DNA of 64,000 nt. It comes from Klebsormidium nitens. Lineage: Eukaryota > Plantae > Klebsormidiophyceae. Shown here in pieces: positions 1 through 64,000 of the stretch (position 1 is its first letter; every line of letters starts with the position of its first letter). A program made the position numbers and the translations under genes. The notes beneath the pieces are model-generated. The model saw only the letters and a program-made list of their open reading frames with translations, was not told the DNA's origin and did not search any database. The stretch covers positions 1 to 64,000 of the forward strand of contig DF237263.1 of the NCBI GenBank assembly GCA_000708835.1. The letters run 5' to 3'.

Positions 1-48
1 AGGATGCATGCCAACAGAATGGTTATGGCGGCAAAAAGAGCTACATAC

Positions 49-164
49 CTGCTACTAGGCTGAGCCGTGAAGACCCCCTGCGTCAAGAGCTGCTTGCAAG
101 CAAGAGCGCCAGTTGAGCGCCTTCCTCTCAAGAGTCCAAACTTGGGAATGTGACGCCCCTGCAT
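49..164 (-). CDS. Possible first exon of a gene running off the left edge (MQGRHIPKFGLLRGRRSTGALACKQLLTQGVFTAQPSS..., presequence-like)
   Basis: ATG at 164 opens a 38-codon Arg/Ser-rich frame ending at a canonical donor AG|GTATGT at 49/48. No homology recognisable. Confidence 0.25.
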
Positions 165-977
165 ACCGCATCCTACATGTTCTGAGTCTTGAGTCTTGAC
201 ACGAATTACGATCAACCGGCCGTCGCACCTGATCGAGCATATGGCTGCGAGCTTTGAGAACGCGAGGAGTCCCGGTCACCCGGTGTCGCATTGACTGGCT
301 CCATTTGAAATCTTGATCATCGTTAAATTAACGGTTAATATGCGGAGTTGTGTAGTGATCTATTTCTCTAGGTATTTCAAACCATCTTCTTGAAACATCT
401 CTAGAATTTCGTCGCATGTGTACACGCGAAGTTAACATGTTGAAGCGGGCTAGTGGGTGGCCGGCTTTCCGGTTTCTCTCGCGACTTGCTCATATGCCGC
501 TCGTGTGAGTAAGTTTGTCTCGTGCTATATCAAATCGAGGTCGCATGCAACGCCACCGTGCATCATTGTATGTACGCAATTAAGAAGATGCCACACGCCA
601 CGTTCATTGAGCACCGGACATCGAGATGACCTTTTGTGACGTAAGTTGCACAACTGAGACGTCGCCAAATTCCGCTTGGCGTTACCTCCTCATAACTCAG
701 AGGCAAGGCAACGCCAGGAGATTTGAATCATCCGATGATCTAAATCACGATCCCCCCTTTGTAAATGCGCATGATGTGATTCCTTATGGAAGATGTTAAA
801 TGTAGCATATAGCTCCAGACTGAACACTCAAGCTGTAGAAGAAGCGGCCCTTTTCATTACAACATGTTTGTTCACGTATCCCCTTCGGATTGCGCTCACA
901 ATCCAGCCTAGCGGCTGCAGATCTATCCCCTCAGAACTAGGTCTTCCGATGTCTGGTGCTACTTGTAGGTTGGCAAG

Positions 978-3727
978 CTAGATGTTGACGATGTACCACG
1001 GCGACTCGAGTTCGTCCATGGGAACCTTATCAAACCGCGGCAACTGGCGTACGAACTTCAACACGTGACCTCGTTTATCGATGCATGAGCTGAGCAACTT
1101 TCCTTCTGGACCTCGCATCCTGTAATTTTCTGTGCTGTCGAAACGAACCGAAACTGCTAACCATTTGTTGGCATCATACCCTTCTACAGGAGGAACGCCG
1201 TCGCAAAAGGGGGGACTCTGCGGGAGATTGATAGGGATTCGTCAAACAATGAAAGAAGCAGGCCATCCAAATCAGAAACAGGCTTGGCAGAATCTATTCG
1301 AAGACCCCCATCTCCTTTTCAAATAGGGAGGGGCGTCGTTCGTCCCTGTTGTAAATGCTGTAATGAACCGGTTAACCGTCTATGTAAACCAAGGAACGTA
1401 CCCGCATGTAGATGTCCATCTCGGTGACTTGAACGCCTTGGAGATCCTCCAAGGTACACTCCATGACTTTCCCCTGCTCCTTGAATTCGTCCCATACGTC
1501 CTGCGAAGCAGCGTGTGATGAAAAGTGACGCAGATTATCGCTTACGAGAGTCCGTGTCATTGATACTGACTTTGCAAATGCTTTGCAAGGAGGCGGGCAA
1601 TCGTACAAGGATTGGGTAAGTATTCGTACAGAATGCCAGGCCTGCTGATCAGCCAGGGGGGGGGGTCCCAAAAAATCTGGCCAGTCAGGCAGGGTCGAAA
1701 TACTAGCTAAGCTTTAGAAGTTTGTTGAAGTCAACAACGACGAGAGAAGAGGTTGACCAGAAACAGCAATATTCTCGCTTCGCACAACATGTTATAAAGT
1801 TGTGATTGTGACTGCTATTGTGAGGAGGGGAAGCGCACCTGAAGATGCTTCAGCAGCGTTGGTGACACCATATTCCGCAGAGTCTGGAAGTCGCCCTTTG
1901 GATAATACTCCATGACTGCACCAAGGGGGCTGTCGAGTCGGGCCTTAACTTTTCCCACGAAAACTTTAAGAGAGCCTGCACCAGCCCGTCTTGGCCCTCC
2001 AATCTTTTTCGAAGAAACAACTGATTGATGTAACGAACGACTGGGAGCATATGATCGTGGAAAAGCAACATATTGCAAAATTTTGAGGAAACCAGTAAAG
2101 GCAGTCAGATCAACGACCAGCATCTGATTAGCCATGAACAGGATTGTTCCACCTCGTTGTCCTGTTGCCCTACCTTCTACTTCGTTCGGGGACAATTCAG
2201 ATGTCTGTTGACCGCACTTTTTGAATTGACTCCCTCAAATTCTTACTGTTGCTAACGGGATGCGCAACGTATCTATGACGGGTTTTTTTTTAAGGTGAAA
2301 GAACTTTGAGGCTGTGCCCTCCTGTCAGAGTTAGAAACAGCTTGCTTCTTAATTTACCAGTTCCAAGCATACGCGCAGAAGAGAGGGTAATCATAAATCC
2401 TCACATGCTCTGAACGCCACTTCCGCCCCTCGCTTGAAGTCGTCCAGGTCGAAGCCCCTCTCTATTCCGCGTTTCAGGGCCATCATTGTGAGTGCAACCT
2501 GTTCAACACATGCAGATTGACCTCAGCTGCAGGCAAGGTCTGCTGACAGAGGCTGACTAGTAAGCCCTGGAGCACAGGCACGTTGAAGAACTCACAACAG
2601 TACCAGAGCATTAAGATGAAAAACTTATGATTGCACCACCACACTCCGTTGCTTCCACAAGCTCTCACATTCTGCGCCAATCCAGCACTCCTATGCTCAC
2701 CACTATCTCATCGTTCTATGACAAAACTATCTTTGACAGCACCGCAGAAGCACAGAGTGATCATCGGATGAATGTTTCTTGATGCCCTGATTTAGATCTG
2801 TGCCAACGCGGTTGGATTTTGACCGCTTCTACTTTCTCTCGATTGCCAGTTCCATTCAATCTTGAAATTACTCACCCTGGCCTCCGCAAAGAGGTCCGCC
2901 ACATAGGACAGGATGTTCGGTTCGGGCCTCGTCAGCACTTCCGTTGCCTCCGCCTCCTCCCCCTCATTTGGAGGCCGCCCTCCTCCAGAGCTCCCATCCG
3001 CTTCCTTCTTTAGACCCTTTTCGCTTGTCCCAACTTGAGAAGCGCCAGCATCCGGCTGCTGCTCCTTTGAACTGCTCCCTGATGCTACCGAAGCACCGAT
3101 CGCCTGGTCCCCGGGACCTTCCTTCACTTCCGCTTCTTCCCTCTTTGCGCTCAGTGATCCAATCGCACTCTCAGAAACAGAACCTGAAGTTGACGTTGCA
3201 TCTGCGGCCAGATCAGCTGCCTCTGCGCCCCGTGTCTCGCTCGCCTCCTCAGCACCCTTGGAATCTGCAGAGCTGTGCTCTGCCGTCTGAGGTGCATCTC
3301 CACTTAGAGCACCACCAGTCGAACTCTCTGCTTGGACCGCTTCAAGGGGTTGAGTGGCAGCAGCGTCGCCACGCAGAGCATCTGATCCACCACCAGCGCC
3401 GCCTCTTTCGTCCACTGAACCGCTGGTGCTGCCTGAAAAGTTCCTCTGAACCACAGCGCCGCTTCTTGGCGGCGCTTCTGCAAATCCAAACCTGCCCTCC
3501 TGGTGAACCACCTGCGGCGCTGATGTGAAGAAAACCTTTGGCAACTGAGCGGCCTCACACGAGTGAGTGGAAAGTGGCCATCTCAAGGGCGCACCACTGT
3601 CGGACACACCTCCAAAACTTTCTGCAATGACTGGCACCTGTGTCCCTTTCCACCACGCGGCATCGAGCAGCTTTCCCTGCCTGCCAATGCTTTGAAAGAT
3701 GCGCCGTGCTGGCGGCATTGATGCCAT
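978..3727 (-). CDS. Tim44-like / MAIP1-like mitochondrial protein, about 453 aa, 5 exons (3727-2876, 2498-2405, 1915-1839, 1500-1402, 1217-978)
   Basis: GT-AG exons join in frame (total 1362 nt). Spliced C-terminus ...GFDLDDFKRGAEVAFRAFMEYYPKGDFQTLRNMVSPTLLKHLQDVWDEF...WLAVSVRFDSTE...HVLKFVRQLP...WYIVNI* follows the Tim44/MAIP1 pattern (FDLxxFxxGAxxAF; GDxxxLxxxVS; VxVRF; terminal W). The N-terminus is Arg-rich and presequence-like, followed by a Ser/Gly/Glu/Ala low-complexity linker. Confidence 0.7.
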
Positions 3728-4462
3728 GCGCCGATCACTTGTTCCCGCCTTCCTCCACCAATCTTTGCAGAAATGGAAGGCCGCACTTGCGCTGAGTCTA
3801 CCAGTGCCACATTCAAAGACCCTGCACTAGAGATCTTTCCTTCCCAATAAGTGCTCCCAGCCAAAAGAACGGTCCAAGCAGGGCGAAGGACAACCAGCAC
3901 TGGCAGCCAGCTGCGCTCTAGCCTCTAGCTAGACTTGTCGTTCTGCCAAAGATCATCTGCGAGTTCCCTTCAGGCGCTGGCTTTCAGCTACCCAAATTGC
4001 GTCGGGCCGTTCAAAACTTGGACATATTCTCGTCAGCTTCTGTAAGAATTTGATTTATGAAGTCTCGGTCGCAAAGGCTGTCTCCGATAAACTTGAAGTA
4101 TTTATGGTGAAATCTTGCTTCGAATGTACTATATAAGGGGCTGTACATCCGGCATACCTTAGCTTGTCGGTTGTGCGAGTTCCACGAAGAATTTAGGAGG
4201 CTGCATTGCGGCTTGAGCAGCCGTCCGACTCTCAACTGTGTCGGAGGAGGAGAGAGGTCCTGTCTGGGTCCAGTGGCAGCTAGCGAAAGCGCCACATTTT
4301 GGCATACCTGTCCATCTTTGGGAGCACTGTACAGGCCAATGCCTCTCTCTCGCAATCAGCAGCAACGAAGTCGCTGACCCCGAATCCTGGTGGTAAGCGA
4401 TTCAGGGCGTGCGCTGGCGCTCCACCAATTACGAGGGTTGCAACCTTATCAAGTTCTCTGCA

Positions 4463-7400
4463 ATGGCATTGAAGAGTGCGAGCCGTCTGTCCTCATTCAC
4501 AGAGCCGCAACTTCTCTCCCAGTCACGCCCCCAAACAGCTAATTGCGGTGAGCGGAATGGCTGTGGGATTCAGCTGAATGCAAGAGAACTCCGGCCACAA
4601 TCGGTAAACCATTTGCGCAACCATGTATCACAGAAAGCAGAGTTGGTAAGATCTAGGAAAGAGAGAAGACGGCAGAACAACGTGTGCTGCTGCGCTGGCT
4701 TGCAGCCAGACATGCCCGGGCCGTCACGGGAGGCAAGAAATCTAGAAGCAGAGGATGTGAGTGGTACTCACCTTTGTGCTGGTCACATTGCAGTCCCCTT
4801 CTATTTGACCCTAACAGCAAAGCGTCAAGACTGGAAGGAGAAGAGCCTGCAAAAACCTTTTGTTTCAGGCATACCTGTATCCGCCAGCGTAATGAACAAC
4901 GAAGTTGTGCAGAAGCAAGACCTGCTTTGAGTTATGCAGCTTTTTCGGCCACCCTGCAAGGACTCCAGTTTATGATTTGCGTGTTCCGGATCCTTTTCAG
5001 GAACATTTGTACATTTGAGCGGGTAAGACGGCTTGCAATTGCAAGTCCAGCTCATTCATCGAGTTTACCCCTTGGGCCAATGTTTCGCCAGCTGTGTACA
5101 GGCCAGAATCAAGAAGGATTTCGGTTTCGGTTCTGATCCGTTGGCTTCTAAGCAGGACATGCTTTTGGCGCTGCCCACCGAGCTCTTGCTGTAACTTGCT
5201 GAACAATTCAAGCAGACATTCAATACGACTCCGACGAAGTAGGAGTCGTAGGACATGAACTTCATTAGTAGAAACTGAACTTTCGAGAATTTAGGAGGAG
5301 GGTGGCAGTCTTTCCTGGTGTGACATTTGGCCAATCATTGTCACGTAGAATAAGTACAACTCAGTTCAGTAGACTTGATATACTCTCCTTGTTTTGCAGG
5401 CTGAAAGCCTGTCATTGCAGATTGAAAGATTGGAACGAGAACGGGATTATGCCATTGAGAACGAAGACTATGCAACAGCGGCGCGGTTGAGGGATCAACT
5501 CAAGTGAGGCAAAAAAATGACGCTCCACTTTTATACTGAAACCTCAATACCCTTCACAAGTTCTTCCCCAAAAATCACATATTGTTTCAGCTTCAATGTA
5601 CTGGTGTCTCTGTCTAAGGGGCATAGTAGCGTCTCCGTATACTGAGCGCTTTTTAGAACTTTGACAGTTGGCCTGACGAGAGCCCAAGGCGGCTGTAAGT
5701 CCTGTTGGTGCTTATCTGAAGCCACACACCTGGGGTCATTTGTTTCTCAAACATAAGAAGAGCCGATTTGGCGCAGGGACCATTTGATTGCCCTTCAAAT
5801 AGATAATGTCATGCTCACTTGTCTTTGGGACTTTCCATGAAGGGCATGCGATGGTGTGCAATATTGGTAAATTTCTTGGTTCAATAGTTTCCTGTCAGAA
5901 CGGTCTCCCATCAGAAAAGAATGACAAGAATGTGGATTCCAATTGGTATGAAGAGTCAGTCTTCCAATGATATCAGGAGGGATTAATACCAGGAGCCTCT
6001 ATGACATCTGTGAAAGGCGTGCAAAAGGAGCACACGTTATGTAACTGCCGACAAAAGATGCAAGATCATTATCCAAATGACCAAGAAGTGGTTACGCGGA
6101 GAGCAAGGAAGCGATGATCAATTTTACTCCCTCGTGCAGCTCATGAGAATCCAGCCCAGTGTTTGCAGTTATCCTCTCTATCACTTTGACACAACTTGGT
6201 CAAGACGAAATCGAGCACCTCACAGACGATACACATTTCAGGAATACACGAGAAAGCCGTAACTGTGCGTGGTGTCTTGTCGTGCACAGTGACACGACAG
6301 GATCACATGGCCGCTTCGGCAGCTAACAGTTTGAGAAATGTAGGCAACCGTTCCAAGAGACAGAAGGTGCACGTTACAGACGAAGTATTGAAAGTTCACA
6401 GCAAAAGAAAGCCGAAACGAGGCGTGCCTTTTTCTCGTGCAGAGTGATGCAAGAGGACCACGTGGCAGCTGTGGTGGCTGCCAACAAGCTGTTTTACCGG
6501 TGTTTTCAGCAGGGGGACGCTAAGGGGATGGCGCGCATCTGGGCGAAGGGGGACCACATCGGGGTGGTGCATCCGGGGGCCAATCTCATCAGTGGGCGGG
6601 ATGACGTAAGCGCGCCAATTACCTGAAACGTGCAATTTTTCGCTGCGCGGAACCACCTGAAGACCAGTGTATCCGATCGGACGTTTTGGTGGGTCTCTGT
6701 CAGCTCGTTTCGCAAAATGGATTGGGAGGTGATGATTACGGTCAGTGCCTTAACCGCAGAAAGGGCACTTTCTGACGGACATTTGAAGTGGTCGGGGGCG
6801 CCTGTTGGTCGAACTTTCTGCAACAACGAGCCTCGGGGTTACGGTGTCAGTTTGATCTTAACAATCCGTGCAAGGGTCCGTTCTGGCCTTCACAGAGACC
6901 GACAAAAGGAGCAGTGCTTACAGCCTTTTTCAGAGAGATGCCAAGGGTCGTTGTCCCCGCTTTGATTGACACCGTTCACCGAGAACCGGTTTGGCACACC
7001 TGCGGTGCAGAAGGAAGAGGCTTCGAGTCCCTCGAATTCTTTTTGCTCACCACCCGTCTGCACCATAGCTTTCCTTACGAATCTCAGCACACTGATATGA
7101 AGAAGACAGGTTCCGCTTATATCGCTGCTCCCTTCAATTCCTCTCTTCGTAGGGTAGGGTCCTCTACCTGACAGGGTCGACCGGACCGAGTTCTTCGTTC
7201 TTTTGCTCTCCTTCTGTTTTGCTCGTTCCGATTGTTTATTCTTTCCTTTCGTCAATTTTCAGCCGCATTTCTCGGGGTCTGCCATGCGTCCAGACTCTGC
7301 CTGTTGTAAGAAGCAAGGACTCATGAGGGCGGCGATCTTGCCACGTCGAGGGGATCTTCCACCGCAATCGAAAGCTTATGTCTTATGACAAGATACGCTA

Positions 7401-8211
7401 TGCCTGTTTGGTGCAGGTTATGGCCAGCTGGGACCTCATACTCGAGAGCTTTCGGACGGTGCGGGTAGTCATCGACCTGGAAAACATCCAGGTGCACGTA
7501 AATGGGCGGACGGCCCTCGTAAACTGCATCGAAGTCATGAGCGGGGATCGAGTGGGGGGCCGGTAAGTCTTTATCTGCGTGCGCCTTTTTATTAGATTTT
7601 GGTGATGGATCTTCCTTCAGAATAAGAATAAGGGGCCGATTTGTGTCGATTCCAGGCCACCAGGCCTTTGGTGACGAGTCTATGAGCGCCACAGCACTGT
7701 CTTTAGTCGTAGCTGCGTTCTGCCTGTCGGCTGCAAAGGTCTTTTGCTTTTTGTCAGAGTCGGACTGGACGACTTGCACATTGCACGCACTGATTGATAG
7801 CAAAGGTCGAACGAGGTCTTTAGAACTCGTGGTTCCAAGCATTCGTGAGTCCCCGTGAGTCCCCACTTCATGCAAGGTCGAAGCAACTTGTGTCAGCGCT
7901 GAGATTTGCGGTAGTCAACTGCTTTGTCTTTAAGTAGAGCTGAGGTAATACCGGCTTCACGCGATGTCATTGCAGCTCCCATTAGCGGCGAAGAAGGCTT
8001 TTATCTGGATGTAATCTGTGGTGTATAATCTGCACGACCTGGACGAGTTGGCCCTCGACACTTCTCTCTCTTGACCGACTACTTGATTTCAGCAATTCAA
8101 CGCGCTTTTATGTTTTCATGCAGAGTTGTGGCTACGAACCTCTTCGAGTGGCACGACGGCCGATGGTTGATGATTCTCCATCACGGTTCCGGAGCAGCTA
8201 TCAGCTTCTGA
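4463..8211 (+). CDS. UVR-domain + SnoaL_3/NTF2-like protein, plastid transit-peptide-like N-terminus, 5 exons (4463-4756, 5400-5503, 6443-6605, 7417-7562, 8124-8211)
   Basis: Exon 2 encodes LERERDYAIENEDYATAARLRDQLK (UvrB/C motif). Exons 3-5 encode VVAANKLFYRCFQQGDAKGMARIWAKGDHIGVVHPG...GRDDVMASWDLIL...ATNLFEWHDGRWLMILHHGS (SnoaL_3 family). All junctions are GT-AG and in frame. Same architecture as the plant UVR-NTF2 family. Confidence 0.88.
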
Positions 8212-9276
8212 TGTCTAGCGTGCCGACTTCTTACGTCCTTGCCGTGCGAGTTGCGAATACTACGTTTCAAAAAGGTCGATACAACCAAAAGACCTGGGCT
8301 TCAAAGAAGCTGTATTGAACGAACTCCTTTCTGACAGTTCAAGGTCATCCTGCGCTGGAAAAAAGACATGTAACGATCAAGTTTATTGGTGTGAAGCAGG
8401 GTTTGGCGTCGTGCTTATCGTAGTGCTGGCACTCACACGGGAAAGTCACAGTAACGAGACGCGACGTCGGCCAGGACAAAGCAGAACCTTGTGCAGAATT
8501 GCGATTGTAGTGCTGGCCGGACGCGCCGGCAACCGCCGTAAAAAGCGCTCGATCGATGAAGCGTCCTCTTTTGACAAAAATGGTGTCCAGCACCTCCAAG
8601 ATCTACTGCGAGCGCCGCAGGCTGTGCCGTCGTTACCGCCGCAACTTTCTCAATTTGAATTCACACCGTCCGACAAGCCGCAGCAGCGGCTTCACCTGAT
8701 TCCCCACAAACTTATGCCCGTGACGATACCTGAGATGTGGTTTGGTGCCGCCTCTATTAGGCAAGGCATGACGGCGGCATGCACACGGTGTGCATATGGC
8801 TTCACATACGATGTTCATAAAATCAAAGTTGTGCGCTTATACGTTGAGTCATTGTCATTGAGCTTGCCCGTTTCTTTTCAATTCAATCACGTACAGATCG
8901 AAGCAATATGCAATTAATGTGAGACGGTTCCTTGCAAGGAATCCGAAAGATGGATGATTTTACGGTACTAATTGATATATGCTTGGTATAAGTTCGATCA
9001 GTTGGTAGCGACGCTTAAGCGGCGGCACATATAAAGCACTCAGCGGTTAGCCTGTTCACATGCAGTTACTGAGCTATCTGATCTTTACGTCCAGAGCACC
9101 GTCCCGAGCGCCGGCGGTGCAACCGTCAGACGTCAACGGGGTCTAAGAAATTGGAGGTTAGTACGTCCGCCCTAGCGCTCCAATTGAACCGTTGCTCACA
9201 TTGAGCGCTTCGGGAAATGCAATCCCCGCGCGTACGTGCGGTATCTGTACATAATCAATAATGGACGTCGATCATT

Positions 9277-9475
9277 ATACCGATAACCCTCGTGTGACCT
9301 AACGGGCGTGTGACCTAAAATACGAGTCAACCGGGCACTTCAAACTAAAAACCTAACCCAGATAAACACTCGCTCCGCACCCCAACCCACCCTAACCACC
9401 ATACCAACCCCACCCGTCCCCCGGGTGCCTATCTTAGGTCACACGGCTCTTAGGTCACACGAGAGTTATCGGAGT
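9277..9475 (+). mobile_element. Non-autonomous TIR element (MITE-like), copy A; 39-bp inverted arms, 9-bp TSD, telomere-like core
   Basis: Left arm ccgataaccctcgtgtgacctaacgggcgtgtgacctaa (9280-9318) is the near-perfect reverse complement of 9434-9472. TCGATCATT occurs at 9268-9276 and 9476-9484. Core 9331-9425 is homologous to 10141-10236 (inverted) and 36112-36206. Confidence 0.85.
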
Positions 9476-10103
9476 TCGATCATTGACATGCTGGCAAACC
9501 CGCGTACGGTGAAGACGTGCCCCCTCATGCAGGTTTGACTGAGCCGCTATGAAGCTTCAACATATTTTGATCGGTCCCTAGGAGGGCTTGTAGTTACTTT
9601 GGTTGTGCAGCCGATCTCTAGGCCCTTTATATATTGGTCACTAGTGTTGTTGAGTATCATGCACGTGCGAGCGTGCTTCCAAGTCGCTGATTAGTCCTAC
9701 ATTATTCAGAGTTCTCTGCCGTAACAACACGTGTCGCCGTTCTACCTAGTCGAGCCAATTAACCTCCATAGAGATCGTGCACCCTCCGCGTTCTTGACTG
9801 TTCTCCCATCTGTCATCCACCTTCACAAACCGACCACCTATAATTTAAGCGCGCGCAATAAATATCGATACCCCTCTCTATCTACCTCTCGTGCACAATC
9901 GTGCACCGTTGTCTCTGCAGACGCGTCTCCATTCTCCGAGCTTTCAAAGCGGGCAAGGCGAGAAATTCGACTTTAATTCCTAGAAAAGTACTGATCTCCA
10001 CGGATGTATTGGAAGGACTGGTCCTGATGCGCGGGGCTCAGCATGTGAGGCGGCGGATACTGAACGGGTCTCCCAGCACTGCAAGAACGACATAGACCTT
10101 TAG

Positions 10104-10278
10104 TTTAGGTAGGATAGTTCTATGTAGGAGAAGGGCATGGCCCGGCGAACGGGTGGGGTTAGTTGGAGGGTAGGGTGGGTACACGTGCGGAGCGGGTTTA
10201 TTTGTCGGTTTAGGTTTTTAGTTTTGTTTCACCCGGGGACTGTTACTGAATAACATAGGAGATATCCTACGTCCTAAA
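10104..10278 (-). mobile_element. Same core-bearing element, copy C (inverted, degraded arms)
   Basis: Reverse complement of 10141-10236 (ccgggtgaaacaaaactaaaaacctaaaccgacaaataaacccgctccgcac...acccaccctaccctccaactaaccccacccgttcgccggg) aligns to the A and B cores. Imperfect inverted arms at 10104-10125 and 10253-10278. No TSD found. Confidence 0.65.
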
Positions 10279-10749
10279 TCTTGGGAGTATAAGAGCGACG
10301 GCGGTTGGCTGGTCAGGTCAACTTTTGATGCTGTCACGAACGAGGACGCGAAGACTTAACGCGCAGCAGTTTCAGTACGGCTTGCAAGCGTCGGCCGTGA
10401 CAGAAGAAGCTGTTTCAGCAACAAAGATGATTCGACCCAGTGCACTATCCTAGCTTTCAGGGTCGAGCGGAAACCCCGTCAACCAAAACGGTTTTTGAAG
10501 CAATTCGCAGTCAGAACCGAAGTGTCTCCTCCCCAGCTCTCCCAGTCGAGCGGCAAACCTTCTGAGAAGACAATCAACTTTTATAGCGAGCCGGGTTCAT
10601 CGATTCTGTTCTTCGAAGCAAGACAAAGGGACTTAGAAAAAGGTACCGGTACTTACACAGGGCTGACCGGCTGCCCGAGCACCGGGCTTTGGATCCCCGG
10701 GCTGTGTACCACGTGGGCTACCGACACGTGGGGCTGACGTCGTTTTGGG

Positions 10750-13700
10750 CTACCTGAAGGATTGAAAGATGACGTCAGTGATGTCGACTGAGTAAGCCGC
10801 GATTAGTTGGAGGAAGTTCCTGGAAGCAGACTTTACATTCAAACAGCAGCGCCGCTCGTGCGCAAGGAAACGGGCGATGCCGTTTGCAGTTTTTCGCCTC
10901 ACAAAAGAATATGTCATTTGCCTCATACCGCCAGAGCCGAGAAAATGCAGGCACTCGCAACTTTGAAGGTAGGTAAAATCGCGATCATCACCACAAAGAA
11001 AAACGCGCTGGACACAGATCTGTTGCCCGCTCCGCTCAAACAAAACTTGAGAAGTCCCAAATTACCCAGTAAAAACGTCCCTGTTCAACAACAGTCGACC
11101 CAACATACAAAATCAAGCGATAGAGTACGCAACGGGCGACTACTCACAGCATCGCCAGCAGGAGACGGTCGCCCCGATCAGCAGGCACAGCACGCCCAGC
11201 GCTATAAACCAGTACTTGATAGACACCCCGAGGACCGTCCGCGGAATCTTGGCCGTCCAGGTGTCCGTGCCCGCGTTGGCCTCCAGGATCCGGATCTTGG
11301 AAGAGGTGACGTCACCAAAGGAGTCGAAGAAGGTATTTTTCGCGAAGATGGATGCGGGGTCATTGCTGCCAAGAAAGAGAGCTGAAGGGTTGAGGATTGG
11401 AAGACAGGTTTATCAGTGTGCATACAAGGAGTCCCTTTCCTTTGACCTTGATATAAACATTCAAATGTCATCTCTTCTGGAGAAACCTAGAAATCTTGGA
11501 AGGCAGAACGCTTACTGTCACGCATCAGGCGGCCGATGACGTTAGCATTTTGCCGTGTGACGCAACTACGCTTCGGGCACGCATACCATAGTATCACTGA
11601 AGCAAGGTGGTTTCCTTGGCGCCTCTTCCTATAGGAGAAACTACAACCGCAAAGTCAATTGGGCTCTTTTGAGCGTCATTACTTCTTTGAACCTGATCCC
11701 CAGCGAACTCATTCTCCGTCGCGTCTCTCACCTCAGCGTGTTCGCGAACGCGGCCGCGGCGTCGCGCGCGGCTTGGAGATTCGCGCCGCTCGCGGGGCCG
11801 AACGCAACGGTAGAATCGACGGACACGCCGCTGCCCTGGTTGATGCCGTTGACCGTGACCTGGGAGAGAAAGGTGACGTCAGGACTTGAGAGAAGGGTGA
11901 CGTCAGATCAGTCGCAGGATGCCAAGCTGTTCATCAGAACGAGGGGACGTGTGACTAATCGGGCAAAGGTGTTCCTGTGGTGGATCCGTTCATTCATTGT
12001 GATGCGCACGGACTGGGCGAAAAGCGAAACGCTGAGATAAGATTGCAGAGGAAGGAAGAAGAGATACATGAAATTTCTCCCTTTACACGTTCTACTTGAA
12101 ACGAAAATTGCGGCGCTCATCTCAAAAAGCTGCGACGGCTCAAATTGATGAAGCGGATGCTTGTAACTTTGAACCTTTTGCCGCGTTTTCCGAGACAATA
12201 AAAGCTAGAAGCTGCAAAGCGACGCGGCTTACCGTGATCTTGCCGCCGTAGCCGGTGGCATGAGCCGCTTGCGTCATCGTGGCGTCAAAGTTGTTCTGCA
12301 TAGGCCAGATAATTACCTTGTTAGCAACGTATTCCAAGTGTCCTGGTCCTCCAAGTCCACCCTTCTAAAAAGTACCCTCGTTTGCGTAACGTGACCAACG
12401 AAGGAGATGACCGGAGGGGGCAAAATGTGATCTTTGCGGCCTTTTTAGCGATCAAGCTGTTCAAACCTTTCCACAATCACTATACGCTATGCATTATCAT
12501 TGTTAGAGGGCCGCTATCCCCGGAAGCGTCTCCTAGTTCATTGGAGAGCGCTCAGAATGCGGATGAGAGTTTGAGTCTTCGATCCGACGAGGAAACTTCC
12601 TAGCATCTTCAATGAAAATCTCGAAGCAACGTTCGACCCGCGACGAAACGCTCCCCGCTCGCACGCCCCCGCGCGTTACCACCCACCTGGAACGTCGTGT
12701 ACTGCTGCTGAGTGCTCGCCATTCCCCCGGAGAACCGCACCGTGCTGGTAACCTGCATAAGCATCGACTCTCCGCCGCTGTTACTGACAACCGGGGCGGT
12801 GATCGGGGGCTGGGCCGGGGAGTCCGCTTCTCCGGTCGTTCCGGGCACTTTGCAGAGGCCGGAACGGGAGTCGCAGACGGTTCCGTTGGCGCAGTCGGAC
12901 GGAACGCACGCCGGCTGGCCGCAGTTGTACCCGGCGTAGCTCGGGAAGCAGTGGCACGTGCCGTTGTAGCAGTGGCCTGCGCGCGCGCGCGAGGGGTTGA
13001 TAAGCTATGGGTTGGGGAGAAGAGATGGTCACACGCTTCTGAAGCAGATTCTTGTCCACGCGCCCAAGAGGGGACTCTTAAGTGATTATGAAAGGGCCAG
13101 AAGCAGGGGCGTGCATCAAAACGGCGGCCTCGCGATAAGGAGCATACGTTATGGGGGAAGGAGGCGAAGGGAGCGTAGTAAGAGAAAGAAAGTTCCACAT
13201 GCAAGCCAAGAAAGGGTTTTCGACGCGCCGCGTGGGGGCTATTCACCGGGTGATCCAAGAGGGGGACCAAAGTCAGTCTGCACGCTTCTCACCTTTGACG
13301 CTGCAGTCATCGAGGCACATATTGTACAGAAGATTAGCACGTGCATATCGAGCACTGGCTTACGCGCGCGCAGTGACTAGAAAAGAATCGGAGACGGACT
13401 GCGTGCTTCTCACCTTTGCCGCTGCAGTATTGGGGCGTGTATTGTAACAGAAGACTAGCACGAGCCTTTAAGCACTGATATACGCGCGCGCGTGGGTGAA
13501 ATAGTGGAAAGATCATACTTTACTTGGCTCTCACCTTTGCCGCTGCAATCATCGGGGCACATATTGTACATGCAAAAGTCCGCCGCGGCGGGGCAGGGCC
13601 CGATGGTGCCCCGGGCGAAGTACTTGCGGGGCAGCTCAACCTCCTGCGAAGACGAAAATAACACAGTTTTTAGCAATTCTAGCAATTCGGAGCATATTCA

Positions 13701-16700
13701 AGTTCTTGAGAGGAGGCTTTCCTATGGGGACGATAAGTGGGCTCCGAAGGAGTTGTGACACCTTTTGGAAATTCATCTTCTTACCAGGGTATTGCATCAA
13801 AAGCAACCGGACTACGAGCCGCTAAAGACGGTGGTTGTTTTGAAGAAATTAAGCGGAGCGCCTGCGTCTTCTGCTTGGTTCGATTACGAGAAACGTGCAA
13901 ATCGACGAGCCCTTTTGCAGTCGTCAACAGCACAGGCAATACAAATACATTTGTAGAATTTGCTGAGATGTGGCTTAAAGTACATCAGATCGCCGTCAAA
14001 ATGGTCACGTAGCAACGAAGGTGCAGAAGAGTCCGCACGCAATCCCTAAAACCCTAAGAACTCAAAATTTAGGACCAAAAATCTTAAAATCGCTACGGGA
14101 TCTCACCACATTATCTACACACTGCAACCAGGCCCCCGGTGCGACTTCGACGTACAGGGACGGCGGCGCTCCGCGTTTCCCCGGTACGCACCGCTGGGGG
14201 TAGCAACCCGCCGACTGCGCGTTGCTGTTGCCGACTTTTTTGATCCAGGGGTCGGAGCCGTGCTGGAAACACCTGCCCGGGGAAAGGTACGTACCGGTCA
14301 AAAGAGGGCTTGCGAGGATGTAATTGCTTTCTCATTGCCTCTGGAAATCTCTCTGGACGAGACTTAAAAAAGTAGACCAAAAGCCAAACCGCGAGCGCCA
14401 CCGCCGGAACCTTCTTTTGGCAGCTTCTCGCGCTTTATCAGTCGTGGCTACCGTTCATAAAGCTGGATTGAAGCTTCCCAAACTTGCGAAGATAATTAAG
14501 GCAGCTCGTGTAGGGTAACCCCCGTCTCCACGAAGTTGGATGCGTGGCCCGACTTGTTCGAAATGGCAGTCGTGATTGACACGCGACCCGATGAAAAACT
14601 TCGCCGGAAAAGGGCGCCCCCTTTTCCCGTTCGCGCAACGTTGCAGCTATCACTGCTCGGTACCGCTTCTCACGAGCAACTGTCCTGATTCAAAGAGAGA
14701 GCGTGCATGAAAGAGATCCACCTAAGTCGATTTTGACAACCTCACAGAAGACCTTACAAAACCTTTCAAGCAGATTACAATGTGCTCACCTCGACGCCGG
14801 CCCAAACTGCATCCCAACGGAGACTGCGTCCGTCTGCATCTGCCCTAACAACGGCGCCGTACAGCCGTAGTTATTCCATCCAATCACGCGCTGACACCCG
14901 TCGTCCGTACACGACCCCGAGTCCGTCGGCGAATCGCCGCACCCGTCGCAATAGCCGACCGCAATCGCGTCGTACGTGCACTGGTAGCCGGCCGCGCCGG
15001 AGCCGCCGGCCGCGCACTGGTACTCGGAGAAGACGGCCTGCCCCGCTGCAGGGGGTTTAGGAAGGGTTCAGGATTGAGGATATTCTGAAAGAGGATGACT
15101 TTGGTGAGTCTGTTTGGGTCAATTTGAAGAAGAAGTAGGCTGGGGAGGCGACAAAGCCAATGTCCTTATGTGCTTGGTTTGACTGGAATGCGAAATGGTT
15201 TGAAGTAGCTCAGCTTCCTGATATGGCCTCCTACCGATGCAATCGTTTTCGTTGGTTTCTCGTTTTGCAATTGTTCTGCTCATATTTCTGTTCTCATTCA
15301 GCGCCCATACCTCGAATCTAGCGCCTCCGCGCTCGCGAAATCGTGACTAAAAACCTGCCGCTCTCACCCGAAGAGGAGCACGACTTGTAGGCAAAGTCGC
15401 AGCCCTTGAGGCGGCCGAACCGCAGGAACATGCCCAGTCCGTAGTCCGGTGCGTACCACCCGCTGTCGTCCAGCAGCGCGAGCGTGACGTTGGAGTACGC
15501 CTGCGTGTTCACCTGCGACGCGCCCTCCTGCGGAGACGTGGACGTTCAGCTTAGTGTTCTGTCGATAGGGTTAAGGGATTCTTGTGCAAATTGACCCAAA
15601 AGTTGTCTTTGTCGTCGGTAATGCGCGAGCGTGATGTTGGAGTACGCCTGCGTGTTCACCTGCGACGCGCCCTCCTGCGGACGCGTGGAATCGTGTCAGA
15701 AGGGCGTCCGAGGTACAACTCTACGCCTGATTTAGCAAGTTCGTCTGATCCAGCAGCGCAATTCCTGAACTTGTTCGCGGCCGACGCCCCATCCTGTGTA
15801 TGGGTGTTAGTTCAGGGTTCAGGTATCGCGAGTGTCTAACTGCTGAAGAGCCAGCTCCAGATTGCGCTGAGCTGGTAAAGTGATCCATCCAGACGAGCCT
15901 GGAACGGGCATTGGAACACAGAGGTGGCAATGAAGACGACAGGCTCCTGACCATGATCTCTCCGTGCAGGATTCGCGCTTCCCAATGGCTCCCCGCCGTG
16001 CTAGGCCCGCCTCCGTTCTCGAGCTCGACTCCGTTCAGCTTGCTGCACCCGAAGTGTGCCCTGCCCATGGCGATCACCTGTGGCACGCAAAGGGACAGAT
16101 TAACATTTCAGGAAGACAGGAGAGGAGCGTTTTGTGGGAGAGCACGGTTGAAGAATGTTGTATCGGTCTGAGGAGCCGTTCTCTGAGCCACCGAGCAGCT
16201 TCGTGTGCCAAAGCAGATACGGGGCCGGGTCCCAGGTCCAAAAGTCCGGAGATCAATGGAAGTCAAGCAGGGTCACTGTGAAGACTTTCGGCCAGACTTG
16301 GGTCTGACGGTTTCCACCAATCTGGTGACGTCACCGGCCTTACCTGTGGCGTCACGATCTTGCGCACGGTCGTCCCCCGCTCTTGGAACGTCCCCACCAC
16401 GGCGCGGACGTCCGGCCCCTGCTCCGAGAAGTAGCGCGAGCTGTCGGGCCAGCCGCTGTCCGCGCGCGGGACGCGCGGGTCGCCGTTCTCGTCGCGGAAG
16501 TACGGGAACAAACTGTCGCTGAAGGCCAGGACGTGCGTCATCTCGTGGAGAGTTATCATCAACTGCAAGAGAAGTGGGTGAAAATGGTTGTCAAGATCTA
16601 TTCTTTGCGAAAAGCGAACCCGGGTCGACGCTCTCGTCGCAAAAATGTGGAAACAAACTGTCGCTGAAGGCCAGGACGTGGAGCGTGATATCAACTGCAA

Positions 16701-19700
16701 GAGAAGTTGCGGATATCAAGATGTTCTCTCCGCGAGAAGGGAATCCTTCTTCGACCTCGTTTTGAAGGTCATTGCAAAAAAAGATTGCCCCTGGAAGGCC
16801 AGAACGTCTGCCGCCTTGTGGAGTTTGGTTATCAGTTGGGAGAGAAGGTTTTGATTTTGGAAATTGAAGGACGCAGTTTGGACAAGCGAAACGTATCGAG
16901 TTTCAAAAAAACACCGGGTAAAAGGCGTCTTATGAGCTGACTGGCGTTGGATTGGAGACTAAATGCGCGAACTAGAGAACAAGTCCTTTGGAAGAAATGA
17001 AGCATAAAGATATGCGAGAACCGTGAATCGAGGTTTGCATTTTCTTGAAGATTGACTCCTTTCGTTCGAGAGGAGTGAAGAAGGGACTGCAAGCTGAATT
17101 TAAAAACTCCAGGCCTGCCACTTTCAATCTTTTACCTCTCCATCCGGGTTGTTGCTATCCGTCTCCGAGAAGTATCCCGGGCAAAACTTGATGTTGCCCG
17201 CGAGCCGCCGATCGGTATCGAGATCGAACATGCACACGCCCGCGTGCGCATTCAAGACACATTTAATTTGGTCTCATCAGTCCAAATGTCTTTCCATGTT
17301 CTTACCTCGCCATCCGGGTTGTTGCTATCCGTCTCCGAGAAGTACCCCGGGCAAAAATTGATGTTCCCCGCGAGCGGTCGGTCAGTATCGGGATCAAACA
17401 TGCACGCGCCCGCGTGCGCCGCCGTCGAGGCCCCGCATTCGGGGGTGGCCTTCGAAGTTATGTACACAATCAGGTCGGCGTTCTTGACTCCGGGGCCTGA
17501 CGGAGTGGTGACGCAGTGGAACGCATCGGACCGGTCGCAGGTGGTCACGTTGTTGAGGTGCGCGGGGTCGATAACGGCGTCCTGGGATCGGACGGTGGAG
17601 AGGGAATTAGAGGAGCATCGGACGGTGGGGATGGAGTCAAGAGGGAGTTTGGAAGCGGCTCATCTGCACTGTTCGCTGCCAAGAACAATGCTGAATCTGT
17701 GCGAGCTGAGAAGGCGCCTACCCACCCCTTACGTGAGAAGCAAGCAGACCAGGGACGAGCTCAGGAGAGACCCAAATTACAAGGAGATTTGGACCCGAAA
17801 AGATCCGACATCCGAAGAGTCTCAGGCTAGATGAGGCGGTCAAAAATGGCTGAAAGAGCTTTTGAACAGCGGAAAAGTATTGTATGAGAAGTTTGCCAGT
17901 CCATTCAGATTCACGACATGATAGAAAAAAAAAAAGTCGGATTGTTACTTTCCAAACGATGCAGGACAGTGTTACCGGAGCTCGAATACCCAGACCTGTC
18001 AATTGCAACAGTGAAGGAAAACTATCGAGGTCTTTCTGAAAGCGGGGCTTTGGCGGGTTGCCATATGATCATGGGTATCCCGCCAACCGACCAACCAAGT
18101 TGCCCTTGGTTGATGTGATCCCAACCGGCTTAGACTCCGTTCCTCGCCGGATGAGTCGTGTTCCACCTGTAGTTTCCACAACTTGTCAGTGGCGGCAGGA
18201 TCCCTCAAATAGTGAGCTATGTGTTGGCTGGTAGACTCGTAGAAGAAGGGCTCGACTTACGAGACACGTGGGGGAGACGCGTTCGGGACACTCGTACACG
18301 GGCAGGCCTTGCATGTTCCACCGTTGCCATTGCTGGCACTCGAGCTCCAGCTTGAGCGGGCCGACCACCGGGCGCTTCACTTTGATGGCACGTTCCAGCC
18401 ACCTGCGCGCAGCCAATGCAGGCCCTCAGCTAAAAGGACGTTTCAAAAGAGGGCGTGGCGATTATAAAAGAAGCGGCAACAACAAGTCGAAGAAGGCTGG
18501 TGTTCGGTCGCCAAAGCAAACCAAGTGGTCGTCAATCTTTGGCGACAAAGAGGGCGCTGTTCTGTGCCTTGTGTCCGCTTCTGACGTTACTGCGAACGTG
18601 TCCGCCTATGCCTTCTTGAAGTGCTTTGGAACCGTGGATGGTGTTGTCTGGAACTCATCCTGACCAAAGGAACTGTGAGTTTGTCACCAGCCTTGGGAGG
18701 AGGTCTACTCACAAGTACGTGCTATTTAACGTAGGAACTCACTTTGAACTTGTTGCATTTAAGCCCAAAAAGTGGGTTCGACAAGTTTAAATCGGCGTTC
18801 TGTGGCTTCTGTATCAGTGCCAGCAGGTTCTCTCATCGATTCGGGCCTGGCCTCGTATGCTGTGCGTCATTGACGGAACACCTTTTGACACCACCTCGTT
18901 TACGCTGCTGATTGAGCCCATGGCTGCTGAGACATGTCTCCGGAATATGCAAAGGAACAACAATATGTGCAATCGGAAAGCGGGTGCGCACCTGATGGCG
19001 GTCGGAACAAGGTTGTACTGGATGTAGTCTGCGTGCTCCGTCATTAGACCAGACAGGTTGAAACTCTGCGCCGAGCAATGAAAAGCGCTTTGTGTCAACT
19101 GTTGTAGGTTTGGGCTCCAGCCGAGAGCTTCCACAGCAACATCCGTCAGTCTCCTGGCCCAACAATTTGTTGTTGCGGAAATGAAGCACTTCAACTAAGC
19201 TTGAGCGCACGTATATTTCCGTTGCCTTCAGCAGACTTCAAAAGAAAGTCTGTTGAGAAGGGCAAACTCATGACCGCTCCTCTGCTACACTCGTGAATCG
19301 TGATTCTCACCGGAACAATCCGAATGGGAGCTGGCTTGGGTTCTGCCAGCAGCCGCCTCTTAGGCTGCCCCTGATCCCCCTGTTGCATGATGTTCCTGCA
19401 GACCGGTAGGCCACAAATATCAGCCCCACTCTTCCTGGAAAGAGTTTCAGCTGTTGCATGGCCGCTGGCGCATAATCTGAGCTTCAACTGCAAAAGTAAC
19501 TTATCACGACATTACTAGAGGCGGCCCCTCCCGCTTAGATCTTCCAGAAACGACTCAAGAGTTCAAAGTCACTGAAAATCGCCTAGGGGCTTCCAGATGC
19601 TGCGGCTCAGAGGCTTCTTCAAGCTGCTATATCAAGCTTGGCAGCACAATTACCTCTGGACTGTCATCTGCGACGCGTACAGCAGGGTTTCTTCCTACGC

Positions 19701-20110
19701 TTACTGTCTTGTAACATTTGAAAGTGTGTGAAGACAGAAAAGGTCAGGAATTGCTGACGCGCATACCTGACTTCCTGACTCCTGTGCCGCCTCCTGTGGA
19801 TCTCAATGATCCTGGGGACCATGTGACTGTCGTGCACGCAATTGTGTCCTGTCTGGTGAAAGCTCTCATACACCGCCACCGACATGTTGGCGGACGCCCT
19901 GGACTCGTACCACTGGCGCGCCTCCACACGTCCAAAGTCCACTAAAAGAAGCAACGACAAGATGACTAGAAGTGAATACTGGTCTGAGAACACTCGCTGA
20001 CAAGCAGCCACCTTCAGCCACTTTGTTGGAGTGCCCCTGTGCTCTTCCTTTGGACCTGCGCAGAGTCCAGCATCCAAGTTTCCCTGTCTGAAACCCTCGG
20101 GCAGGCCCAT
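10750..20110 (-). CDS. LMLN: Leishmanolysin/invadolysin-like (peptidase M8) zinc metalloprotease with Cys-rich/EGF-like, SEA-like and C-terminal TM segments; about 15-16 exons; both ends uncertain
   Basis: HEMTH zinc motif (16533-16547) in LMITLHEMTHVLAFS. ELENGGGPSTAGSHWEARILHGEIM (third His and Met-turn, ~15955-16030). GVKNADLIVYI, CMFDPDTDRPLAGNINFCP, and YSNVTLALLDDSGWYAPDY..LRFGRLKGCDF are M8 motifs. N-terminal hydrophobic YSLLVILSLLLLVDF. EGF-like CPDDCSGKGHCYNGTCHCFPSYAGYNC. TM YWFIALGVLCLLIGATVSCW (~11150-11215). The last exon may be 10750-10790, or the ORF may stop at 11140. Confidence 0.9.
13275..13575 (-). repeat. Tandem ~120-bp intronic repeats containing copies of the 3' end of a peptidase exon plus its GT donor
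   Basis: TGTACAATATGTGCC..GATGA.TGCAGCG.CAAAG|GTGAG is present at the real donor (13535) and in two downstream copies (~13410-13447 and ~13290-13327). Confidence 0.85.
15475..15800 (-). repeat. Duplicated acceptor + exon start (EGASQVNTQAYSN) in peptidase intron
   Basis: CCGCAG|GAGGGCGCGTCGCAGGTGAACACGCAGGCGTACTCCAAC.TCACGCTCGCG at the real acceptor (~15528) and in a copy at ~15623-15680. A third degraded copy lies at ~15745-15798. Confidence 0.85.
16505..16810 (-). repeat. Duplicated acceptor + HEXXH exon start in peptidase intron
   Basis: CTTCTCTTGCAG|TTGAT...CTCCACG...TCCTGGCCTTCAGCGACAGTTTGT at the real acceptor (~16562) and in a copy at ~16653-16706. Weak third trace at ~16790-16808. 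Confidence 0.85.
17130..17420 (-). repeat. ~115-bp duplicated exon end + donor in peptidase intron (offset 170 bp)
   Basis: 17302-17419 (AHAGACMFDPDTDRPLAGNINFCPGYFSETDSNNPDGE|gtaag) is repeated at 17132-17249 (AHAGVCMFDLDTDRRLAGNIKFCPGYFSETDSNNPDGE|gtaaa). Confidence 0.9.
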
Positions 20111-21425
20111 CTTTGCTGGCTGGGAGCCTGTAAAACTCCGCCGTCTAGGTCTCCCCTGAATCCAATCTGCATGACATTCAAACTCTTGGGTCTGTATACT
20201 GCTCGCAAAGAAATCATCAAATCCGGGCTACTGTCTGATGCCCCTCTGATGCTCCACTTTTTCAATGTGCTTCATAGATTGTTCGTGGTGATCGCCCCTC
20301 AACTCACAGTCGCAGCAAGGACGCGGAACCGGCTGTGACTAGCAGACAACCTACTTCCTCTGAAGCAGCTTCCTCTTTTTATTGAACAATGCCGATACCT
20401 AAACAGGACCTGAAGGCTCTGCAATACAGGCTTCCTTGTGGTTGATGCCCCAAGCTGACACACAACAAGATATGCCATTTTATCAAGCTACTACCGTATA
20501 TGCGGCCAGAGAGACAGCATAGATCTCCCGGCTGCCGAAAATGGCCGCTGCCAAGAACATGCAAATGCTGCTGATACGGGCACATGCCAAAGCTGTAGGT
20601 ACCTGAACGTACCTATTTGTAGCGCCCTCTTGGGAACTCGCTTTCACATGCAGTGGAGGAAGTACTCAAATTCGTACAGAGTGAGATCAAGTTTGCGGAA
20701 ACCGCGGCCGCAGATGTATTCACATTGAACCGGGCTGTCGCCGTCGGCTCTGGCCGCAACCGCCGGCCGGGGTAGCTGCGCAACTGACCTTGTCATGTGT
20801 GAATACCCTCGGAACAAGCGTTCGGCGAATCACCTGTAAGCAAATTGGATTACGCGCGCGAAGCACAATTACGCGCGGCTGTCGGGCAATCAACATTGTA
20901 CCTATGAGCAGCCACCTGCAATAATCTCAGGGAATCAGGTCTCCAGCAACAGTGCTGGCAGCTGCATATAGCGGGTCATCATGCGTACTGAAGATTGATC
21001 CTGATCCAGATGAACGGATACTTGGAGACAGGGGCCAAGACAAAGGAACTGGATGGACTCAAAGATGGGCCCACGGTTCGACCTGAGATGCTAGCTTGAA
21101 CTCCTGCCCAACCCTGAAGTTGAAGATACCTACATGCGTTGCACTAGAAGCCTAATCACGATATCACTAGGGTGTAGCTCGTGACCAGCTCCTGGTAAAA
21201 GAAAGAGCAGAGACCATATGTACGGAGGCATCGGGAATGTGTTGTGAAACATTGCAAGGCCGCTGTAGCTTTCATACAGGCAGTCTGCTCTAGAATATAT
21301 GCAAGGAGAGGCATGCTCAGAGTCAATGCTGTGTTAAGACAAAGTTAATAGGCTGTAAGGAGCAGCACAAGGGCAGCATGCACCTGACAACTGCTGAGAG
21401 CGGGGAGAAGCTGTAAGAAGGGGCA

Positions 21426-24400
21426 ATGGGGCCCCCTCGAAAGGGCGCCTCCCCCAACCCGGGGAGGCACACTCTGAACCCCCAGTCAATCTACCCAGCG
21501 GCATCCACCCTGTTTGGAAACAACACCCGCATCCATGACGAGCTGTCTCTGTCCCACGGACCTGATTCTAAACGGCTGCCCCAAAGCGAAGAGATGGAGA
21601 TCGATGGCGGCGATAACGAGGCCATTGCACGGCCGAATGCGTGGGTGCCTGGAATGGCAACCCTGCAGCGGGTTAATGCTAACCCGGGAGGTTCTGAGCT
21701 GGGCACGAGCAGCCTCCTGCGGGGGGGCACGCTTGGCAGGGGTTTGGGTAATTTGGAAAGTGGGTTAGCGCACCGGTTACTACCCCCGCTGGAGAAACCG
21801 CAGAGCCCGGGCTGGGGTGGGGTTAGAGTTGACCAAGGTTTGGCTAACCTGGACAGTTTGAGGCGGAAAAGCGGGGGCAAGCTGGACAGCTTGCAGGGCC
21901 CTGGGAAAAAGCTCAAAGTGGCGGATCCTCTCTACCAGGGAGGTGAATCCAGGGGTAAACTGGGGGGGGAGCAGTCGGCAAAGCTGACTGGGAGGAGCGG
22001 CGCCACACCGCTTCCAGGGGTAAAGTCCAAATCCACTAGCCAGCTGCCGCTTAAAGCGGAAACCAAAGCAGCGGTTATTGAGGAGGAGCTCGCAAGCGTG
22101 GCGACTGGGGATGACGTCATTGCATTCTACGCGCGGCACGGGCAGGACACGGAGGCGCGCTTCTTCTACTGCAATCGCGCGCCGGAGACCGTGTTCGATT
22201 TCCGGCCCTATGACTTGGTCGTTGTTCCGAGAGAGGAAGTGGCCCCGGAGTATTTTACCATGTCAGCAACCGGGGTGGTGAAAATTGGCCCCGGCGCGAA
22301 CACCAAGACGGAGTTCACGTCGCTCGGGGACTGGGTCCGGGAGAAGACGGTCTTCGGCATCCTCCGCAAGATGAGCTTCTTCCGGTACTACCTCATCTAC
22401 AAGGCGTTCAACTTCTGGCGGCACGCGGTGCGCCGCAAGCTGTACAGCAAAGTGCGCGCCACGCTCCACTCCAAGCTCTTCCTCGCAAAGCCGACGTTCG
22501 TCGGCGCGCTCCTGGAGGTGCGCGCGCACATGCACGAGCTGAGTCAGATCGCGATGGTCGCGCTCAGCCCCGGACATTTGTACACTTTGGACGAGTTTTC
22601 GGACGCGCAACTCCAGCAGAGGGTCCAAAAGGCGACGCCCGCGCTCGAGGCGTGCGTCGAGAAAGTGCAGCAGTGCCTGGAGCGGGTGTGCAAGGACGTC
22701 ACGAAACAGGTGCAGCTGTTCCAGGACAGCATCAAGGACGAGGGCGAGCTGGATGACTTGTCCGGCGTGAACTTGTATCCGAGCCGGGGGTCCGAGAAGA
22801 TCCGAAGCATGGTGAGGGAGAGCTATGTTTTACTGGCTTAAAGTGTTCTTCAATAGGGTCGTCGGAATCTGTTCTCCTGCATTTGTAGTACACGTGGTGT
22901 ATTGGATGGCATGAGAAGACGGGTCTTGAAATGTTTGCGGCTGGGAAAGGAGCGGCTGATTCGCTAGCCTGGGAAAGGTTGGCTTCCGTAATAGCTCGTG
23001 ACTGTATCTTTCCCTGTGTTTGAAAGTCGAGGTCTCAACTGGAGGTCGTAAGAATCAGGGGTTCAGAGAGCCGCAGGGGATCCTCTAAATCGGCATGTTC
23101 GAAAGTGAAATATGAGCGGCTTGTCTCCTATCATTCCTGCAAACCAGAAATTCAAGAGTTGATTCGAAGCTCCGTGAAGGGAGTCTGCAAGGAAAACGTT
23201 CCTTGTTTAGGCCCAGCCTTGTAAAAAGCGGCCGCACATTTTCAGTTGCTTGTCCTGTTTGTGTTACAATATACCGAGCCGGCCAATAACATTACCTTGA
23301 TCGAACTCAACACACTCCAAATTTCATCCTCAACCAGCCCCAAACTGGCCTTTCTCAGGTCAGCATCAAGCAAGAAAAGATTGAGCGCGCCAAGACGTAC
23401 CGCCGCGTGATCGAGGAAGCGAAGCAACTCGGCGACTTCATCCGGCTCGCGGATTACATGCTCGTAGAAGGCCTCGTCGATCGCACGATCTCAACGACCG
23501 ACGAGCTCCTCTCGATGCTCGAGCTTCCGCGCACCGGGTCTGACAAAACCTCCAAGGGGGTTTTCCTGACCACGGTCTCGTTCTCGGAAACCAGCCTCGA
23601 GTTTACGCCGAGCGAAGGGGAGATCCTGCAAGTGGTGGATTCGACCGTGCTCGAGGGGGTCATTTCGCTGGTGCAAGCAGCCCCCCGCTTGCTGTTTATG
23701 AGGTCGTTTGGGCAGCACTTTGAGGAGAAGCTAACCGGGCTTAACCCGGTTGCAATCATCAAGGAGACGGACCGGTTTTTGGAGCTGCGGGCCAAGATCG
23801 ACGGCGTCATCCGGCAGGACTTTGCAGAGGCGAACCAGTACGTCCAGGTAAGAGACGCATTCTGCCACGTGTCCATACTTTTGCGATCGAGGTCCAAAAA
23901 GCATTGTGAAAAATAATGACATCGTTTCTTGATGCCCCTGGCATTGTATGTGGAGGACTCATTGGGAGCGTTCAGTTTCGTCAAACGTGGTTGAGTAATC
24001 ACTAACGAAGGGGGTGAGCTTTAGCATGATCAAATGCGTACGAGAATGAATGGTTCAGGCGCTCGAGGTTAATACCCACGAGCGTCATTTGCCGCCGCAC
24101 GAAGTCATACACAGAACCATCTTGCTCGAGAGGAAGCTCGCTCTTCGAAACGGTTGGAAGCAAGCCTGATCTCATTCACGTTTGCTCTGATTCAGGATGC
24201 CTTTCTCATAGCCGCCAGATCTTAAGGGCCCTGTATGTTCGACTCCTCTTCTGTCAGGAAACGAATATGGACACAAGAACAGAACGGCTTTCTAATCTCA
24301 CTGCCAACATGTGCGCAGATCTTCGAGGAGCACCGTCAGATCTACACGTGGGAGGCCACGTGGAGCCCCGACGCGTACGGCGCGGAGCGCCACTCCGCGA

Positions 24401-27400
24401 AGCAGTTCCGCGAGGACCTCGCGCGCCAGCGCGAGTGGCGCGCCGAACTAGAGCGGATGAAAGTCGGCAACAGCATCGGCGTGCTCCATATCGACTCGAA
24501 GTCGCTGCGCAACAGCCTGCTACCCGTTACCGCGCGCACCCTGGACGCTGTAAAGGTCGTGCTGCTCGCGGCCGCGCGCGAGGAGACCGTTACCGTTCTG
24601 ATGAGCTTCCAGCAGCGGATCCGCGCGCTGCAGGACCGGCCGGATCAGCTAGACAACTTCGTCGACTTTATGAAGCAGCTCGAGGAGATGGGCGACGCGA
24701 GGAAGGCGGCTCTGGCCGAGGTGGGCGCTTCGACTTTGGCCCAAACGTTAAAAGAGGACTTTTGAGATTGTGGCGCTTCGGCCATTTCTTTCGTTCGTCT
24801 TGATCTTGATTATCTTCTCTGTAGATATGTGATTCAACCAATTTCTGCGGTCAGTCCTCTTTGAGTTCCTCGACATCGCTCCGGAATATCGTGACTGGTC
24901 GTTTCGTTTTCTTGGCGCCGGCCTTTGTTTTGGTCCATCCTTGTAGAGAACCATATTCTCTGCGGAATTTTCTTCGCACTAGTTTTTCATTAGATTGGAC
25001 ATCCTGGATCACGGCGAGAGCAAGTCGAGTTCTTGGAGCTACCGGGGTCCGGGTTAAGGAGGCTCAATATGTTGGGGCTGACCTTCCGAAATCAGACCGT
25101 AAAACCTAGCGGGTTTTGCGCGCAGGCCGCCGTCGTGGACGACCTGTACACCCTCTTGAGCGCCTACGAGATGAAGGTCCCCACCGGCGACTCCGTCAAG
25201 CTCGACGACCTGCACGAGGCCGTCACGGCCTACCAGGACGGCCTTTCCGCCGCGGAATCCTTCATCGAGGAGCGGAAGAACGGAATGATGGCCGACCTCG
25301 AGCAGCAAATCGGTTTCCTCAGCGACGAGGCCCTAACCTTGCTCGGAACCCTGCACGGCGCGCGGTTTGTGGACCCTGAGGGAGACGCGACCGAGATTGT
25401 GACCGAGCTGGAGGCGAGCCGCGCCGCGCTCGCGGCCGCGCGCGCGAAGGCGGAGACGTTCCAGGGGTACCAGAAGCTGTTCCTGATGACGGTGGACGAC
25501 TTCGGGAATCTGAAGGAGACGGAGAAGGAGTGTAACGGGAGGTAAGAACACGACGATTTCTGCGAGGATTGGAGGCGGTTAACTTTCGAGCTCAGGTTAG
25601 AGCGGATCTCTTTCAGAATTCGCTCCATCTGGTTCGAGAAAGTCGATTGGCCATGCAAATGTTGTTCAGCGTGTCGAGATTCCGGCAGACTGCCACTCTG
25701 GGGTTCAGAAGTGACTCGAAACGTGTCGGAAGTTGAGTCACTTTGCACAACTCGTAAAAAGCGAAGTCTGGAGACGCTTCGCAGCTCTTGGGTTTCTGCA
25801 AAGTGCGGAAGTGATCGTATCTCAGAGGCACATGGAATAACATGTTGTCTACCTCCAGGTATGCTGTTTGGAAGTCGCTGTACGACTGGGAGTGCAAGAC
25901 GCAGCAGTGGCGGGGTGGCCCAATCCAGGCCCTCCACGTGGCGGAGATCTCGGCAGCCGTGGAGGAGAACAATAAGGAGGCGTTCAAGATGGGAAAAGCA
26001 AACAAGGAGGACCGGGTGGTCTACCGCCTCAAAGACAGCATCGACGAATTCAAAAAGGTAGGAAATAATGGTCTCGCTCTCGTTTCAGTCGGCAGGGTTT
26101 GTTCTCAAATCTGTCACCAGCATGCCTTAGCGTTGAGAGGCTTTCCTAGTCTATATAATTTGGTTGGGTCACAATCAGCTGATTCGCATGCTGCTTCACA
26201 AAAGCTCTTTGATCAACAGCGAGTTTTACCCTGGAAAAAGCTTGAAAATCCCCTGAGAACCTCGTTCGACGTTCTCGCGCGGACTGCGACTTCCAACACG
26301 AGTCGATGCCAGGTCGAATGACTCTCGCAAGCTTTCAAACATAAGCGCTTCATTGTGGTTCCAACGCCGCTGTCAACTGGACAAATAGCACGCCACGTCT
26401 TCGGCGAATCCGAAAACCACGCTCTTTTCAACTAATAGTGCGTGTCATAAAGTTATGCCCCTAGTAGCGGACCTCGTATAAGAGGTCTTCAGCCCCATTA
26501 TTAAGCAGCAACTTTCGCCGCGATTGGCGCGCGCACTCCTATCGTCCGAAGCCCAACCCCAAATCCTAAACCCGCGCCGCGCAGATCATGCCGCTGATCG
26601 AGGAGCTTGCGAACGAGGCCCTTAAACCCCGCCATTGGGAGGCAATTTTCACCGCGATCGGCGCGCGCATATCGCCCGACGCGCCCTTCTCCATCGACGA
26701 CCTGCTCGCGCACGACATCCTCTCCAAGATGGATGACGTAAGCCGCGTCAGCACCAACGCCAGCAAGGAGCACTCGCTGGAGAAGAGCCTAACCAAGATG
26801 GTTACGGATTGGGACGGGTTAGAGTTCCGGACGGTCGCGTATAAGGACACGGGGACGTTTATAGTCGGGGGTGTGGATGAAATCCAGGCGATTTTGGACG
26901 ATCAAATCGTGAAGATCCAGAGTATGCGCGCGAGCCCGTTCATCCGGCCGTTCGAGGCGCGCGCAAGCGAGTGGCAGGACACGCTGAGCACGCTGCAGGA
27001 CCTGCTGGACAACTGGCTGACGTGTCAGGTGAGGATTGGTCCTGGACTCATCCCGCGGTTGTTGAGCATCTCTGTGTAACGTGTTGGGCGCTCTTGACAA
27101 AATGAGCAAGGTGATGCAAGTGGATCTGGGGAAACCTTGATAGATTCCGTTCACCTCCGAAATATCTCACCTCCGGATACCTAAATGAATGAGTTCAGCT
27201 CTCAGTTGACTGTCACAGGTATGAGTCTCTGCCTTAATGATTCTAGAGACCCCGAACTTGGAGAAGGCGATCTTTGGAAAGTCTTCCATGCACGTTTGCA
27301 TTCTCACTTCCGGCTACTCGTTCCTTTCTTCACACTCCCCAGTCGCTTCACAAACTTCAAAAGCGCTTGGTGCCTGATTGGTATATCCCGGCCAATCTCC

Positions 27401-30400
27401 GCAGGGCACGTGGCAGTACTTGGAGCCCATCTTCGGGAGCGAAGACATCATGAAGCAGATGCCCGAGGAGGGCGAGAAGTTTAAGACCGTCGATCAGATG
27501 TGGCGCGACATGATGAAGCGCACTGTCGCCGCGCCGGGCTGCCTCGGGATCGCTCGGGACAAGGAGCGCCTCGCGCGACTGGAGGAGGCGAATAAGCTGC
27601 TGGATGCTATTCAGAAGGGGCTGGCGTCGTATCTGGAGGTAAGACAGGCTCCTGTTTGACTTGGGGCTTGGATCGGTCTTGGCAAAATGTTTCTCAATCT
27701 AACATGGGATTGATTGGTTTTTGGTGGAATCCTCCTTTTTTGAATGGAATTGTTACCTTTGAACTTGTTAGTTTCAACCGAACAGGTAAAGTTGGAATTA
27801 TTTGGAAGACCTCCTCCTTCCAACACCTTGTAGCGTTTGTTTTTGGTCCGGTAACCACGAACGTTTCATCAAATTCCAAGTAAGAGCTATTACATGAAGA
27901 ACGATTGTGCGTAGCCTCACAGACCGCTTATCAGGCCCTCGTCTGACTCAGTTAGTGACCATCTAAAGGGCGACATCTGACGCCTTTGCTCGCTCATCCG
28001 CGCAGGTCAAGCGGGTCGCCTTCCCGCGTTTCTTCTTCCTCTCCAACGACGAAATGCTCGAGATCCTGTCCGAAACAAAGGACCCATTACGAGTTCAGCC
28101 GCATCTCAAGAAGTGCTTCGAGGGCATCTCCACGTTGGAGTTCCAGGACAACCTGGAGATCAGCGGAATGTGCAGCGCGGAATCGGAAGTGGTCGCGCTG
28201 GCGGAAACGATCAACCCGGTCGCGGCCAACGGCGCGGTCGAAAAGTGGCTGCTGCAGGTGAGGGAATTCAAAACTTGGAGTTTGACGATCATAGGGTTCG
28301 TGGGATTGTGGATAGCAATCTTTCTTGCTTTTGATATGGAAAAGGATTTGGAGATTTTGAGCCGAATGAAGACATGCCGTTTCGAAGGTTACTGTGCGCA
28401 AAGGATGGAATGTTTTGTTTAGTTATCTATCGGGAGAGATTTCCGGTCCACCAACATAACAACGATTATTTAGGGTTCTATCGTTTACATATTCGCGCCC
28501 CATATTCTTTGATTCGTTCCACGGACGGAGCAGGTACTAACTGAAACGCACTGCTTTTACCTCTGAGGCATAACTTGAGCCGGGCAGAAGGTGTTACTTC
28601 CCGCAGGACAGATTGCTGCAAGCGGTTGGGAACATCAGTTCAACTTGTGATCGAACTGAGTAAATCCTTGCAGTAACGCTTTGACATTGAAAAGTGAAAG
28701 CTACCATCAAACCGCGACGCTTTCTTCACAGGTCGAGAACCAGATGGTCGACTCCGTGCGCGACCACTGCCGCCGGAGCGTGCTCGCGTACGCGGAAACC
28801 GCGCGCGAGCGCTGGGTTCTGGAGTGGCCGGGCCAAGTGGTTTTGGTGGTTAGCGCTATCTACTGGACCAAGCACTGCACCGACGCGATCGCGGCCGGCC
28901 CCGCGGCGGTGGGAGAGTATGAGAAGACGTGCACGCAGCAACTGAGCCAGATCGTGTCTCTGGTGAGTGGAAGTTTGTTAAAGCAAGAGAGTTACAGGGC
29001 GTGAGAGAGGTGTGCCAAGCAGTTGGGGGCTTCGTTTCCATCTCAATCTCAAAATTTTCAAAGAAGACGAAGCCGTTCTTCGTTTCAAAGGGAGAAGGAG
29101 ACTTGCGGGGGTAAGTTTTGATGAAACTTGAGAGAAATGGGGGGGTCTTGGGGTTATTCAAAGAAGGCTCTTTATTACCTCTCAACCCGAGCGACCAAAA
29201 CTCCTGCGGCTTAGCTCCCAAAACCACTCGCCAATCTTCTCGACAATCTCTCATTTCTACCCCCCCGGATGATCTCTCCGATGCACCCGCTGCGTCATCT
29301 TTCTGCTACTGATTTGGGTTTCCGTCTTTGAAGCGGCTTCCTCATCCCCATTCTTTTCGTTGCGCAATTGAAACCAAAATTCCGTAGTCAAAGACTCTGA
29401 ATCTCTGCAAAAACCCGCAGGTGCGCGGCAACCTGACCAAGCTGAACCGCGCGACCCTGAGCGCGCTCGTAGTCATGGATGTGCACGCGCGCGACACCGT
29501 CGCAATGATGGCGCGCGAGGGAGTGGACTCCGAATCGAATTTCACGTGGCAGTCTCAGCTGCGCTACTACTGGGAGGACGACACGTGTCAAGTGCGCATG
29601 ATGAACGCGTCAGTGGAATATGGGTACGAGTATTTGGGGAACAGTTCGAGGCTGGTGATTACGCCACTGACGGACAGGTGTTACCGGACGCTGATGGGCG
29701 CGATTCATCTGAACCTGGGCGGAGCGCCGGAAGGGCCGGCCGGAACCGGAAAGACGGAGACCACCAAGGATCTGGCTAAGGTGCGTGACTGTCTCACCCA
29801 AAGCGTTTGCCGATTTTGGTGCATAGTTGAACGGGTCTATGGTGCGCTGGAAACGCACCAAGCAGATACATTCAATTAACAGTGTAAGAAGGAGAATAAC
29901 AGGGTAGAAGATGTCAGAATATAACCGTTCTTTACGCCGGGCAGGCCAACGTAGGCCTTCCGACCAAGATCAGCCTTTTCCCTCGAAGAAGCTCATCAAA
30001 AGCTCTGGCGCCGCACCGCCTGAAATTGATCTGGGATTGTTCAATTATCGGAGGATGGGTTTGTTTGTAACAGTCGCAGCCTCTTCTTCTATCTCGGCAC
30101 CGTGCCAGAGAATATAACGGTCACTGCTACTCTTTTCTCATTTTCTGATCGCACCTCTGCTTTCTCAAGAACTGTTCCTGCTACTGGACAATCCTCCAAA
30201 CCCCTTTTCGTTCCGTTGCGTTAATCAACTTTCCGTTTCCGCTCCAGGACCTCTCCCGGCAGTGCGTGGTGTCCAACTGCACCGAATCCTCACCTTCTCG
30301 CACACTTAGCTGATCAAAGCCCGTTCATACTTCTGGATGGTCCTCATAGACCTTTCTCCTAATTATTCCTTATCGAAATCCGTTGTGAACCTCATTCCGT

Positions 30401-33400
30401 TCCGTTTCCAGCCCCAGGCCCTCGCCCGGCAGTGCGTGATATTCAACTACAGCAACTCCTCATCTGATCGCACACGTACATGGTTAAAAAGCCGTCGTAT
30501 AATTCTGGATGGTCCCCCAAAGCTTTCTTCTCTTAATCTCATCTTACTAACCTCGTTCCGCTCCTAACCTCAAACCGTTCCGTTTCCGCCCCCAGGCCCT
30601 GGCCCGGCAGTGCGTCGTGTTCAACTGCAGCGACTCCCTGGACTACCTCGCGATGGCCAAGTTCTTCAAGGGGCTCGCAGCCTCCGGCGCGTGGGCGTGC
30701 TTCGACGAGTTCAACCGTATCGACCTGGAAGTGCTATCCGTTGTCGCGCAACAAGTGCTGGAGATCCAACTGGCCGTGCAAAACAAAGTGAGGCGGCGGT
30801 TTTCACTTCGATTCCGAGATCCTTCTCGCATAGCAGGCAATGTAGGAACATAGTGTCAAAGTTGTCTGTGGCGCTAAGCATTGTCCAAACGGGCTGGGAC
30901 TTGTTTCGAACTGCCCTGCGTGGTCAATTTGGTTAGACTCTGTGTTTATAAGGAAAGTTTATCGATTTCAACCATCGAGCAAAGCCACTTCCGAACCACA
31001 CCATTTTTAGTGAGACAGCCCTCTCGCATCTTGATATAAATGCAACCAGCAGAGGAGTGCAGGAGTCATAGACCTTTGCCCAAAATTTCGTATAGAAAAC
31101 CCCTTCCAAGTTTCTGCTTTCGACGCACGGTTCAACTCGTTCCTCCTCCAACTAACGCCGAAAACCCTCTCCTGCTGCAGCCGCCAACGGAAACTGCTCT
31201 CACTTTCCCTCACTTTGATAGCCTTATTTTCGAGTCTAACCCCAATCCTTCTCGTAACCGCAGGTTAAGACCTTCGTTTTCGAGGGCAGCGAGCTAACCC
31301 TCAAGCCGACCTGCAACGTGTTCATCACCATGAACCCTGGTTACGCCGGACGGTCCGAGCTTCCGGACAACCTGAAAGCGCTCTTCCGTACGGTCGCAAT
31401 GATGGTTCCGGACTACGCAATGATCTCGGAAATCATGCTGTTCTCCAACGGGTATCTGAAAGCGCGCGACTGCGCGCGCAAGATCGTGGCGACGTATAGG
31501 CTGTGTAGCGAGCAGCTGAGCAGCCAGGATCATTACGACTACGGTAAGCGCGCGCGCGCGCTTTCTCATTCGTTCAAGCGCGTACGGAAGTAAATACGAA
31601 GGCGGATTATGGCAGCGACGTTGAAGTGCATTCGTCATATCGCTTTGTAGTGAAAATGAGGTTTTCTGGTAGTCATTCAAGGAGAGAGTGGTTCGTTGTC
31701 TTGATAGTTGTTCTTCTTACTTTGCGAAAGTTTTCAAAAAAAACCTTCGGGAAAATTCTCGCCCGTCTTCTTTCCCTATCTCCGATGCCTATCGCGTTAA
31801 TAGTGTGCGTGTTCATAATCCCTTGCCCTACTGGCCTTCCTGACTCCGCTTTCTATGGCTCCCAGGAATGCGCGCGGTGATGGCGGTTCTACGCGCGGCG
31901 TCCAACCTGAAGCGGCGCTTCCCGGACGAGGACGAGTTCGTGCTCATGCTGCGCTCCATCATCGACGTCAACCTGTGCAAGTTCCTGAGCCACGACGTGC
32001 CGCTCTTTAACGGCATAGTTAGCGACCTGTTCCCGGGGGTGGTTTTGCCCAAACCCGATTACACCGCGCTAGACTTCGCGATGCGCGAGAACTGCGCGCG
32101 GCTGGGGCTGCAGCCCAAGGAGTACTTCTTGACGAAGGTGGTGCAGCTGTACGAGATGATCATCGTCCGGCACGGACTCATGCTGGGTGAGCGTTCGAAT
32201 TCGTCCGACAGCGTCCGAGAGTGTCCGAATCAGTCTGAGAGCGCCGAAAGCGTCCGAAAGCGTCCGAAAGCGTCCAAAAGCGTCCGGAGCTGCGGATACC
32301 CCTTTTTGATGCTTCGCAACTTCTGGCAAACGAGAGGGTTTGAGAGTAAGTCAAGTAGGGCAAAAGATGATAATATCATCGGCAGTACTCCAGCTCGGTG
32401 ATAGTCTCAGCGTGTCCGAGTCGTGAAACCTCCAGAATGGAAGATCTTAACAAATCAAATTCTTTGTACGAAAAGATTCCAGGCTGTTTCCTGGCCTTGA
32501 GGACGTGCGATCCTGGTTAAAGCCCATTCGCCTCCAGCCTCCACGTTCTTAGCTGTTTGAAGCACTACAGTTTGATCGCGCTTGCTGGAGAAAGCGATAG
32601 AATCGCTTCAGCCGTAACGCTGAACCTGTAATCCCTTCCACTGATTTAAAAGCTTCCAGAAACCCTAACAGTATGAAATTCGAAACCCACACTTATGACC
32701 AAACCGTTATCTTCGCAGTGGGCCAGCCGTTCTCCGGCAAAACCTCCGCGATCCGCGTGCTCGCCGGCGCGCTAAGCGACATGGCGGCCGCGGGGCAGGC
32801 CGAAACCAAGGTCCAGGTGGCGACCATAAACCCCAAAGCGGTCACGATGGGACAGCTGTACGGTCAGACGGATCCCGTGACGCAGGAATGGACGGACGGC
32901 ATTCTGGCCGTCAAGTTCCGGCAGCAGTCGGCGGAACAGTCGACGGACCGGAAGTGGCTGGTGCTGGACGGGCCGGTGGACGCCATCTGGATTGAGAACA
33001 TGAACACGGTAAGTACCGCTTTCTAATACGCTGGATTTAAGTGCTTGTTAGCGATCACATCTGAATAGGTGAATCTCGCAGTGGGACCAACAAATGAAGC
33101 TGTGACTCCAGCCCGTCTTGCGGTGCCCATGTAATTTTGGGAAGGCAGGTAGCAGTTAAAACACACTGAGCGATTTGACTGCTCTCCGGACGGAAACTTG
33201 TGATTTTCCTGCCTACACACGATAACTTCTTTCTAGAGTCGGAAAGCAAAATCAGCGGGTCGGATGTCGCCTTAATCGGCCACAACTTCGAAAGCTCGAT
33301 CCAGTACACGTTCTTTGATGATCATCGGTAAACCTTCCGCCCTTGAACGAAAGACCAATAGAAAAGCTGCTAGCACGATAGCCCGCTCATTCAACCGTCT

Positions 33401-36400
33401 TAAAGAATGGTTGCACCCAGAAGCCCAGAGATTAAACCGCGATTCTTCGGGACTTTAAACCACCTTCGCGCCTCCGCAGGTGCTGGACGACTACAAGATT
33501 CTGTGCCTGCCCAACAGCGAATTCATCCAGATTGCGCCTCAACACTACAGTGTCAAAACTCTGAGATTCAAACCCCTAGTCAAACCCTCTTCTGAAGGTG
33601 AAATCAAAACTCTGATCCAATCTCAACTTCCTCCTCTGCAGGTGCTGGACGACAACAAGAAGCTGTGCCTGCCCAACAGCGAGATCATCCAGATGTCGTC
33701 ATCCATGAACATGATCTTCGAAGTGGGCGATCTCGCGGTCGCGTCGCCCGCGACCGTGTCGCGCTGCGGCATGGTTTACCTGGAACCGCACCAATTGGGC
33801 TGGCAGCCGCTAGTGGCGTCGTGGCTCCCAAACCTCCCTAACCCTCTGCTTAACCCGGAAACGCGCGCACACCTCCAGGGGCTGTTCGACTGGCTGGTAC
33901 CGCCGTGTCTAAGATTCCTGCGCAAGTCGGTGCGCGAGATAAGCCCGACGAGCGACGCGAACGTGGTGCGCGCGCTCATGCGCACTTTCGACGCGCTCGT
34001 GCGCGAGCTGCGCGACGAGGGCGCGGCCAAAACCCTAAACCCCGAGAAGCTCGCGCAGTGGGTCGACGGGCTGTTTTTATTCTCGCTGACGTGGTCAGTT
34101 GCGTGTACTGGGAATAACGAGGGGCGGGTCGGATTTGATAGGTTCATTCGCGAACTGGTCGGGGGAGGCGTTCCGGTCGGGTACGAGAGCTACGTTCCGG
34201 CGGTGCACGTTCCGTTCCAGTGTCCGGTGATACCGGCGGAACGGGGGGAGCTCATCTTTGATTACATGTTTGAAAAGGAAACGTGCAAGTGGAAACTTTG
34301 GACGGCCACGATTCTGAAGGAAGAGATTCCGGACAACGCGCAATTTAGCGAGATCATCATCCCGACCGCTGACAGCGCCCGCTATACGTTCCTGCTCGAT
34401 ACTGCGATCCAAGCCGGGTACCCGATCATTTTAGTGGGCCCTACGGGGACGGGCAAAAGCGTATACGTCAACCGCCACCTTATGAGCGGCCTGGCCAAAG
34501 ACAAGTATACGACGATGAACGTATGCTTCAGCGCGCGCACAACGGCGAACATGGTGCAAGCGCAGATTGATGGGCGACTTGACAAGCGGAAGAAAGGGGT
34601 GTTTGGGCCGCCGTTTGGGAAGCGGTGCGCGATCTTTGTGGACGATCTGAACATGCCGCAGCTGGAGGTCTACGGCGCGCAGCCGCCGATTGAGCTGCTG
34701 CGGCAGTTCATGGATCACGGTACGTACCGCTGTTTCCAAGGGTTGGATAGATCAGGATCCACTTCGTGTTCTCTGCTTCTTCTTTTCGGCTTTTGTGGGA
34801 TTCACGCTTTCTCAGGTTTGCTGATGGTTTACAATTCATAAGATATCTACGGCAAGATTACAGAGATCTGTCCCAGAAACGCTCACAAAGGCGGAGAACA
34901 TTTTGCATGCTGGATTCGTTGCGTCGGCTTTGAACCGGCACCGACAGGTAGCGCTTCTCTCCTGCCTATACTTAGGTCTTGCTACATATCGAGTGAGGAT
35001 CTCACTCCAAAAACTAAGCTCGGAAAGCGCTGCTCACACGATCCCGCCGTTTTTCGTACACGTAACATGTTTGGGGTGCTTCTCCTCGTCTCTCTCACCC
35101 TTCTTTTCGAAGAATACAATTTCCCCAAGCTTTCTCCAACTATCATTTTCAAATGGTGTTGAACCCAGAGGAAAAATCCCTAAAACCCTGGTTCCCTGCT
35201 CCTGGCAGACGGATGGTACGGCCGCGATAATGTGTTCCGCGACATGGTGGATGTCCAGTTCGTTGCGGCCATGGGGCCCGCGGGCGGCGGCCGCAATCCC
35301 GTCACCGTGCGCTACCTGCGACACTTCAACACCGTCGGAATGGCGCAGGTAAGGTTCTGTTGCCTACTTGAGTTTTTGCAAATCTTTCAAGATTCCAGAA
35401 AGGGGGCCGATATTTGACAGCAGCGCAAAGAAGCGGGCTCGGTTGTGTTGAAGATGCTCACATCAGAACAGAATAATGTAGAACTCCATAGCCGACTCAT
35501 CCTTTCAACGTTACAATTTTCTGGGGGCATCTTGCGGCTCCCGTGAAAGCTACTTGAAGGATCCTTTTCCCGATGCTTCGCTCAGATTAAGATCCAATCC
35601 TTTGAGTCCAGCCAGGCCAGACTTCAAGAATTGAGGTTATCGTTTCGCTTTTCAGGTGGCCGACTCGTCGCTGAGCGCCATCTTCTCGTCCATTCTGACG
35701 TGGCACCTCACGCGCGCGCCCTTCCCAACGGACGTCCGCAAGCTGTGCCCGTCCGTAATCGCGGCGACCATGGACGTGTACAACGCAGCCATGGCGTCGC
35801 TGCTCCCCACGCCCACCAAGAGCCACTACACTTTCAACCTGCGCGACTTTGCGCGCGTTATCCAGGTACGTATACGCGGGATTTTTGCACTCCATCGCTT
35901 TCAACCGAGAATGATTTTCCAGCAATTGAGACTGAATGTCGACTTTGAGTATGAAGGTCGAGGTTGACTTTCAAGAGTAAGCAGATGCCAAATTGAAAGT
36001 GCCCATTGCCCTCTAGTTGGTGCAAGGGTTCGGGTTTCGACCGTTTTGAACTTAGATCATCAAAAGATGTCTCTTCAATTTAGCAATAGTAAGCCCTAGC
36101 AATAGTAAGCTCCGGCACTAACACTAAAAACCTAACCTACAAAAACACCCGCTCCGCACCCGAACCCACCCTAACCCCCAAACTAACCCTACCCGTCCCA
36201 GGCTGGTGAGCTTACTATTGCTAAAGCTTACTATTGCTAAATTGAAGATTCTTCATCAAAAGCCCTTCCACGTAGAGAGCTTCCTAATTTTCAGTTGGCT
36301 CAACCTCACAAACAAAAATCCTTCAGTTTTCCAGTGGCATGAAGTCCTTTTGCTCTCACTTGGATTTTCATTAGTGCCGTGCTCGATTGTTTCTGGCGGA

Positions 36401-39400
36401 AACCGAATCTCCGCCACCTGTCTCTCCAGGGTATCATGCTCCAGCCGGCCGCGTCGCTCCCCGCGGCCGGCCCGCCGGCCGCCAAGTCGCACGTGCGGCT
36501 GTGGGCGCACGAGGTTTTGCGCGTCTTCTACGACCGCCTGGTAGATGACGTGGACCGCACGTGGCTGCTGACGCACATGAAGGAGATGGTCAAGAATCAC
36601 TTTGGGTTCGGGTTTGAGGACCTCTTTGGGCACCTCAGGCAAGGGGAGGGCGGGGAGATTGGCGCGCAAGAGATGCGGAGGTGAGACTTTGAGCGGACTC
36701 TCACTTGATCGTGGACGTTAGGAAGGGCTATACCTCGGACGGCATTGCGAACTTGCCGTACATGCTTGAACAAGTCTTCAACAGATATTGTTTGGTCTCC
36801 TTGTGATTCCTCTGTGATTCCGTAGCTGTAAGTTTAGGCGGTTACGGTGGGACAATCCCTTCTCAACTCCTTTTGTAGCTGATATCATCGCAAAAGACAT
36901 GCCCTCTTTCCTGATATCAACCGATAAAAGAAACTCCAGCGCCTAGTCCGCAGTGTCAGAGGCTCAACTCAAGCTGAATTATGCCCCAGTCGATGACCCA
37001 AAAAGGTGCACGCGCTCACACTCTCTGCGCGCGCGCAGGTGCTTCTTCGGCGACTACGCCGACTCGACCGCCGAGCCCGAAGCCCGGCAGTACCAGGAAG
37101 TGTCCGACGTCCCCAAACTGCTGACCACCATGGAAGAGTATCTCATGGATTTCAACGGTACCAGCAAGCGGCCGATGAACCTCGCGATCTTCCTGTTTGC
37201 GGTGGAGCACATTTCGCGCATATGCCGGCTCCTGAAGCAGCCGGGGGGGCATATGCTGCTGGTGGGAGTGGGGGGGTCGGGGCGGCAGAGCCTGACGCGG
37301 CTCGCGGCGCACATCGCGGGCATGGAGGTGCACCAGGTGAGGGTTTGGGGGGTTTAAGGCGCTTGCGGCCGCGGTGTTGAGGCGGCTTGTTCGCTTTGCG
37401 GGCTTTCTGTTATTTTGCGCTTCCAAGGGGCCTTGAATTTCCAGCAATGGCCGAACTGAGTGTTTTTAGAGTTTTCTTAAGAGTCCTTCTGTACAGCTGC
37501 CGTATTTGTCATCACAAAGAAGGTTCAGCTTTGAGATTTCCATCTCAACGTTTCTGGACATTCTGAAATTCCTAATCAAGGACGGCTCAAGTTAACCAGA
37601 GGATCGGAAGCTCTTTGGGTGTATTCAATCATCCATTTGCGGCTGCCGAACAGGCTAAAATCAAAAGCCCTTTGAGTCAATGCAGAGTATGAAGGCAAAC
37701 AAGAGGTTTTTCAGCGCTTGCTTAAGGCGAGATCCATACGTCTTGGTGGAGATCAGCTACAGGTGAGTTGCATCACTAAAGCTACCCAAATCCTCCACTA
37801 TCTAAAAGAGTCGAATTGCAAGTCCACATTGACACAGGTGGAGATCAGCAAGAGCTACACGTGAGTCGGATCAGGAAGCTGCCTGTTCCACTCACTTGCT
37901 CAGGAACTCAAACTGGAGTTTGAATTGACAGGTAGAGATTAGCAAGAGCTACACGCGCGTGGAGTGGCGCGAGGACCTGAAGAAGATGCTGCGGCGCGCG
38001 GGCGCGGAGGGCCACCCCGGGGTGTTCCTCTTCAGCGACACGCAGATCAAGGACGAGGCGTTCGTGGAGGACATCAATAACATCCTCAACTCGGGAGAGG
38101 TGAGAATGTTTCAAAGAGATCAGTCATGTGGCGAGCAGAAAACCAATACACGGTATTGGCGCAAAAGCCGTGTGCAAAACTTTAGAGATGATGCGTTTTT
38201 CGAAGCCTGCAGGTTTGCGATTTCTGCGGCTGACATAGCCTGGTTCTTCTTGCTTATGTTGGTTCAGTGCGCTAAGCTTCGACGCTTTGTTTGGCCATTC
38301 TCCCATCTTGAGATGGTGTGAGGAGATTGGAGGTGAGTTCTACATCCGTAGAGCTATGATCAATGGGGTATCAGAAAGAAGCTGCAAGGATATGGCTGTA
38401 TGGAACAGTATAACGCGTAACTTAAGAGCCAAGGACTTACATGCTTTACCTTGAATCTTTTCGGAACAGCGCACACTCAAAGCTCAATTTTTCAGTACCT
38501 TGCCTTCCTCCCAGGTGCCCAACATGTTCCCCAACGACGAGAAGGCCCAGGTGCTCGAGGCGGTGCGCCCGATCGCGGCCGCGCTCGGCAAAACCCTGGA
38601 AACCCCGACCGAGCTGTGGGCGTTCTTCACCGCCCAGTGCCAGCAGAAGCTGCACATCATGCTGTGCATGAGCCCGGTCGGAGACGCCTTCCGCGACCGG
38701 TTGAGGCAGTACCCGAGCCTCGTCAACTGCTGCACCATCGACTGGTTCCAGGTCCGTAAATCCCGCCAGCCAAAGGGCTCTTTATGGGCTTCTGCCTCTT
38801 GAAAGCTTCGCCCTGTAAAGTTTTACTCTTGTCTTGTCTTGTCTGAAATCATCAACGTCGGCTTTGAGGGTTGAATCTTTTCCCTATTTCATGGGTCTTG
38901 TTTCAGTGTAACTTGCTCCCTCCTACCGCTTTCTTGCCCAATTAGGTAGGCTTTACTCCTGACGATTTCCAGCGATTAATCGCGCGCAGAATAGCGCTGA
39001 CATCACCACTATTAACGGGATCAAAACTCTAGAACCGTAACGACATCCCTATAAGCTCCCTACCTATCAAACCAACAGATCTATCGAGCAGACGCGCTCG
39101 CCTTTACAAGCCAGCCCTTCAGAAGCCAGATTGGATTCCTTCAAAACCCTCCATAAACTTACTTTCAACCTTTCCGTGACCCTCCATAACGTCTCCTTAA
39201 CCCTCGCTTAACCCCGCAGGCCTGGCCCGAAGACGCGCTCGAGGCCGTCGCGCACAAGTTTTTGGGCGAGACGTCGGGGCTGGACCAGAAGATGCGTCCG
39301 GCGATCGTCCGCATCTGCAAGGCCTTCCACGAGAGCGTCCGGATCTACAGCGAGAAGTTTAAGCAGGACCTGGGCCGGCACAACTATCTGACGCCCACCA

Positions 39401-42400
39401 GTTACCTGGAGCTGCTGGCGACCTTCCAGAGCCTGCTGCAGGTAAAGGGTCGCCCTTCCTTTAGTCTTCGCACAACTGGTCGGTGATTAAAAGCGGTCAA
39501 GAGTTGATTCATTATGCTTCCAAGGGGACTTTCCTGAGTAGTCTGAAACGGTATCCACAGAAAGCGTTGCATCAATCAGACCCTCGAAAACCCTCCACTT
39601 TTTATTCACTTCGCTTACGTACACGACAAAACGATCCCTGGAGCAGGAATTCTGTGCAGCAATAAAAGCCCTTGCAACCAGGAATCCTGAGGAGAAACCG
39701 TTTTCTTCTGCGATTTGGCCGCGACCGCCCTGAGTTGCTTTACCCGATTTTCACCACAATCTGCAAAACAACTTTGAGATCAATGATAAGAAGAGTCAAG
39801 AAGCAAGCCTGGGTCTTCCATCCATTCTTCAGGCGAAGCAAGCGGAGAAGCTGAAGCTCAAGGGGCGGTACGAGGTGGGCCTGGAGAAGCTAAGCAGCAG
39901 CGCGGTCCAGGTGGCGCAGATGCAGGGCGAGCTCACGGACCTCAAGCCCAAGCTCATCCAAACGGTGCGTCGACTTGAGCATTTCGGTTTCCTTGGAGGT
40001 TATTGAGATCACTGCACTTTCTGTGATGCAATTTCGCAGAAGCCCTGAAAGGACTGTAGCCCCAAGCGCATTCAAACATGAAGGCGTCTTGAGCACCTCA
40101 GACCCCGCATAACCTTGTCAAGGGTGACGTCTGTGGTTCTTGAGCTTAGGAAGCCGGAAACGAAAGCTTTTCATTGAAATTACCATCTGCTTGTGCAGGT
40201 TCTCAGTTGCAAGGGGTTCAATTCCAGACCAATTTCGGGAATCGTAAAGCTCGCGAAGGTCTTTAACTGAAACCTCGTCCAGGAGAGCAACGCGAAAGTG
40301 TGAGAATCACCGGGGCAAGTGAGCAGCGCGACGAGGAGGACGTGTGCGCACGGGCTCAATTCATCACAGTGCTGCGACATTTCTAATCATAATGAACCCT
40401 AATCTGGCTCGCAGGTCGCGGGGCAAGTGTCCCAGCGCGACGAGGAAGACGCGAGCGAGCAGGCCGGGCATTTTGATAACCCGAATATGCGCGCATCAGT
40501 TCTGATCGAGCTCGCTTAAAAGATCTTGAATATGCTCGCAGGTCGCGGAATTCGAGGAGCTGATATCGCGCGTCGAGAAAGAGAAGCGCGAAATAGTACT
40601 TGAGCCGAAGAAAGCGATTGTGCAGCGCGACGAGGAAGACGCATACGCAAAGTCCTGGCAGAAATAATATAAACATAGAACTTGTTTTCAATCTGCAGGT
40701 GGCAGAAGTCGAAGAACTTATGGCGCGCGTCGAGAAAGAGAAGCGCGAAGTAGTAGAGCCCACAAAAGCGATCGTGCAGCGCGACGAGGAAGACGCGAGC
40801 GCGCAGGCCGCGCACTCTCACTTCGTACAGGAATCCTAAATACCGCGCACCCAAGCCCTTATTTTAACCGGTCGTTCAAGCCGGATTGCGCGCGCAGGTC
40901 GCGGAAGTCGAGGAGCTGATGGCGCGCGTCGAGAAAGAAAAGCGCGAAGTGGTCGAGCCCACAAAAGCGATCGTGCAGCGCGACGAGGAAGACGCGAGCG
41001 CGCAGGCCGCGGACGCGAAGGCGATCAAGGACGAGTGCGAGGGCGCGCTCGCGCTCGCGATGCCGATCCTGGAGGAAGCGCTCGCCGCTCTAGATACGCT
41101 CAGCCCGAACGATATTAATTACGTGAAGAAGCTGAGCAACCCCCCCGGAGCGGTGAAGCTGGTGATGGAGGCGGTGTGCGTCATCCTGGATGTGAAACCG
41201 GCGAAGGTGAGAGAGGTTTCAACTATCCGTGGAGAAAACCGTGAAGATAACCGCAGGGTATGGCCGTTGAAGTAGTAGACTATTCCGCACATACGCAGTG
41301 TACTGTGCACATACAGCTATTGAACATTTGTTTTCTCAAGAAATCAGCCACGATAATCGACATTTGTGGCATATCAGAACGAAACTGTTTGCCCATCTAA
41401 ACAGATTCTGATGCCTATCACAACGGCCATTTGGGTCTACTGTTGCCTTTTCGTTCCACCCCTTGCATTCAACCTTTAAAGAAATACGGCAATCTTACGT
41501 CCAGCATCAGGGTGCACAGGCAAGCGCGTCTAGATGCCATCTTTCCGAAAGCGACAGCTTTTCTCGACTTGCTTGTACTTACTTTCTTGAGTCCCTTTTC
41601 GCGGATTCCTAGAACCCGTTTTCGATTGCGTACGTCTCGCGCGCGCGCAGATCCCCGACGGCAAGGGCGGCTCCGTGCTCGACTACTGGAAGCCCAGCGT
41701 CGCGCTTCTGAACGACAAGGACTTTTTGGGCAACCTCAAGACGTACGACAAGGACAACATCAACCCCAAAATCATCGCGCGCATCCGAAAAGAGTACACG
41801 AGCAATCCGGAATTCACGCCGGAGCGCGCGGCGAACGCGAGCGCGGCCGCGGAGGGGCTGTGCAAGTGGGTGACGGCCATGGACAAGTACGACGCCGTCG
41901 CAAAGGTGCGCGCGCACGAGCTTGATTTGCTTTTGCTGGGAAAAACGTGTCGGGTAGTTATCCTCAATAGAGAGGTTTCAGAGTGAGTCCCGCCATTAGT
42001 GTTGTGGACTTTGCGGAGGGGCTGTGCAAGTGGGTGACGGCCGTGGACAAGTACGACGCCGGAGCGAAGGTGCGCGCGCGCGAGTTGCCTTTGGCTCTTT
42101 GCTGGAAAGAAGCATTTTGTTGTTTCCAGTAATTTCTCTAGAGTAAGCTGTTCAGGGCGGCTTGAATTGAAATTCACTTCGAATATTGGGTTGACCAGCT
42201 TCATTCAACTTACTCGGGTCAGTCGATGAGCCGCCTGAACGTCTCAGGTTGCAGGGTCCTACATCAGAGCTCTTGAAACCTCTTCGCAACCCAGATTCAG
42301 GCACAAGAAGCTGACGAGCGTTTCCGCAACGAAACTACAAGGCGCTTTGTTAGATTTGAACGGAAAAAGCGCAAAAACCGGAATTCAACTCAAATCTAGC

Positions 42401-45400
42401 GTACGTAGACCTTCCGTCCTCCAAGCGCTAAATCTATACTTATTCGTTTCAGGTGGTAGCGCCCAAGAAGGCCGCGCTCCAGATCGCGGAGGACAAGTAC
42501 GAGACGGTCATGGTGGGGCTCCGCGCGAAGCAGGCGGAACTGAAGGCGATCCTGGACAAGCTGGCCGGAATGGAAGCGGAACTGGAGGTCAACATGCGCA
42601 AAAAGGAGCAGCTGCAGGTAAGATGACGGGCGGCCGTTCCATCAAGGCGCAACACGTTCGTCAAGTCTTTTGATGCTTTCTGACGGGTTATTGGTTCTGC
42701 GCTGTTATTCACCTAGAGATTGTGGGGCTGAAGAAGACGCCGATGCGCCAGCTCTGTTCCAGACAACTAGTTGCACGATAACCCAAAGACCTGAGTTTAT
42801 GTATCTAACCAAGTACAAGCGATAAAGAAGTAAGGGGCAAATCTCCAAGCACAAGCCTGTTTAAGAGTCGGTACCGAAGCTCCGATCAAGCGTCAATTGG
42901 AAAGTGTCACCATTGAGACACCTCGTGACCCTCCAGAACCTTTCACATTCCAGTATGCTCACATCATTTTTTTCTCAACTCCTACCCTCAGCACGAGGTG
43001 GAGCAGTGCACGGTGAAACTAGAGCGGGCGGAGCAGCTGATCGGCGGGCTGGGCGGCGAGAAGACGCGCTGGACCGCGGCCGCGGAGGAGCTGGGCGCGG
43101 AGTACGACAACCTGACCGGGGACATGCTCGTCGCGGCAGGGGTGGTGTCGTACCTGGGGGCGTTCACGGCCGGGTGAGTGCACCGGGCTACCCCGTTCTA
43201 AGGATGGGGGGTCTTTTACAGTCTCATTCAGTGAATCTTGGACTGGGGTTACTGGCAGCTTCAAAGTGCTGCAATCCAACAACTCACGTTGTGCTTTGAC
43301 TGGCTTCAATCGACATATCAACATTGGGGATCAAGTGGAAGATTGTCGTGTAGGCCGTAGATTTAAGTCACTGCTCAAAGGCTTGACCAAGAAACGGCGA
43401 AGTAGATAGCGTGAACTAGGAAGGGAGCCACGGAAAAGGAATGCTGACTTCCAAAGCCAACTTGGTTCATCCTACTTTAAGGGCTCGGCCGATGGTGATT
43501 GTCCTGCTATGGGAGCTATTTTTCATCCATGACTTCCCAATTGTGCAGGTATCGGCAGGAGATAGTTGAGAAGTGGGTGGCGCTCTGCGCCTCGGAGCAG
43601 ATTCCCAGGTCTCCCACCTTCTCCCTTACGTCGGTTCTTGGTGACGCCGTCAAGACGCGGGAGTGGCTCATCGCTGGATTGCCGAACGATTCCTTTTCGA
43701 TCGAGAACGGGATCGTTGTTGCGAACGCGCGCAAGTGGCCACTCATGATCGATCCGCAGGGGCAGGCCAATAAGTGGGTCAAGAACATGGAGAAAAACAA
43801 TAACTTGCAGGTAAGGATTCGTCACCCATTCGGCGTCCTAGTGATTGAGCTCCCAAAATGACACCCATGATTTTCAATCTGTATTCGATCAGAGAGCTTC
43901 TGGTGCTCTCCAAAGAACTATTGATCATCGTACCTTGTATTGATGTCTCCATGATCAAATTCCAGTGATTTTGAAACATTGGGGTGACGGGTTTGCATCC
44001 TTCAGAGCCTCTTTCTCATGGCCAGAAACGAGCTTTTTGAGTAGTGCGGTTAACTCTACGGTTACTACTAACCCGCAGGTCATCAAGCTGACCGAGGGCG
44101 GGGAGTACATGCGCACGCTGGAGAATGCCATCCAGTTCGGTCTGCCGGTGCTGCTGGAAAACGTGGGAGAGGAACTGGACCCTTCGCTGGAGCCGCTTCT
44201 TCTGAAGCAGGTGCGCTATCCAAGTTCTTCTGAATGTGTTGATGGAAGTGGGACTTCTGGAAGTCCTTGATCACCCCTCCGTCGCTTCAATCTTGGCTTG
44301 GTAATTGAAAAGATCAAACCCCAACGTCTTGTCTACCTCTCCCGTCTCTCAAACTTCGGTGTGTGTCTGATCATTCGTCGGACCTTTCGTCATTTCGAAC
44401 CCCGTCTCCAGCCTTGCAAAGCTTCTTCAATCATGCCACGATGTGCAAGAGGCGAATTGGTCAGAGTAAAGCTGCCCAGATCCCGCGGCCGCTCATCCGT
44501 CACCCAATTCCTCCGAAGTGAGATTCATGAAGGACGTTCTTCGGGGACACAGTCTGTTTCTTCAAGCGCGAAAAGTCACTCGTGAACCTCCTGTCAAACA
44601 AGTAGCCAGCCCTCTCCGCTCAACAAGGACCCGTTTCAATTCCGTTCAGGTTTTCAAGGTGGGCGGCGTTCCGTGCATCCGGCTGGGCGACTCGACGATC
44701 GAGTACTCCTCCGACTTCCGCTTCTACATCACCACCAAGCTGCGGAACCCGCACTACCTGCCGGAAACCGCCGTCAAAGTGACGCTACTTAACTTTATGA
44801 TCACGAAAGAGGGGCTGAGCGATCAACTCTTAGGCGTGGTAGTCGCGAAAGAACGGCCGGATTTGGAAGCCCAGAAGAACGAGTTGGTGGTTCAAGGGGC
44901 GGAAAACAAGCGGAAGTTGAAAGAGTTGGAGGATCAGATTCTGGAAGTGTTGTCCAGTTCGGAGGGCAATATTCTGGAGGACGAGACGGCGATCCGGGTA
45001 ATTAGTGAGGCGAAGGCTGTGGGGAACGACATTGCGGAGAAGCAGGTGGGTTGATTTATCGTATTTTGGCTGTGGTCCTGGAAAGTGAGGCTCCAGCTTT
45101 TTGCTTTCGTGATATTATCGACAACCTTTTGAACCCTTTGTCTGTTCGGCTGTTTTTGGTTTCACATCTGTACCGTGTTCAGAGGTTTGACGTGACTGCA
45201 GATAAGATCGTGGCAACTGTTTCACGTAGAATGGGCGTTTTCAATCTTTATCTTTTTCTATCGTGGGTCTTCTTGCACCGTTCTCTACTTTTCTGTATCT
45301 TTGGTAGAGGACACTTCAAAAGGTCACTTAAACGTGGAAAGCAATGCGTTCCTCCATTAGAGTATGTCCAAGAAGCTGTGTTAAGGAGGAACCTGCTGAA

Positions 45401-48400
45401 CGGTTGTTTTTTCCTTTCCAGGTGCTCGCAGAGCAGACGGAGAAGAACATCGACAGCGCGCGGCGCGCGTACAAACCCTGCGGCGACTACGGCGCGACGC
45501 TCTTCTTCTGCATCACCGATCTCGCCAACATCGAGCCCATGTACCAGTACAGCCTCCCCTGGTTCGTCAACCTATTCGTCGGCTCGATCGCCGCGAGCGC
45601 GCGCGCGGACGACGTCAGCGCGCGCCTGGAATCCATCCACGCGCACTTCACGTACGCGCTCTACTGCAACGTCTGCCGGAGTTTGTTCGAGAAGGATAAG
45701 CTATTGTTCGCGTTCCTGCTGACGTCGCGCATCATGGGCGCGCGCGGCGAGGTCGACGGCGCGGAGCTCATGTTCCTGATGACGGGCACGTGCGGCGTCG
45801 CGGCCGCGGCCGCGGGCACGCCGGCGGCCGGCGAGAACCCCGCGCCCGCGTGGCTGCAGGAGAAGGCCTGGGGCGAGCTGTGCACGCTCGCGCGCCTGCC
45901 GGCGTTCGCGGACGTGCCGGCGTCCGTGAAGGAGTCGCCGGACGGGTGAGAAAGGCCTCACGGAATCTGGTCATTCGAATCACGACCGTAAAATCTTTCT
46001 GGTGCCAGGTGTTACCGGTCGGTCCTGAGGTTTAATGCATCTACATTCTTCCGAGTCGGCATAGATACCGAGCAACACCGTTCTGAATAGGTCTCGAGCT
46101 TCGTCTACGATCAAATTTGAGAAGCCTGCTGATTTGCATGCATGTCCATGTCCGAAGACAGAAAGGATGTCTTGGGAGAATTGGGCCTCCTGTCCGCTGT
46201 TGCACGGTCCAGTCCTTATCCAGTGCCCAAAGCCTGAACATCCGAACCAGATTGCCAACAAATTTTCGTCTAGGTGGCATACAGTTTGATTCATTAATCT
46301 TTTCCAAACCAAGTTTTGATGGCGTCTATACAGCCGTTCATCTTGACGTTTTCAACGGCTGACTTTTCTCTTTCCACCTTTCTCGCTTGCTCTCCATCGT
46401 CAGTCTTCCGTCTGCTCGTTCTTCATCCTTGACTGCCTGAAACGTTGCAAACATATCTGCAACTTCCCGGGCTTCTTCCACCTCTTCTCTGACTTGGCGC
46501 TTGAAAACCCCCGCAGCTGGCGCGCCATCTACGACTCCCCCGAGCCGCACACGGTGACTCCCCCCGGTTCCCTCTCCGGGCTTCCCCTCTTCCACCGGTT
46601 ACTCCTAACCCGCTGCCTCCGCCCGGACAAAGTCGTTCCAGCCGTCCAAGACTTCGTCGCGTCGATCATGGGCCGTCGATTCGTCGAGCCGCCGCTCTTC
46701 GATCTCGCCGCGTGTTACGCCGACAGCTCCGCCACGTGTCCGCTCATCTTCGTCCTGAGCGCGGGGAGCGACCCGACGGCCGCGCTGCTGAAGTTCGCGG
46801 CCGATAAAGAGATGGCCGACAAAATCTACCCGATCTCGTTGGGCCAGGGCCAGGGCCCGAAGGCGGCCGCGATGATCGCCGACGCGGCCGCGGCCGGCGC
46901 GTGGGTGCTGCTCCAGAACTGCCACCTGGCGCCTTCCTGGATGCCCGCGCTCGAAAAGATCTGCGAGGATATTTCCACCAAGGGCGAGGTTAACCCGGCG
47001 TTCCGGTTATGGATGACCAGCTACCCTAGCCCGAAGTTCCCGGTTAGCATCCTGCAGAACGGGGTTAAGATGACTAACGAGCCGCCGAAGGGGCTCAAGG
47101 CGAACATCCGCCGGTCGTACGGGCTGGACCCGATCGCGAACGAGGACTTCTTTGGCGGGTCGAAGCGCCCCGGGCCGTTCCACCGGTTGCTCTTCGGGCT
47201 GTCGTTCTTCCATGGCGTTATCCAGGTGAGAAGCAGCTGCCTTTCGTTTGATAGACTGCTTCCCACTTGAAAACAGGCTTCGTGTAGCCGGTGTTGAACT
47301 TCTACGCTCGGCGGTTCTCCAAATGAAGTTTCAAGGACCTCCCAGTCAGATTCGGGGGGCCATACTCTTTGGAGTTATGCTGGCCTACGATAGGTCAGCA
47401 CAAAGCAGCGAAGCCCGAGAATCAACGGCCGCTCCAGTGCTTCGTACAGCGACATGGTTTTCTAGCTCTCTGTTCGCATATCCTGCTATCTCTCTAGGAC
47501 CGCGAAGATTAACGTTCTGTGATCACTTGCATACGTTACGAAGCAATCAGTTAGCGACACTCGCCTCTTTTCTCCGGTTGCTCGATTCTCGTCTTGACCG
47601 CGTCAGAACCAATCGCGAACCAATCTCGAAGGAAGTTCTGCGCACCAGTTCCGCTCTTGGCTTACTTGCCGCTCTTTGCTCGTTCCTTGGTTTCATTCTC
47701 TAAAAGCTGTGAAACCTAGCTCTTCTCGTCGTGCACGACTTTAAAGCCTGTTTCACACCTCCTGAACAGGAACGCCGCCGCTTCGGCCCGCTCGGCTGGA
47801 ACATACCCTATGGCTTCGACGACGGCGACTTACGCATAAGCGTGCGGCAGCTGCGCATGCTCTTAGAAGAAGCGCCTTCTGACGACTCCCTCCCACTCGA
47901 GGCGCTGAACTACGTAACGGGGGAGTGCAACTACGGGGGCCGCGTTACAGATGACAAGGACCGGGTTCTGCTAACCACCATCCTGCGCAACGTGTACTGT
48001 CCGGATATGCTGCGGCCGGGGTATAAGCTATCGGAGTCGGGGCTGTACTTCGCACCAGAGGCGGATACGCTATCGGGCGTGCTGGAGTACGTGGAGACGC
48101 TGCCGATCGTGCCGCAGCCGGAGGCGTTTGGGCTGCACCCGAACGCCGACATTGCAAAGGATATGAACGACACATCGCTTATGCTCGGCAGCCTGCTGGT
48201 TATCGATTCAGGGGGCGGCGGCGGCGGGAAAAAGGGGGGGGGTGCGGAAGTGGACGCAGTAGGCGCTGTGGTGCGCGACATTCTCGCGCGGCTGCCGCCC
48301 AATTTCGACATCGAAGCGTGCCAGCAAAAGTACCCGGTGCTATACGAGGAGAGCATGAATACGACGCTGGCCCAGGAGATGACGCGGTTCAATAAGCTAT

Positions 48401-49095
48401 CGGAGAAGATCCGGACGAGCCTAACGGAGATGCTAAAGGCTATCCAGGGCCTTGTGGTTATGAGCTCGGATCTAGAGACCGCGTATCGGAGCATCGCGGT
48501 GAACCAGGTCCCTGCGATGTGGGCACGTGTCAGCTATCCGAGCCTCAAGCCGCTGAACGGGTACGTGAAGGACCTGTTAGAGCGGCTAACCATGCTCCAA
48601 ACCTGGTTCGAGACGGGCAAACCCGCGGTTTACTGGATCAGCGGGTTCTTCTTCGCGCAGTCGTTCATGACGGCCGCGCTGCAGAACTACGCGCGCGTGC
48701 AAAAGGTAGCGGTCGACGAAGTCGGTTTCGATTTCGAGTTCCTAGGTATGGACCCGGGGGAATACACCGAGGGCCCCGCCGAGGGCGTTTACATCCGGGG
48801 CTTGTACCTGGAGGGCTGCGCCTGGGACCCGGTGAAGAAGCAACTGTGTGAATCGGCGCCGAAGGTGCTGCACACTTTCGCCCCGGTTATCTGGCTGAAA
48901 CCCACCCCGGTTAGCAAGATGAGCCAGTACCCGCACTACGACTGCCCGATCTACCGGACGGCGGAGCGCCGGGGGGTGCTCGCGACAACCGGGCACTCGA
49001 CCAACTTCGTGATGAAGATCCGCATGCCGACGGACAAGAAGGCGAGCCACTGGACCATGAGAGGGGTCGCAATGCTGTGCGCGCTCTCGGATTAG
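21426..49095 (+). CDS. DHC: Axonemal single-headed inner-arm dynein heavy chain (motor of DNAH3/7/12, IAD-3 type), 33 exons, apparently intact
   Basis: All 32 introns are GT-AG and the frame is continuous from MGPPRK (21426) to ...[15 protein letters not shown] (49095). P-loops: AAA1 GPAGTGKT (~29733-29756), AAA2 GQPFSGKT (~32721), AAA3 GPTGTGKS (~34437), AAA4 GVGGSGRQS (~37264). Also [52 protein letters not shown], stalk/MTBD (~39833-42617) and LQNCHLA (AAA6). Confidence 0.97.
30230..30640 (+). repeat. Two tandem ~175-bp units each carrying the acceptor + first ~40 nt of the AAA1 exon ([14 protein letters not shown])
   Basis: ccgtttcc..c.ccag|g.cct..cccggcagtgcgt...t.caact.ca..ga.tcc at ~30233-30288, ~30398-30458 and the real acceptor at 30595/30596. 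The unit tails (ttctggatggtcc...) are also shared between the two copies. Confidence 0.9.
32206..32290 (+). repeat. Degenerate 10-bp minisatellite (AGCGTCCGAA)n at the 5' end of a dynein intron
   Basis: cagcgtccga gagtgtccga ... agcgtccgaa agcgtccgaa agcgtccaaa agcgtccgga. Confidence 0.75.
33470..33700 (+). repeat. Duplicated acceptor + exon start ([17 protein letters not shown]) in dynein intron
   Basis: ctccgcag|gtgctggacgactacaagattctgtgcctgcccaacagcgaattcatccagat (~33471-33531) versus the real ctctgcag|gtgctggacgacaacaagaagctgtgcctgcccaacagcgagatcatccagat (~33634-33694). Confidence 0.9.
36067..36253 (+). mobile_element. Same core-bearing TIR element, copy B, inserted in a dynein intron; 41-bp arms, 9-10-bp TSD
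   Basis: Left arm tcttcaatttagcaatagtaagccctagcaatagtaagctc (36072-36112) versus the reverse complement of 36208-36248: 2 mismatches in 41. (T)CATCAAAAG at 36058-36066 and 36254-36262. Core is homologous to copies A and C. Confidence 0.9.
37740..37960 (+). repeat. Echoes of the VEISKSY exon start in dynein intron
   Basis: acag|gtggagatcagcaagagctacac|gtgagt (37834-37866) and gtggagatcagctacag|gtgagt (~37746-37768) precede the real acag|gtagagattagcaagagctacacg (37932). Confidence 0.85.
40305..41011 (+). repeat. Four progressively decayed tandem copies of the acceptor + start of the stalk exon ([38 protein letters not shown])
   Basis: Copies at ~40305-40350, ~40408-40470, ~40536-40652 and 40691-40812. 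The real exon starts at 40898. Confidence 0.92.
41865..42110 (+). repeat. Duplicated exon end + donor ([19 protein letters not shown]|gtgcgcgcg) in dynein intron
   Basis: gcggaggggctgtgcaagtgggtgacggcc.tggacaagtacgacgccg..gc.aag|gtgcgcgcgc.cgag at ~41848-41920 (real) and ~42013-42085 (copy). Confidence 0.9.
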
Positions 49096-50651
49096 TCCTT
49101 TATTTGTGGTCTTACAGCTGTTATCCGAAAGAAGGACGTGCTACGTTTATACTGTAGTAATAACCAGATTTGTAAGTTCAGAGATACTGAAAACCTTGGA
49201 GTAGCTCAAAAACACGTATAAAGCTGATCCGAGTATACAGGTAGGTTGACGGGCTCGAAATGGTCACTGTTTTTAAGAGCTCAAGAACATGTCTCATTAT
49301 TTTGTTTTCCTGGTGGTGTTATAACAAGTCGATGGCGACACTGATGTTACCATGCCTGGCCCCGCCCCAGTCGCGTCCAATCCGTAGCTGTGATGGCAGC
49401 ACTCAACTTTAGACTCATCAGACGGCCCAAGTTCAACGCTTGCTGTCAAATGCGGCAGGAACTTGCTTCCCTTCCCGGGTAGGATAGAGAGTCGCTTTGA
49501 AACAACAATCAACTAACATACAGGTCATGAGGACAAATCCTCACACAACCAATAACTACTGGCGGTTCACATAATTGAAACTGCATGACTCTCAGACTCC
49601 GAGTCCCTGTCATAATACTAGGGACGCGGCTCGTGAGGTTGAATCCGACAAAAACCAACCCTGACCATGCCTTTGGACTGCACGTATGAGTCGCAGCATT
49701 GGTTTTGTTAGTGCCTTTGGTTCCAATGCAAGTATGCAAGAGAGGACAGGACGCGAGTAATCTTGACACATGTCTATCAATGCCAAGAACGCTCGACCTT
49801 GATCGGCAACTAAGCCTGCAAACTTGCTATCATTGGAACAGTTGACGAATACTTGTAGTAAAGCGATAGGATCGTATGAGGACATGCGCCTATGATACGG
49901 TGTCTATTCTCAACGAGAGCAGATCATCCTACAAGGGCTATACTCGCCATATGCGGCAAGTTTCTCAAACGACCGTCTACAGCGGCCTGCAAGTGGGCCC
50001 AGTGCGATTGATGGTACACACGTAAGACGGATCAGCTTGTGCAACAATTACGAGTACAGGCATTGAATCAAGTGTTCAAATCGTGCAGCCAAATCGAATG
50101 TGCGCAGTGCGCCCGCAGTTCCTATCCAATATTGGCTTTGCCCTTTCATTGTCGATGTCTTCACTAATATCCAGTCCGAGATTCCCTTCAGTCCCTGGTG
50201 CCTGGTGCCTTGTGGACTGTCTTCATTTATTGAAGCATCGAGACAGCAGAAAAATCTGCAGAGTTTCCTGTATCCCTACAAGATATGTTGAACGAATGCT
50301 ACGTTCTCCATGGCAGAGTCTGTTCATCTGACGCACAACAAAGTATTCTGTCCGGGAAAAGCTCCTTCACACAGACATGTGCAGGACAGTTGGCATACTG
50401 AAGTCACGCCAGCCGCTGGAACTAGACATCAGCTTCCAAAGCCAATCACAGCGGAGTCTTTTCTCCATAAAGCGCCGGCCGGTTTTGTCAGGAATACACA
50501 GTGAGCAGCACACCACGAACTGGACACCCCAATCGCTGCTTTTCACTTTCAGGGTACCACAATCTTCCTTCTGGCCTTGGGTGAGCATCGTGTCAAGATT
50601 CCCTTCGTTTGTGATGTCTAGATCTGCGTGGACAAAGAAACCGATACTCAC

Positions 50652-51543
50652 TTATCCCCCAATTTCTGCGACTGTTTTGGCCCCATTGAAGTGTATCGCT
50701 TCGTCGGCTTCATACGCCAAACTTCTGAACAGTTGGAGACGTATTGCATCGGGACCTCTTAGGAACAGTGGTGCTGCTGCTCCACTCAAAAGAACGTACG
50801 ACTCCAAGAGAACTGCGCTTCCGTGTGCATCCTTGAAGATTCCAACATCAGAAGTTCCTGTCATGAGTTTTGCAATGCTGTCCTCTATCTTCGCACTCTG
50901 GATGAGCAGCTGCAGAGGAGCTTCTAGTTTGAATGTGTATTGGCTGGTTGAAGGGTGAAGTGGCCTGATTGTGATGCCTACGTTCTTATCAACTGTCCAC
51001 ATGAGAAGTTCTCCCTTCAGCGATCTCACGAGGAAGAGAACCCTAGTCTGCCCCAGGAAGGACCTTGTCTTTTGGGATGCATTCGTGTCGGCTAGTATCC
51101 GCTCATCCCAGCGCGCTTTGACCACACCCTCGTATCCACCAAAGCAACCAAGGGCGTTCTCGAGGGCTCTAGTTTCTGGTTAGTCACCAAGGAGCTCCGA
51201 ATGGCTGTGACAGATCCTTCTCCACAGGTCCAGCCGTCTGTCAGATGCGAGAGCCTCAAAACCTCTCCATGATTGTGTAGCGTCTACAAAGGAGGGGGGG
51301 TCCTGCATTGCCAACTTGCTGAGGATGATTCCCAGAACGTCATGTGGAAGATTCCGTAACGTTCTCTCCTCCTTTTCTGCAATCCTGACGCCTTCGCGGG
51401 CTGGTGACATGCAGGGGTCATTTGAAATGTCAGACCGACCATCTCCTTCTGAAGCACCTTTTGCTCCTTGTCCTTTTGCTTTAGACTTCGGGCCCCCCCG
51501 AAGCTTTTGCCAAACTTGCTGCCAATCTGGTTCTGATCCTCAT
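50652..51543 (-). pseudogene. Disrupted F-box-like protein gene
   Basis: F-box-like TLRNLPHDVLGIILSKLAMQDPPSF...LASDRRLDLWRRIC. An in-frame TAA (51180-51182) interrupts a frame that otherwise continues for about 175 codons to 50652. The upstream ATG (51543, MRIRTRLAASLAKASGG) is out of frame by +1 at a G7 run (51493-51499). Confidence 0.6.
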
Positions 51544-53153
51544 CGTGTCTGGTGCTAAGCAGAACCTTACAGTGAAGTATCTTCATACGCAGCTTTGAAG
51601 AAACCCAGGACCTGCCATTTAAGAAACCAAGCGCCTAGAAGAGGACACAATTTCTAGCATCAGAGTCCCGCAGATCAAGTTCTCCATCGTGCTTATCCTT
51701 TCCTGAAAAGCAGGAGGTAGAGAAGAGGGCCGCGTATGGCCTGCGGCGCTTCTCTTAAGACAGCGCTTCTTAATCACGAAACTCCCTTGATGCCTTTGAG
51801 GTCTTCACAGCCGCCAGCAGATTCGCAAAAGCCGCGCAACCTACTTTTTGCAAGTTTCAGCTTTGCAGATTGCGTTGCTCACTGAGCGACTTCTGCTCCT
51901 CCACGCCATGCGACGTTCTCTCGGTAGACATGACCGGTGATTGCTTCGACTCTCGTTGCCCCTGCCATTTGCCCGGGTTACCTGGCATGCACCTGGTTAA
52001 ATTATCTCTACAGTACTACGCAAGATTGATGGTTCTGTGCAACCGCAAAATCAGCGTAAGTATGCTTCTGAAAGCAAAAGCTTACAGGACGTTCCAGTCG
52101 AAATGTTTGATCGCAAGCAAAGTTGCTTCTAGCTTGCGAGGGGCTTGCGAACATCTATCTTAGTGATTCTTAATTAGCTCATCTTTTAAATCAGTCTAAT
52201 TCTTATCCGGTTTTGATCCTGACCGTACGATCCTTGAAACGGTACTTGTCCCGGCCCTGGTGCTAACATACATGTGTGTCCGGCATGATGCCTTCCTAAG
52301 ATTGGCGCAACTTGTGCAGTTGAATGACACCGGTGAAAATGGCACGTTTTATGTATCCCAACGCGTGTACTGTATCAACATTGAGTTACTACGTACAGTG
52401 GATACTTTATATAGCTTCAAAAAAAAGATGCACGAATTAAAGTTCTTCAAGTCGTGGCGCTCAATATCATGCTGCTTTTAACAAGTTGGAAGTATGAATG
52501 CATGACATAGACGATAGTAGACTGAGCTAGACTCAGAGCAGGATTCAGGAGCACAATTGAACTTACACCGTTCATTGGCTGAAGTAAGTAAGTGGACCCA
52601 TCAATTCGTTATATTTGCCTGGCAGGAAACCTAGCTAACCACAAACAGTAGAACAGGCAAAGATGTCCGCCTACGTCATTGCCCTAAGCCTGCCGTTCTA
52701 ATTCAATCTTAGCTGCCCTATGTCAATCTGAACACTATGCAGCCTAGCTAAGTTGAATGCGAATTCAACAATCTAATCAGGCCGTATGATTCCAATGGCT
52801 TTATATAATATAGTGCTATCCCGTTGCTCAGTGCACGCTTACGCCTTAGAAGCGTGCTCCCCAAATTCCATTGGTGCTGGCCCGCACGCCCTGACTTCTC
52901 CTACTACACTCATGATTGATGAATTGTACAGATAACTTCCTAAGTGACTAGCACGTGTCCCAATCGACTTTGCCGGCTGCGAACCTATGCTTCTGATTAG
53001 AGGTAGCGCTTTGCCTCGCCACTGCTTGTATCCTTCCGTCTCGCGCTACACGTCTCTTGCTTTGAACCAGACCTTGCCTCCCAATCAAGAGTCCCAAATT
53101 TTATTACTCGAACTGACACTTTCCAGAACACATAGACCCCCTTTAAAAGGTTT

Positions 53154-57194
<4,041 letters not shown>

Positions 57195-57615
57195 GTTGTC
57201 AAGTTTCAGAGGATTGCAATCAAAGCAACAGCTGATTTTGCAGAGGCGCCCTCGCAGGAGCACTTGGAGGGCCTTTTGAGCTCAAGCTCAAACCAGATTT
57301 TCGTCTCCCCTGCTGTGCTTCGAGTCAGAAGTTGGTGTCATGAGGAGCAGGCTTTCCTGCGGAGCTTATTGCAGCTGCTGCGGCAGCAGCCACCCCATTT
57401 GAAGGACAAATTAGGAACGTTGTGGAAGATTCTGCTTGCACTCTCCTGCCGCTCGATCAGGGGAGCTTCCATTCTGACGTCAGCTGTAGGAGGCTTTGGA
57501 CTGGTAGGATCTTACTCGGATATGGACCGTGCGATGAGGGGACCCCTGAAAAGAGAGCTCCAGCACACCCTCCGATGCCAATGTAATGGAAAGGCAACTT
57601 GTCACTCTAACCGGG

Positions 57616-57660
57616 AGACTAATAGACTAATAGACTAATTTGTGACGATTGTCACAAATT
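57616..57660. repeat. (AGACTAAT)3 followed by a perfect 10-bp-arm palindrome AATTTGTGAC-gatt-GTCACAAATT
   Basis: Read directly at 57616-57639 and 57637-57660, about 420-470 bp upstream of the OYE ATG. Confidence 0.8.
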
Positions 57661-58128
57661 TTCTTATTCACACTCCCTTCTATTTACGATTCTTTCCTCC
57701 CGATAGTAAAGACATGGTTCTGTGGACAGTACATATGCTGATTAGCTGGGTATTGCTTTCAGCGCGCTGGGAAGAGAACAAGTACTGGCTTGGTGAAGTT
57801 GTTGATCAGGTGACAGATGTGCAGCTTGTAGACCAATGCAGCGTACTAAAACGCTCTTTCTCCTTGTTGAAACCTTCAAAGACGTGTGAGAGGCGTTCAC
57901 TTGCAGCATTTTCTTCTGACAAGCAGACCCGAGGGCGTGCCTCCGCTCAGCAGGAAGTTCGCTGACGTCCGGCAAAAATATATGCACCTATGAATGAAGC
58001 GCTGACCACCTGAGTGATTGGATTACCACACAAGTTGAGATCCTCTTTCCATTGACCAATCCGTGCGTTCATAACGCCTCAGTGGACCATGTAAGGTGCG
58101 CCGGAAGCTTGAGACTCAAAGAACGCCC

Positions 58129-59760
58129 ATGGCAGAACCGGGGGGATCCCTGGGGGTTGCTTTAAGGGATGGGGCAGGATTCCAGGAGAGCAGCTTGCCT
58201 AAGCTCCAAAAGGACCTGGAAAAGTCAGAGAAGTTCGAACTAGCTTTCATCAATGGCAGCTTGCTGTGTTCTCCAAAAGCAAGGGCCTTTGGATCGGCAA
58301 TGCAGTCTTTCTTCGAGCGGGCCATGACAGCAGAGGAAAACAAGTGAGTGGATACTTGCTGGCACATGAAGTCCCTCTGCTGTTTTCCCTTCCTCTTTTT
58401 TCTTGGCAATGCGCAAGCTGAATGCTGATGTTGGACACCTGACTCCTGAGCACAAGGGTTTGCTATGGCTTTTTACCTTGTGTAAACATGATAGAGCAGA
58501 TAGTCGTTTAACACCATCCAGCAATCTTGTGGCTGCATAGCACAGGTGGGAGCTTTGAGATGTTTGAAAGAAAGCAAGCAAAATTCCCATTCCTGGGCAC
58601 CGTTTTGGACCTGAAGTGATCTTGTTTGGCGCTTCCTGTGGCCCCCACACAGCCAAGAGCATGTGAAGGTCAGGCAGTCCAGACATGAAAAATTGTTGAT
58701 TCACTGCAATAATATTCTCAGAATCGCTGCCAGCTCAAAGTTGTGCAGATTGTCGTACAGTGCATTGAAGAAGCTCAATGCAAAGTGCTTTGGGGCTTTC
58801 GGCGCTATCTTTTGGAATAGATTCTCAAGAAGGAAGGGTGCACAATCGTTCTGGGGGAGTCAGGAGAAAATGTTGCCTGGTAATCTGTATCCATGCACAC
58901 CTGCAACGGGGAGTACCTATTGGGACAGTGCAAGCTGCATCGCCTCATGACACTAGAGAGACCACGCAAAAGAATCCCCATGTCCTTCTCACGCAAGGCA
59001 CCTTCTGTTGTCGAAAACAAGTCTCAAGCACTAATCTCAAAGCAATCTGCTTGCCTGCAGCAGGGTTTCTATCCTCAATAACAACGGGCAACTCCTCTCA
59101 ACGCGCCGGACGCTGGCAACTGTCAGCCACAATGAGCTGGTAAAAGTGGGTGCAAATCTCATGGATGGGCAAAAGCAGGTGGACAAGGAGACGATGACGA
59201 CAAAAGCCAAGGGAACGACAAGGACAAAAGCCCCGGTGAGCCAGGGCCACCCTGTGAGAAATACAGGCTGTTTGCGCATCCTTAGCAGAGAGCTAGGCAG
59301 ATTTCATGATCACATGCAACAAAGAATGAAGTCTAAGCTATTTTCCTGGCTTCCTTGTCGGATTGCATCACAAGAAAAAGCAAAGGCCCCTTCTGAATTA
59401 GCAATTGCCATTGAGCTATATTGTCCAGTATCTTTGCAATCTTCTGGAAACAGTCAACCATGTCATCACAAGTGTGTTAGACATCCTGTTCTGGTGTGAT
59501 GACCTTTTTGCATGTCACACAGAATGGCCCATGAAAGCACGAGCAGCTGTTGTGATTTAGCAGATGCTGTTTGTCCATGCAATCAAAGGAGATAGTTTTC
59601 CTTTTCTGGCCCAGCTATACATTATTCAGCTTCAGAGCGAATTATGCTTCCATCTATCTCCCACGAAGCAAGGAAACTGGTTCGCTCTGTTGAGGTTCAC
59701 CTGAGGGGAAAGCTGCAGAACCCCCTTGTATCTGCTCTATTGGTCTTTCAGCGACAAATG
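58129..59760 (+). CDS. Candidate upstream exons of the kinase-like gene (unresolved structure)
   Basis: MAEPGGSLG...FERAMTAEENK ends at a strong donor (GTGAGT, ~58345). An open stretch IMLPSISHEARKLVRSVEVHLRGKLQNPL (~59640-59728) lies just before the 59919 acceptor. I could not join these reliably. Confidence 0.3.
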
Positions 59761-59918
59761 GTCAATTGGTGTAAATGGTGTGCTAGCTGGCATCCATTAT
59801 GAATCTGAGTCTCTTGCCTTTCACAAGCTCACAAGGAGCGGTAAAACGTTGTTTCCAATTGCTCTAGATCTGTCGCCCGAACATTCCAGACAATCAAGAA
59901 TACCCTTCCCTCTTGCAG

Positions 59919-62900
59919 GTACCTGAGTGGTACCCCATGTTTCCGGTCCCCAACGACGCGCGAATTGGCCATTCGCCAAAGTGTCTCGCAGACCCCAAGC
60001 TCCATGCAGAGTGTAAAGGCTGCGGCAGACAGCCGAGCCGTGCCGAGTACCGGGAGTCGAAGTTCCGGGAACGCGTGCAGAAACTTAAACAATCGGAGCT
60101 CTGGCTATTGATTGACGCGGTCTTCGAGCACTTCCGCGGCAAGGCTAAGGAGCTCAAGGCGCTGGAGGAGTTCATGAACGGCTACTTCAAGAAGAGCACG
60201 CTCAGCATCCCCGTGCAGGCTACCATGGCAGAGTACTTCGCCTTTCTGACAGCCGAAGCGGAGAACAGGCTTGGGGTTTTGGGGACCCCCCCGGAGAACC
60301 TTGGAGGGGGCCAGTCTGCAGGGGGCGGTGAATCAGGGGGTTTGCGCGACGGGCCTGTCATAGGCCACGGGGCTGGAGCGCGGGACTTGGCTGCGAACGG
60401 GGTTGATGCCACTGTCAAAACGGAGAGGACGCCCAAACGGGTTCGGGACGGATTAGAAGGAAATAACCTCGGCGGTCACCCCCCAGCAGTAAAACCGCGG
60501 CAAAAGGATGGCCCTCAACCACAGGGGCTGTTTGAGGGTGCACAGAACGGCCACCAAATTGTTGAGGGCCTAGACTTGCCCTCCGAGTTGGACCCTGTGG
60601 ACTCCGTACTGAAGGTTTTCGAGGAGGAGTGCGCCGCAACCGCTCGGGATGACGTCACTGCAGGCGTCTCCGGGTCCTCTGGGGGTGTTCCTGGAACTGT
60701 GGACCAGACGTCAGTCCCGGAGCAACACGTCCCGCCTCCTTTGTATGGTCCCACCCCTGCTGCAGCCGGCGCATCAGGGGACAGACGGCGCCCATGGGAC
60801 TCACTCGGCCGGTTTCTATTACCGGGGTGTCTATCACCGCAAGTGCAACAAGGGGACATGCTGGTCGCTCCTGGCCCCATCCGCGGTGCCAGTTCGAGAA
60901 TGAGTGCCGCCAGGAGGCTCAGTGAGCATCTTGGAGTGCCGCTAAGGGAGGAGTGGCTTCGTGAGGATGCTGCGGCTGCGCGAGAGTTCAGCAGTCCCGA
61001 ACAGTATACCCAGGCACCGCCCAGTCCTGAGTACCAACAAGGATCGGATCTACTCCTACTGGGCATGATGGCTCGCGCAAGCCTATCCACGGAGGTGGGT
61101 GCTGAACCAGGTTACGTCTCCTGCACTCTTTTCATTTTCGAGAGCCGCCTTTGACGTTTTGCTGTGCTCAGGGGGAACAATGAGGGAGCTAAGCGCGAAA
61201 GCAGAGTGCGGAGTGTGACTACCTTGTCAGGGAAACATACCCATTGCGGCCGCTGATTGGTGCGAATCATATGGAGGTATGTGTTTGCGGCCTGTTTCAT
61301 TCGCAGGGGCCGTTTAGAGCGACCCTTCGGTGCAGAAAAGAGAGTGCATCACTTCTTGCTGCCGCCTATGGAAGTTGGTTGTAGTACAAGCGGCTTAGGT
61401 GAATCAGACCGGACCTGAATAGAAACCCCACAATGTTGACACTGTCTGCTTTGAAACTCTCCTTGGCAGCTTAAATTACTACGGAGGCACCACACGTACT
61501 CCTACCGGGAACTAGAAGCGGCCACCGACAGCTTCAGCCCCGCCAGGCTCTTGGGAGAGGGCGAGGTTGGAAAACTTTACCACGGCACGCTCGCCGGGAC
61601 GCCGGTGGCTATCAAGGTCCCACACCCCGAGGTTTTGCAGGTGGGTTCCGAAAGGAAGGGAGAGCGCACGAGTGTGTCAAGGGGGTGCCCTTGTAGTATC
61701 AGGTTCTTCGGTTATCGCGCTTCGTAGGCCCTCCATGCAAAGGTACCGGCTTCGATCCCCCTGCCGGCAGTTTCAAAGACGACGTCTTCGCGACCAAAAG
61801 AGTTGCGTTCAGGCTCCACATCACGCGGTCTGTCGCATGGCGCCTTTAAGGACGTGCGCGAAGTTGCTCGGTCGGTGAAGCCCTTGTACATCATGTCGCA
61901 AAGCTGGACTGCATCTGTCTTCTCAATAGCAAGTACACGAATTTCTGTGGTAGCCTTGGCGTATGGGTATTCAACTTGCAGCGACAATGCAAACTGCTTT
62001 GCGACTAAATGCTCGCTCAAAGATGTCTCTTGATCTCTCGATCCAAGCTCAGGGCACCGACTCTGACCGGCCCCCTTTCGCAGGGGGGCAACGTGTTTCA
62101 GCACGAGGTGGACATCCTAGGCCGCCGGCGCCCTTGGGCCACTGTAAGGTTTATGGGATACTGCCCCGGCCACTTCTGCCTTGTCTACGAGTACTGCCAC
62201 AACGGGTCCTTGGAAGACCGCCTTGCCAGGAAGGGCGGTTCCCCGCCGTTGCCGTGGTTCATCAGGATCAGGATCGCCTGCCAGGTATGCGACCTCCCCC
62301 CCCCGATGCCAATTTTTTTTCGGAGAGCCTCTTGTATACTTCTCCGGAATTTGCAGTATCTTGCTCCTCCAAGAAGATCTTTACCCTTTCGCTGAATTGC
62401 GACTTTGAAAGGGCGAACCGCCAATGCTCCTCTCCCAAGGGAAGGATGCCGATTGTTGGATGCGGCAGTCTCAATCAGACTAGTAATTTTGAAGCCCAAA
62501 AACGTTTAGGTTTGGCTTCCTTAGATTTTGTCCTTTCAGATCGTCCATCAGTAAGGTGGGCTTTTCGTGCCCAATTCGCCTTGATTCACTCACTCGGAAC
62601 ATAGTATGTGGCTGCAAGTTCTGCAACATACTAGAAAGTTCGTTCAGGAGTAGGGTGGTTCGCCAGCGTTGCTTTTGACGCGTGCGTTTGCAATCGTCCA
62701 CAAGGCTGCTATGCACCTAATGTTACGATTCTGACCCGAGCAGTCTTGCTCCAATATTCTTCCTATTCCGCGACCTGCAACTTCTCAAGGCAGCTTTCCT
62801 ACCAACCTCCTTGCGTCAGGGGCACAAAGAACGCGGTCAATCTTCAATTCTGACAACCCGAACGGGTCTAGGACTCCTACACTCTGGGTCAATAATCGCA

Positions 62901-63806
62901 TCTTCCTGGTTTGCAGGTCGCCGATAGGCTCCTACTCACCATTCCAGGCGCCATTTTCCAAGATGTGAAGCCGTCCAACATCCTTCTGGACCTTCACCTC
63001 AAAGCAAGGTTGGCTGATGCGAGCATCTTGTCAGTGGCAGCGCCCAACGTCACGTCATCCACACCAACGGCGAAAGGATCCGGCGATGGCGGCCCCTCGC
63101 AGTTGTCGTTTCGCCCTGTTGAGGAGGACGCAGGTCAGGAGGACCGCAACAAATCGCCTCACGTGTTCTCGAGTTCATCCGCTTGCCAATCCCTTCTGTT
63201 CCACACGAGCACTTTGCTTCATCGCTAAGGAGCTGTTCACGGGTTTCGAAGGGTCTATGTTCTGCGTTGTTATCGTGCGTGCTCGTTAGCGGCTAGCCTG
63301 CTTAGCATTGGGAGCGTGCTTCGTGACTTAATGAGCAGACCTGCACCTGCGAACCTACAAGTCGCGATGCCATCTGAATAGACCACTTTGCGAATTGAGC
63401 CAAATCAACCAACGACGGAAAGAGACATTTAGCGGGCAGTCCGGCTCGGTTTTCCCGCTGAGTATCCTCTTGCAGGAATGTGGTCATACAACCTTCAATA
63501 CAAACGTCCACTGCCCCTGTAGATTGAGGCTTCAGGTTTCGAAGGCGGGGCTCAGTATGCACCTTGAAGCTCAGGCGTCAACCTGCAAGGCATAGTCCTG
63601 ATAGGTCGTTTCAAGACCCGCTTTTGACCAATCCCTTGTTTGTCGCAGTGGACCTATTCGGCTTCGGCGTGGTCCTCCTTCAGCTTCTCACCAACCTACC
63701 ACCACTTGGGATTGTGGGCACGGTCAACAAAGCGTTGAAGCACAAGAAGATCATGGCATCGGTGGATGTCGAGGCTGGGGATTGGCCGAAATCCGTGGCG
63801 GTTAAG
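59919..63806 (+). CDS. RLCK-IXb/PUB33-like receptor-like cytoplasmic (pseudo)kinase with long N-terminal extension; partial, continues past the window (exons 59919-61094, 61470-61640, 62084-62284, 62917-63133, 63649-63806)
   Basis: YSYRELEAATDSFSPARLLGEGEVGKLYHGTLAGTPVAIK; FQHEVDIL; CLVYEYCHNGSLEDRL.RKGGSPPLPWFIRIRIA; DVKPSNILLD; FGVVLLQLLT.LPPLGIV..V..AL...VD..AGDWP, typical of U-box/RLCK-IX kinases. The 1176-nt exon 59919-61094 is phase 0-0 and joins the phase-0 kinase exon; that link is inferred. Confidence 0.78.
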
Positions 63807-64000
63807 GTTAGTCAAACAGACAGCTACAGACTCTCCAGACTGACGACTCTGAGACCGTCCTTCCAAGCAGAACCGTGTTGTTCTTTTGCTTCGTGATTCG
63901 GGCCCGCACTGCGATTTGGAGTGCTGCCGAGTCGTTGCAAAACCCATCTTCTTGCAACTTAGATGCTGCGTCTTCGGCGAGGTCGCTTTGCGTCAGCATG

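Follow-up and report, generated by a model that had tools for sequence, protein, structure and literature searches.

Classical Foldback transposons (Drosophila FB, Arabidopsis FARE and Hairpin, and rice Tnr8) have modular arms of tandem sub-repeats, 9-bp target site duplications (TSDs), and mostly noncoding copies; they consist largely of their long arms and have variable loops. IR/DR Tc1-like transposons such as Sleeping Beauty carry two transposase-binding direct repeats at each end, and have a TA TSD, inverted repeats of ~230 bp, and one binding sequence per family. Tm1, a Mutator/Foldback family of root-knot nematodes, combines 9-bp TSDs (range, 8 to 10 bp) with asymmetric terminal motifs that are not inverted and lie external to the inverted repeat (sub-TIRs) (PMC3169594). 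The inverted repeats of Tm1 consist of 13- to 15-bp tandem units with a purine/G-rich inner motif, and the family includes MITE-like noncoding derivatives of a few hundred base pairs (PMC3169594). Foldback-like ends are convergent, as Galileo possesses them but is a member of the P superfamily (PMC3573991).

Here, we analyzed a 64-kb window of Klebsormidium nitens DNA (positions 1-64000 of contig DF237263.1), in which the record positions of GAQ86825.1, a dynein heavy chain of 4245 aa that maps to 21426-49095, coincide with window coordinates. Orthologous loci of relatives were fetched via the dynein exon ORFs, which yielded four contig sets of ~24, 41, 21, and 9 kb. Four copies of a genuine, well-defined family of noncoding, MITE-sized transposable elements were examined: A, B, and C in the K. 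nitens window and D in a sister taxon. The window copies are composed of the following features.

9268-9276, unstranded: left TSD of copy A, 9 bp; exact direct repeat of 9476-9484, not extendable on either side
9277-9475, plus strand: copy A, whole element, 199 nt; C-rich strand on plus, 3 non-inverted terminal nucleotides per end
9280-9322, plus strand: left arm of copy A, 43 nt; 8-nt outer module and 12-mer units at 9291-9302 and 9307-9318, with a 16-nt period
9323-9429, plus strand: core of copy A with short linkers and CCGGG borders; G4Hunter score of -1.9, the strongest of the window
9430-9472, plus strand: right arm of copy A, 43 nt; units at 9434-9445 and 9450-9461 on the minus strand
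9476-9484, unstranded: right TSD of copy A; exact repeat of 9268-9276
10083-10091, unstranded: left TSD of copy C, decayed; 8/9 match to 10291-10299, with ends predicted from homology to copy D
10092-10290, minus strand: copy C, whole element, 199 nt; an older copy in inverted orientation, with degenerate arms that retain significant inversion (p 0.003) and homology to the D arms
10138-10236, minus strand: core of copy C, located by the core pattern and nhmmer
10291-10299, unstranded: right TSD of copy C, decayed; 8/9 match to 10083-10091
36057-36066, unstranded: left TSD of copy B, 10 bp; exact direct repeat of 36253-36262
36067-36252, plus strand: copy B, whole element, 186 nt; within the 563-nt intron 35867-36429 of GAQ86825.1
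36072-36112, plus strand: left arm of copy B, 41 nt; outer module and 14-mer units at 36081-36094 and 36097-36110
36113-36207, plus strand: core of copy B; G4Hunter score of -1.6, second in the window
36208-36248, plus strand: right arm of copy B, 41 nt; units at 36210-36223 and 36226-36239 on the minus strand
36253-36262, unstranded: right TSD of copy B; exact repeat of 36057-36066

The arms of A (88% complementary over 43 nt) and B (95% over 41 nt) are the two best inverted repeats of the 64 kb. A few non-inverted nucleotides separate them from the TSDs, 3 at either end of A, and 5 and 4 at the two ends of B. Three of the TSDs are perfect (9, 10, and 9 bp in A, B, and D, respectively) and that of C matches at 8/9 positions; a direct repeat of at least 9 nt is found in only 0.066% (6.6e-4) of random segments with the same geometry. 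Seven of the eight element ends begin with A, five of them with AT. Folding as single-stranded DNA revealed free energies of -40.9 kcal/mol for A (z, -8.3) and -37.8 kcal/mol for B (z, -13.3), with the arms forming a very stable stem and the core left unstructured; the z score of C is only -1.3. The elements contain only short open frames, and a word search with the peptide of the frame that crosses the core produced no match to a known protein. Pfam scans of 25 window ORFs detected no transposase domain, nor was a transposase gene found in the fetched loci. A tRNA-derived (SINE-type) origin was discarded, as ARAGORN found nothing.

The ~95-nt core exhibits a strong C/G skew and is 72 to 84% identical among copies (79% between A and B, 84% between C and D). 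A core pattern of 24 positions, 20 of them specified bases, matches exactly three sites of the window (9371, 10171 on the minus strand, and 36150; 0.01 expected from shuffles), and an nhmmer profile of the core recovers the same three places with E values of 1e-20 to 1e-23. Bootstrapping of the core alignment (four copies) pairs A with B and C with D in 97% of replicates; for 4 to 5 sequences, the invariant columns form no runs beyond expectation. The core is predicted to be G4-prone, as A and B have in their cores the two strongest G4Hunter signals of the 64 kb and B, C, and D contain canonical G-quadruplex motifs. Its borders are the short palindromic CCGGG/CCCGG in A, C, and D, with only degenerate forms (CCGG and CCAGG) in B.

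In copy D, the gap for which the pattern allows 4 nt measures 5 nt, and the exact core pattern therefore under-detects. A metagenome search with this pattern returned one degenerate match without arms, and viral contigs and prokaryotic genomes contained none. The metagenomic stretch (L001, positions 998-1093 of contig QQTW01069123.1) is core-like (nhmmer E value, 3e-5), with nearly identical central 26 nt and neither inverted arms nor a TSD, and could represent either a solo core or a copy that has decayed in another alga. Should the core be a separate mobile sequence, or one repeatedly captured in the loops of unrelated foldback elements, its sharing among copies would be a secondary acquisition; the palindromes that bound it in A, C, and D and the armless L001 stretch speak for such a history. 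We nonetheless judge it distinctly unlikely, given that no duplication flanks the core inside the arms, that neither an arms-only element nor a solo core with its own TSD was present in the window or in the four contig sets of the relatives, and that all types share the same core place and arm geometry. Moreover, L001 is degenerate and was found by the core pattern itself.

Local alignment of the arms of A, B, and C to each other yielded scores equal to those of shuffled sequence (p 0.26 to 1.0), and the two arms within one element align at p ≤0.003. In both A and B each arm carries a doubled unit, a 12-mer and a 14-mer, respectively, each of which occurs exactly four times in the window (~0.2 expected each); the arms of C also contain a doubled unit, of ~15 nt. 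The A and B units are perfect at all four positions. All five arm-to-arm mismatches of A fall in the spacers, which comprise 12 of the 43 positions (p ~8e-4), and B has its two mismatches within the 2 nt that separate the units (of 41 positions; p ~1e-3). Spacer divergence is similar in copy D, which has 1 to 2 mismatches in or beside the units and one unit with a substitution. The units start ~15 and ~31 nt from the TSD-defined ends in A, B, and D, with a 16-nt period throughout, and their sequences are unrelated. A target-derived origin of the arms was also considered; the tip of the right arm of B resembles the left flank (16/21 bases), a similarity that neither A nor D shows and that was taken as chance.

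Confinement of the mismatches to the spacers, together with the fixed unit positions, fits four sequence-specific docking sites better than hairpin pairing alone. Pairing is what would matter if mobilization were structure dependent, i.e., if the G4-prone core with its CCGGG borders were required in cis and any self-complementary arm could serve as a hairpin or cruciform. Such a mechanism would accommodate the conservation of the core across unrelated arm types, its G4 signals, and the stability of the arm stems. It is nevertheless unlikely, since the inter-unit spacers are non-complementary while the units are perfect, a tandem repeat of one unit per arm is not required for pairing, the unit positions are fixed relative to the ends, and the C-type unit is kept in two taxa. 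The suggestion in the original prediction that the arms only need to be self-complementary is thus at odds with the distribution of mismatches in A and B. Its descriptive claims were borne out by the results above: a ~95-nt core shared by A, B, and C, mutually unrelated arms, a doubled 12- to 14-mer in each arm of A and B, and TSDs of 9 to 10 bp (Mutator/Foldback length) placed 3 to 5 nt from the arms. The family that it proposed, with a conserved core and nonhomologous arms of one design, is likewise supported.

Long, near-perfect stems with a large loop and arm sequences specific to each sub-family are also what dispersed small-RNA precursors (MITE-derived miRNA/siRNA hairpins) with arms selected for their targets would look like. 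Several observations render this explanation very improbable. An RNA-family origin was rejected, as the window had no Rfam 15 match at the gathering score and the 9200-10350 region had none even at E values up to 10. The arm units lack near-matches beyond chance in the 64 kb, with only chance near-matches elsewhere, at 2241 and 57063. The elements lie in both orientations with respect to the host gene, the sense strand being C-rich in B and G-rich in D. Non-complementary spacers and tandem units do not characterize miRNA stems, and the TSDs show mobility to be the cause of the dispersal.

The sister Klebsormidium taxon (Logan SRR23617307) has exons 93 to 96% identical to those of K. nitens. 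Its orthologue of the intron that hosts B is 313 nt long, versus 563 nt in K. nitens, and contains neither the core nor B. This taxon carries copy D (L010:11177-11376; 200 nt; perfect 9-bp TSD) in an intron of a Peptidase_M8 gene, flanked by the orthologues of window positions 14775 and 14314; K. nitens has no copy there. The flanking intron sequence at both B and D is too diverged for a base-exact empty site, with nonsignificant local alignment; judging from the sequences of the two loci, B and D are apparently two lineage-specific insertions. In SRR23617210, a second sample with the gene adjoining D, the contig ends before the D site, and no copy was detected in ~62 kb from two more distant Klebsormidium-like genomes (JGI metagenomes; 88 to 89% amino acid identity).

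Local alignment establishes homology between the arms of D and C (p<0.003), and C/D arms score at shuffle level against A and against B. The original prediction had assigned completely different arms to each copy and had treated C as not intact (10104-10278); copy D revises both points. Recurrence of the C-type arms in the sister taxon means that arms are heritable markers of sub-families rather than unique to each copy, and homology to D guides the ends of C, which is thus full length (10092-10290) with its 8/9 TSD. The non-inverted nucleotides at the ends of C and D have been conserved between the taxa and are therefore part of the element, not carried-over donor flank. Furthermore, C/D arms are alignable and A/B arms are not, even though A and B pair on the core just as C and D do. 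Arm differences thus represent replacement rather than gradual divergence, and the alternative that the arms are simply diverged but alignable failed. In the C/D sub-family (10092-10290 and L010:11177-11376), the arm unit shares 8 to 10 nt with a TTTAGG-like motif of its own core, and in D one arm has, in its outer unit, a 10-mer that is complementary to a core 10-mer (~0.02 expected). This arm type could derive from core sequence, or the resemblance could be due to chance.

Copies A and C lie just past the last region conserved with the Peptidase_M8 gene (minus strand) of the sister taxon, in what may be 3'-UTR or intergenic sequence. They are 616 nt apart in opposite orientations, so that their cores (9403-9425 and 10141-10163) pair as a 23-nt inverted repeat with a separation of 715 nt, a possible substrate for rearrangement. 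Another inverted pair, 15113-15134 and 15579-15600 (22 nt, 91% complementary, 444 nt apart), occurs in the Peptidase_M8 gene region, where it adjoins a duplicated exon fragment. No clear TSD flanks this 15113-15600 pair, and a core-like match inside it, at 15346, was shown to be unrelated to the core family. Short, partial copies of the starts or ends of neighboring exons populate adjoining introns of both the dynein and Peptidase_M8 genes (33476-33532, 40539-40642, 40696-40812, 42012-42077, 15623-15689, and 14976-15075), with one exon of a relative matching 2 to 3 places in K. nitens each time. An intron-like stretch contains a short telomere-like interstitial motif (CCCTAAAA type) at 14045-14057.

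We lean toward viewing the family as non-autonomous cut-and-paste DNA transposons of 186 to 200 nt on a Foldback/Mutator blueprint, whose sub-families combine a common core with differing docking-site cassettes. From the outside inward, an element consists of a 9- to 10-bp TSD, a few non-inverted terminal nucleotides, an arm with two tandem 12- to 14-bp units, and the shared ~95-nt G4-prone center. The four units, two per end, most likely serve as sequence-specific docking sites that are bound by the DNA-binding part of a transposase provided in trans, which would cut at a fixed distance outside these sites and insert the element with a 9- to 10-bp stagger. Each arm type represents a stably inherited sub-family, as exemplified by the C type in two taxa; the core would be common to all by descent, with new arm types arising by replacement of a whole docking-site cassette, not by gradual drift. 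We infer binding of the units by a transposase of the Mutator/Foldback type, a different specificity for each arm type, and the mode of cassette exchange; most simply, a single geometry of cleavage and binding would be combined with interchangeable binding sequences. As a counterpoint, three unrelated unit sequences would demand three DNA-binding specificities. In a bolder and rather doubtful proposal, the G4-prone core would be a selected cis module of a "universal" non-autonomous element, and four-site cassettes would be exchanged wholesale, letting a single parasite lineage shift to another transposase specificity; alternatively, the elements would track a transposase with a DNA-binding domain that shifts its specificity abruptly. 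Either version, if true, would constitute modular, swappable target recognition in a eukaryotic MITE.

This analysis newly provides copy D with the C arm type across taxa, the contrast of constrained units with free spacers, the conserved unit geometry, the full-length C, and the sister intron without B. A literature search found no published description of this family, nor of any Klebsormidium MITE. MITE families are usually recognized and classified by their ends, so standard annotation would overlook or subdivide a family in which replaceable end cassettes surround a constant core. Such a family would also offer a natural system for how non-autonomous elements gain transposase specificities and for what a conserved G-rich interior adds to transposition. 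Because these insertions occupy introns of conserved genes and are not the same in closely related Klebsormidium lineages, they are probably recent contributors to genome change in an alga that is used as a reference for land-plant origin.

The length (186 to 200 nt), noncoding nature, inverted ends, TSDs, and occurrence in several copies (four examined) are those of MITEs, the members of which share a terminal inverted repeat; here, by contrast, arm scores between types equal those of shuffles. Like the canonical plant MITEs Tourist, Stowaway, and mPing (see the review PMC5172404), these elements are small and noncoding, have inverted ends and TSDs, and reside in genes or introns. Those families are defined by conserved terminal repeats with variable interiors and have 2- to 3-bp TSDs, whereas here the conservation is reversed and the TSDs span 9 to 10 bp. 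The TSDs of ~9 bp are within the 8 to 11 bp required of Mutator/Foldback elements, and the terminal or sub-terminal inverted repeats (41 to 43 nt, 88 to 95% complementary) lie 3 to 5 nt inside the ends. TSD length and architecture thus suggest the Mutator/Foldback superfamily, an assignment that is provisional because no transposase was found in the window or the fetched loci and because Foldback-like ends also exist outside the Mutator superfamily, as in Galileo.

Of the systems described, Tm1 shares TSD length, terminal motifs, tandem-unit arms, an inner motif, and MITE-like size with the elements reported here, i.e., the same blueprint. It has a MULE-type autonomous member, whereas none was found here in the window or the fetched loci. 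Tm1 keeps its terminal motifs and repeat unit while its internal sequences vary; in K. nitens and its sister taxon, the core is kept and the units and terminal nucleotides vary by sub-family. Furthermore, arms have 1 to 9 units in Tm1 and always two here. Arms of sub-repeats, 9-bp TSDs, and noncoding copies are likewise shared with classical Foldback elements, and the tandem sub-repeats here are two units per arm with a period of 16 nt (A, B, and D) or ~15 nt (C). In Foldback families the arms are most of the element and their sequence defines the family, whereas here they amount to ~43% of each element, at only ~43 nt each, and a conserved loop of 95 to 107 nt is the family signature. The four sites per element, two per end, are reminiscent of Sleeping Beauty, from which the present elements differ by their 9- to 10-bp TSDs, their short arms, and several unit sequences in one family. 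Collectively, these comparisons portray the family as an unusual variation on the known Foldback/Mutator type rather than a new kind of system.
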